The position numbers and the translations under genes are program-made. This document shows, piece by piece, positions 1-64,000 of a stretch of 64,000 bases of DNA. Within the stretch, counting starts at the first letter, position 1, and each line of letters starts with the position of its first letter. The stretch spans positions 709,094,001-709,158,000 of the forward strand of contig NC_091286.1 of assembly GCF_032444005.1 (NCBI RefSeq). Direction: 5' to 3'. This DNA comes from Ranitomeya imitator. Taxonomy: Eukaryota. A model generated the notes under the pieces. That model did not search any database. It saw nothing but the letters and a program-made list of their open reading frames with translations, and was not told the DNA's origin.

Positions 1-3000
1 GGAAGGAAGGTCTGCAGAGAAGATGGAGGAGGAAGCGGACAAAGCAGAGGGCGAGAGGGAGGAAGGTCTGCAGAGAAGATGGAGGAGGAAGCGGACAAAG
101 CATGGGCGAGAGGAAGGAAGGTCTGCAGAGAAGATGGAGGAAGCGGACAGAACAGAGGGCGAGAGGAAGGAAGGTCTGCAGAGAAGATGGAGGAGGAAGC
201 GGACAAAGCAGAGGGCGAGAGGAAGGAAGGTCTGCAGAGAAGATGGAGGAGGAAGCGGACAAAGCAAGGGCGAGAGGGAGGAAGGTCTGCAGAGAAGATG
301 GAGGAGGAAGCGGACAAAGCAGAGGGCGAAAGGAAGGAAGGTCTGCAGAGAAGATGGAGGAGGAAGCGGACAAAGCAGAGGGCGAGAGGGAGGAAGGTCT
401 GCAGAGAAGATGGAGGAGGAAGCGGACAAAGCAGAGGGCGAGGGGAAGGAAGGTCTGCAGAGAAGATGGAGGAGGAAGCGGACAAAGCAGAGGGCGAGAG
501 GGAGGAAGGTCTGCAGAGAAGATGGAGGAGGAAGCGGACAAAGCAAGGGCGAGAGGAAGGAAGATCTGCAGAGAAGATGGAGGAAGCGGACAGAACAGAG
601 GGCGAGAGGAAGGAAGGTCTGCAGAGAAGATGGAGGAGAAAGCGGACAAAGCAGAGGGCGAGAGGAAGGAAGGTCTGCAGAGAAGATGGAGGAGGAAGCG
701 GACAAAGCAAGGGCGAGAGGGAGGAAGGTCTGCAGAGAAGATGGAGGAGGAAGCGGACAGAACAGAGGGCGAGAGGGAGGAAGGTCTGCAGAGAAGATGG
801 AGGAGGAAGCCGACAAAGCAAGGGCGAGAGGGAGGAAGGTCTGCAGAGAAGATGGAGGAGGAAGCGGACAAAGCAGAGGGCGAGAGGAAGGAAGGTCTGC
901 AGAGAAGATGGAGGAGGAAGCGGACAAAGCAAGGGCGAGAGGGAGGAAGGTCTGCAGAGAAGATGGAGGAGGAAGCGGACAAAGCAGAGAGCGAGAGGAA
1001 GGAAGGTCTGCAGAGAAGATGGAGGAGGAAGCGGACAAAGCAGAGGGCGAGAGGGAGGAAGGTCTGGAGAGAAGATGGAGGAGGAAGAGGACAAAGCAGA
1101 GGGCGAGGGGAAGGAAGGTCTGCAGAGAAGATGGAGGAGGAAGCGGACAAAGCAGAGGGCGAGAGGGAGGAAGGTCTGCAGAGAAGATGGAGGAGGAAGC
1201 GGACAAAGCAAGGGCGAGAGGAAGGAAGGTCTGCAGAGAAGATGGAGGAGGAAGCGGACAAAGCAAGGGCGAGAGGGAGGAAGGTCTGCAGAGAAGATGG
1301 AGGAGGAAGCGGACAAAGCAGAGGGCGAGAGGAAGGAAGGTCTGCAGAGAAGATGGAGGAGGAAGCGGACAAAGCAAGGGCGAGAGGGAGGAAGGTCTGC
1401 AGAGAAGATGGAGGAGGAAGCGGACAAAGCAGAGGGCGAGAGGAAGGAAGGTCTGCAGAGAAGATTGAGGAGGAAGCGGACAAAACAGAGGGCGAGAGGG
1501 AGGAAGGTCTGCAGAGAAGATGGAGGAGGAAGCGGACAAAGCAAGGGCGAGAGGGAGGAAGGTCTGCAGAGAAGATGGAGGAGGAAGCGGACAAAGCAGA
1601 GGGCGAGAGGAAGGAAGGTCTGCAGAGAAGATGGAGGAAGCGGACAAAGCAGAGGGCGAGAGGGAGGAAGGTCTGCAGAGAAGATGGAGGAGGAAGCCGA
1701 CAAAGCAAGGGCGAGAGGGAGGAAGGTCTGCAGAGAAGATGGAGGAGGAAGCGGACAAAGCAGAGGTCGAGAGGGAGGAAGGTCTGCAGAGAAGATGGAG
1801 GAGGAAGCGGACAGAACAGAGGGCGAGAGGAAGGAAGGTCTGCAGAGAAGATGGAGGAGGAAGCGGACAAAGCAGAGGGCGAGAGGAAGGAAGGTCTGCA
1901 GAGAAGATGGAGGAGGAAGCGGACAAAGCAAGGGCGAGAGGAAGGAAGGTCTGCAGAGAAGATGGAGGAGGAAGCGGACAGAACAGAGGGCGAGAGGAAG
2001 GAAGGTCTGCAGAGAAGATGGAGGAGGAAGCGGACAAAGCAGAGGGCGAGAGGAAGGAAGGTCTGCAGAGAAGATGGAGGAGGAAGCGGACAAAGCAAGG
2101 GCGAGAGGGAGGAAGGTCTGCAGAGAAGATGGAGGAGGAAGCGGACAAAGCAGAGGGCGAGAGGAAGGAAGGTCTGCAGAGAAGATGGAGGAGGAAGCGG
2201 ACAAAGCAAGGGCGAGAGGGAGGAAGGTCTGCAGAGAAGATGGAGGAGGAAGCGGACAAAGCAAGGGCGAGAGGGAGAAAGGTCTGCAGAGAAGATGGAG
2301 GAGGAAGCGGACAAAGCAAGGGCGAGAGGAAGGAAGGTCTGCAGAGAAGATGGAGAAGGAAGCGGACAAAGCAGAGGGCGAGAGGAAGGAAGGTCTGCAG
2401 AGAAGATGGAGGAGGAAGCGGACAAAGCAGAGGGCGAGAGGAAGGAAGGTCTGCAGAGAAGATGGAGGAGGAAGCGGACAGAACAGAGGGCGAGAGGAAG
2501 GAAGGTCTGCAGAGAAGATGGAGGAGGAAGCGGGCAAAGCAAGGGCGAGAGGGAGGAAGGTCTGCAGAGAAGATGGAGGAGGAAGCGGACAAAGCAAGGG
2601 CGAGAGGAAGGAAGGAAGGTCTGCAGAGAAGATGGAGGAGGAAGCGGACAAAGCAAGGGCGAGAGGAAGGAAGGTCTGCAGAGAAGATGGAGGAGGAAGC
2701 GGACAAAGCAGAGGGCGAGAGGAAGGAAGGTCTGCAGAGAAGATGGAGGAGGAAGCGGACAAAGCAAGGGCGAGAGGGAGGAAGGTCTGCAGAGAAGATG
2801 GAGGAGGAAGCGGACAAAGCAGAGGGCGAGAGGAAGGAAGGTCTGCAGAGAAGATGGAGGAGGAAGCGGACAAAGCAGAGGGCGAGAGGAAGGTTTGCAG
2901 AGAAGATGGAAGAGGAAAGGTCTGCAGAGAAGATGGAGGAGGAAGCGGACAAAGCAGAGAGCGAGAGGAAGGAAGGTCTGCAGAGAAGATGGAGGAGGAA

Positions 3001-3260
3001 TCGGACAAAGCAGAGGGCGAGAGGAGGGAAGGTCTGCAGAGGAGAACAGGTGGTGTGAAAGGAGGCAAGAGCCAGGAGGAGGACGAGAAGAGCCCGGAGG
3101 CTGAACACAGTGTGAGAGGAGGGAAGGTCTGCAGAGAAGATGAAGGAGGAAGCGGACAGAACAGGGGGCGAGGGGAAGGAAGGTCTGCAGAGGAGAACAC
3201 GTGGCATGAAAGGAGGCAAGAGCCAGGAGGAGGAGGTGAAGCAGGAGGGAAGGTCTGCGG
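1..3260 (+). repeat. 55/56-bp purine-rich minisatellite (GGAAGGAAGGTCTGCAGAGAAGATGGAGGAGGAAGCGGACAAAGCAGAGGGCGAGA), truncated by the window edge
   Basis: Direct tandem units, degenerating after about 3040. Confidence 0.97.
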
Positions 3261-3342
3261 AAATGACTGGCAAACAAAATCTGGTGGAAAAGTGTGGAGA
3301 ATGGGGGCAGTAATAAATAGAAGAGTAGATTATCTCTGGAAA

Positions 3343-6300
3343 ATGAGGGCAGTAGTATATAGGGGTGTAGACCGTCTGTGGATGGTGAGGGCAGTAGTAT
3401 ATAGGGGTGTAGACAGTCTGTGGAGGGTGAGGGCAGTAGTATATAGGGGTGTAGACCGTCTGTGGATGGTGAGGGCAGTAGTATATAGGGGTGTAGACCG
3501 TCTGTGGAGGGTGAGGGCAGTAGTATATAGGGGTGTAGACCGTCTGTGGAGGGTGAGGGCAGTAGTATATAGGGGTGTAGACCGTCTGTGGAGGGTGAGG
3601 GCAGTAGTATATAGGGGTGTAGACCGTCTGTGGAGGGTGAGGGCAGTAGTATATAGGGGTGTAGACGTCTGTGGAGGGTGAGGGCAGTAGTATATAGGGG
3701 TATAGACATCGTCTGTGGAGGGTGAGGGCAGTAGTATATAGGGGTGTAGACAGCCTGTGGAGGGTGAGGGCAGTAGTATATAGGGGTGTAGACATCGTCT
3801 GTAGAGGGTGAGGGCAGTAGTATATAGGGGTGTAGACATCGTCTATGGAGGGTGAGGGCAGTAGTATATAGGGGTGTAGACAGTCTGTGGAGGGTGAGGG
3901 CAGTAGTATATAGGGGTGTAGACATCGTCTGTGGAGGGTGAGGGCAGTAGTATATAGGGGTGTAGACCGTCTGTGGAGGGTGAGGGCAGTAGTATATAGG
4001 GGTGTAGACCGTCTGTGGATGGTGAGGGCAGTAGTATATAGGGGTGTAGACCGTCTGTGGATGGTGAGGGCAGTAGTATATAGGGGAGTAGACAGTCTGT
4101 GGATGGTGAGGGCAGTAGTATATAGGGGTGTAGACCGTCTGTGGATGGTGAGGGCAGTAGTATATAGGGGTGTAGACCGTCTGTGGAGGGTGAGGGCAGT
4201 AGTATATAGGGGTGTAGACGTCTGTGGAGGGTGAGGGCAGTAGTATATAGGGGTGTAGACGTCTGTGGAGGGTGAGGGCAGTAGTATATAGGGGTGTAGA
4301 CAGTCTGTGGAGGGTGAGGGCAGTAGTATATAGGGGTGTAGACCGTCTGTGGATGGTGAGGGCAGTAGTATATAGGGGAGTAGACAGTCTGTGGATGGTG
4401 AGGGCAGTAGTATATAGGGGTGTAGACCGTCTGTGGATGGTGAGGGCAGTAGTATATAGGGGTGTAGACAGTCTGTGGAGGGTGAGGGCAGTAGTATATA
4501 GGGGTGTAGACATCGTCTGTGGAGGGTGAGGGCAGTAGTATATAGGGGTATAGACATCGTCTGTGGAGGGTGAGGGCAGTAGTATATAGGGGTGTAGACA
4601 TCGTCTGTGGATGGTGAGGGCAGTAGTATATAGGGGTGTAGACAGTCTGTGGAGGGTGAGGGCAGTAGTATATAGGGGTATAGACATCGTCTGTGGAGGG
4701 TGAGGGCAGTAGTATATAGGGGTATAGACGTCTGTGGATGGTGAGGGCAGTAGTATATAGGGGTATAGACGTCTGTGGAGGGTGAGGGCAGTAGTATATA
4801 GGGGTGTAGACCGTCTGTGGAGGGTGAGGGCAGTAGTATATAGGGGTGTAGACCGTCTGTGGAGGGTGAGGGCAGTAGTATATAGGGGTGTAGACATCGT
4901 CTATGGAGGGTGAGGGCAGTAGTACATAGGGGTGTAGACAGTCTGTGGAGGGTGAGGGCAGTAGTATATAGGGGTGTAGACATCGTCTGTGGAGGGTGAG
5001 GGCAGTAGTATATAGGGGTGCAGACAGTCTGTGGAGGGTGAGGGCAGTAGTATATAGGGGTGCAGACAGTCTGTGGAGGGTGAGGGCAGTAGTATATAGG
5101 GGTGCAGACAGTCTGTGGAGGGTGAGGGCAGTAGTATATAGGGGTGTAGACAGTCTGTGGAGGGTGAGGGCAGTAGTATATAGGGGTGTAGACATCGTCT
5201 GTGGAGGGTGAGGGCAGTAGTATATAGGGGTGTAGACAGTCTGTGGAGGGTGAGGGCAGTAGTATATAGGGGTGCAGACAGTCTGTGGAGGGTGAGGGCA
5301 GTAGTATATAGGGGTGTAGACCGTCTGTGGAGGGTGAGGGCAGTAGTATATAGGGGTGTAGACGTCTGTGGAGGGTGAGGGCAGTAGTATATAGGGGTGT
5401 AGACGTCTGTGGAGGGTGAGGGCAGTAGTATATAGGGGTGTAGACAGTCTGTGGAGGGTGAGGGCAGTAGTATATAGGGGTGTAGACATCGTCTGTGGAT
5501 GGTGAGGGCAGTAGTATATAGGAGTGTAGACATCGTCTGTGGAGGGTGAGGGCAGTAGTATATAGGGGTGTAGACATCGTCTGTGGATGGTGAGGGCAGT
5601 AGTATATAGGGGTGTAGACATCGTCTGTGGATGGTGAGGGCAGTAGTATATAGGGGTGTAGACATCGTCTGTGGATGGTGAGGGCAGTAGTATATAGGGG
5701 TATAGACGTCTGTGGAGGGTGAGGGCAGTAGTATATAGGGGTATAGACATCGTCTGTGGAGGGTGAGGGCAGTAGTATATAGGGGTATAGACATCGTCTG
5801 TGGAGGGTGAGGGCAGTAGTATATAGGGGTGTAGACGTCTGTGGATGGTGAGGGCAGTAGTATATAGGGGTATAGACGTCTGTGGAGGGTGAGGGCAGTA
5901 GTATATAGGGGTGTAGACAGTCTGTGGAGGGTGAGGGCAGTAGTATATAGGGGTGTAGACAGTCTGTGGATGGTGGGGGCAGTAGTATATAGGGGTGCAG
6001 ACAGTCTGTGGATGGTGAGGGCAGTAGTATATAGGGGTGCAGACAGTCTGTGGAGGGTGAGGGCAGTAGTATATAGGGGTGCAGACAGTCTGTGGAGGGT
6101 GAGGGCAGTAGTATATAGGGGTGTAGACGTCTGTGGAGGGTGAGGGCAGTAGTATATAGGGGTGTAGACGTCTGTGGAGGGTGAGGGCAGTAGTATATAG
6201 GGGTGTAGACAGTCTGTGGAGGGTGAGGGCAGTAGTATATAGGGGTGCAGACAGTCTGTGGAGGGTGAGGGCAGTAGTATATAGGGGTGTAGACGTCTGT

Positions 6301-8640
6301 GGATGGTGAGGGCAGTAGTATATAGGGGTGTAGACCGTCTGTGGAGGGTGAGGGCAGTAGTATATAGGGGTGTAGACGTCTGTGGATGGTGAGGGCAGTA
6401 GTATATAGGGGTGTAGACCGTCTGTGGAGGGTGAGGGCAGTAGTATATAGGGGTGTAGACGTCTGTGGAGGGTGAGGGCAGTAGTATATAGGGGTGCAGA
6501 CAGTCTGTGGAGGGTGAGGGCAGTAGTATATAGGGGTGTAGACGTCTGTGGAGGGTGAGGGCAGTAGTATATAGGGGTGTAGACAGTCTGTGGAGGGTGA
6601 GGGCAGTAGTATATAGGGGTGTAGACAGTCTGTGGAGGGTGAGGGCAGTAGTATATAGGGGTGTAGACAGTCTGTGGAGGGTGAGGGCAGTAGTATATAG
6701 GGGTGCAGACAGTCTGTGGAGGGTGAGGGCAGTAGTATATAGGGGTGTAGACATCGTCTGTGGAGGGTGAGGGCAGTAGTATATAGGGGTGTAGACATCG
6801 TCTGTGGATGGTGAGGGCAGTAGTATATAGGGGTGTAGACAGTCTGTGGAGGGTGAGGGCAGTAGTATATAGGGGTGTAGACGTCTGTGGAGGGTGAGGG
6901 CAGTAGTATATAGGGGTGTAGACGTCTGTGGAGGGTGAGGGCAGTAGTATATAGGGGTGTAGACGTCTGTGGAGGGTGAGGGCAGTAGTATATAGGGGTG
7001 TAGACGTCTGTGGAGGGTGAGGGCAGTAGTATATAGGGGTGCAGACAGTCTGTGGAGGGTGAGGGCAGTAGTATATAGGGGTGTAGACATCGTCTGTGGA
7101 GGGTGAGGGCAGTAGTATATAGGGATGCAGACGTCTGTGGAGGGTGAGGGCAGTAGTATATAGGGGTGTAGACATCGTCTGTGGAGGGTGAGGGCAGTAG
7201 TATATAGGGGTGCAGACATCGTCTGTGGAGGGTGAGGGCAGTAGTATATAGGGGTGTAGATGCCTGTGGAGGGTGAGGGCAGTAGTATGTAGGGGTGCAG
7301 ACAGCCTGTGGAGGGTGAGGGCAGTAGTATATAGGGGTGCAGACAGTCTGTGGAGGGTGAGGGCAGTAGTATATAGGGGTATAGACATCGTCTGTGGATG
7401 GTGAGGGCAGTAGTATGTAGGGGTGTACACAGTCTGTGGAGGGTGAGGGCAGTAGTATATAGGGGTGTAGACGTCTGTGGAGGGTGAGGGCAGTAGTATA
7501 TAGGGGTGTAGACAGTCTGTGGAGGGTGAGGGCAGTAGTATATAGGGGTGCAGACAGTCTGTGGAGGGTGAGGGCAGTAGTATATAGGGGTGCAGACAGT
7601 CTGTGGAGGGTGAGGGCAGTAGTATATAGGAGTGTAGACATCGTCTGTGGAGGGTGAGGGCAGTAGTATATAGGAGTGTAGACATCGTCTGTGGATGGTG
7701 GGGGCAGTAGTATATAGGGGTGCAGACAGTCTGTGGAGGGTGAGGGCAGTAGTATATAGGGGTGCAGACAGTCTGTGGAGGGTGAGGGCAGTAGTATATA
7801 GGGGTGTAGACATCGTCTGTGGATGGTGAGGGCAGTAGTATATAGGGGTGTAGACAGTCTGTGGATGGTGAGGGCAGTAGTATATAGGGGTGTAGACAGT
7901 CTGTGGAGGGTGAGGGCAGTAGTATATAGGGGTGTAGACATCGTCTGTGGATGGTGAGGGCAGTAGTATATAGGGGTGTAGACAGTCTGTGGATGGTGAG
8001 GGCAGTAGTATATAGGGGTGCAGACAGTCTGTGGATGGTGGGGGCAGTAGTATATAGGGGTGCAGACAGTCTGTGGATGGTGAGGGCAGTAGTATATAGG
8101 GGTGCAGACAGTCTGTGGAGGGTGAGGGCAGTAGTATATAGGGGTGCAGACAGTCTGTGGAGGGTGAGGGCAGTAGTATATAGGGGTGTAGATGGCTGTG
8201 GAGGGTGAGGGCAGTAGTATATAGGGGTGTAGACGTCTGTGGAGGGTGAGGGCAGTAGTATATAGGGGTGCAGACATCGCTTGTGACGGCGGCTATGGTG
8301 GGGGCAGTAGTATATAGGGGTGCAGACAGTCTGTGGAGGGTGAGGGCAGTAGTATGTAGGGGTGCAGACAGTCTGTGGAGGGTGAGGGCAGTAGTATGTA
8401 GGGGTGCAGACAGTCTGTGGAGGGTGAGGGCAGTAGTATATAGGGGTGTAGATGCCTGTGGAGGGTGAGGGCAGTAGTATATAGGGGTGTAGATGCCTGT
8501 GGAGGGTGAGGGCAGTAGTATATAGGGGTGTAGATGGCTGTGGAGGGTGAGGGCAGTAGTATGTAGGGGTGCAGACAGTCTGTGGAGGGTGAGGGCAGTA
8601 GTATATAGGGGTGCAGACATCGCTTGTGACGGCGCCTATG
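3343..8640 (+). repeat. 41/42/44-bp minisatellite (GAGGGCAGTAGTATATAGGGGTGTAGACAGTCTGTGGAGGGT)
   Basis: About 125 tandem units with interspersed length variants (GACGTC, GACAGTC, GACATCGTC). Confidence 0.97.
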
Positions 8641-8672
8641 ATGGGGGTAGTAGTCGCACTGCACAGTCTTAC

Positions 8673-8726
8673 GTGGGTCTTCGCTCCTTCGTCCACAGAC
8701 TCGATGTTGCACTGCATCTGCACCAC
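8673..8726 (-). CDS. nrbp1: nrbp1 exon [18 protein letters not shown]
   Basis: gtgcag|GTG ... CAC|gtaaga, 54 nt; aligns to human [18 protein letters not shown]. Confidence 0.95.
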
Positions 8727-11700
8727 CTGCACAGCACAGACATAGAGCGTCAGCTCTGAGGATCACGGCAACGACCGCTCTAACGATGAAACCTACAACT
8801 CGCCTTCCGTGTCTCCAACTCAGCCGGTTCGGGAGTTGGGGTCTTCACAGAGGGAGGAACGACAGGGGATTTAACCACTTCCTGCTGAGGCTGCTGAGGT
8901 CGAGGAATTCCAAATGCGGTCAGGGGGTAAATGCCATTTCTACAGGACAGGAAATAAATCTGTGACCCACTACAACTCCCAGCCGACTCTCCCCTGATCT
9001 CCGTCAGCATACATAGCTTTCTCTGGCTGCGACGGACTACGACACCCAGCTGGCCTATAGCTAATATTCTCTTGCATTCCTCCTACCGAAGGTGTGATCC
9101 CAGCTGTGATGGACTACAACACCCAGCTAACCCCCGGATCTTCTCTGAGTGATTAACTGCTCACCTGACATCTTCCAGAAACTTGTCCAGCTCCAGAGCC
9201 GGGGACTGAGAGAACCTGAGGAGCAGAGAGAAGTGACAGCCAGTGGCCGGGAGGATGGAAGCAGGCATGATGGCTGACAATACTCACATCATCTGCACAC
9301 CAACACGGTCACAGTGATTGATCTCCGCCAACACGGCGCTCATATCCCGGTTCTTCGTCATTTCTTCTAAGGCATTTTCAGGTATCATGTCTGTAGGAGG
9401 AGAGGACACTGCAGACCCGAACACCAGGAAAAAGGCCAGGCACAGGGCAAACGAGCAAGCCACAACTCAGAGAGCATGAGGAGGACGAGCGAGCCATGGT
9501 AGAAGGGAGAACAGGGAAGATGAGCGAGCCCCGACCAAGACGGCGAAGGGGAGGGAAGACGAGTGAGCCATGGTAGAAAGGGAAACAGGGAAGACGAGTG
9601 AGCCACGACCAAGACGGCGAAGGGCAGGGAAGACGAGCGAGCCATGGTAGAAGGAGAAACAGGGAAGATGAGCGAGCCCCGACCAAGACGGCGAAGGGGA
9701 GGGAAGACGAGTGAGCCATGGTAGAAGGGAGATCAGGGAAGATGAGTGAGCCACGACTAAGGGGAGGGAAGATGAGCGAGCCATGGTAGAAGGGTAGGGA
9801 AGACGAGTGAGCCACGACTAAGGGCTAAGGGGAGGGAAGACGAGCGAGCCATGGTAGAAGGGGAAACAGGGAAGACGAGTGAGCCACGACTAAGGGGAGG
9901 GAAGACGAGCGAGCCATGGTAGAAGGGGAAACAGGGAAGACGAGTGAGCCACGACTAAGGGGAGGGAAGACGAGCGAGCCATGGTAGAAGGGAGATCAGG
10001 GAAGATGAGCGAGCCACGACTAAGGGTTAAGGGGAGGGAAGACGAGTGAGCCATGGTAGAAGAGAGAACAGGGAAGAGGAGTGAGCCACGACTAAGGGCT
10101 AAGGGGAGGGAAGACGAGCGAGCCATGGTAGAAGGGGAAACAGGGAAGACGAGTGAGCCACTAATAAGGGCTAAGGGGAGGGAAGACGAGCGAGCCATGG
10201 TAGAAGGGAGAACAGAGAAGACGAGTGAGCCACGACTAAGGGGAGGGAAGACGAGCGAGCCATGGTAGAAGGGGAAACAGGGAAGACGAGTGAGCCACTA
10301 ATAAGGGCTAAGGGGAGGGAAGACGAGTGAGCCATGGTAGAAGGGAGAACAGGGAAGACGAGTGAGCCACGACTAAGGGCTAAGGGGAGGGAAGACGAGC
10401 GAGCCATGGTAGAAGGGGAAACAGGGAAGACGAGTGAGCCACGACTAAGGGCTAAGGGGAGGGAAGACGAGCGAGCCATGGTAGAAGGGGAAACAGGGAA
10501 GACGAGTGAGCCACTAATAAGGGCTAAGGGGAGGGAAGACGAGCGAGCCACGGTAGAAGGGGAAACAGGCAAGACGAGTGAGCCATGGTAGAAGGGGGAA
10601 CAAGGAAGACGAGTTAGCCATGGCTCATAGAGAGAAAAGAAAAGCAAGAGACGGCATACAAGGGAGTGAGAGAAGATAAGCGAGCCACGACTAACACAGG
10701 GCGAAGGGGAGGGAAGACGAGCAAGCTACGATTCATATAGGGAGACAGGTGAGAGAAGACGAGCGAGCCACGAATCAGACAGGGCGAAGGGGAGGGAAGA
10801 CAAGTGAACCAAGGTAGAAGGGGAAACAGGGAAGAAGAGTGAGCCACTACTAAGAAAGGGTTACGGGGAGGGAAGACGAGCGAGCCATGGTAGCAGGGAA
10901 ATCAGGGAAGACGAAAGAGCCATGGTAGAAAAGGGAACAGGGAAGACGAGCGAGTCACAACTAAGACTGAGAGGGAGAAAAGACGAGTAAGCTACGACTC
11001 ACAAAGGAGTGAGAGAAGACAAACAAGCCACGACTAAGACAGGGCTAAGGGGAGGAAAGAAGAGCAAGCCATGGTAGTAAAGGGAACAGGAAAGACAAGT
11101 GAGCCACGACTCATAGGCAGAAAAGCAAGAAATGGCTTACAAGGAAGTGAGAGAAGACAAGCCAGCCACGAGTCAGACAGGGTAAAGGGGAAGGTAAAAG
11201 GGGAAACATGGAAGACGGGTGAGCCATGGTGGAAGGTGGAACAGGGAAGACGAGTGAGCCAAGACTAAGAGGGTTAAGGGGAGGGAAAACGAATGTGCCA
11301 TGGTAGAAGGGGAAACAGGAAAGATGAGTGAGCCATGGTAGAAGGTGAAATATGGAAGATGAGTGAGCCATGGTAGAAGGGGGAACAGGGAAGACGAGTG
11401 AACCATGACTAAGACGGCGAAGGGAAGACAAGCGAGCCACGACAAGACAGGGCTAAGGGGAGGCAGGAAGAGCGAGCCATGGTAGAAGTGGAAACTTGGA
11501 AGAAGAGCGAGCCATGGTAGAAGTGGAAACGTGGAAGAGCGAGCCATGGTAGAAGAGGAAAAAGGAAAGACGAGTGAGCCACGACTAAGAAACGGCTAAG
11601 GGGAGGGAAGATGAATGAGCCATGGTAGAAAGGGGAACGGGAAAGACGAGCGAACCATGACTAGTAGGGAAAAAAGAAAAGCAAGAGACGGCTTACAAGG

Positions 11701-14700
11701 AAGTGAGAGAAGATGAGCGAGCCACGAGTAAGAAAGGTCTAAGGGGAGGGAAGACGAGCGAGCCATGGTAGAAGGGGTAACAGGGAAGACGAGTGAGTCA
11801 TGACAGACAGAGGGAGAAAAGACGAGTAAGCTATGAATCACAAAGGAGAAGACGAGCGAGCCATGACTAAGACATGGCTAAGGAGAGGGAAGACGAGCAA
11901 GCCATGGTAGAAGATGAAATGAGTGAGCCACGACTAAGACAGGTTTAAGGGGAGGGAAGACGAGCGAGCCATGGTAGAAAGGGGAACATGGTAGACAAGT
12001 GAGCCATGGGAGAAGGGGAAACAGGGAAGACGAGTGAGCCACAACTAAGATAAGGCTAAGGGGAGGGAACATGAATGAGCCATGGTAGAAGGGGAAACAG
12101 GGAAAATGAGTAAGCCACGGCTCATAAGGGGAAGAAAAGCTCACAGCTCACATGATGGTGGGGGGGGGGTGGAGGGAGGACAGTTGAGCCATGACACACA
12201 TGGGGGGAGAGAAGATGGGCGATCCATGACTGAGGGAGGGAAGACGGGCAAGCCTATAAGGCAAGGGGGGAGGGCAAAAGAAAATGAGCGATCCACGAGT
12301 CAGGGGAAGGGAAGACAAGTGATTCAAGACTCAGACAAAAAAGTGATCCATGCTGGACGGGTGTAGGGCCTAGTCAGATGAACATGCCGTGGCTCAGATG
12401 GAAGGAAACAAGCGAGTCATGGCTGACAGGGGGAGGGAAGGCAAACAAGCCATGACACATATGGGAGGATGAGCGATCCATGAAGGACGTGAATAGTGCG
12501 GATGAGCGGGCCATGGTTCAGATGGAGGGGGCATATAGAGAAGCTGAGCGAGCCAGAGCGCAGATGATGGTGGGGGGTGCAGAGGAAGAGTAACAGGAAC
12601 CACAGCAAGATGGGGAAATGAGACAAAGGACCGCTGGTTAAGACAGGAGGCAGTGGAGGAGACATACGTGTCACGGTTCAGACAGTGGTAAGGGGAAGGA
12701 GACGCAGGAACCACAGCTCAGACGGGGCTCAGGGAAAAGGCACAGAAACCACGGCTCAGACTGAGGCATGGGGCAGGAGACGTACAGGCCATGATTCAGG
12801 ATGGCAGTCTACTCACGCTGATGAGCCACAATACAATGAGCTGCCAGTAGCTTCAGAGACGGCACCTCAAACAGAGCCTGGTGGAAGAGGAGCTCCCGGG
12901 CAGTGGGACGTTTACTTGGGTCCATCTCCAAACACTTCTGGATGAATTCCTACCATAAAGTGACACGTAAATGAGGCCACAGTGCCAACAAGGCACCTTG
13001 TAGATATCACAACACCCAGACAGCCGGGGACGTCATCTTCCAGTTACCATACAACCAGCACATGGAGGAATGGCGTACTATCACCAGAGAACACCCCAAC
13101 AATCCCTACAGACCTCCAAATTCATCAGAAGACCATGCACGGGAACATGTGGACACTCATGGGGATACTCACCCTCTGTAGGGGGTCCTCCAAAGACTGG
13201 ATGGCATTGTTTATAGCCTCCTGGGGGACATAGGACGACTCTCCATTTCCTTGGATCTCTAGAACTGCCATCTGCAGACACAAAGGTCACAGTTACGAGT
13301 AGCGCCGTTCACACACAGTATCACAGCGTCAGTGGAGATTATATCTACAGCAACACCTATCAGACTGCTCAGGATACCGGCAACTCTGCCCCATCAGCCG
13401 TCACCTCACCTCCAGGGCACACATCCCGAATGAGTAGATGTCGACAGCGGTTGTCACATTTGTCACTTCTGTAACAGAAGAGACATCAGTCACAATGCTG
13501 AATACGACCTCATCGACCTGACATCCCAGAACTGGACCCAGACCCAAAACTTCCACCACAATATCACATGCTGAGCTTGCCCAATGACCAATTACCTCCA
13601 TATTCAGGTGCAAAAAAGTGCAGGTTCTTCTGCTCTTCCCGACAGGTCTTCACGTGGTTGTTGATGGTGTCTGGTGCCACTGGAAAAAGGAATAATAGAT
13701 CTCAAACACCACCCACAAATAGCAGCACAGAAGAAACGCAAAGGCATCGAGGAATGAGAACCCAGAAGAGTCTGCACGGAAGATCGATATCATCACTGCC
13801 CCCTCGCAGCCATCAGGCAACTAAATCATAGTCCACAAACATACACTACCCCACCCAAGGGCAAAAATCACTGAACAGCAAGCCAACCAAAGGGGAACGA
13901 CAAGTAGCTAAGCATCACAGCTGACGAGAAGGCCATAAGGTCACTGTGTGGCTACAGAACACACAGGAAGTCCGAGATCGCAAACTGAAGACACGTGAAG
14001 ACCACTTGTGTCCATTGTGCTTATGAGACGACCAGGTGGGGTCACCAGAGACGCGAGGCCCTAAATGGTGAGGGACGTTTTCTATAGATTACATGTGGTC
14101 ACTAAAGGGCCACAGATATGAAGCCCTTAATGGTCACTGACGTCACCCAAAGACAACTCATGCTCATTATGGCCATGATAAACTGCTGGTTGATCATCAT
14201 ACACGTGCAGGTCCTGTAGGCAATCACTCTGGGGTCACCACCTGCTGATAATTGGGATTGTAAAGTTACAGAAAATCTTGTGGTCTGGGATAAAGTCAGA
14301 CTTTAATATGAAAGTTATCAATAAACTCAAGTGTTTAAGATGGCGCATCCGCATCTCCGAGCAGAAGCCTTCTCCAGTAACCACCTTGGAGAAGAACTCA
14401 AATACGGAAAAAGGACAATAGTGGAATGTGATGACGAGACGTGACCGCCACGAAGCATTAATGTCCTGCCTGATGGAGCAGACACGTGCGAATGACACGG
14501 GCTGCGCCTCGCAATGCCGAGAGGTGACCAGAGAAAGGAACGAGAAATGCTGAGCAAACCTAAGAGCGAAGAGATTCTGGATCAACGTAACGCTCACTAC
14601 ATCCGGCTGCACGAATCACCCAACAAGTGTATGTGACCAGCACCGGTGAGGGGATACCAGGCAGTAGGTGCTGTTGCCCCCTACATCATGAAGGTCAGCA

Positions 14701-17700
14701 ACGGCTTCACAGTCAAACCTCGTTCTCCATAATCAAAAGGTCTTCTGGACTCCAAACTAGGGCTACTCAGAAGTCAAAGTCACTGAAGAATTCACACCCC
14801 AACCTGGAGAACAAAATAATGGGGCCAGAAAACCTCCGGGTCACATCACAGGAGAACCAACCACTACTCCAATCATCAGGAGCCCAATGTCTGGAGCATC
14901 TCAACCTGAGCAACCCTAAAATACAAACTCGATGAGCTGATGCTTCCCTTCCGTGTCTCCTAACAGTGGTCGCTCTGGAGGCCTGACCACCATCCATCCA
15001 TCGAAGGTGCCAGTGCAAAATATGGAGGCCATAGCAATGCCCCATGTGCACTATGCGATACCAACAAGTCCCAGCACATAGCTGCAATCAATCATTCACC
15101 CCACTGTACACGCGGGTTATCAGGAACATTGCTAAACTCTCTGCAAAGAAACAATGAACAACAATGTAAATCTCTGATCACCAGTAATCTAACAGAGGGT
15201 TCTCCAAATTCACCACAAATGCCAGCATTACTGACTGATGAGGCCTCAAGATTGTTCATCCTTTCACGAACGACCATTTTGGCTATGCATCACATTGGCA
15301 TCAGGTTACAACAGCCAGATTCCTAAGGAATTTCAGTCCAGTCCTTGTAGACAGATCACTAATATTAAAGGTTTTGCTGCAGCTACCTTCTTCACATCTC
15401 AAAGATTTACTAAGGGATTCGAGTCAGACGACTGATGGCCCCTCCAGAATCTTCCAGGACTTCTTCCACGCCTTAGTGGACTGGGAGGTGCTGGGATCAT
15501 TGTCTTGTTGGAAGGCCTAATGATGCCGGAGCTTCAGCTCCACACAGAAGGCAAGACGTTCTTGTAGGATTTTACTGTAGACATTGCCGAGCCTCCATCA
15601 TACTTCACTGTAGACATCACAGAGTCCCCACCGTGCTTCACTGTAGTCATTAATAAGCCCCCGCCTTGTTTCACTGTAGACAGAGTCCCCACCATGCTTT
15701 ACTGTAGACAGAGTCCTCACTGTGCTTTACTGTAGACATCAGAGTCCTCACCGTGCTTCACTGTAGACATCACAGAGTCCCCACTGTGCTTCACTGTAGT
15801 CATTAATAATCCCCCGCCTTGTTTCACTGTAGACAGAGTCCCTACCATGCTTCACTGTAGACATCAGAGTCCCCACCATGCTTTACTGTAGACATCAGTG
15901 TTCTCACCGTGCTTTACTGTAGACATCACAGAGTCCCCACTGTGCTTCACTGTAGACTGAGTCCTCACTGTGTTTTACTGTAGTCATTAATAAGCCCCCG
16001 CCATGCTTCACTGTAGATATCAGAGTCCTCGCCATGCTTGACTGTAGACATCAGAGTCCCCACCGTGCTTTACTGTAGACATCACAGAGTCCCCACCATG
16101 CTTCAAAGTAGTCATTAATTAGTCCCCACCGTGCTTCACTGTAGTCAGAGTCCTCGCCATGCTTCACTGTAGACATCAGAGTCCTCGCCATGCTTTACTG
16201 TAGACAGAGTCCCTACCGTGCTTGCTTCACTGTAGACATCACAGAGTCCCCACCATGCTTCACAGTAGTCATCAATTAGCCCCCACCGTTCTTCACTCCT
16301 CATCTTGGCATGCTTAGCATGTCAATCTCCGCAAGAAGAAACGATACTCACTGTAGACATCACAGAGTCCCAGCCATGCTTTACAAGACATCACCGATTC
16401 CCAACCGTGCTTCTTTGTGGACATCACCGCGCCCCTTTTGTGCTTCACTGTAGTCATTACCAAGACTCTGCCGTGCTTCTCTGTAGAAATCAACGAGCCC
16501 AACCATATGTCTGGAAAGCTCCAGAGATTTGTCAACAGAACAGAATCCCAGAACTTCTGTGGTTGTGTCTAGGATTTGAGCACTTTGGAGGTGACTTTTC
16601 TTGAGCTTTTGGGTGTATATCTTCTCCAGGTCTTCAGAAGTCCCTGGAACGTTTTTGAGCACCTGCAGGAATCTGTCTACCACATCCAGGCAGTCTAGCC
16701 GGTGTTCCTGCGGCTTTGTGCAAGGAGCTCTTCTCTTACAAGCTGGGAATTTCAGCGAGCTGGAGAGGATTACCCATAAGGAGGAGAGTAAGGTTCCACA
16801 AGCTGGTGTCTGGCGATGCTTCACGTCAGCAGGTCCCACCAGCCATTGTGGTCTGCTAAGTACTAAACAGGCTGGTCATGAAGGGGGAAATCATTGCGAG
16901 CAGTCAGTAAAGAGGCGATCCGTGGAGATTTGTGACCAGCGATTTACATTATTTGTGTTTACAGCAGAAAGATTGTACATTTTAGTAATAAACCGAAATG
17001 ACAACGTGACTGACTGCAGTCGTGGATCGCGGGATTTACAACCTCACCGGCGTTGACTTTTCAGAAACAATCAATGATATTCGGACATGGTAGCCGTCTG
17101 GATATCGTTTACTGCAGACTCTGCTCTGCTAATGTGCAGCCATGAGGTGACCACCATTACCTGAAAGCGAGCCCCCAGCAGGGTCCGCAGAGATCTCACC
17201 CCCCACCCATCCATTCCCCAGCACAGAGCATCGAGAAGCAAGCAGCGGAGGGCGAGCATCAGAGCCCCCCACCCACAATCCCTGCAGAGGAGGTGGAAAT
17301 GCAATGAAGATGAGAAAGGGTTAAAGAGAAGCCATCTATGGGGACATGCACACATGGAGGGGCTCCTACATGCTACGGAGCTACAAAAGTCAGCAGCAAA
17401 CAAACCCGGAAAGGCGGCCGAGCTCCTGACCGGCCAAGCCAGAGAGAGGAAAAGGGTACAAGCGATCCCACCGCCCCGAGCCGCAGTCACCCATGTAACC
17501 AGGATTGTCAGGAGGGACGCCGCACTCTCCAGGAGGGACGCCGCACTCTCCAGGAGGGACGCCGCACTCTCCAGGAGGGACGCCGCACTCTCCAGGAGGG
17601 ACGCCGCACTCTCCAGGAGGGACGCCGCACTCTCCAGGAGGGACGCCGCACTCTCCAGGAGGGAAGCCGCACTCTCCAGGAGGGAAGCCGCACTCTCCAG

Positions 17701-18594
17701 GAGGGAAGCCGCACTCTCCAGGAGGGAAGCCGCACTCTCCAGGAGGGAAGCCGCACTCTCCAGGAGGGAAGCCGCACTCTCCAGGAGGGAAGCCGCACTC
17801 TCCAGGAGGGAAGCCGCACTCTCCAGGAGGGAAGCCGCACTCTCCAGGAGGGAAGCCGCACTCTCCAGGAGGGAAGCCGCACTCTCCAGGAGGGAAGCCG
17901 CACTCTCCAGGAGGGAAGCCGCACTCTCCAGGAGGGAAGCCGCACTCTCCAGGAGGGAAGCCGCACTCCAGGAGGGAAGCCGCACTCTCCAGGAGGGAAG
18001 CCGCACTCCAGGAGGGAAGCCGCACTCCAGGAGGGAAGCCGCACTCCAGGAGGTGACATGGGCGAGTGCCACAAGCTGAACACAGATACAATGCAACAAC
18101 AGGAACATCACAGAGCTGAAGAGTCGTCTCACCATTAGCAAAAATCCTATGAAAGACTGGTGTGGAGACAGAGCGGCCGAAGCAGGAGATAAAACGAGAC
18201 AAGTCAATGAGTGGATGGAACGGCTGGGGTGGAGGAGGATGTCATAAATACAGGAGGTGGGACATGCACCGCCGCGCTCACACCAACCCGCCAGCCACAG
18301 GGGACCGCTGCACCCGCGCACACACACGGGGACCGCTGCACCCGCGCGCACACACACGGGGACCGCTGCACCCATACAATCACACACGGGGACCGCTGCA
18401 CCTGTACAAACATACTGGACCCGGGGACCGCTGCACCCGTACACACACACGGGAACCGCTGCACCCGTACACACACACACACACACGGGGACCGCTGCAC
18501 CCATACAATCACACATGGGGACCGCTGCACCTGTACAAACATACTGGACCCGGGGACCGCTGCACCCGTACACACACACGGGAACCGCTGCACC

Positions 18595-18625
<31 letters not shown>

Positions 18626-21600
18626 GGGGACCGCTGCACCCATACAATCACACACGGGGACCGCTGCACCTGTACAAACATACTGGACCCGGGGACCGCT
18701 GCACCCGTACACACACACGGGAACCGCTGCACCCGTACACACACACACACACGGGGACCGCTGCACCCATACAATCACACATGGGGACCGCTGCACCTGT
18801 ACAAACATACTGGACCCGGGGACCGCTGCACCCGTACACACACACGGGAACCGCTGCACCCGTACACACACACACACACACACACACACGGGGACCGCTG
18901 CACCCATACAATCACACATGGGGACCGCTGCACCTGTACAAACATACTGGACCCGGGGACCGCTGCACCCGTACACACACACACACACGGGAACCGCTGC
19001 ACCCGCACTGGGCCTGGGGACCGCTGCACCCGCGCGCACGCACACGGGAACCGCTGCACCCATACAATCACACACGGGGACCGCTGCACCTGTACAAACA
19101 TACTGGACCCGGGGACCGCTGCACCCGTACACACACACTGGGCCCGGGGACCGCTGCACCCGTACAAACACACTGGGCCCAGGGACCACTGCACCCGTAC
19201 AAAACACACTGGGCCCGGGGACCGCTGCACCCGTACAAAACACACAGGGCCCGGGGACCGCTGCACCCGTAAAAAACACACTGGGCCCGTGGACCGCTGC
19301 ACCTGTACAAAACACACTGGGCCCGTGGACCGCTGCACCCGTACAAAACACACTGGGCCCGTGGACCGCTGCACCCGTACAAAACACACTGGGCCCGTGG
19401 ACCGCTGCACCCGTACAAAACACACTGGGCCCGGGGACCACTGCACCCGTACAAAACACACTGGGCCCGTGGACCGCTGCACCCGTACAAACACACAGGG
19501 CCCGGGGACCGCTGCACCCGTACAAAACACACTGGGCCCGGGGTCCGCTGAACCCGTACAAACACACTGGGCCCGGGGACCACTGCACCCGCGCGCACAC
19601 ACGGGGACCGCTGCACCCGTACCAACACACTGGGCCCGGGGACCGCTGCACCCGCACATACATCCACACACACGGGGACCACTGCACCTGTGCACCCGCC
19701 TGAGGACCGCTGCACCTGTGCGCACACACACGGGGCCCGCTGCACCTATGCACGCACACATGGGGCCCAGGGACCGCTGCACCTGTGCATGCACACATGG
19801 GGCCCATGGACCGCTGCACCTGGGCACAGAAATGAGAACAGCTCCACATGTGCAAACATACTGGGTCCGGGGACGACTGCACCTGCGCAAGCACACACAC
19901 ACAGGAACCGAGAACCATTGCACTTGTGCACAAATGCACGGGGCAGCTACACTCTTTCCAATCACCTTAGATAAAGCAGCGGCACACACTCCTTTCCCTC
20001 CTCTCAGGAGCGGCAGCAAAACTAACGCCTTACATTCCTCCTTCCAGGAATAGCAGCACTAACTCCTTCCACCAGTAGATGCAGCGGCACACACTCATTC
20101 TAACCCTCCCCCGAGGAGCGGCACACACTCCTTCTAACCCTCCCCCCAGGAGCGGCACACACTCCTTCTAACCCTCCCCCCAGGAGCGGCACACACTCAT
20201 TCTAACCCTCCCCCGAGGAGCGGCACACACTCCTTCTAACCCTCCCCCCAGGAGCGGCACACACTCCTTCTAACCCTCCCCCCAGGAGCGGCACACACTC
20301 CTTCTAATCCTCCCCCGAGTAGCGGCACACACTCCTTCTAATCCTCCCCCCAGGAGCGGCACACACTCCTTCTAATCCTCCCCCCAGGAGCGGCACACAC
20401 TCCTCCTAATCCTCCCCCCAGGAGCGGCACACACTCCTCCTAATCCTCCCCCCAGGAGCGGCACACACTCCTTCTAATCCTCCCCCCAGGAGCGGCACAC
20501 ACTCCTTCTAATCCTCCCCCCAGGAGCGGCACACACTCCTTCTAATCCTCCCCCCAGGAGCGGCACACACTCCTTCTAATCCTCCCCCCAGGAGCGGCAC
20601 ACACTCCTTCTAATCCTCCCCCCAGGAGCGGCACACACTCCTTCTAATCCTCCCCCCAGGAGCGGCACACACTCCTTCTAATCCTCCCCCCAGGAGCGGC
20701 ACACACTCCTTCTAATCCTCCCCCCAGGAGCGGCACACACCTTCTAATCCTCCCCCCAGGAGCGGCACACACTCCTTCTAATCCTCCCCCCAGGAGCGGC
20801 ACACACTCCTTCTAATCCTCCCCCGAGGAGCGGCACACACTCCTTCTAATCCTCCCCCCAGGAGCGGCACACACTCCTTCTAATCCTCCCCCCAGGAGCG
20901 GCACACACTCCTTCTAATCCTCCCCCCAGGAGCGGCACACACTCCTCCTAATCCTCCCCCCAGGAGCGGCACACACTCCTCCTAATCCTCCCCCCAGGAG
21001 CGGCACACACTCCTTCTAATCCTCCCCCCAGGAGCGGCACACACTCCTTCTAATCCTCCCCCGGCAGCGGCACACACTCCTAATCCTCCCCCCAGGAGCA
21101 GCACACACTCCTTCTAATCCTCCCCCGGCAGCGGCACACACTCCTAATCCTCCCCCCAGGAGCGGCAGCGGCACACACTCCTCCTAATCCTCCCCCGAAG
21201 AGCGGCAGCGGCACACACTCCTTCTAATCCTCCCCCAGGAGCGGCAGCAGCACACACTCCTTCTAATCCTCCCCCAGGAGCGGCAGCGGCACACACTCCT
21301 ACTAATCCTCCCCCCAGGAGCGGCAGCGGCACACACTCCTACTAATCCTCCCCCTAGGAGCGGCACACACTCCTCCTAATCCTCCCCCAGGAGAGGCAGC
21401 AGCACACACTCCTAATCCTCCCCCCAGGAGCGGCAGCGGCACACACTCCTCCTAATCCTCCCCCGAAGAGCGGCAGCGGCACACACTCCTTCTAATCCTC
21501 CCCCAGGAGCGGCACACATTCCTTCTAATCCTCCCCCCAGGAGAGGCAGCGGCACACACTCCTTCTAATCCTCCCCCCAGGAGCGGCAGCAGCACACACT

Positions 21601-24600
21601 CCTTCTAATCCTCCCCCCAGGAGAGGCAGCAGCACACACTCCTTCTAATCCTCCCCCCAGGAGAGGCAGCGGCACACACTCCTTCTAATCCTCCTCCCAG
21701 GAGCGGCAGCGGCACACACTCCTTCTAATCCTCCCCCGAGGAGCGGCAGCAGCACACACTCCTACTAATCCTCCTCCCAGGAGCGGCACACACTCCATCT
21801 AATCCTCCCCCGGCAGCGGCACACACTCCTTCTAATCCTCCCCCGAGGAGCGGCAGCAGCACACACTCCTACTAATCCTCCTCCCAGGAGCGGCACACAC
21901 TCCATCTAATCCTCCCCCGGCAGCGGCACACACTCCTTCTAATCCTCCCCCGAGGAGCGGCAGCAGCACACACTCCTACTAATCCTCCTCCCAGGAGCGG
22001 CACACACTCCATCTAATCCTCCCCCGGCAGCGGCACACACTCCTAATCCTCCCCCCAGGAGCGGCACACACTCCTACTAATCCTCCCCCCAGGAGCGGCA
22101 GCGGCACACACTCCTTCTAATCCTCCCCCAGGAGCGGCAGCAGCACACACTCCTTCTAATCCTCCCCCAGGAGCGGCAGCGGCACACACTCCTTCTAATC
22201 CTCCCCCAGGAGCGGCAGCGGCACACACTCCTTCTAATCCTCCCCCAGGAGCGGCAGCGGCACACACTCCTCCTAATCCTCCCCCCAGGAGCGGCAGCGG
22301 CACACACTCCTTCTAATCCTCCCCCAGGAGCGGCAGCGGCACACACTCCTACTAATCCTCCCCCAAGGAGCGGCACACACTCCTCCTAATCCTCCCCCCA
22401 GGAGAGGCAGCAGCACACACTCCTTCTAATCCTCCCCCCAGGAGCGGCAGCGGCACACACTCCTTCTAATCCTCCCCCAGGAGCGGCAGCGGCACACACT
22501 CCTTCTAATCCTCCCCCGAGGAGCGGCACACACTCCTTCTAATCCTCCCCCCAGGAGAGGCAGCGGCACACACTCCTTCTAATCATCCCCCCAGGAGCGG
22601 CAGCGGCACACACTCCTTCTAATCCTCCCCCAGGAGCGGCAGCGGCACACACTCCTTCTAATCCTCCTCCCAGGAGCGGCACACACTCCATCTAATCCTC
22701 CCCCGGCAGCGGCACACACTCCTAATCCTCCCCCCAGGAGCGGCACACACTCCTACTAATCCTCCCCCCAGGAGCGGCAGCGGCACACACTCCTTCTAAT
22801 CCTCCCCCAGGAGCGGCAGCAGCACACACTCCTTCTAATCCTCCCCCGAAGAGCGGCAGCGGCACACACTCCTTCTAATCCTCCCCCCAGGAGCGGCAGC
22901 GGCACACACTCCTTCTAATCCTCCCCCAGGAGCGGCAGCAGCACACACTCCTACTAATCCTCCCCCGAAGAGCGGCAGCGGCACACACTCCTACTAATCC
23001 TCCCCCAGGAGCGGCAGCGGCACACACTCCTACTAATCCTCCCCCAAGGAGCGGCAGCGGCACACACTCCTCCTAATCCTCCCCCCAGGAGAGGCAGCAG
23101 CACACACTCCTTCTAATCCTCCCCCCAGGAGCGGCAGCGGCACACACTCCTTCTAATCCTCCCCCAGGAGCGGCAGCGGCACACACTCCTTCTAATCCTC
23201 CCCCCAGGAGAGGCAGCGGCACACACTCCTTCTAATCATCCCCCCAGGAGCGGCAGCGGCACACACTCCTCCTAATCCTCCTCCCAGGAGCGGCAGCGGC
23301 ACAAACTCCTCCTAATCCTCCCCCGAGGAGCGGCAGCGGCACAAACTCCTCCTAATCCTCCCCCGAGGAGCGGCAGCGGCACACACTCCTTCTAATCCTC
23401 CCCCGAGGAGCGGCAGCGGCACACACTCCTTCTAATCCTCCCCCGAGGAGCGGCAGCAGCACACACTCCTTCTAATCCTCCCCCTCAGGAGCGGCACACA
23501 CTCCTCCTAATCCTCCCCCCAGGAGCGACGGCAACACACACACTCCACTCTCTTGATGGCAGCACACACACACTCCACTCTCTGACGGCAGCACACACAC
23601 ACACTCCACTCTCTGACGGCAGCACACACACACACTCCACTCTGACGGCAGCACACACACTCCACTCTCTGACGGCAGCACACACACACACTCCACTCTC
23701 TGACGGCAGCACACACACACACTCCACTCTCTGATGGCAGCACACACACACACTCCACTCTCTGACGGCAGCACACACACACACTCCACTTTCTTGACGG
23801 CAGCACACTCTGGCAGGTGCGGACATACACGAGGTTGGAGGAGCTCAGGTTAGTGTCTGTGTCCTCAGTGCCCTGCTCTATTTTTTCCTTCTATCTCATC
23901 GCCCATTTATTGCAACATACAAGTGTTGTTAATACCAGCAGCTACAAAGCAGATATTAGTATTACTGCCTGGCAGGTGTGAGCTGCTGTCACCGGAGACA
24001 GCGAGCGGAGACTTACCGGAGCCAATCTTGATGAGTCCATTATGCTGAATGAAGATGGTGTCACAGGTCAGATTTCCATGGATGATCGGAGGGTCACAGG
24101 AGTGGAGGTAACTGTGGGAAAAAAAGAGACAAAAAGCTTACCACCTATACACCCTCACAGCTGAGCACAGGGCAGTAGACCACGACTGACACCGACTGTA
24201 ATATTATAATACTACCCCCTACACGAGTCACCATCTACTGCTATAACCTACACACCCTCACAGCTGAGCACAGCGTGGTACACAGCGACCGACACCTCCG
24301 ACTGTAATAGTATAATACTACACCCTAAACAAGTCACCATCTACTACTATAACCTACACACCCTCACAGCTGAGCACAGCGTGGTACACAGCGACCAACA
24401 CCTCCGACTAATAGTATAATACTACACCCTAAACAAGTCACCATCTACTACTATAACCTACACACCCTCACAGCTGAGTACAGCGTGGTACACCACGACT
24501 GACACCCCGGACTGTAATAGTATACTACTACACCCAGCACAGGTCACCATCTACTACTATAACCTACACACCCTCACAGCTGAGCACAGCGTGGTACACA

Positions 24601-27600
24601 GCGACCGACACCTCCGACTAATAGTATAATACTACACCCTAAACAAGTCACCATCTACTACTATAACCTACACACCCTCACAGCTGAGCACAGCGTGGTA
24701 CACAGCGACCGACACCTCCGACTAATAGTATAATACTACACCCTAAACAAGTCACCATCTACTACTATAACCTACACACCCTCACAGCTGAGTACAGCGT
24801 GGTACACCACGACTGACACCCCCGACTGTAATAGTATAATACTACACCCTACAGAAGTCACCATCTTCTACTATAACATATACACCCTCACAGCTGAGCA
24901 CAGCGACTGACACCTCCGACTGTAATAGTATAATACTACACCCAGCACAGGTCACCATCTACTACTATAACCTACACACCCTCACAGCTGAGTACAGCGT
25001 GGTACACCACGACTGTAATAGTATAATACTACACCCAGCACAGGTCACCATCTGCCACAATAACCTACACACCCACACAGCTGAGCACAGGGTGGTACAC
25101 AGCGACTGACACCCCGGACTGTAATAGTATAATACTACACCCAGCACAGGTCACCATCTACTATAACCTACACACCCTCACAGCTGAGCACAGCGTGGTA
25201 CACAGCGACCGACACCTCCGACTGTAATAGTATAATACTACACCCAGCACAGGTCACCATCTACTATAACCTACACACCCTCACAGCTGAGCACAGCGTG
25301 GTACACAGCGACTGACACCCCGGACTGTAATAGTATAATACTACACCCAGCACAGGTCACCATCTTCTACTATAACACACACCCTCACAGCTGAGCACAG
25401 CGTGGTACACAGCGACCGACACCTCCGACTGTAATAGTATAATACTACACCCAGCACAGGTCACCATCTACTACCATAACCTACACACCCTCACAGCTGA
25501 GCACAGGGTGGTACACAGCGACCGACACCTCCGACTGTAATAGTATAATACTACACCCAGCACAGGTCACCATCTTCTACTATAACACACACCCTCACAG
25601 CTGAGCACAGCGTGGTACACAGCGACCGACACCTCCAACTGTAATAGTATAATACTACACCCAGCACAGGTCATCATCTTCTACTATAACACACACCCTC
25701 ACAGCTGAGCACAGGGTGGTACACAGCGACCGACACCTCCGACTGTAATAGTATAATACTACACCCAGCACAGGTCACCATCTGCCACAATAACCTACAC
25801 ACCCACACAGCTGAGCACAGGGTGGTACACAGCGACCGACACCTCCGACTAATAGTATAATACTACACCCTAAACAAGTCACCATCTACTACTATAACAT
25901 ATACACCCTCACAGCTGAGCACAGCGACTGACACCTCCGACTGTAATAGTATAATACTACACCCAGCACAGGTCACCATCTACTACTATAACCTACACAC
26001 CCTCACAGCTGAGTACAGCGTGGTACACCACGACTGTAATAGTATAATACTACACCCAGCACAGGTCACCATCTGCCACAATAACCTACAAACCCACACA
26101 GCTGAGCACAGGGTGGTACACAGCGACCGACACCTCCGACTGTAATAGTATAATACTACACCCAGCACAGGTCACCATCTACTATAACCTACACACCCTC
26201 ACAGCTGAGCACAGCGTGGTACACAGCGACCGACACCTCCGACTGTAATAGTATAATACTACACCCAGCACAGGTCACCATCTACTACTATAACCTACAC
26301 ACCCTCACAGCTGAGCACAGCGTGGTACACAACGACTGACACCCCCGACTGTAATAGTATAATACTACACCCAGCACAGGTCACCATCTACTACCATAAC
26401 CTACACACCCTCACAGCTGAGCACAGCGTGGTACACAGCGACTGACACCTCCAACTGTAATAGTATAATACTACACCCAGCACAGGTCACCATCTACTAC
26501 TATAACACACACCCTCACAGCTGAGCACAGGGTGGTACACAACGACTGACACCCCCGACTGTAATAGTATAATACTACACCCAGCACAGGTCACCATCTT
26601 CTACTATAACCTACACACCCTCACAGCTGAGCACAGCGTGGTACACAACGACTGACACCCCCGACTGTAATAGTATACTACTACACCCAGCACAGGTCAC
26701 CATCTACTACTATAACCTACACACCCTCACAGCTGAGCACAGCGTGGTACACAACGACTGACACCTCCGACTGTAATAGTATAATACTACACCCAGCACA
26801 GGTCACCATCTTCTACTATAACCTACACACCCTCACAGCTGAGCACAGCGTGGTACACAGCGACCGACACCTCCGACTGTAATAGTATACTACACCCAGC
26901 ACAGGTCACCATCTACTACTATAACCTACACACCCTCACAGCTGAGCACAGCGTGGTACACAACGACTGACACCTCCGACTGTAATAGTATAATACTACA
27001 CCCAGCACAGGTCACCATCTACTACTATAACCTACACACCCTCACAGCTGAGCACAGCGTGGTACACAGCGACTGACACCTCCGACTGTAATAGTATAAT
27101 ACTACACCCAGCACAGGTCACCATCTTCTACTATAACACACACCCTCACAGCTGAGCACAGCGTGGTACACAGCGACCGACACCTCCGACTGTAATAGTA
27201 TAATACTACACCCAGCACAGGTCACCATCTTCTACTATAACACACACCCTCACAGCTGAGCACAGCGTGGTACACAGCGACTGACACCTCCGACTGTAAT
27301 AGTATAATACTACACCCAGCACAGGTCACCATCTTCTACTATAACACACACCCTCACAGCTGAGCACAGCGTGGTACACAGCGACCGACACCTCCGACTG
27401 TAATAGTATAATACTACACCCAGCACAGGTCACCATCTTCTACTATAACATATACACCCTCACAGCTGAGCACAACGACTGACACCCCCGACTGTAATAG
27501 TATAATACTACACCCAGCACAGGTCACCATCTACTACCATAACCTACACACCCTCACAGCTGAGCACAGCGTGGTACACAACGACTGACACCCCCGACTG

Positions 27601-30600
27601 TAATAGTATAATACTACACCCAGCACAGGTCACCATCTTCTACTATAACACACACCCTCACAGCTGAGCACAGCGTGGTACACAGCGACCGACACCTCCG
27701 ACTAATAGTATAATACTACACCCAGCACAGGTCACCATCTTCTACTATAACCTACACACCCTCACAGCTGAGCACAGCGTGGTACACAGCGACTGACACC
27801 CCCGACTGTAATAGTATAATACTACACCCAGCACAGGTCACCATCTACTACCATAACCTACACACCCTCACAGCTGAGCACAGCGTGGTACACAACGACT
27901 GACACCTCCGACTGTAATAGTATAATACTACACCCAAAACCAAAACGAAAAAAAGATGATCAGGAGGTCACTGGGCAATTCTTATGGTTGCTCTACAGAT
28001 GGAGATTTCTATAGACAGGCGGAGGATCTTGACGAACGCCTGCGGGAGCGAGGATTCAGTAATCGTATGATCAATAAGGCATATAACCGTGCCAGATATT
28101 CTTCCAGAAACGGTTTACTACACGCCAATCGAAAGACTGTAATGACGGGAGATTCGTCACTAACTTCCACTCACACTTTCCTAAGATGAGGAAGATCCTT
28201 GATAGATCCCGGCATATTTTGAAGGCCGATCCGGTCATTACTAGATTTATCCCTGAAAGGGTCATTACAGCTAGGAGGTCGAGTAACCTGCGGGATCGAG
28301 TGGTCCATCGCCATTACACGGGAGACACATATCATTTCTGCAGATCTGCATTTATATACTGCCCGGGTGTTCCTATATCCCATCCGTATATTACATGTAA
28401 GATATATTAGGCTGTCTCCACCTAACTTTTCCTCGTATATGTTGTAAATCATATCTCCATGTATGGCTAATGTTTTTATACTCCTATTGGGTATTGATCG
28501 TGTATAGCGATGAAGTTGTTATCCCTACCCTGCACGCTCCCGCCGCCTTGTCGCCGCTGCCCATTGTCGGCGTCTCTACACGCGGGTCTAGTCTCGTGAC
28601 TTCTCCTCCTTGTGATGCCGGCGCTGGCTGTTGCCTCGGCGGTGCGTCACTTCCAGGCCGGGAGCGCAACTTCCGGTGACGCGAGTCACTGAGCGCCTAT
28701 GCAGTGCTATTTAAGACGGGCTGGGAGCAGTCTCGTCAGGTCCCTTGAGAAAGGAAAGGTCCGAAACGCGCGTCGGGGTGGATGCGCTTCCCTGCACTTC
28801 AGCTTTACCCCTGTATCTCTGCCACTGACAGGTAAATATTGGTGACCGGTTTACATGGTCCTTGTTGGACACGGTCTCTCCCATTTGGAGGACTCTGTGG
28901 TGGTGTTACTTTAATATATAGAGAGATAGACATAGGGGCATGGTGACCGGATGATATTTTACTATGTGGCTGCGACTGGTAGCGGTTTATTAAAGGGACT
29001 ACCCTATGGTTATATCACCTAGTTAAGCTGCTGTTCCAGGCGATGGCGTCGCTTACCATGTATTACACTAAGTGAATGTGTCGCTCTATTTCACCTTCTT
29101 CCCCAATTTGGTGCTATGTAATTGTAATATTTTGTTAATAAAATGTATATGCATCTTTTTTCTGACCTTTTGATCATCTTTTTTTTGTTTTGGTTTTGTA
29201 TGACATGTGATGATAGGTCTGGTAATCCAGCGGACACATGGAATGGGTTAATATGTGGCGAATAATTATGATTGTGTGTCTGTGTCATTTTTGCTTTATA
29301 TGGTGATACTACACCATCTGCCACAATAACCAATAAACCATACGTGGACGTATACAGGGACGTGGAGGGGCGCCACCCTATTCGGAGCCCATCTATTGGG
29401 CACAGTGGATGCGTGCAGCGAGAGGTGGCTATGGCTGGGGAGGACTTGGCACATTCAGTGCTTGTAACCATGTCCCCTGGCAGATTACTGCCGATCCTGT
29501 GACCTCATCCGATGATGACAACACGCCTGACAATAAAGAGTTGTCAGAGTCAGCACCGAGGCCCCACTCACCTGAGTGCAGACAGGATCTGCGTGCACCA
29601 TCTCTTCCAGGCCTGTGGACATAAGTACAATCATCAGACATGGCGGACGGAGCAGCAGGGTGCGCCATCACACCACAGGGCTCATCCTCACCTTCTCATT
29701 CATCGTCTTATGGTTTTTCTTTGTCTTTTTCAGAAATTGTTTGAGGCTCCCGGACGACATGTATTCTGTGATGAAAATCACCTGTCCGGATAAGAGGCGT
29801 GAAAATGGTTGTCAGCAAAGATAACGGGGTTGTCAGGAGTCCAGGGACCTGTAATACGGCTGCAGGACGGGCACAGGGATACGTGAGGGTGGTACATAAC
29901 AGCGACACCTATGGACAGCGCCCCAGAGAGACACATGGTGCCAATGCGTGCACCATGGAGGTAAACTCACTATACAAGCCAGCAGAGGGGACAGCAGTGA
30001 GGAGCAGCAGTGGGGGGCAGCAGTGAGGAGCAGCAGTGGGGGGCAGCAGTGAGGAGCAGCAGTGGGGGGGCAGCAGTGAGGAGCAGCAGTGGGGGGGCAG
30101 CAGTGAGGAGCAGCAGTGGGGGGGCAGCAGTGAGGAGCAGCAGTGGGGGGGCAGCAGTGAGGAGCAGCAGTGGGGGGGCAGCAGTGAGGAGCGGCAGCAG
30201 TGAGGAAGCAGCAGTGAGGAGCAGCAGTGGGGGGGCAGCAGTGGGGGGGCAGCAGTGAGGAGCGGCAGCAGTGAGGAAGCAGCAGTGAGGAGCGGCAGCA
30301 GTGAGGAAGCAGCAGTGAGGAGCGGCAGCAGTGAGGGAGCAGCAGTGAGGGAGCAGCAGTGAGGGAGCAGCAGTGAGGAGCAGCAGTGAGGGAGCAGCAG
30401 TGAGGGAGCAGCAGTGAGGGAGCAGCAGTGAGGGAGCAGCAGTGAGGGAGCAGCAGTGGGGAAGCAGCAGTGAGGAGCAGCAGTGAGGAGCGGCAGCAGT
30501 GAGGGAGCAGCAGTGAGGAGCGGCAGCAGTGAGGAGCGGCAGCAGTGAGGAGCAGCAGTGAGGGAGCAGCAGTGAGGGAGCAGCAGTGAGGGAGCAGCAG

Positions 30601-33600
30601 TGAGGGAGCAGCAGTGAGGGAGCAGCAGTGAGGGAGCAGCAGTGAGGGAGCAGCAGTGAGGAGCGGCAGCAGTGAGGGAGCAGCAGTGAGGGAGCAGCAG
30701 TGAGGAGCGGCAGCAGTGAGGGAGCAGCAGTGAGGAGCGGCAGCAGTGAGGAGCAGCAGTGAGGGAGCAGCAGTGAGGGCGCAGCAGTGAGGGAGCAGCA
30801 GTGAGGGAGCAGCAGTGAGGGAGCAGCAGTGAGGGAGCAGCAGTGAGGGAGCAGCAGTGAGGGAGCAGCAGTGGGGGGGCAGCAGTGAGGGAGCAGCAGT
30901 GAGGGAGCAGCAGTGAGGGAGCAGCAGTGAGGGAGCAGCAGTGAGGAGCAGCAGCGGGGGGGCAGCAGTGAGGAGCAGCAGCGGGGGGCAGCAGTGAGGA
31001 GCAGCAGCGGGGGGGCAGCAGTGAGGAGCAGCAGCGGGGGGGCAGCAGTGAGGAGCAGCAGCGGGGGGGCAGCAGTGAGGAGCAGCAGCGGGGGGGCAGC
31101 AGTGAGGAGCAGCAGCGGGGAAGCAGCAGTGAAGAGCAGCAGTGGGGAAGCAGCAGTGAGGAGCAGCAGTGGGGGGGCAGCAGTGAGGAGCAGCAGTGGG
31201 GGGGCAGCAGTGAGGAGCAGCAGTGGGGGGCAGCAGTGAGGAGCAGAAGTGGGGGGGCAGCAGTGAGGAGGAGCAGCAGTGGGGGGGCAGCAGTGAGGAG
31301 CAGCAGTGGGGGGCAGCAGTGAGGAGCAGCAGTGGGGGGCAGCAGTGAGGAGCAGCAGTGGGGGGCAGCAGTGAGGAGCAGCAGTGGGGGGGCAGCAGTG
31401 AGGAGCAGCAGTGGGGGGCAGCAGTGAGGAGCAGCAGTGGGGGGCAGCAGTGAGGAGCAGCAGTGGGGGGCAGCAGTGAGGAGCAGCAGTGGGGGGCAGC
31501 AGTGAGGAGCAGCAGTGGGGGGCAGCAGTGAGGAGCAGCAGTGGGGGGCAGCAGTGAGGAGCAGCAGTGGGGGGGCAGCAGTGCAGATATTCATTATAGG
31601 GTAACAACCTTAAACGTTTTTTTTCCATGAAGATTAATTTCCTGCAGATTGGTGGGGTCCAAGTCCAGTAACAGCCACCGATTGCTTAGCAGCCCCCCTC
31701 CCACCCCCCTGAAAAGCACACAGGTCCTGTCTGAGTGCACACATACAGCGAGGTACGGATTCAATAGAAAGCATAACCTTCGCAGTTATCGAGCATTTGG
31801 TGGAAATCTCAGGACCCGGACCACCACGGATCTGCAGGCAACAAATTCAAAATGAAGTTACTCTGCAAATCAAGCTTCGGCTGAGGAGCTGACGGCACAT
31901 GGTGACCTGTGTGTACAGTGTACATAGGGCGACCCACATTCACACACATCGGGAGACACGCGGACAGATGGCAGGGACTCACCCTCGCTCTGTTCTCCTT
32001 CACGTCCGCCCAATACTTGTGGAACTTGACAATGTTGAGATGTTCCAACTGGATGAGATTATCAAACACGGCCTTCACCTTTTCCTGGAAGAGACGTCAC
32101 CAGAGAACACGTCAACCAACCTGAGCCACCCCAACATTACCAGGACCACCTCACCAGAGACACCCACATTATTACTTATACTTATGGTCTGGCTCCTTAT
32201 GTATGGCTCTAAGTATACAGCAGAAATATTCCCAGAAATGAACCACTTTTATTAAATGTACTAAATTCCTTTCTCTTCCTCTCACCATGCTGACTTACGC
32301 TTAACAGTTTTGGCTCCATTACTCCTCACTCTCCTTTAATATCCGCATACCCCAGCACCCTTTAACCAAATAATAATCTCTTCTGCCCTCTTGCCTCCCC
32401 CCCCCCCACCTGACCTCCTCCTCATCACATCTCTCCTACATAAAACAAGCTGGCCACTGTCTCTGCTTCTCCTCACCGCTGGCGACATACCTCCCATTAT
32501 TTCCCCCTCCTATCGCTCCAAACCCAATATCAACACCCGAAATCTCGCCCACTTCAAATCCGTGCCCCCAACGCCCACCACCCTGCTCCCTCTCTCTGGA
32601 TCACTCTGGAATGCCCGCTCCAACTGCAAATAAACTCCATTATGATTCACGACCTCTTAATATTTCCTTCTTGGGCCTCAGCGAAACATGTCTGACACCG
32701 CCTCCCCTGCTGCACTATGTTATGGCAGCCTCTACTTCACCCACACTCCTCGCCCTGGCAACAGACATGGTGGAGGAGTGGGCCTTATTTCTTCCAACTG
32801 TACCTTTAACCCAATCCCACCTCTACCCTCTCTTATCCTCCCCTCTTTTGAAGTCCACACTGTCCGCTTCTACTCTCCCTCCAACCTCCTAGTGGCCGTC
32901 ATATACCGACCTCCGGGCCCGACCACTGCCTATATTGACCACTTCTCCACCTGGTTTCTTCTCTTTCTCTCTGCTGACACTCCCACCATCATCATGGGTG
33001 ACTTCAACATCCCCACTGATACCCACAAGTCTGCAGCCTCAAAACTCCTGTCGCTCACTTTATCTTTTGTACTTACTCAGTGGTCCTCCTCAGCCACCCA
33101 CACAGATGGACATACATTAGACCTGGTCTTCACGGGTTTCTGCTCTCTCTGTCACTTCACCACCTCCGCTCTCCCTCTATCGGACCACCATCTACTCGCG
33201 TTCTCATCCCTGTCCCCCTCACCTGTCACCCATGTCCACCAACTTCCCGCACCCCCGCAGAAACCTCGCACATCTAGACACTTGCTCAATATCTGACTAC
33301 CAGGACCACCCCACCAGAGACACCCCATCATTACCAGGACCCCCACCAGAGACATCCCATCATTACCAGGACCCCCACCAGAGACATCCCATCATTACCA
33401 GGACCACCCCACCAGAGACCCCGTACCCACCTCCTGCAGCTTGAAGTTCTTCCTTTCAGAGAACTGCACCTCGTTCCAGACCACCTCCACCCCTTCTTCG
33501 GTGTCCATGGCGAGATAGGCGCTGTCGATGCCTGGCACATTTCGCTGGTTCACCTGCAGGGGGCGACACCATTCACACTGTTCAGTTCCTGCCATATGTG

Positions 33601-36600
33601 AAAGGATCTTACTACAGTCAGCAGCTACTGCCAGAGGGGCGTCCGGCCCCCCAGGGAAGGCGGAGGAAATAGCGTACATCGATGGTGGTACCGTGTGATT
33701 GGAGGAGGACGCCGCTGGCAGATGTGCGAGGTGTCCTATAGTTCTCCACCGGTGGCCAAATACAGAGACGCTCCACAAGAGAGGGGTCACGAGCCTCTGC
33801 GGGACATCAGGGGCGTCCGGCCCCCCAGGGAAGGTGGAAGAAATAGCGTACATCGATGGTGGTACCGTGTGATTGGAGGACGCCACCGCTGGCAGATGTG
33901 CGAGGTGTCCTACTGCCCCACAGAAACGCTCCACAAGAGGGGTCCCGAGCCTCTGCGGGACATCAGGGGCGTCCGGCCCCCCAGGGAAGGTGGAGGAAAC
34001 AGCATACATCGATGGTGGTACCGTGTGATTGGAGGACGCCACCGCTGGCAGATGTGTGAGGTGTCCTACTGCCCCACAGTTCTCCACCGGTGCCAGATAC
34101 AGAAACGCTCCACAAGAGAGGGGTCCCGAGCCTCTGCGGGACATCAGGGGCGTCCGGCCCCCCAGGGAAGGCGGAGGAAATAGCGTACATCGATGGCGGT
34201 ACCGTGTGATTGGAGGACGCCACCGCTGGCAGATGTGCGAGGTGTCCTACTGCCCCACAGAAACGCTCCACAAGAGGGGTCCCGAGCCTCTGCGGGACAT
34301 CAGGGGCGTCCGGCCCCCCAGGGAAGGTGGAGGAAACAGCATACATCGATGGTGGTACCGTGTGATTGGAGGACGCCACCGCTGGCAGATGTGTGAGGTG
34401 TCCTACTGCCCCACAGTTCTCCACCGGTGCCAGATACAGAAACGCTCCACAAGAGAGGGGTCCCGAGCCTCTGCGGGACATCAGGGGCGTCCGGCCCCCC
34501 AGGGAAGGTGGAGGAAATAGCGTACATCGATGGCGGTACCGTGTGATTGGAGGACGCCACCGCTGGCAGATGTGCGAGGTGTCCTACTGCCCCACAGTTC
34601 TCCACCGGTGCCAGATACAGAAACGCTCCACAAGAGAGGGGTCCCGAGCCTCTGCGGGACATCAGGGGCGTCCGGCCCCCCAGGGAAGGTGGAGGAAATA
34701 GCGTACATCGATGGTGGTACCGTGTGATTGGAGGAGGACGCCACTGGCAGATGTGCGAGGTGTCCTACTGCCCCACAGTTCTCCACCGGTGCCAGATACA
34801 GAGACGCTCCACAAGAGAGGGGTCCCGAGCCTCTGCAGGAGTAATCAGAGGGGGGTTCTGGATAACATGGAAGGGAAAACATAAAATAATGATGGTGCAA
34901 GGAGTAGAAGGTTCAGCCGCCTCAGACACCGAGCCGCTGCAATACCGGGCCATGAACAGGAGGGGCGCTGTGTCCACAGATAACAGCGTCCATAAAGTAA
35001 TGATAAAGAAGCGCTGCAGCAGCCCACCGACACCTACGGGGTATAGCCTCCGGCACACAGACGTCAACGGGATGGAGAAGCGGCTGCAGGACAGCAGCAC
35101 AGAGGACAGAAAACTGAGCATCAGAAGCAGAGAAACGGCCGAGGAGGGAGACGGCCGCTGCTGAGTCAGGAGGAGGCAGCAGCCAGGAGGGCTAGGGAGG
35201 AGGAGGCCACCGCAGCCAGGAGGAGGAGGCTGCAGCCAGGAGGGCTAGGGAGGAGGCTGCCACCGCAGGCAGGAGGGCTAGGGAGGAGGGGGAGGCCACC
35301 GCAGGCAGGAGGGCTAGGGAGGAGGGGTAGGCCACCGCAGGCAGGAGGGCTAGGGAGGAGGGGTAGGCCACCGCAGGCAGGAGGGCTAGGGAGGAGGGGG
35401 AGGCCACCGCAGGCAGGAGGGCTAGGGAGGAGGGGTAGGCCACCGCAGGCAGGAGGGCTAGGGAGGAGGGGGAGGCCACCGCAGGCAGGAGGGCTAGGGA
35501 GGAGGGGGAGGCCACCGCAGGCAGGAGGGCTAGGGAGGAGGGGGAGGCCACCGCAGCCAGGAGGGCTAGGGAGGAGGGGGAGGCCACCGCAGCCAGGAGG
35601 GCTAGGGAGGAGGGGGAGGCCACCGCAGGCAGGAGGGCTAGGGAGGAGGGGGAGGCCACCGCAGGCAGGAGGGCTAGGGAGGAGGGGGAGGCCACCGCAG
35701 GCAGGAGGGCTAGGGAGGAGGGGGAGGCCACCGCAGCCAGGAGGGCTAGGGAGGAGGGGGAGGCCACCGCAGCCAGGAGGGCTAGGGAGGAGGGGGAGGC
35801 CACCGCAGCCAGGCACACGGGCAGCGCCGGCGGGGACGACGGCACACGGGCAGCGCCGGCGGGGACGACGGCACACGGGCAGCGCCGGCGGGGACGACGG
35901 CACACGGGCAGCGCCGGCGGGGACGACGGCACACGGGCAGCGCCGGCGGGGACGACGGCACACGGGCAGCGCCGGCGGGGACGACGGCACACGGGCAGCG
36001 CCGGCGGGGACGACGGCACACGGGCAGCGCCGGCGGGGACGACGGCACACGGGCAGCGCCGGCGGGGACGACGGCACACGGGCAGCGCCGGCGGGGACGA
36101 CGGCACACGGGCAGCGCCGGCGGGGACGACGGCACACGGGCAGCGCCGGCGGGGACGACGGCACACGGGCAGCGCCGGCGGGGACGACGGCACACGGGCA
36201 GCGCCGGCGGGGACGACGGCACACGGGCAGCGCCGGCGGGGACGACGGCACACGGGCAGCGCCGGCGGGGACGACGGCACACGGGCAGCGCCGGCGGGGA
36301 CGACGGCACACGGGCAGCGCCGGCGGGGACGACGGCACACGGGCAGCGCCGGCGGGGACGACGGCACACGGGCAGCGCCGGCGGGGACGACGGCACACGG
36401 GCAGCGCCGGCGGGGACGACGGCACACGGGCAGCGCCGGCGGGGACGACGGCACACGGGCAGCGCCGGCGGGGACGACGGCACACGGGCAGCGCCGGCGG
36501 GGACGACGGCACACGGGCAGCGCCGGCGGGGACGACGGCACACGGGCAGCGCCGGCGGGGACGACGGCACACGGGCAGCGCCGGCGGGGACGACGGCACA

Positions 36601-37687
36601 CGGGCAGCGCCGGCGGGGACGACGGCACACGGGCAGCGCCGGCGGGGACGACGGCACACGGGCAGCGCCGGCGGGGACGACGGCACACGGGCAGCGCCGG
36701 CGGGGACGACCGCACACGGGCAGCGCCGGCGGGGACGACCGCACACGGGCAGCGCCGGCGGGGACGACCGCACACGGGCAGCGCCGGCGGGGACGACCGC
36801 ACACGGGCAGCGCCGGCGGGGACGACCGCACACGGGCAGCGCCGGCGGGGACGACCGCACACGGGCAGCGCCGGCGGGGACGACCGCACACGGGCAGCGC
36901 CGGCGGGGACGACCGCACACGGGCAGCGCCGGCGGGGACGACCGCACACGGGCAGCGCCGGCGGGGACGACCGCACACGGGCAGCGCCGGCGGGGACGAC
37001 CGCACACGGGCAGCGCCGGCGGGGACGACCGCACACGGGCAGCGCCGGCGGGGACGACCGCACACGGGCAGCGCCGGCGGGGACGACCGCACACGGGCAG
37101 CGCCGGCGGGGACGACCGCACACGGGCAGCGCCGGCGGGGACGACCGCACACGGGCAGCGCCGGCGGGGACGACCGCACACGGGCAGCGCCGGCGGGGAC
37201 GACCGCACACGGGCAGCGCCGGCGGGGACGACCGCACACGGGCAGCGCCGGCGGGGACGACCGCACACGGGCAGCGCCGGCGGGGACGACCGCACACGGG
37301 CAGCGCCGGCGGGGACGACCGCACACGGGCAGCGCCGGCGGGGACGACCGCACACGGGCAGCGCCGGCGGGGACGACCGCACACGGGCAGCGCCGGCGGG
37401 GACGACCGCACACGGGCAGCGCCGGCGGGTGGAGTTTGGAATAACGCCAGTTACATGACTGGAGAAGAATGAGAAGAACATAAGATACATGTCACCTCTT
37501 CTCGCCTCTTCTGCCAGCGCCCACACGGCGACTCCTCCAGGATCTCGGACTCGTCCTCACTCTCCTCCTCCTCTTCCTCTTGGGCCGGCACAGAAGGGGC
37601 ACTCACTGGGGGCGACATGGAGACCGCACTGTCCAGTTTAGGGTCCGAGCCTGTACTGGGGGCCGCTTTATTTTCCCCTTCAGACAT
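8673..37687 (-). CDS. nrbp1: Nuclear receptor-binding protein 1 (pseudokinase), spliced CDS, 3'-partial: join(37496-37687,33431-33553,31983-32084,29692-29781,29572-29612,24017-24111,[18133-18156],13596-13679,13410-13468,13173-13271,12817-12949,9288-9390,9165-9215,8804-8939,8673-8726)
   Basis: The exons translate to [17 protein letters not shown]...[59 protein letters not shown]...[31 protein letters not shown]...[28 protein letters not shown]...[10 protein letters not shown]...[18 protein letters not shown], colinear with vertebrate NRBP1 as I recall it. All phases join (1362 nt without the microexon). Pseudokinase substitutions (VVWN, HGN, IGS) are present. The C-terminal exons (LTLLLKLEDKLNRHL...) are not in the window. 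Confidence 0.97.
8804..8939 (-). CDS. nrbp1: nrbp1 exon [45 protein letters not shown]
   Basis: cctgtag|A ... AAG|gcgagt (GC donor), 136 nt. Confidence 0.92.
9165..9215 (-). CDS. nrbp1: nrbp1 exon [16 protein letters not shown](R)
   Basis: ctcctcag|G ... AG|gtgagc, 51 nt. Confidence 0.95.
9288..9390 (-). CDS. nrbp1: nrbp1 exon (H)[33 protein letters not shown]
   Basis: ctcctacag|AC ... AT|gtgagt, 103 nt. Confidence 0.93.
9430..12130 (+). repeat. Degenerate purine-rich tandem array, roughly 70-bp dimeric unit built on GGGAAGACGAGCGAGCCA
   Basis: Recurring GAGCCATGGTAGAAGGGGAAACAGGGAAGACGAGTGAGCCACGACTAAG; divergence increases to the right. Confidence 0.9.
12817..12949 (-). CDS. nrbp1: nrbp1 exon [44 protein letters not shown] (includes BC-box-like [10 protein letters not shown])
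   Basis: tggtag|GAA ... C|gtgagt, 133 nt. Confidence 0.95.
13173..13271 (-). CDS. nrbp1: nrbp1 exon [33 protein letters not shown]
   Basis: ctgcag|ATG ... AGG|gtgagt, 99 nt. Confidence 0.96.
13410..13468 (-). CDS. nrbp1: nrbp1 exon (E)[19 protein letters not shown]
   Basis: gttacag|AA ... GAG|gtgagg, 59 nt. Confidence 0.96.
13596..13679 (-). CDS. nrbp1: nrbp1 exon (V)[27 protein letters not shown]
   Basis: ttttccag|TG ... G|gtaatt, 84 nt. Confidence 0.96.
15370..16800 (-). mobile_element. Highly degenerate Tc1/mariner transposase remnant, interrupted by a minisatellite
   Basis: The minus strand gives broken matches to ILQENVLP...FQQDNDP.H...KSWKILE.PS..DLNP (about 15390-15570) and [13 protein letters not shown] / FWDSVL.T (about 16520-16620), with frameshifts. 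Confidence 0.72.
15570..16490 (-). repeat. About 28-33-bp minisatellite (+ strand CACAGAGTCCCCACCGTGCTTCACTGTAGACAT)
   Basis: About 28 tandem, variable units; the minus strand reads (M)[10 protein letters not shown]. Confidence 0.9.
17509..18052 (+). repeat. 21-bp minisatellite CAGGAGGGA(C/A)GCCGCACTCTC
   Basis: Near-perfect array: a C-variant block, then an A-variant block, then 19-bp units. Confidence 0.97.
18133..18156 (-). CDS. nrbp1: nrbp1 24-nt cassette microexon (V)FHRIFAN
   Basis: tctccacaccag|TC TTT CAT AGG ATT TTT GCT AAT G|gtgaga. It is phase 1-1 and frame-preserving, and matches the VFHRIFAN / VWHRIFSN segment I recall from NRBP1 isoforms and NRBP2. Confidence 0.88.
18297..19900 (+). 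repeat. GGGGACCGCTGCACCCG + (CA)n composite minisatellite
   Basis: Core repeated with variable CA tails; a four-unit higher-order pattern at 18350-19140. Confidence 0.93.
20080..23530 (+). repeat. 34/40-bp C-rich minisatellite (GGAGCGGC[AGCGGC]ACACACTCCTTCTAATCCTCCCCCCA)
   Basis: Tandem units; the 6-bp GCGGCA insertion variant dominates after about 21150. Confidence 0.96.
23530..23810 (+). repeat. About 30-bp GACGGCAGC(AC)nTCCACTCTCT short array
   Basis: About 9 tandem units. Confidence 0.85.
24017..24111 (-). CDS. nrbp1: nrbp1 exon [31 protein letters not shown]
   Basis: ttcccacag|T ... G|gtaagt, 95 nt. Confidence 0.96.
24150..27935 (+). repeat. 106-bp satellite (CAGCTGAGCACAGCGTGGTACACAGCGACCGACACCTCCGACTGTAATAGTATAATACTACACCCAGCACAGGTCACCATCTACTACTATAACCTACACACCCTCA)
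   Basis: Period measured from 24261 to 24367 as 106; about 36 units with small indels. Confidence 0.96.
27945..29170 (+). mobile_element. Penelope-like element (PLE) remnant: C-terminal RT-linker coding fragments plus pseudo-LTR
   Basis: ORF fragments [35 protein letters not shown] and [15 protein letters not shown]...[12 protein letters not shown] resemble the post-RT region of amphibian PLEs (recalled similarity). They are followed by a TATTTAA, a hammerhead motif and an AATAAAA-ending AT-rich tail. No GIY-YIG domain is seen. Confidence 0.75.
28739..28779 (+). ncRNA. Minimal type I hammerhead ribozyme (PLE type), U3-A8 core variant
   Basis: CCC-UUGAGAA-A-GGA(AAGG)UCC-GAAAC-GCGC-GUC|GGGGU. 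Helix I is CCC/GGG plus two wobbles, helix II is 3 bp, and helix III is the palindrome ACGCGCGU. Predicted cleavage is after C28774. Confidence 0.72.
29572..29612 (-). CDS. nrbp1: nrbp1 exon [13 protein letters not shown](S)
   Basis: cacag|GCC ... AG|gtgagt, 41 nt. Confidence 0.95.
29692..29781 (-). CDS. nrbp1: nrbp1 exon [30 protein letters not shown]
   Basis: gacag|GTG ... AAG|gtgagg, 90 nt. Confidence 0.96.
29985..31583 (+). repeat. GCAGCAGTGAGGA(GCAGCAGTGGGGG) 13-14/26-27-bp minisatellite
   Basis: Tandem units; the centre is dominated by 14-bp GCAGCAGTGAGGGA. Confidence 0.96.
31983..32084 (-). CDS. nrbp1: nrbp1 exon [34 protein letters not shown]
   Basis: ttccag|GAA ... AGG|gtgagt, 102 nt. 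Confidence 0.96.
32390..33290 (+). mobile_element. L2/CR1-clade LINE fragment, AP-endonuclease domain, disrupted
   Basis: LLLTAGDI...LWNARS...LGLSET...GGGVG...VAVIYRPPG...IIMGDFNIP...[12 protein letters not shown]...LSDHHLL, split over several frames. Confidence 0.88.
33295..33420 (+). repeat. About 33-bp short array CATCATTACCAGGACC(A)CCCCACCAGAGAC
   Basis: Four units; related degenerate copies at about 32125-32170. Confidence 0.7.
33431..33553 (-). CDS. nrbp1: nrbp1 exon VNQRNVPG...KNFKLQE
   Basis: cctgcag|GTG ... GAG|gtgggt, 123 nt. Confidence 0.96.
33635..34830 (+). repeat. 156/181-bp tandem repeat, 7 units
   Basis: Units start near 33638, 33810, 33966, 34146, 34302, 34483 and 34664; identical ORFs recur at offsets of 337 and 181. 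Confidence 0.93.
35165..35811 (+). repeat. 36-bp G-rich minisatellite GGCCACCGCAG(G/C)CAGGAGGGCTAGGGAGGAGGGGGA
   Basis: About 17 units; translated period of 12 aa. Confidence 0.95.
35812..37428 (+). repeat. 29-bp, 83% GC minisatellite (G/C)GCACACGGGCAGCGCCGGCGGGGACGAC
   Basis: About 56 units with essentially no variation except one site that switches at 36711. Confidence 0.98.
37496..37687 (-). CDS. nrbp1: nrbp1 first coding exon (MSEGENK...RREE); exon extends to 37718 as 5'UTR
   Basis: ATG at 37687-37685, acceptor tctcattttcag upstream of 37718, donor GAG|gtgaca, 192 nt. Confidence 0.95.
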
Positions 37688-40600
37688 TATGGTGGACTGG
37701 AGTCAAAGAAGAAGGCACCTGAAAATGAGAAGAGGAGCGAAACATAAGAAGACCCCAAACTGGGGACCACCGGGGGGCAGAAAGATCAGCACAATGCACG
37801 GGGGAGGGGCGGTATAGCATATAATGTACGGGGGAGGGGCGGTATAGTATATAATGTACAGGGGGAGGGGCGGTATAGTATATAATGTACGGGGGTAGGG
37901 GCGGTATAGCATATAATGTTCAGGGGGGAGGGGCGGTATAGTATATAATGTACAGGGGGGAGGGGCGGTATAGTATATAATGTACAGCGGAGGGGCGGTA
38001 TAGTATATAATGTTCAGGGGGTAGGGGCGGTATAGTATATAATGTACGGGGGTAGGGGCGGTATAGTATATAATGTACGGGGGTAGGGGCGGTATAGTAT
38101 ATAATGTACGGGGGGAGGGGCGGTATAGTATATAATGTACGGGGGGAGGGGCGGTATAGTATATAATGTACGGGGGGAGGGGCGGTATAGTATATAATGT
38201 ACGGGGGGAGGGGCGGTATAGTATATAATGTACGGGGGGAGGGGCGGTATAGTATATAATGTACGGGGGAGGGGCGGTATAGTATATAATGTACAGGGGG
38301 AGGGGCGGTATAGTATATAATGTACGGGGGGAGGGGCGGTATAGTATATAATGTACAGGGGGAGGGGCGGTATAGTATATAATGTACAGGGGGAGGGGCG
38401 GTATAGTATATAATGTACAGGGGGAGGGGCGGTATAGTATATAATGTACAGGGGGAGGGGCGGTATAGTATATAATGTACAGGGGGAGGGGCGGTATAGT
38501 ATATAATGTACAGGGGGAGGGGCGGTATAGTATATAATGTACAGGGGGAGGGGCGGTATAGTATATAATGTACAGGGGGAGGGGCGGTATAGTATATAAT
38601 GTACAGGGGGAGGGGCGGTATAGTATATAATGTACAGGGGGAGGGGCGGTATAGTTTATAATGTACAGGGGGAGGGGCGGTATAGTATATAATGTACAGG
38701 GGGAGGGGCGGTATAGTATATAATGTACAGGGGGAGGGGCGGTATAGTATATAATGTACAGGGGGAGGGGCGGTATAGTATATAATGTACAGGGAGGGGC
38801 GGTATAGTATATAATGTACAGGGAGGGGCGGTATAGTATATAGTGTACAGGGAGGGGCGGTATAGTATATAGTGTACAGGGGGAGGGGCGGTATAGTATA
38901 TAGTGTACAGGGAGGAGCGGTATAGTATATAGTGTACAGGGGAGGGGCGGTATAGTATATAATGCACGGGGAGGGGCGGTATAGTATATAGTGTACAGGG
39001 GAGGGGCGGTATAGTATATAATGTACAGGGGGAGGGGCGGTATAGTATAAAGTGTACAGGGAGGGGCGATATAGTATATAGTGTACAGGGAGGGGCGGTA
39101 TAGTATATAATGTACAGGGAGGGGCGGTATAGTATATAATGCACGGGGGGAGGGGCGGTATAGTATATAATGTACAGGGGAAGGGGCGGTATAGTATATA
39201 ATGTACGGGGAGGGGCGGTATAGTATATAATGTACAGGGGAGGGGCGGTATAGTATATAATGTACAGGGGAGGGGCGGTATAGTATATAATGTACGGGGG
39301 GAGGGGCGGTATAGTATATAATGTACGGGGGGAGGGGCGGTATAGTATATAGTGTACAGGGAGGGGCGGTATAGTATATAGTGTACAGGGAGGGGCGGTA
39401 TAGTATATAGTGTACAGGGAGGGGCGGTATAGTATATAATGCACGGGGGGAGGGGCGGTATAGTATATAATGTACAGGGGGAGGGGCGGTATAGTATATA
39501 ATGTACGGGGGTAGGGGCGGTATAGCATATAATGTTCAGGGGGGAGGGGCGGTATAGTATATAATGTACAGGGGGGAGGGGCGGTATAGTATATAATGTA
39601 CAGCGGAGGGGCGGTATAGTATATAATGTTCAGGGGGGAGGGGCGGTATAGTATATAATGTTCAGGGGGGAGGGGCGGTATAGTATATAATGTACGGGGG
39701 TAGGGGCGGTATAGTATATAATGTACGGGGGTAGGGGCGGTATAGTATATAATGTACGGGGGGAGGGGCGGTATAGTATATAATGTACGGGGGGAGGGGC
39801 GGTATAGTATATAATGTACGGGGGGAGGGGCGGTATAGTATATAATGTACGGGGGGAGGGGCGGTATAGTATATAATGTACGGGGGGAGGGGCGGTATAG
39901 TATATAATGTACGGGGGGAGGGGCGGTATAGTATATAATGTACAGGGGGAGGGGCGGTATAGTATATAATGTACGGGGGGAGGGGCGGTATAGTATATAA
40001 TGTACGGGGGGAGGGGCGGTATAGTATATAATGTACAGGGGGAGGGGCGGTATAGTATATAATGTACAGGGGGAGGGGCGGTATAGTATATAATGTACAG
40101 GGGGAGGGGCGGTATAGTATATAATGTACAGGGGGAGGGGCGGTATAGTATATAATGTACAGGGGGAGGGGCGGTATAGTATATAATGTACAGGGGGAGG
40201 GGCGGTATAGTATATAATGTACAGGGGGAGGGGCGGTATAGTTTATAATGTACAGGGGGAGGGGCGGTATAGTATATAATGTACAGGGGGAGGGGCGGTA
40301 TAGTATATAATGTACAGGGGGAGGGGCGGTATAGTATATAATGTACAGGGGGAGGGGCGGTATAGTATATAATGTACAGGGGGAGGGGCGGTATAGTATA
40401 TAATGTACAGGGAGGGGCGGTATAGTATATAATGTACAGGGAGGGGCGGTATAGTATATAGTGTACAGGGAGGGGCGGTATAGTATATAGTGTACAGGGG
40501 GAGGGGCGGTATAGTATATAGTGTACAGGGAGGAGCGGTATAGTATATAGTGTACAGGGGAGGGGCGGTATAGTATATAATGCACGGGGAGGGGCGGTAT

Positions 40601-42300
40601 AGTATATAGTGTACAGGGGAGGGGCGGTATAGTATATAATGTACAGGGGGAGGGGCGGTATAGTATAAAGTGTACAGGGAGGGGCGATATAGTATATAGT
40701 GTACAGGGAGGGGCGGTATAGTATATAATGTACAGGGAGGGGCGGTATAGTATATAATGCACGGGGGGAGGGGCGGTATAGTATATAATGTACAGGGGGA
40801 GGGGCGGTATAGTATATAATGTACGGGGAGGGGCGGTATAGTATATAATGTACAGGGGAGGGGCGGTATAGTATATAATGTACAGGGGAGGGGCGGTATA
40901 GTATATAATGTACGGGGGGAGGGGCGGTATAGTATATAATGTACGGGGGGAGGGGCGGTATAGTATATAGTGTACAGGGAGGGGCGGTATAGTATATAGT
41001 GTACAGGGAGGGGCGGTATAGTATATAATGTACAGGGGGAGGGGCGGTATAGTATATAATGTACAGGGGGAGGGGCGGTATAGTATATAATGTACGGGGG
41101 GAGGGGCGGTATAGTATATAATGTACGGGGGGAGGGGCGGTATAGTATATAGTGTACAGGGAGGGGCGGTATAGTATATAGTGTACAGGGAGGGGCGGTA
41201 TAGTATATAATGTACAGGGAGGGGCGGTATAGTATATAATGCACGGGGGGAGGGGCGGTATAGTATATAATGTACAGGGGGAGGGGCGGTATAGTATATA
41301 ATGTACGGGGAGGGGCGGTATAGTATATAATGTACAGGGGAGGGGCGGTATAGTATATAATGTACAGGGGAGGGGCGGTATAGTATATAATGTACAGGGG
41401 AGGGGCGGTTTAGTATATAATGTACAGGGGGAGGGGCGGTATAATATATAATGTACAGGGGGAGGGGCGGTATAGTATATAGTGTACAGGGGAGGGGCGG
41501 TATAGTATATAATGTACAGGGGGAGGGGCGGTATAGTATATAATATAGAGGGGGAGGGGCGGTATAGTATATAATGTACAGGGGGAGGGGCGGTATAGTA
41601 TATAATGTACAGGGGGAGGGGCGGTATAGTATATAATGTACAGGGGGAGGGGCGGTATAGTATATAGTGTACAGGGAGGGGCGGTATAGTATATAGTGTA
41701 CAGGGAGGGGCGGTATAGTATATAGTGTACAGGAGGGGCGGTATAGTATATAGTGTACAGGGGGAGGGGCGGTATAGTATATAGTGTACGGGGGAGGGGC
41801 GGTATAGTATATAATGCACGGGGGGAGGGGCGGTATAGTATATAATGTACAGGGGGAGGGGCGGTATAGTATATAATGTACGGGGAGGGGCGGTATAGTA
41901 TATAATGTACAGGGGAGGGGCGGTATAGTATATAATGTACAGGGGAGGGGCGGTATAGTATATAATGTACAGGGGAGGGGCGGTTTAGTATATAATGTAC
42001 AGGGGGAGGGGCGGTATAATATATAATGTACAGGGGGAGGGGCGGTATAGTATATAGTGTACAGGGGAGGGGCGGTATAGTATATAATGTACAGGGGGAG
42101 GGGCGGTATAGTATATAATATACAGGGGGAGGGGCGGTATAGTATATAATGTACAGGGGGAGGGGCGGTATAGTATATAATGTACAGGGGGAGGGGCGGT
42201 ATAGTATATAGTGTACGGGGGAGGGGCGGTATAGTATATAATGTACAGGGGGAGGGGCGGTATAGTATATAGTGTACAGGGAGGGGCGGTATAGTATATA

Positions 42301-43905
42301 CAGTGGAGCAAAAAAGTATTTAGTCAGTCAGCAATAGTGCAAGTTTCTCCACTTAAAAAGATGAGAGGCGTCTGTAATTTACATCATAGGTAGACCTCAA
42401 CTATGGAAGACAAACTGAGAAAAAAAAATCCAGAAAATCACATTGTCTGTTTTTTTAACATTTTATTTGCATATTATGGAGGAAAATAAGTATTTGGTCA
42501 GAAACAAACAATCCAGATTTCTGGCTCTCACAGACCTGTAACTTCTTCTTTAAGAGTCTCCTCTTTCCTCCACTCATTACCTGTAGTAATGGCGCCTGTT
42601 TGAACTTGTTATCAGTATAAAAGACATCTGTCCACAACCTCAGACAGTCACACTCCAAACTCCACTATGGTGAAAACCAAAGAGCTGTCGAAGGACGACA
42701 GAAACAAAATTGTAGCCCTGCACCAGGCTGGGAAGACTGAATCTGCAATAGCCAACCAGCTTGGTGCGATGAAATCAACAGTGGGAGCAATAATTAGAAA
42801 ATGGAAGACATACAAGACCACTGATAATCTCCCTCGATCTGGGGCTCCACGCAAAATCCCACCCCGTGGGGTCAGAATGATCACAAGAACGGTGAGCAAA
42901 AATCCCAGAACCACGCGGGGGGACCTAGTGAATGAACTGCAGAGAGCTGGGACCAATGTAACAAGGCCTACCATAAGTAACACACTACGCCACCATGGAC
43001 TCAGATCCTGCAGTGCCAGACGTGTCCCACTGCTTAAGCCAGTACATGTCCGGGCCCGTCTGAAGTTTGCTAGAGAGCATTTGGATGATCCAGAGGAGTT
43101 TTGGGAGAATGTCCTATGGTCTGATGAAACCAAACTGGAACTGTTTGGTAGAAACACAACTTGTCGTGTTTGGAGGAAAAAGAATACTGAGTTGCATCCA
43201 TCAAACACCATACCTACTGTAAAGCATGGTGGTGGAAACATCATGCTTTGGGGCTGTTTCTCTGCAAAGGGGCCAGGACGACTGATCCGGGTACATGAAA
43301 GAATGAATGGGGCCATGTATCGTGAGATTTTGAGTGCAAACCTCCTTCCATCAGCAAGGGCATTGAAGATGAAACGTGGCTGGGTCTTTCAACATGACAA
43401 TGATCCAAAGCACACCGCCAGGGCAACGAAGGAGTGGCTTCGTAAGAAGCATTTCAAGGTCCTGGAGTGGCCTAGCCAGTCTCCAGATCTCAACCCTATA
43501 GAAAACCTTTGGAGGGAGTTGAAAGTCCGTGTTGCCAAGCGAAAAGCCAAAAACATCACTGCTCTAGAGGAGATCTGCATGGAGGAATGGGCCAACATAC
43601 CAACAACAGTGTGTGGCAACCTTGTGAAGATTTACAGAAAACGTTTGACCTCTGTCATTGACAACAAAGGATATATTACAAAGTATTGAGATGAAATTTT
43701 GTTTCTGACCAAATACTTATTTTCCACCATAATATGCAAATAAAATGTTAAAAAAACAGACAATGTGATTTTCTGGATTTTTTTTTCTCAGTTTGTCTCC
43801 CATAGTTGAGGTCTACCTATGATGTAAATTACAGACGCCTCTCATCTTTTTAAGTGGTGGAACTTGCACTATTGCTGACTGACTAAATACTTTTTTGCCC
43901 CACTG
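42301..43905 (+). mobile_element. Full-length Tc1/mariner DNA transposon (IR/DR type), 1605 bp
   Basis: 208-bp TIRs at 42301-42508 and 43698-43905 (about 5 mismatches), CAGTG termini, TA duplication at 42299-42300 and 43906-43907, and one intact transposase ORF. Confidence 0.97.
42667..43689 (+). CDS. Tc1 transposase, 340 aa, DD34E
   Basis: Paired-like HTH with GRPR-like GAPRK, WSDETK (D), FQHDNDPKH (D) and SPDLNPIE (E, 34 residues after the second D); no stops. Confidence 0.96.
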
Positions 43906-46900
43906 TAGTGTACAGGGGAGGGGCGGTATAGTATATAATGTACAGGGGGAGGGGCGGTATAGTATATAATGTACAGGGGGAGGGGCGGTATAGTATATAA
44001 TGTACAGCGGAGGGGCGGTATAGTATATAATGTACAGTGGGAGGGGCGGTATAGTATATAATGTACGGGGGAGGGGCGGTATAGTATATAATGTACAGGG
44101 GGAGGGGCGGTATAGTATATAATGTACGGGGGAGGGGCGGTATAGTATATAATGTACAGGGGGAGGGGCGGTATAGTATATAATGTACAGCGGAGGGGCG
44201 GTATAGTATATAATGTACGGGGGGAGGGGCGGTATAGTATATAGTGTACAGGGAGGGGCGGTATAGTATATAATGTACAGGGGGAGGGGCGGTATAGTAT
44301 ATAATGTACAGGGGGAGGGGCGGTATAGTATATAATGTACGGGGGAGGGGCGGTATAGTATATAATGTACAGGGGGAGGGGCGGTATAGTATATAGTGTA
44401 CAGCGAGGGGCGGTATAGTATATAATGTACGGGGGGAGGGGCGGTATAGTATATAGTGTACAGGGAGGGGCGGTATAGTATATAATGTACAGGGGGAGGG
44501 GCGGTATAGTATATAGTGTACAGGGGAGGGGCGGTATAGTATATAATGTACGGGGGGAGGGGCGGTATAGTATATAGTGTACAGGGAGGGGCGGTATAGT
44601 ATATAATGTACAGGGGGAGGGGCGGTATAGTATATAGTGTACAGGGAGGGGCGGTATAGTATATAATGTACAGGGAGGAGCGGTATAGTATATAGTGTAC
44701 AGGGGAGGGGCGGTATAGTATATAGTGTACAGGGAGGGGCGGTATAGTATATAGTGTACAGGGAGGGGCGGTATAGTATATAATGTACAGGGGGAGGGGC
44801 GGTATAGTATATAGTGTACAGCGAGGGGCGGTATAGTATATAGTGTACAGGGAGGGGCGGTATAGTATATAATGTACAGGGGGAGGGGCGGTATAGTATA
44901 TAGTGTACAGCGAGGGGCGGTATAGTATATAGTGTACAGGGAGGGGCGGTATAGTATATAATGTACGGGGGGAGGGGCGGTATAGTATATAGTGTACAGG
45001 GGGAGGGGCGGTATAGTATATAGTGTACAGGGGGAGGGGCGGTATAGTATATAGTGTACAGGGAGGGGCGGTATAGTATATAATGTACGGGGGGAGGGGC
45101 GGTATAGTATATAGTGTACAGCGAGGGGCGGTATAGTATATAGTGTACAGGGAGGGGCGGTATAGTATATAGTGTACAAGGGGAGGGGCGGTATAGTATA
45201 TAATGTACAGGGGGAGGGGCGGTATAGTATATAATGTACAGGGAGGGGCGGTATAGTATATAGTGTACAGGGCGAGGGGAGGTATAGTATATAATGTACG
45301 GGGGGAGGGGCGGTATAGTATATAATGTACAGGGAGGGGCGGTATAGTATATAGTGTACAGGGAGGGGCGGTATAGTATATAGTGTACAGGGAGGGGCGG
45401 TATAGTATATAGTGTACAGGGAGGGGCGGTATAGTATATAGTGTACAGGGGAGGGGCGGTATAGTATATAATGTACAGGGGGAGGGGCGGTATAGTATAT
45501 AATGTACAGGGGGAGGGGCGGTATAGTATATAATGTACAGGGGGAGGGGCGGTATAGTATATAATGTACAGGGGGAGGGGCGGTATAGTATATAATGTAC
45601 AGGGGGAGGGGCGGTATAGTATATAATGTACAGGGGGAGGGGCGGTATAGTATATAATGTACAGGGGGAGGGGCGGTATAGTATATAATGTTCAGGGGGG
45701 AGGGGCGGTATAGTATATAATGTACAGGGGGAGGGGCGGTATAGTATATAATGTACAGGGGGAGGGGCGGTATAGTATATAGTGTACAGGGAGGGGCGGT
45801 ATAGTATATAGTGTACAGGGAGGGGCGGTATAGTATATAGTGTACAGGGGAGGGGCGGTATAGTATATAATGTACAGGGGGAGGGGCGGTATAGTATATA
45901 ATGTACAGGGAGGGGCGGTATAGTATATAGTGTACAGGGGAGGGGCGGTATAGTATATAGTGTACAGGGAGGGCGGTATAGTATAGTGTACAGGGAGGGG
46001 CGGTATAGTATATAGTGTACAGGGAGGGGCGGTATAGTATATAATGTACAGGGGGAGGGGCGGTATAGTATATAGTGTACAGGGGAGGGGCGGTATAGTA
46101 TATAGTGTACAGGGAGGGGCGGTATAGTATATAGTGTACAGGGAGGGGCGGTATAGTATATAATGTACAGGGGGAGGGGCGGTATAGTATATAATGTACA
46201 GGGGGAGGGGCGGTATAGTATATAATGTACAGGGGGAGGGGCGGTATAGTATATAGTGTACAGGGAGGGGCGGTATAGTATATAATGTACAGGGGGAGGG
46301 GCGGTATAGTATATAATGTACAGGGGGAGGGGCGGTATAGTATATAATGTACAGGGGGAGGGGCGGTATAGTATATAGTGTACAGGGAGGGGCGGTATAG
46401 TATATAATGTACAGGGGGAGGGGCGGTATAGTATATAATGTACAGGGGGAGGGGCGGTATAGTATATAATGTACAGGGGGAGGGGCGGTATAGTATATAA
46501 TGTACAGGGGGAGGGGCGGTATAGTATATAATGTACAGGGGGAGGGGCGGTATAGTATATAATGTACAGGGGGAGGGGCGGTATAGTATATAGTGTACAG
46601 GGGAGGGGCGGTATAGTATATAATGTACAGGGGGAGGGGCGGTATAGTATATAATGTACAGGGGGAGGGGCGGTATAGTATATAATGTACAGGGGGAGGG
46701 GCGGTATAGTATATAATGTACGGGGGGAGGGGCGGTATAGTATATAATGTACAGGGGGAGGGGCGGTATAGTATATAATGTACGGGGGGAGGGGCGGTAT
46801 AGTATATAATGTACGGGGGGAGGGGCGGTATAGTATATAATGTACAGGGGGAGGGGCGGTATAGTATATAGTGTACAGGGAGGGGCGGTATAGTATATAA

Positions 46901-47110
46901 TGCACGGGGGGAGGGGCGGTATAGTATATAATGTACGGGGGGAGGGGCGGTATAGTATATAATGTACAGGGGGAGGGGCGGTATAGTATATAATGTACAG
47001 GGGGAGGGGCGGTATAGTATATAATGTACAGGGGGAGGGGCGGTATAGTATATAATGTACAGGGGGAGGGGCGGTATAGTATATAATGCACGGGGGGAGG
47101 GGCGGTATAC

Positions 47111-47530
47111 CGGGAATGTGCGGAGGCTGCGCTCGTCCCTCAGGCTCCGGTCTCGGTCTCGGTCTCCGGTCCCGGCTGTATGGTGACAACCTGCGTCAGC
47201 TGAAGCCTCGGCACGGGTGACGTCAGACGCACAGAACGTGCTACGTAAGGACCTGGGTGAGCTGGGCGGGGCCGGGATGAGGGCACGTACTTCCTGATAG
47301 ACGTAATGACGTAATATCTTACTGGCCACACGTCGTTACGTCTCACTACTACGGCGTGCCGCACAGGTCTTTTCTCTCCGGTTTCTGCTCTTGTGAAGTG
47401 GGCGTTGCTTTCTGCAGAGGGCGTGGCCTGACAGTGCGCGGTTTCTGTCCAAGCAAGAGACTCGTTTACAGCAATGCCAGAAACTGAAGTGTGTGGTGTC
47501 CATAGCGACCAGTTTCATCGGCCAATCACA
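47111..47530 (-). promoter_or_regulatory. nrbp1: Probable nrbp1 non-coding exon 1 and CpG-rich promoter
   Basis: This is the only unique CpG-rich island upstream of the ATG exon. It has a candidate donor CCG|gtatac at 47111/47110, a perfect CRE TGACGTCA (47218-47225), a GC box GGGCGGGGC (47264-47272), ETS ACTTCCTG (47289-47296), a half-CRE TGACGTAA (47307-47314), X-box-like GTCCATAGCGAC (47498-47509) and CCAAT (47522-47526). The TSS is not determined. Confidence 0.65.
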
Positions 47531-47619
47531 GTGCGGCTTCTTGTTCACATTTTAATTTTATTTTTTTTTAAGTTTAAAGGGGCCGTAAACTACTAGGAGA
47601 AGCCTCATCCATCCAGGCT

Positions 47620-50435
47620 CCCCCCGTGTAACCCCCTCACCCACCCCCCGTGTAACCCCCTCACCCACCCCCCGTGTAACCCCCTCACCCCCCCATGTAA
47701 CCCCCTCGCCCCCCCGTTTAACCCCCTCACCCCCCCATGTAACCCCCTCACCCCCCCCGTTTAACCCCCTCACCCCCCCGTTTAACCCCCACACCCCCCC
47801 ATGTAACCCCCTCACCCCCCCCCCCGTGTAACCACCTCACCCCCCGTGTAACCCCCTCACCCCTGTGTAACCCCCTCACCCCCCCGTTTAACCCCCTCAC
47901 CCCCTGTGTAACCCCCTCACCCCAGTCGCTCCTGTATAACTCCTGCACCCCGCCCCCTGTGTAACCCCCTCACCCCCCTGTGTAACCCCCTCACCCCCCT
48001 GTGTAACCCCCTCACCCCCCCGTGTAACCCCCTCACCCCCCCATGTAACCCCCTCACCCCCCCCCGTGTAACCCCCTCACCCCCCTGTGTAACCCCCTCA
48101 CCCCCCTGTGTAACCCCCTCACCCCCCCCGTGTAACCCCCTCACCCCCCCGTGTAACCCCCTCACCCCCCCGTGTAACCCCCTCACCCCCCCATGTAACC
48201 CCCTCACCCCCCCGTGTAACCCCCTCACCCCCCTGTGTAACCCCCTCACCCCCCCCCCCCGTAACCCCCTCACCCCCCCCCCCGTGTAACCCCCTCACCC
48301 CCCCCCGTGTAACCCCTCACCCCCCATGTAACCCCCTCACCCCCCCGTGTAACCCCCTCACCCCCCCGTGTAGCCCCCTCACCCCCCTGTGTAACCCCCT
48401 CACCCCCCCGTGTAACCCCCTCACCCCCCCCCCCGTGTAACCCCCTCACCCCCCCATGTAACCCCCTCACCCCCCCCGTGTAACCCCCTCACCCCCCTGT
48501 GTAACCCCCTCACCCCCCCCCCCGTGTAACCCCCTCACCCCCCCGTGTAACCCCCTCACCCCCCATGTAACCCCCTCACCCCCCCGTGTAACCCCCTCAC
48601 CCCCCGTTTAACCCCCTCACCCCCCCGTGTAACCACCTCACCCCCCGTTTAACCCCCTCACCCCCCCGTGTAACCCCCTCACCCCTGTGTAACCCCCTCA
48701 CCCCCCCCGTTTAACTCCCTCACCCCCCGTGTAACCCCTCTCACCTCAGTCGCCTCTGTCTAACTCCTGCACCCCGCCCCCTGTGTAACCCCCTCACCCC
48801 CCTGTGTAACCCCCTCACCCCCCGTGTAACCGCCTCACCCCCCCGTGTAACCCCCTCACCCCCCGTGTAACCCCCTCACCCCCCGTGTAACCCCCTCACC
48901 CACCGTGTAACCCCCTCCCCCCCGTGTAGCCCCCTCACCCCCCGTGTAACCCCCTCACCCCCCCGTGTAACCACCTCACCCCCCGTTTAACCCCCTCACC
49001 CCCTCGTGTAACCCCCTCACCCCTGTGTAACCCCTCTCACCTCAGTCGCCTCTAACTCCTGCACCCCGCCCCCTGTGTAACCCCCTCAACCCCCTCACCC
49101 CCTGTGTAACCCCCTCACCCCCCTGTGTAACCCCCTCACCCCCCCGTGTAACCGCCTCACCCCCCCGTGTAACCCCCTCACCCCCCGTGTAACCCCCTCA
49201 CCCCCCGTGTAACCCCCTCACCCACCGTGTAACCCCCTCACCCCCCGTGTAGCCCCCTCACCCCCCGTGTAACCCCCTCACCCCCCGTGTAACCCCCTCA
49301 CCCCAGTCGCTCCTGTATAACTCCTGCACCCCGCCCCCCATGTAACCCCCTCACCCCATGTAACACCCTCACCCCCCGTGTAACCCGCTCACCCCGTGTA
49401 ACCTCTTCACCCCCCCATGTAACCCGCTCACCCCCCGTGTAACCCCCTCACCCCCATGTAACCCCCTCACCCCCCGTGTAACCCCCTCACCCCCCGTGTA
49501 ACCCCCTCACCCCCGTGTAACCCCCTCACCCACCGTGTAACCCCCTCACCCCCCGTGTAACCCCCTCACCCCCCGTGTAACCCCCTCACCCCCACATGTA
49601 ACCCCCTCACCCCCCATGTAACCCCCTCACCCCCGTGTAACCCCCTCACCCCCCGTGTAACCCCCTCACCCCCCGTGTAACCCCCTCACCCCCTGTGTAA
49701 CCCCCTCACCCCAGTCGCTCCTGTATAACTCCTGCACCCCGCCCCCCATGTAATCCCCTCACCCCCCGTGTAACCCGCTCACCCCCCCGTGTAACCCCCT
49801 CACCCCCACATGTAACCCCCTCACCCCCCATGTAACCCCCTCACCCCCGTGTAACCCCCTCACCCCCCGTGTAACCCCCTCACCCCCCGTGTAATCCCCT
49901 CACCCCCCGTGTAACCCGCTCACCCCCCCGTGTAACCCCCTCACCCCCATGTAACCCGCTCACCCCCCGTGTAACCCCCTCACCCCCCGTGTAACCCCCT
50001 CACCCCCATGTAACCCCCTCACCCCCCGTGTAGCCCCCTCACCCCCATGTAACACCCTCACCCCCCGTGTAACCCGCTCACCCCCGTGTAACCCCTTCAC
50101 CCCCCATGTAACCCGCTCACCCCCCGTGTAACCCCCTCACCCCCATGTAACCCCCTCACCCCCCGTGTAACCCCCTCACCCCCCCATGTAACCCGCTCAC
50201 CCCCCCATGTAACCCGCTCACCCCCCCGTGTAACCCGCTCACCCCCCCGTGTAACCCCCTCACCCCCACATGTAACCCCCTCACCCCCCATGTAACCCCC
50301 TCACCCCCGTGTAACCCCCTCACCCCCCGTGTAACCCCCTCACCCCCCCGTGTAACCCCCTCACCCCCGTGTAACCCCCTCACCCCCTGTGTAACCCCCT
50401 CACCCCAGTCGCTCCTGTATAACTCCTGCACCCCG
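47620..50435 (+). repeat. 19-22-bp C-rich minisatellite CCCCCGTGTAACCCCCTCAC with a periodic 37-bp spacer
   Basis: Tandem units with variable C-runs; the spacer CAGTCGCTCCTGTATAACTCCTGCACCCCGCCCC occurs six times. Confidence 0.95.
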
Positions 50436-50449
50436 CTACAGGACCACAT

Positions 50450-50906
50450 TACAAGAGAGAGATGCTGAGAGAGAGACAGAGAGAGAGACAGAGAGCGCGA
50501 GACCGAGGTTGAGAGACAAAGAGACTGAGAGAGACAGACTGACAGAGAGACAGACAGACTCACAGAGACAGAGAGAGCGAGAAAGAGAGACTGACACAGA
50601 AACTCAGATCGAGACAGAGAGAGCAAGACAGAGAGCGAGATTGAGACAAACTGAGAGAGCCTTAAACAGAGACTGCTAGAGAGTGACAGAGACTGAGAGA
50701 GACTGACACAGAGACTCAGAGACAGACTGAGACAGAGAGAAAGACAGCGAGACTGAGAGAGATAGAGAGCGAGACAGAGAGCGAGACCATGACTGAGAGA
50801 GACAGAGACTGAGAGAGACAGACAAAGAGACAGACTGAAAAGAGACTGACAGAGACAGAGAGACTGATAGAGATTGAGAGAGACTGACAGAGACTAAGAG
50901 CGAGAC
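50450..50906 (+). repeat. Degenerate (GA)n/(GACA)n low-complexity tract, left part
   Basis: GAGAGACAGAGACT-type runs; the same tract resumes at 57346. Confidence 0.85.
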
Positions 50907-50945
50907 TAAAGGTACCTTCACACTGAGCGACTTTAGAACGATATC

Positions 50946-53900
50946 TGTAATGCTGTGCTATCAGGCAACACAGCGTGCAGTAATCAGCGCACATACAGAG
51001 ATCTGGCAATAACCCAAAAACAATAGGACGAGCTCTGAGACGTGGAATCTCTGCAGACTGCAATACCTGAACCTATCCTCACACAACTAAAAGCAGCAGT
51101 GGATTGCGCCTATCACTACCTATGCAACTCGGCACTGCCTGAGGAGCTGACTAGCCTGAAGATAGAAATACAAGCCTGACTTGCCTCAGAGAAATACCCC
51201 AAAGGAATAGGCAGCCCCCCACATATAATGACTGTTAGCAAGATGAAAAGACAAAACGTAGGAATGAAATAGATTCAGCAAAGTGAGGCCCGATATTCTA
51301 GACAGAGCGAGGATAGCAAAGAGAACTATGCAGTCTACAAAAAACCCTAAAGCAGAACCACGCAAAGGGGGGCAAAAAGACCCACCGTGCCGAACTAACG
51401 GCACGGCGGTGCACCCTTTGCGTCTCAGAGCTTCCAGCAAAAGAGAAAAGCACAGCTGGACAGAAAAAACGGAAACAAAAACAAAGTAACACTTATCTAG
51501 CAGAGCAGCAGGCCACAGGAAAGATGCAGTAGCTCAGATCCAACACTGGAACATTGACAAGGAGCAAGGAAGACAGACTCAGGTGGAGTTAAATAGCAAG
51601 GCAGCCAACGAGCTCACCAAAACACCTGAGGGAGGAAGCCCAGAGGCTGCAATACCACTTGTGACCACAGGAGTGAATTCAGCCACAGAACTCACAACAG
51701 TACTCCCCCTTGAGGAGGGGTCACCGAACCCTCACCAGAACCCCCAGGCCGACCAGGATGAGCCACATGAAAGGCACGAACAAGATCTGGGGCATGGACA
51801 TCAGAGGCAAAAACCCAGGAATTATCCTCCTGAGCATAACCCTTCCATTTGACCAGATACTGGAGTTTCCGTCTAGAGACACGAGAATCCAAAATTTTCT
51901 CCACAATATACTCCAATTCCCCCTCCACCAAAACAGGGGCAGGAGGCTCCACAGATGGAACCATAGGTGCCACGTATCTTCTCAACAACGACCTATGGAA
52001 TACATTATGTATGGAAAAGGAGTCTGGGAGGGTCAGACGAAAAGACACCGGATTGAGAATCTCAGAAATCCTATACGGACCAATAAAACGAGGTTTAAAT
52101 TTAGGAGAGGAAACCTTCATAGGAATATGACGAGAAGATAACCAAACCAGATCCCCAACACGAAGTCGGGGACCCACACGGCGTCTACGATTAGCGAAAA
52201 GCTGAGCCTTCTCCTGGGACAAGATCAAATTGTCCACTACCTGAGTCCAGATCTGCTGCAACCTGTCCACCACAGAATCCACACCAGGACAGTCCGAAGA
52301 CTCAACCTGTCCTGAAGAGAAACGAGGATGGAACCCAGAATTGCAGAAAAATGGAGAGACCAAGGTAGCCGAGCTGGCCCGATTATTAAGGGCGAACTCA
52401 GCCAACGGCAAAAATGACACCCAATCATCCTGGTCAGCAGAAACAAAACATCTCAGATATGTTTCCAAGGTCTGATTGGTTCGTTCGGTCTGGCCATTAG
52501 TCTGAGGATGGAAGGCCGAGGAAAAAGATAGGTCAATGCCCATCCTACCACAAAAGGCTCGCCAGAACCTCGAGACAAACTGGGAACCTCTGTCAGAAAC
52601 AATATTCTCAGGAATGCCATGCAAACGAACCACATGCTGGAAGAACAAAGGCACCAAATCAGAGGAGGAAGGCAATTTAACCAAGGGCACCAGATGGACC
52701 ATTTTAGAAAAGCGATCACAGACCACCCAAATGACCGACATCTTTTGAGAAACGGGAAGGTCAGAAATGAAATCCATCGAAATATGTGTCCAAGGCCTCT
52801 TCAGGACCGGCAAGGGCAAAAGCAACCCACTGGCACGTGAACAGCAGGGCTTAGCCCTAGCACAAATCCCACAGGACTGCACAAAAGCACGCACATCCCG
52901 TGACAGAGATGGCCACCAGAAGGATCTAGCAACCAACTCCCTGGTACCAAAGATTCCTGGATGACCGGCCAGCACCGAACAATGAAGTTCAGAGATAACT
53001 TTACTAGTCCACCTATCAGGGACGAACAGTTTCTCGGCCGGACAACGATCAGGTTTATTAGCCTGAACTTTCTGCAACACTCTCCGCAAATCAGGAGAGA
53101 TGGCAGACACAATGACTCCTTCCTTGAGGATACTCGCCGGCTCAGATAACCCCGGAGAGTCGGGCACAAAACTCCTAGACAGAGCATCCGCCTTCACATT
53201 TTTAGAGCCCGGAAGGTACGAAATCACAAAATCAAAACGAGCAAAAAATAACGACCAACGGGCCTGTCTAGGATTCAAGCGCTTGTCAGACTCGAGATAA
53301 GTAAGATTCTTATGATCAGTCAATACCACCACGCGATGCTTAGCTCCCTCAAGCCAATGACGCCACTCCTCGAATGCCCACTTCATGGCCAGCAACTCTC
53401 GGTTGCCCACATCATAATTACGCTCAGCAGCAGAAAATTTCCTGGAAAAGAAAGCACATGGTTTCAACACTGAGCAACCAGAACCTCTCTGTGACAAAAC
53501 CGCCCCTGCTCCAATCTCAGAAGCATCAACCTCGACCTGGAACGGAAGAGAAACATCTGGTTGACACAACACAGGGGCACAGCAAAAACGACGCTTCAAC
53601 TCCTGAAAAGCTTCCACGGCAGCAGAAGACCAATTAACCAAATCAGCACCCTTCTTGGTCAAATCGGTCAATGGTCTGGCAATGCTAGAAAAATTACAGA
53701 TGAAGCGACGATAAAAATTAGCAAAGCCCAGGAATTTCTGCAGACTTTTCAGAGATGTAGGCTGAGTCCAATCCTGGATGGCCTGGACCTTAACCGGATC
53801 CATCTCGATAGTAGAAGGGGAAAAGATGAACCCCAAAAATGAAACTTTCTGCACACCGAAGAGACACTTTGATCCCTTCACGAACAAGGAATTAGCACGC

Positions 53901-56654
53901 AGTACCTGGAAAACCATTCTGACTTGCTTCACATGAGACTCCCAATCATCAGAGAAGATCAAAATGTCATCCAAGTAAACAATCAGGAATTTATCCAGAT
54001 ACTCACGGAAGATGTCATGCATAAAAGACTGAAACACAGATGGAGCATTGGCAAGTCCGAACGGCATCACCAGATACTCAAAATGACCCTCGGGCGTATT
54101 AAATGCCGTTTTCCATTCATCTCCCTGCCTGATTCTCACCAGATTATACGCACCACGAAGATCAATCTTAGTAAACCAACTAGCCCCCTTAATCCGAGCA
54201 AACAAGTCAGATATCAATGGCAAGGGATACTGAAACTTAACAGTGATCTTATTAAGAAGGCGGTAATCAATACACGGTCTTAGCGAACCATCCTTTTTGG
54301 CTACAAAAAAGAACCCTGCTCCCAATGGTGATGACGATGGGCGAATATGTCCCTTCTCCAGGGATTCTTTCACATAACTGCGCATAGCGGTGTGTTCAGG
54401 CACGGACAAATTAAATAAACGACCCTTAGGGAATTTACTACCAGGAATCAAATTGATAGCACAATCACAATCCCTATGCGGAGGTAGAGCATCGGACTTG
54501 GGCTCTTCAAATACATCCTGATAATCAGACAAGAACTCTGGGACCTCAGAAGGGGTGGATGACGAAATAGACAAAAATGGAACATCACCATGTACTCCCT
54601 GACAACCCCAGCTGGATACCGACATAGAGTTCCAATCTAATACTGGTTTATGGGTTTGTAGCCATGGCAACCCCAACACGACCACATCATGCAGATTATG
54701 CAACACCAGAAAGCGAATAACTTCCTGATGTGCAGGAGCCATGCACATGGTCAGCTGGGCCCAGTACTGAGGCTTATTCTTGGCCAAAGGTGTAGCATCA
54801 ATTCCTCTCAATGGAATAGGACACCGCAAAGGCTCCAAGAAAAACCCACAACGTTTAGCATAATCCAAATCCATCAGATTCAGGGCAGCGCCTGAATCCA
54901 CAAACGCCATGACAGAATACGATGACAAAGAGCATATCAAGGTAATGGACAGAAGGAATTTGGACTGTACAGTACAAATGACGGCAGAGCTATCGAACCG
55001 CCTAGTGCGTTTAGGACAATTAGAAATAGCATGAGTAGAATCACCACAATAGAAACACAGTCTGTTCAGACGTCTGTGTTCTTGCCGTTCTACTTTAGTC
55101 ATAGTCCTGTCGCACTGCATAGGCTCAGGTTTACTCTCAGACAATACCGCCAGATGGTGCACAGATTTACGCTCGCGCAAGCGACGACCGATCTGAATGG
55201 CCAAGGACATAGACTCATTCAAACCAGCAGGCATAGGAAATCCCACCATTACATCCTTAAGAGCTTCAGAGAGACCCTTTCTGAACAAAGCCGCTAGTGC
55301 AGATTCATTCCACAGAGTGAGTACTGACCACTTCCTAAATTTCTGACAATATACTTCTACATCATCCTGACCCTGGCATAAAGCCAGCAAATTTTTCTCA
55401 GCCTGATCCACTGAATTAGGCTCATCGTAAAGCAATCCAAGCGCCTGGAAAAACGCATCAACATTACTCAATGCAGGGTCTCCTGGCGCAAGAGAAAACG
55501 CCCAGTCCTGTGGGTCGCCGCGCAAAAAAGAAATAATAATCAAAACCTGTTGAATAGGATTACCAGAAGAATGAGGTTTCAAGGCCAGAAATAGCTTACA
55601 ATTATTTTTGAAGCTCAGGAACTTAGTTCTATCTCCAAAAAACAAATCAGGAATAGGAATTCTTGGTTCTAACATAGATTTCTGATCAATAGTATCTTGA
55701 ATCTTTTGTACATTTATAACGAGATTATCCATTGAGGAGCACAGAGCCTGAATATCCATGTCCACAGCTGTGTCCTGAAGCACTCTAATGTCTAGGGGAA
55801 AAAAAAAAAAAAACTGAAGACAGAGCTGAGGAAAAAAAAAAATGATGTCAGGACTTCTTTTTTCCCTCTATTGAGAATCATTGGTTTTGGCTCCTTGTAC
55901 TGTTATGCTGTGCTATCAGGCAACACAGTGTGCAGTAATCAGCGCACATACAGTGATATGGCAATAACCCAAAAACAATAGAACAAGCTCTGAGACGTGG
56001 AATCTCTGCAGACTGCAATACCTGAACCTATCCTCACACAACTAAAAGCAGCAGTGGATTGCGCCTAACACTACCTATGCAACTCGGCACTGCCTGAGGA
56101 GCTGACTAGCCTGAAGATAGAAATACAAGCCTGACTTGCCTCAGAGAAATACCCCAAAGGAATAGGCAGCCCCCCACATATAATGACTGTTAGCAAGATG
56201 AAAAGACAAAACGTAGGAATGAAATAGATTCAGCAAAGTGAGGCCCGATATTCTAGACAGAGCGAGGATAGCAAAGAGAACTATGCAGTCTACAAAAAAC
56301 CCTAAAGCAGAACCACGCAAAGGGGGGCAAAAAGACCCACCGTGCCGAACTAACGGCACGGCGGTGCACCCTTTGCGTCTCAGAGCTTCCAGCAAAAGAG
56401 AAAAGCACAGCTGGACAGAAAAAACGGAAACAAAAACAAAGTAACACTTATCTAGCAGAGCAGCAGGCCACAGGAAAGATGCAGTAGCTCAGATCCAACA
56501 CTGGAACATTGACAAGGAGCAAGGAAGACAGACTCAGGTGGAGTTAAATAGCAAGGCAGCCAACGAGCTCACCAAAACACCTGAGGGAGGAAGCCCAGAG
56601 GCTGCAATACCACTTGTGACCACAGGAGTGAATTCAGCCACAGAATTCACAACA
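50946..56654 (-). mobile_element. Full-length Ty3/Gypsy chromovirus (Tf1/sushi-like) LTR retrotransposon
   Basis: 754-bp TG..CA LTRs at 50946-51699 and 55901-56654 with 8 differences, PPT AAGGGGGAGTAC before the 3' LTR, and GATATC on both flanks. Confidence 0.97.
51692..55783 (-). CDS. Gag-Pol polyprotein, single ORF, 1363 aa (Gag-CCHC-PR-RT-RH-IN-chromodomain)
   Basis: CFYCGDSTHAISNC zinc knuckle, protease FVDSGA, RT YLDD, RNase H DAS, integrase HHCC with SMDF / SDRG / TERTNQ, GPY/F motif GPYRI, and chromodomain YIVEKILD...YLVKWKGY...NSW. Confidence 0.96.
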   Translation of the reverse strand: MLQDTAVDMDIQALCSSMDNLVINVQKIQDTIDQKSMLEPRIPIPDLFFGDRTKFLSFKNNCKLFLALKPHSSGNPIQQVLIIISFLRGDPQDWAFSLAPGDPALSNVDAFFQALGLLYDEPNSVDQAEKNLLALCQGQDDVEVYCQKFRKWSVLTLWNESALAALFRKGLSEALKDVMVGFPMPAGLNESMSLAIQIGRRLRERKSVHHLAVLSESKPEPMQCDRTMTKVERQEHRRLNRLCFYCGDSTHAISNCPKRTRRFDSSAVICTVQSKFLLSITLICSLSSYSVMAFVDSGAALNLMDLDYAKRCGFFLEPLRCPIPLRGIDATPLAKNKPQYWAQLTMCMAPAHQEVIRFLVLHNLHDVVVLGLPWLQTHKPVLDWNSMSVSSWGCQGVHGDVPFLSISSSTPSEVPEFLSDYQDVFEEPKSDALPPHRDCDCAINLIPGSKFPKGRLFNLSVPEHTAMRSYVKESLEKGHIRPSSSPLGAGFFFVAKKDGSLRPCIDYRLLNKITVKFQYPLPLISDLFARIKGASWFTKIDLRGAYNLVRIRQGDEWKTAFNTPEGHFEYLVMPFGLANAPSVFQSFMHDIFREYLDKFLIVYLDDILIFSDDWESHVKQVRMVFQVLRANSLFVKGSKCLFGVQKVSFLGFIFSPSTIEMDPVKVQAIQDWTQPTSLKSLQKFLGFANFYRRFICNFSSIARPLTDLTKKGADLVNWSSAAVEAFQELKRRFCCAPVLCQPDVSLPFQVEVDASEIGAGAVLSQRGSGCSVLKPCAFFSRKFSAAERNYDVGNRELLAMKWAFEEWRHWLEGAKHRVVVLTDHKNLTYLESDKRLNPRQARWSLFFARFDFVISYLPGSKNVKADALSRSFVPDSPGLSEPASILKEGVIVSAISPDLRRVLQKVQANKPDRCPAEKLFVPDRWTSKVISELHCSVLAGHPGIFGTRELVARSFWWPSLSRDVRAFVQSCGICARAKPCCSRASGLLLPLPVLKRPWTHISMDFISDLPVSQKMSVIWVVCDRFSKMVHLVPLVKLPSSSDLVPLFFQHVVRLHGIPENIVSDRGSQFVSRFWRAFCGRMGIDLSFSSAFHPQTNGQTERTNQTLETYLRCFVSADQDDWVSFLPLAEFALNNRASSATLVSPFFCNSGFHPRFSSGQVESSDCPGVDSVVDRLQQIWTQVVDNLILSQEKAQLFANRRRRVGPRLRVGDLVWLSSRHIPMKVSSPKFKPRFIGPYRISEILNPVSFRLTLPDSFSIHNVFHRSLLRRYVAPMVPSVEPPAPVLVEGELEYIVEKILDSRVSRRKLQYLVKWKGYAQEDNSWVFASDVHAPDLVRAFHVAHPGRPGGSGEGSVTPPQGGVLL

Positions 56655-57345
56655 GATATCGCTAGCGATCCGTGACGTTGCAGCGTCCTGGATAGCGATA
56701 TCGTTGTGTTTGACACACAGCAGCGATCTGGATCCTGCTGTGACATCGCTGGTCGGAGCTGAAAGTCTGGAACTTTATTTCTTCGCTGGATCTCCCGCTG
56801 ACATCACTGAATCGGCGTGTGTGATGCCGATCCAGCGATGTGTTCACTGGTAACCAGGGTAAACATCGAGTTACTAAGCGCAGGGCCGCACTTAGTAAAC
56901 CGATGTTTACCCTGGTTACCTAAAAAAAAAACACACTACATACTTATATTCCGGTGTCTTGTCGCGTCCCTCGCAGTCAGCTTCCCGCACTGACTGTAAG
57001 CACCGGCCGTAAAGCAGAGCGGTGACGTCACCGCTGTGCTCTGCTTTACGGCCGGCCGGCGGTCACAGTCAGTGCGGGAAGCTGACTGCGAGGGACGCGA
57101 CAGACACCGGAATGTAAGTATGTAGTGTTTGTTTTGTTTTTTTAGGTAACCAGGGTAAACATCGGGTTACTAAGCGCGGCCCTGCGCTTAGTAACTCGAT
57201 GTTTACCCTGGTTACCCGGGGACCTCGGCATCGTTGGTCGCTGGAGAGCTGTCTGTGTGACAGCTCTCCAGCGACCACACAGCGACGCTGCAGCGATTGG
57301 CATCGTCTATATCGCTGCAGCGTCGCTTAATGTGACGGTACCTTA

Positions 57346-57695
57346 GAGACAAACTGAGAGCGAGACAAAGACTGAGCCAGAGAGAGAGTGACAGAGAGAG
57401 TCTGACAGAGAGACAGAGAGAGACAGAGACAGCGAGAGACAGAGACTGACAGGGAGACACAGAGAGAGACTGACCCTGAGAGAGACAGAGACTCAGAGAG
57501 AGGCTAAGAGAGCGAGACAGAGAGTGAGCGAGACAGAGCGATCGAGACAGACAGAGAGCGAGCGAGACAGAGAGAGAGCCAGAGAGAGAGCGAGCGAGAC
57601 AGAGAGAGCGAGCGAGACAGAGAGAGAGCGAGACAGAGAGCGAGACAGAGAGAGACTGACAGAGAGACAGACAGCGAGGGAGACTGACAGAGCAA
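57346..57695 (+). repeat. Degenerate (GA)n/(GACA)n tract, right part
   Basis: Continuation of the 50450-50906 tract. Confidence 0.85.
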
Positions 57696-58397
57696 AACGG
57701 ATGCAAGAAACCTCAGGGACTTGTCAGGAGAGGAACAGTGTCCTGCCTCCTCGTTACTGCACAGTGCAGTTACCTCCAGTCCCCTGCAGCCTGAGCTCCT
57801 ACGTCGTCCTGTCCGGCTGCTCCTGTATCCAGGGCTCAGGGAGGGAAGAAGCAGCGTCCTGAAGTCTCTTCAGCAGACACCACACAGCCGGCAATGTGTG
57901 CGTGTCTGCAGCATGCTCTGCTGGAGGCAGCAGGTACAGTGCCGGCACCCAGCGTCCCCGGACGGACACATGCTCCTCTACAGAACAGGCCGCGGCAGTG
58001 CAGGGAGATTCTGTCCCTGCTCTACCGCAGAGCTCAACTATATTGGCGTGCACAGCAGGCTAATATAGTTAAGGGTAGCGTAGCTCCAGGTGGGCCCCTC
58101 TGAGCTCCGGGCCCGGGGCGACCGCACCCTCTGCCCCCCGTGTAGATACGCTACTGTAGAGAGCAGACATGATGTTGGAGACTGCGGACAGTCAGTGGCG
58201 TTCTGTAGTACAGCGGGGGTATGTCCTATTCTATGTATGTCCTATTCTAATGTATAATGTATAATGTTCTTCTGACAACTCCACTGTCATGTCAACTATG
58301 TAATTCTTTTATGATTTTTATGATTTGATTTAAGTTGTGCTGCTGTGATACCATAATTTCCCACGGGATCAATAAAGTGTATCGTATCGTAAAGTCA

Positions 58398-58763
58398 GGG
58401 GATGACGTGTATAGTTGTGTGTCATCGGCATAAAGATGGTACTGAAAGCCAAATCTGCTGATGGTCTGTCCAATTGGGGCCGTGTAGAGGGAGAAGAGAG
58501 GGGGGCCAAGGACTGAGCCCTGAGGTACCCCGACAGTGAGAGGAAGAGGAGATGAAGTGGAGCCAGAGAACAGACCACTGAAGGAGCGGTCAGAAAGATA
58601 GGAGGAGAACCAGGAGAGAGCAGTGTCCTTAATGCCTAGTGACTGGAGTCTAGAGAGTAGGAGAGGGCGGTCAACAGTGTCGAAAGCTGCAGAAAGATCG
58701 AGAAGAATGAGCCGAGAGTGGTCACCGTTACATTTTGCTGTCAGAAGGTCATTGGTCACCTTG
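58398..58763 (-). mobile_element. L2-clade LINE reverse transcriptase fragment
   Basis: TNDLL...[14 protein letters not shown]...[15 protein letters not shown]...[10 protein letters not shown]. Confidence 0.92.
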
Positions 58764-60300
58764 ATGAATTAACAAATGTGGAATTATATACTTAACAAAA
58801 AAGTGTGAAACACCTGAAAATATGTCTTATATTCTAGGTTCTTCAAAGTAGCCACCTTTTGCTTTGATGACTGCTTTGCACACTCTTGGCATTCTCTTGA
58901 TGAGCTTCAAGAGGTATTCACCGAGAATGGTCTTCCAACAATCGTGAAGGAGTTCCCAGAGATGCTTAGCACTTGTTGGCCCTTTTGCCTTCACTCTGCG
59001 TCCAGCTCACCCCAAACCATCTTGATTGGGTTCAGGTCTGGTGACTGTGGAGGCCAGATCATCTGGCGTAGCACCCATCACTCTCCTTCTTGGTCAAATA
59101 GCCCTTACACAGCCTGGAGGTGTTTGGGGTCATTGTCCTGTTGAAAATAAATGATGTTCCAACTAAACGCAAACTGGATGGAATAGCATGCCGCTGCAAG
59201 ATGCTGTGGTAGCCATGCTGGTTCAGTATGCCTTCAATTTTTATTAAATCCCTAACAGTGTCACCAGCAAAGCCCCCCCCCCCTCCCCCCCATACCATCA
59301 CACCTCCTCCTCCATGCTTTACAGTGGGAACCAGGCATGTAGAGTCCATCCGTTCACCTTTTCTGCGTCACACAAAGACACGGTGGTTGGAACCAAACAT
59401 CTCAAATTTGGACTCATCAGACCAAAGCACAGATTTCCACAGGCCTAATGTTCCTTCCTTGTGTTCTTTAGCCCAAACAAGTCTCTTCTGCTTGTTGCCT
59501 GTCCTTAGCAGTGGTTTCCTAGCAGCTGTTTTACCATGAAGGCCTGCTGCACAAAGTCTCCTCTTAACAGTTGTTGTAGAGATGTGTCTGCTGCTACAAC
59601 TCTGTGTGGCATTGACCTGGATTCTAATCTGAGCTGCTGTTAACCTGCGATTTCTGAGGCTGGTGACTCGGATAAACTTATCCTCTGAAGCAGATGTGAC
59701 TCTTGGTCTTCCTTTCCTGGGGCGGTCCTCATGTGAGCCAGTTTCTTTGTAGCGCTTGATGGTTTTTGCCACTGCACTTGGGGACACTTTCAAAGTTTTC
59801 CCAATTTTTCGGACTGACTGACCTTCATTTCTCAAAGTAATGATGGCCACTTGTTTTTCTTTACTTAGCTGCTTTTTTCTTGCCATAATACAAATTCTAA
59901 CAGTCTATTCAGTAGGACTATCAGCTGTGTATGCACCAGACTTCTGCACAACACAACTGATGGTCCCAACACCATTTATAAGGCAAGAAATCCCACTTAT
60001 TAAACCTGACAGGGCACACATGTGAAGTGAAGACCATTCCCGGAGACTACCTCTTGAAGCTAATCAAGAGAATGCCAAGAGTGTGCAAAGCAGTCATCAA
60101 AGCAAAAGGTGGCTACTGTGAAGAACCTAGAATATAAGACATAATTTCAGTTGTTTCACACTTTTTTGTTAAGTATATAATTCCACATGTGTTACTTCAT
60201 AGTTTTGATGCCTTCAGTGTGAATGTACAATGTTCATAGTCATGAAAATACAGAAAAATCTTTAAATGAGAAGGTGTGTCCAAACTTTTGCTTTGTACTG
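58764..60300 (-). mobile_element. Degenerate Tc1 transposon (different family) with long TIRs; left TIR truncated
   Basis: Frameshifted transposase MARKKQLSKE...GRPR...LWSDESKF (59886-59368) and PTVKHGGG...(59349-59059). The right end is ...GTACTG|TA at 60300. The inverted repeats at 58764-58935 and about 60030-60200 match. Confidence 0.9.
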
Positions 60301-60327
60301 TATATATCACCAGTCTCAGGCCAGGAG

Positions 60328-60383
<56 letters not shown>
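60328..60383 (+). repeat. (TATC)n / GATA microsatellite
   Basis: About 14 perfect units. Confidence 0.97.
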
Positions 60384-60984
60384 CCTCCAATCTGTCACTG
60401 CTGGGATCCCCCAATAACACCAGAATGGTATGCTGCCACCAGTTCATCGTTAGCTATAAGGCCTCTCCGTTAACAAGCTTATATCAGGTCAGAAACCAAC
60501 CCCAGGTAGCATATAAGTACTTGCCGAACTTACAGACGTGGGAAATCTGGTTTCAAGATAAAAGAGCAGTAAGGAGAGAAAACTTCCGCACTACAGCTAC
60601 TGTGCAGAAATGGCCGCCTGATAAGGTAACTGTGTAAGTGGAAGTTGGCTCCCTGCTCCCTTATCGGGCTGTAGTAGCTGTAGTGTAGCTGTAGTGCAGC
60701 AGTTTTCTCTCCTTACCGGTTCAGCATGTGTTCACCAGACAGCTGGACAGACTCCACCACTGTGTCCCCCCTTTTATGTATAGGATTTTTTTTTTAATTT
60801 AAGTGGTGAAAAAAAAAGTTTCAATGAAAAAAACTTTTTGCTTCTGTTGCCATTTTTTCTGAGACTCCATTTGTGTGATCTGGGGCCGGTGCCGGCTCAT
60901 TTCTTGCGCCCTGACCTGACATTTTTATTGATACCATTTGGTGGAGATTCTATGTTTTGATTACATTTTTGTGAAAAAAATGTA

Positions 60985-61365
60985 AATGTAAAAAGCTCAA
61001 CATTATAAAGTTGTGTGCAGCATCTGGGGGTTCAAGGTGCTCACCACACATCCAAACTCAGTGGCGCCCCTTCCCTTCCGAGCCCTGCCCGGTGTCCTAA
61101 AAGTGACTATTCCCATTTATGGAGTATCAGTGTATTCAGGAGAAATTGCACAACACATTGTATTACACAACTTCTCCTGTTACCCTTGTGAAAAAAAAAT
61201 TGGGGCTAACATAACATCTTTATAGGAAAAATGTAATGTTTTTTATTTTCACAGCTCAACATTATAAACTTCTGCGAAGAATCTGGGGGTTCAAGGTTCT
61301 CGCCACACATCTAGACACGTTCCTTGAGGGGTCTAGTTTCCAAAATGGCATCCCTTATGGGAGAG
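60985..61365 (+). repeat. Interspersed-repeat fragment with an internal duplication of about 260 bp
   Basis: AGCTCAACATTATAAA...ATCTGGGGGTTCAAGGT.CTC.CCACACATC occurs at about 60993 and 61253. The family was not identified. Confidence 0.45.
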
Positions 61366-61384
61366 TTCCACTGTCCTTTACAGG

Positions 61385-61607
61385 ACAGAGAACATTATGG
61401 GGACATTATTACAGGATGGGTATCATCATTACAGGATGGGGGACATTATTACAGGATGGATATCATCATTACAGGATGGGGGACATTATTACAGGACGGG
61501 GGACATTATTACAGGAAGGAGGCCATTATTCCAGGATGGAGGACATTATTACAGGATAGGGACATTATTACAGGACAGGGACATTACTAAAGGATGGGGG
61601 GACATCA
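61385..61607 (+). repeat. 20-23-bp short array GGGACATTATTACAGGATGG
   Basis: About 10 degenerate units. Confidence 0.8.
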
Positions 61608-61611
61608 TTAA

Positions 61612-62991
61612 CCCCTTCCCGACGTGTCGTACTAGTACTGCGCTGCGGGAACTGCCTTTCTGCCCGGAGCAGTACTAGTACGGCGACACGATCACCGTGG
61701 CCTCATGCTGAGCGCCGCGGTGATCGGGTGCGGGTGACAGCTGTATGTGACAGCTAACACCCCGCAGCAATACCCACGATCCGTGCTAGCACCGATCGCA
61801 GGCATTTAACCCCTCTGACGCTGCTGTCACTAGTTACAGCGGCATAGAGAACAATTGCACAGGGAGGGGGCTCCCTGCGCTCTCCATCCATGGAGACCCC
61901 CGGCTCCAAGATGGCTGCGGAGTCCTTCCGGGTCCTGGAGTGAGGTGGCTTGCAGGCGCCTGCTACAGTGCTATGCAAAGTGTCAGATCAGCGGTCTGAC
62001 TTTATATAGTGATGTCCCCCCTGGGACAATGTTATAATGTTAAAAAAAAATAAAAAAAATAGAATGTGTAAAAATATATATATATTTTTTTTTTTTAAAT
62101 CCTCAAATAAAAAAAATATTTTTCCAAAAAATCCATTTATGTAAATAAAAACAACAATAAAAGTACACATAGTTAGTATCGCCGCGTCCGTAACGACCTG
62201 ACCTATAAATCTGTCCCACTATTTAACCCCTTCAGTGAACACCGTTTAAAAAAAAGCAAGGCATAAAACAACGCTTTATTATCATACCGCCGAACAAAAA
62301 GTGGAATAACACGCAATCAAAAAGACAGATATAAATAACCACAGTACCGCTGAAAACGTCATCTTGTCCCACAAAAAACGAGCTGCCATAAAGCGTCATC
62401 AGCGAAAACATAAAAAAGTTATAGTCCTGAGAATAAAGCGATGCAAAAATAATTATTTTTTATATAAAATAGTTTTTATTGTATAAAAGCGCCAAAACAT
62501 AAAAAAATGATATAAATGAGGTATCGCTGTAATCGTACTGACCCGAAGAATAAAACTGCTTTATCAATTTTACCAAACGCGGAACGGTATAAACGCCTCC
62601 CCCAAAAGAAATTCATGAATAGCTGGTTTTTGGTCATTCAGCCTCACAAAAATCAGAATAAAAAGCGATCAAAAAATGTCACGTGCCCGAAAATGTTACC
62701 AATAAAAACGTCAACTCGTCCCGCAAAAAACAAGACCTCACATGACTCTGTGGACCAAAATATGGATAAATTATAGCTCTCAAAATGAGGAGACGCAAAA
62801 ACTATTTTTTTCAATAAAAAGCGTCTTTCAGTGTGTGACGGCTGCCAATCATAAAAATCCGCTAAAAAACCCACTATAAAAGTAAATCAAACCCCCCTTC
62901 ATCACCCCCTTAGGGAAAAATAATAAAATAAAAAATGTATTTATTTCCATTTTCCCATTAAGGTTAGGGTTGGGGCTAAAGTTAGGGCTAG
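61612..62991. mobile_element. Non-autonomous DNA element with a TTAA|CCCCTT terminus (piggyBac-like), interrupted by the second Gypsy
   Basis: TTAA at 61608-61611 followed by CCCCTT, an AT-rich non-coding body, and GTTAGGG-like repeats at the point of LTR insertion. The other end is outside the window. Confidence 0.45.
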
Positions 62992-64000
62992 TGTTATGAC
63001 CTGGTGGTCAGGACAATAATGGACCTAGTGGTTAAGAGCACACGGAATGACCTGATAGTTACTGATAATAAGGACGAGCTCTGGGACGTGGGAACTCTGC
63101 TGACCGCAATCCCTAAACCTATCAAACACACTAGAAATAGCCGTGGATTGCGCCTAACGCTCCCTATGCAACTCGGCACAGCCTAAGAAACTAGCTAGCC
63201 CTGAAGATAGAAAAATAAAGCCTACCTTGCCTCAGAAAAATTCCCCAAAGGAAAAGGCAGCCCACCACATATAATGACTGTGAGTAAAGATGAAAATACA
63301 AACACAGAGATGAAATAGATTTAGCAAAATGAGGCCCGACTTACTGAACAGACCGAGGATAGGAAAGGTTACTTTGCGGTCAGCACAAAAACCTACAAAA
63401 AGACCACGCAGAGGGCGCAAAAAGACCCTCTGCACCGACTCACGGTGCGGAGGTGCTCCCTCTGCGTCCCAGAGCTTCCAGCAAGCAAGAAAACAAATTA
63501 AAAAGCAAGCTGGACAGAAAAATAGCAAACCAAAGAAATACAAGCTGGAACTTAGCTTCTGATGGGAAGACAGGTCACAAGAACGATCCAGGAGTGAACA
63601 GACCAATACTGGAACATTGACAGGTGGCATGGAGCAAAGATCTAAGTGGAGTTAAATAGAGCAGCAGCTAACGAATTAACCTCGTCACCTGTGAAACTCA
63701 GAAACACCCACCAGAGGAAGTCCATGGACAGAACCAGCCGAAGTACCATTCATGACCACAGGAGGGAGCCCGACAACAGAATTCACAACAGTACCCCCCC
63801 CTTGAGGAGGGGTCACCGAACCCTCACCAGAGCCCCCAGGCCGACCAGGATGAGCCAAATGAAAGGCACGAACCAGATCGGCAGCATGAACATCAGAGGC
63901 AAAAACCCAGGAATTATCTTCCTGACCATAACCCTTCCACTTGACCAGGTACTGGAGTTTCCGTCTCAAAATACAAGAATCCAAAATCTTCTCCATCACA
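62992..64000 (-). mobile_element. 3' end of a second, related chromovirus Gypsy: 799-bp 3' LTR (62992-63790), PPT and chromodomain; continues beyond the window
   Basis: TG..CA LTR, PPT AAGGGGGGGGTAC, and peptide EKILDSCILRRKLQYLVKWKGYGQEDNSWVFASDVHA. The LTR is clearly diverged from the first element. Confidence 0.93.

What the first reader, a model, noticed from the sequence alone, without database searches (positions are those of the whole stretch)
55889..56550. tRNA-independent self-priming signature in the Gypsy element
No TGG-initiated tRNA PBS follows the 5' LTR; the minus strand reads ...TAACA|GT-ACAAGGAGC (55898-55890). Its exact complement GCTCCTTGT lies in the LTR at 56520-56512, beginning exactly 30 nt after a TATTTAA (56550-56544), which is the expected transcription start. 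The RNA 5' end could therefore fold onto the PBS and prime reverse transcription, as established for S. pombe Tf1 and proposed for Tf1/sushi-group vertebrate elements. An intact, young amphibian copy would be a rare testable vertebrate example.
Basis: partly seen in the sequence, partly recalled or inferred. Interest (0 to 1): 0.7.

Follow-up and report, generated by a model that had tools for sequence, protein, structure and literature searches.

The report
Self-priming frog Gypsy retrotransposon (known type)
An intact poison-frog jumping gene most likely starts copying itself with the first nine letters of its own RNA instead of a borrowed tRNA, but this trick is already the accepted hallmark of its family (Tf1/sushi), so it is a sound but ordinary example.

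Summary
On the minus strand lies an intact chromovirus. It has 754-nt LTRs that are 98.9% identical and one 1363-aa gag-pol ORF with a chromodomain.

- **Layout:** the 5' LTR ends in ACA, followed by a GT spacer and then ACAAGGAGC. The exact complement sits once in the LTR, 30 nt after the only TATA-like box.
- **Chance:** the 9-mer alone is weak evidence (shuffle P about 0.03).
- **Relatives:** I fetched 20 related elements (33-47% protein identity). Their post-LTR sites also match their own LTRs (median 9 nt against 5 nt for mismatched pairs, p 1e-13). Each sequence is different, none starts with TGG, and 16 of 21 matches begin at a pyrimidine-purine step.
- **Reading:** Tf1-type self-priming is well supported by comparison.
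- **Not tested:** the transcription start and conservation among copies in the same genome.
- **Novelty:** published work already calls self-priming a common feature of Tf1/sushi elements, including those of vertebrates. This scan has noted the same signature many times elsewhere in this genome, and one follow-up reached the same verdict.

This is a new member of a known kind, of low interest.

The parts
56655..56660 (.). Target-site duplication GATATC, upstream copy. Alternatively a 5-bp GATAT plus one extra C at the LTR edge.
   Evidence: the same six letters directly flank both LTRs
55901..56654 (-). 5' LTR, 754 nt, TGT...ACA
   Evidence: 98.9% identical to the 3' LTR (8 differences)
56544..56550 (-). 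TATTTAA, the only TATA-like box in the LTR (LTR positions 105-111)
   Evidence: conserved with identical spacing in a 77%-identical related LTR
56512..56520 (-). GCTCCTTGT: predicted first nine bases of the transcript and self-primer. It starts at a T|G step 30 nt after the TATA-like box.
   Evidence: The transcription start is inferred, not measured.
55899..55900 (-). GT spacer between the LTR end (ACA) and the PBS
   Evidence: spacers of 1-2 nt in 18 of the 20 relatives, 4 nt in two
55890..55898 (-). Primer-binding site ACAAGGAGC, the exact complement of 56520-56512
55760..55889 (-). Leader with a short upstream ATG (55881) and two T tracts (11 and 15 nt)
51692..55759 (-). Single uninterrupted gag-pol ORF: gag, protease, RT, RNase H, integrase, Tf2-1-type SH3, chromodomain. 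The first ATG is at 55759 and the stop lies inside the 3' LTR.
51703..51711 (-). Polypurine tract AAGGGGGAG, followed by TAC and the 3' LTR
   Evidence: relative L002 has a similar purine tract followed by the same GTAC-TGTTGTG junction
50946..51699 (-). 3' LTR, 754 nt, carrying the same TATTTAA (51595-51589) and GCTCCTTGT (51565-51557)
50940..50945 (.). Target-site duplication GATATC, downstream copy
62992..63790 (-). 3' LTR of a second, related subfamily copy; its pol 3' end runs to the window edge. TATTTAA lies at 63658-63652 and, again 30 nt on, a variant 9-mer GCCACCTGT at 63628-63620. Its 5' LTR and PBS lie outside the window.

Best explanation
This is a structurally intact chromovirus (Ty3/gypsy, Tf1/sushi-like) of a Ranitomeya-type frog genome. 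It most likely initiates minus-strand DNA synthesis by self-priming.

Inferred steps:
1. Transcription starts about 30 nt after the TATTTAA box, at the G of GCTCCTTGT.
2. These first nine bases fold back across roughly 620 nt of R-U5 and pair with ACAAGGAGC, which lies two bases after the 5' LTR.
3. The element's RNase H cuts after the paired stretch.
4. The freed 3' end primes reverse transcription into U5 and R.

Shown here: the sequence layout, the protein domain set, and the recurrence of the same layout with lineage-specific sequences in relatives. Inferred only: the start site, the cleavage and the priming itself.
For: - **Layout:** exact 9-bp complementarity, unique in the LTR, 30 nt after the only TATA-like box, starting at a pyrimidine-purine step.
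- **No tRNA signal:** no TGG follows the LTR; no tRNA gene or Rfam family was found in or near the element.
- **Domains:** chromodomain, Tf2-1-type SH3 domain and single-ORF gag-pol.
- **Cognate versus mismatched pairs:** in 21 elements with defined LTR ends (this one plus 20 relatives of 33-47% identity), the cognate PBS-LTR match has median 9 nt. The 420 non-cognate pairs have median 5 nt, and only 0.7% reach 9 nt. Mann-Whitney p is 1e-13. Fisher-combined shuffle P for the 20 relatives is 2e-22.
- **Covariation:** every lineage has a different PBS that matches its own LTR. L053 and L080 differ by compensatory changes.
- **Closest relatives:** L040, L045, L039 and L002 show 9-11 nt matches 27-31 nt after A/T-rich boxes.
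- **Start-site signature:** 16 of 21 sites begin at a pyrimidine-purine step (p 1e-6). A/T content peaks at -36 to -30.
- **Related LTR in the window:** the TATA-like box, the exact 30-nt spacing and the following 15 nt are kept, while the 9-mer itself varies.
- **Literature:** self-priming is demonstrated for Tf1 (first 11 bases, RNase H cut between 11 and 12; PMC7175516). It is described as a common feature of Tf1/sushi elements from fungi to vertebrates (PMC4600332; PMC6317226; bioRxiv 10.1101/2022.12.06.519325).
Against: - The 9-mer alone has a shuffle P of only about 0.03, and 8-nt chance matches to foreign LTRs occur.
- The transcription start was not measured.
- No second copy with both LTR and PBS was available, so covariation inside this family is untested.
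- The predicted helix dominates the ensemble (0.97) with little 3' context but drops to 0.16-0.24 when 110 more bases are added.
- The loop closed by the helix (about 620 nt) is far longer than in Tf1.
- The Tf1 three-duplex 'pretzel' could not be shown.
- Seven of the 21 elements have only 5-8 nt of perfect match.
- One relative's LTR end (L048) was set after the match had been seen.
- The host tRNA set could not be scanned for internal-fragment primers.
Confidence: 0.8

Rival explanations
1. The 9-bp complementarity is a chance match. The real primer is something else, not yet identified.
For: Shuffle P is about 0.03 for any match of at least 9 nt at offsets 0-4. This purine-rich PBS gives 8-nt matches to two unrelated LTRs.
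Against: The match sits exactly 30 nt after the only TATA-like box and starts at a T|G step. The same geometry recurs in 20 relatives, with a combined P of 2e-22. No alternative primer signal such as TGG is present.
Confidence: 0.07
2. Reverse transcription is primed by an internal fragment or half of a host tRNA (as in copia-type elements) or by another small host RNA that ends in ...CUCCUUGU.
For: Half-tRNA priming exists in other LTR retrotransposons (PMC6317226). The frog tRNA set could not be scanned here.
Against: A host-RNA primer predicts the same PBS across related lineages. Instead every lineage has its own PBS, matched to its own LTR. No tRNA-like element was found in the window or the element.
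Confidence: 0.06
3. The pairing is real but serves RNA cyclisation, packaging or dimerisation rather than priming.
For: Long-range 5'-end pairings have such roles in other retroelements and RNA viruses (general knowledge). The folding prediction depends on context.
Against: The paired site lies exactly where a PBS must lie, 1-2 nt (4 nt in two cases) after the LTR's CA, in all 21 elements. No other PBS candidate exists. For Tf1 the same pairing is experimentally the primer (PMC7175516).
Confidence: 0.05

Closest known systems
Tf1 / Tf2 of Schizosaccharomyces pombe (founding self-primed LTR retrotransposons)
   Same: - Chromodomain-bearing Ty3/gypsy element with a single gag-pol ORF.
- The PBS directly after the 5' LTR is complementary to the start of the element's own transcript.
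- No tRNA PBS.
- Tf2-1-type SH3 domain detected.
   Different: - 9 bp here rather than 11 bp.
- The helix closes about 620 nt of R-U5, whereas the Tf1 structure is formed within its 5' untranslated region.
- The three-duplex 'pretzel' structure is not demonstrated.
- No experimental evidence here.
- Vertebrate host.
Vertebrate Tf1/sushi-group chromoviruses (sushi-ichi, Amn-type 'V-clade'; Butler et al. 2001, as cited in PMC6317226 and PMC4600332)
   Same: - Vertebrate host and chromovirus architecture.
- Self-priming has been proposed from the same kind of PBS to LTR complementarity.
- The closest fetched relatives (L002, L039, L040, L045) share the LTR-end, 1-2 nt spacer and PBS layout; L002 also has the same GTAC-TGTTGTG junction at the LTR start.
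   Different: - A dendrobatid-frog family with only 43-53% protein identity to the nearest non-Ranitomeya relatives.
- No canonical poly(A) hexamer in the LTR, unlike those relatives.
- The Butler paper itself could not be read here, so a direct comparison with its elements was not made.
Tj1 of S. japonicus and the Tosmo/Tcry elements; the plant and fungal Tcn1 clade
   Same: Self-priming is predicted from a PBS complementary to a site behind the LTR TATA box (PMC4600332; bioRxiv 10.1101/2022.12.06.519325; PMC6317226).
   Different: Fungal or plant hosts; some have an in-frame stop between gag and pol; short LTRs.
Ty3 and most other Ty3/gypsy elements (tRNA-primed)
   Same: Domain order and the LTR, PPT and TG..CA architecture.
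   Different: They carry a TGG-initiated PBS complementary to a tRNA 3' end. This element does not.

Membership tests
Tf1/sushi-group self-primed chromovirus | Ty3/gypsy order PR-RT-RNaseH-IN with a C-terminal chromodomain | tested here: met
   Pfam hits: RVT_1, RT_RNaseH, Integrase_H2C2, rve, SH3_Tf2-1 and Chromo, with E-values from 1e-37 to 7e-12
Tf1/sushi-group self-primed chromovirus | A PBS directly after the 5' LTR that is complementary to a sequence in the element's own LTR | tested here: met
   9/9 bp, 55898-55890 against 56520-56512, with a 2-nt spacer
Tf1/sushi-group self-primed chromovirus | The complementary LTR sequence is the very 5' end of the mRNA (the transcription start) | not testable with these tools
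Indirect evidence only: +30 from the sole TATA-like box, a T|G step, and the same pattern in relatives.
Tf1/sushi-group self-primed chromovirus | No PBS complementary to a tRNA 3' end | tested here: met
   No TGG in the 40 nt after the LTR. Internal tRNA fragments could not be scanned because no host tRNA set was available; there are no tRNA genes in the window.
Tf1/sushi-group self-primed chromovirus | PBS and LTR site co-vary among relatives | tested here: met
   Met at clade level: 20 relatives, cognate median 9 nt against non-cognate 5 nt, p 1e-13, with compensatory changes between L053 and L080.
Tf1/sushi-group self-primed chromovirus | Three-duplex 'pretzel' RNA structure around the primer-PBS duplex | tested here: inconclusive
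   The MFE fold adds a 4-bp UGUU/AACA helix next to the 9-bp duplex. The ensemble probability depends on context and no covariation data exist.
Tf1/sushi-group self-primed chromovirus | RNase H cleavage of the RNA duplex that releases the primer | not testable with these tools
   Biochemical step; known for Tf1 only (PMC7175516)
Tf1/sushi-group self-primed chromovirus | Phylogenetic placement with reference Tf1 and sushi sequences | not tested
   No reference sequences were at hand. Only the Tf2-1 SH3 Pfam hit and source names such as 'Transposon Tf2-9 polyprotein' for a 44% identical fish protein.

The most novel reading that the evidence does not exclude
The frog family may be a recently active vertebrate self-primed element. 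It would work with only a 9-base primer, across a loop of about 620 nt, without the compact Tf1 'pretzel' and without a canonical poly(A) hexamer in its LTR. That would be a mechanistic variant of self-priming, and it could be observed directly in frog tissue RNA and cDNA.
Probability: 0.3. Interest if true: 0.45.

Novelty: new member of a known kind. Interest (0 to 1): 0.22.

Why it matters
Self-priming has been demonstrated experimentally only in fission yeast. In vertebrates it rests on sequence inference. A structurally intact frog family with many copies gives material on which RNA 5' ends and strong-stop cDNA could be observed directly. It does not change the current picture. It confirms, with a fresh set of 20 relatives and explicit controls, that the Tf1/sushi layout extends to this amphibian lineage: TATA box, about 30 nt, primer, then LTR end, a short spacer of 1-4 nt (usually 1-2) and PBS.

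Tried and rejected
- **The look-up of encoding contigs was closed.** The many R. imitator copies found by protein search could not be fetched, so family-level covariation was not tested.
- Hence no reads, no transcription-start or poly(A) mapping, and read laying went unused.
- **Viral contigs:** the single protein gave nothing. The alignment gave one distant locus.
- **ARAGORN and Rfam** found nothing in the window or the element.
- **Thermodynamic folding** was dropped as strong evidence. The helix probability falls from 0.97 to about 0.2 with 110 more bases of 3' context.
- **Poly(A) signal:** none of 14 common hexamer variants occurs in the LTR, so the R/U5 border is undefined.
- **Original papers:** the Tf1 papers I looked up (Lin and Levin 1997 and 1998, Levin 1995) are not held. 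Butler 2001 has no PMC id in the reference lists I saw and was not looked up. All are cited second-hand.
- **Loci left out of the comparison:** L056, L079 and L081 (unclear LTR ends); L023 and L098 (nested or tandem); L046, L072, L061, L063 and L071 (same families as included loci).
- **A tree with reference elements** was not built, for lack of reference sequences.
Full report
**What is there**

The region belongs to a complete LTR retrotransposon on the minus strand.

- Two 754-nt LTRs lie at 56654-55901 and 51699-50946. They differ at 8 positions (98.9% identity).
- The LTRs are flanked by the direct repeat GATATC.
- Between them lies one uninterrupted 1363-codon frame with its first ATG at 55759.
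- Pfam finds gag, a weak aspartic protease hit, RT, RNase H, the integrase zinc and core domains, a Tf2-1-type SH3 domain and a C-terminal chromodomain. This makes it a chromovirus of the Ty3/gypsy superfamily.
- A polypurine tract AAGGGGGAG plus TAC precedes the 3' LTR.
- The protein search returns dozens of 82-99% identical stretches inside chimeric gene models of Ranitomeya imitator. The next relatives are at about 50% identity. The window therefore comes from that frog or a close relative, and the family has many copies.

**Checking the observation**

- The LTR ends ...CATAACA. After a GT spacer, ACAAGGAGC occupies 55898-55890.
- GCTCCTTGT occurs once in the LTR, at 56520-56512.
- TATTTAA at 56550-56544 is the only TATA-like motif, and its first T lies exactly 30 nt upstream of that site.
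- The pairing is 9 bp and cannot be extended.
- No TGG follows the LTR within 40 nt.

By itself the 9-mer is not strong evidence. Shuffling the LTR gives a match of at least 9 nt at offsets 0-4 in about 3% of trials. This purine-rich site also reaches 8 nt against two unrelated LTRs. The added weight comes from the position behind the sole TATA-like box and from comparison with relatives.

**Evidence inside the window**

A second, related copy lies at the window edge. Its pol 3' end and a 799-nt 3' LTR occupy 63790-62992, with about 77% identity over the alignable LTR.

- It keeps TATTTAACTCCAC, the same 30-nt distance without any indel, and the following 15 bases.
- Larger indels occur further upstream.
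- The 9-mer itself differs at three positions (GCCACCTGT, 63628-63620).

If the model is right, that subfamily's PBS should read ACAGGTGGC. Its 5' end lies beyond the window, so this sharp prediction could not be tested here.

**Evidence from relatives**

I therefore searched the other public collections with an alignment of the polyprotein and five distant hits.

- This search gave 118 loci of 33-54% identity.
- Many are eukaryotic retrotransposon contigs mis-binned into bacterial MAGs or assembled from metagenomes.
- For 20 of them, one per family, the LTR end could be fixed. I used complete LTR pairs with 5-bp target duplications, 5'/3' LTR overlaps, or terminal overlaps combined with PPT and TG..CA ends.

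Together with the window element this makes 21 elements. Results:

| Measure | Result |
|---|---|
| Longest cognate PBS-to-LTR match | 5, 7, 7, 7, 7, 8, 8, 9 (six times), 10 (four times), 11, 12 (three times); median 9 nt |
| 420 non-cognate PBS-by-LTR pairs | median 5 nt; 0.7% reach 9 nt |
| Mann-Whitney test, cognate against non-cognate | p = 1e-13 |
| Fisher-combined shuffle P for the 20 relatives | 2e-22 |
| TGG at the start of the post-LTR sequence | none among the 18 LTR-pair loci checked, nor in the sequences listed for the rest |
| Sites starting at a pyrimidine-purine step | 16 of 21 (binomial p about 1e-6) |

- Every lineage has a different PBS that fits its own LTR.
- L053 and L080 differ by compensatory changes on both sides.
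- In many fungal-type loci the LTR site lies 33-36 nt after TATAA(G/A).
- A/T content across the 21 elements peaks at -36 to -30 relative to the site.
- A start at a pyrimidine-purine step is the usual signature of an RNA polymerase II start (general knowledge).

The closest relatives carry AATAAA or ATTAAA near the LTR end. L002 sits in a bin of Brevinema, which I take to be an animal-associated bacterium, so it may be host DNA; that is an inference.

| Locus | Match | Position |
|---|---|---|
| L040 | 10 nt | about +29 of a TTAAA box |
| L045 | 9 nt | about +27 to +29 of an ATATA box |
| L039 | 11 nt | about +28 of a CTTAAG box; in its 3' LTR (the contig's two LTRs differ, so it is probably a chimeric assembly) |
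| L002 | 11 nt with one mismatch (P 0.007) | about +28 of a CTTAAG box |

L002 also has a purine tract followed by the same GTAC-TGTTGTG junction, and the same ...ATAACA plus 2-nt spacer layout as the window element.

One caution: for L048 I set the LTR end after seeing the match. It should be discounted.

**Mechanism**

The best reading is Tf1-type self-priming.

1. Transcription starts at the G of GCTCCTTGT.
2. These nine bases pair with the PBS two bases beyond the LTR.
3. The element's RNase H cuts after the duplex.
4. The new 3' end primes minus-strand synthesis.

For Tf1 the literature states that the first 11 RNA bases pair with the PBS, and that RNase H cuts between bases 11 and 12 (PMC7175516). 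It also states that a three-duplex 'pretzel' surrounds the duplex (bioRxiv 10.1101/2022.12.06.519325).

In a self-primed element the PBS of each new copy is partly templated by the primer. That would naturally keep LTR site and PBS matched and would explain lineage-specific covariation. This point is my inference.

Folding gives only weak support.

- If the RNA starts at 56520, the MFE and centroid structures contain the 9-bp helix plus an adjacent 4-bp UGUU/AACA helix.
- The ensemble probability of the 9-bp helix is 0.97 with 36 nt of 3' context but only 0.16-0.24 with 146 nt.
- The loop closed by the helix is about 620 nt. The R regions inferred for L040 and L045, from primer site to poly(A) hexamer, are also long (roughly 330-375 nt).

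**Rivals**

- **Chance.** Made unlikely by the geometry and by the recurrence in relatives.
- **A host tRNA half or other host RNA primer.** Not formally excluded, because no host tRNA set was available. It predicts a conserved PBS across lineages, which is the opposite of what is seen.
- **A role in cyclisation or packaging only.** This leaves the element without any PBS, although the site lies exactly where a PBS must lie.

**Comparison with what is known, and novelty**

The literature already states the following.

- Self-primers have been described in the Tf1/sushi group from yeast and vertebrates (PMC6317226, citing Butler et al. 2001, Lin and Levin 1997, Atwood-Moore et al. 2006).
[quoted passage not shown] The scan's own index holds 166 notes that mention self-priming, all from one genome; the eight shown are from this genome. 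One follow-up (s1-307369) reached the same verdict on other copies, and several unchecked notes claim covariation between sister subfamilies. I treated these as leads only.

The finding is therefore a correct observation and a sound interpretation. It is a new member of a known kind, and it is not rare in this genome.

**Limits**

- No RNA or DNA reads could be laid, so the transcription start, the poly(A) site and variation among copies are untested.
- No reference Tf1 or sushi sequences were available for a tree.
- The original Tf1 and Butler papers could not be read and are cited through later open papers.

Noticed in passing
window 62992-64000 (minus strand): The 3' end of a second chromovirus copy of a sister subfamily: the chromodomain region and a 799-nt 3' LTR. 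It is about 77% identical over the alignable stretch and about 91% in the coding part. The TATA-like box and the 30-nt spacing are conserved, but the 9-mer is a variant (GCCACCTGT). Its 5' half lies beyond the window.
   Followed up: partly
window 55901-56070 vs 50946-51115: Seven of the eight differences between the two LTRs fall in the last 170 nt (U5 side). Three are CpG to TpG/CpA changes in the 5' LTR. The clustering is unlikely for evenly spread mutations (roughly 2e-4 by my hand binomial estimate, post hoc). No explanation was tested.
   Followed up: no
window 55901-56654: The 754-nt LTR holds none of 14 common poly(A) hexamer variants. The relatives L002, L039, L040 and L045 all carry AATAAA or ATTAAA 55-90 nt before the LTR end. 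Where this family's transcripts end is unknown.
   Followed up: partly
window 55760-55889: The leader has an ATG at 55881 directly after the PBS, where relatives place their gag start. Here it opens a frame different from gag. Two long T tracts (11 and 15 nt) follow before the gag ATG at 55759.
   Followed up: no
window 56655-56660 and 50940-50945: The target duplication reads as 6 bp (GATATC). Four relatives where I checked it (L012, L026, L049, L054) have 5 bp. A 5-bp GATAT with one extra C at the left LTR edge fits equally well, since both LTRs are preceded by C.
   Followed up: no
window 44000-50900 and 57300-57550: Large minisatellite arrays (periods about 29-31, 21 and 20 nt) lie next to the element. 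Similar GTCTCT-rich low-complexity DNA lies on both sides of the insertion.
   Followed up: no
L026 (OZ255840.1, 5,466,236-5,486,303) and L002, L003, L012: Eukaryotic LTR retrotransposons sit in records labelled as bacterial MAGs. L026 lies in a 6.65-Mb 'Lapillicoccus chromosome'. Its flanks have 21-37% GC and no ORF of 150 aa or more, which looks more like eukaryotic, perhaps fungal, DNA. These records appear mis-binned or mislabelled.
   Followed up: partly
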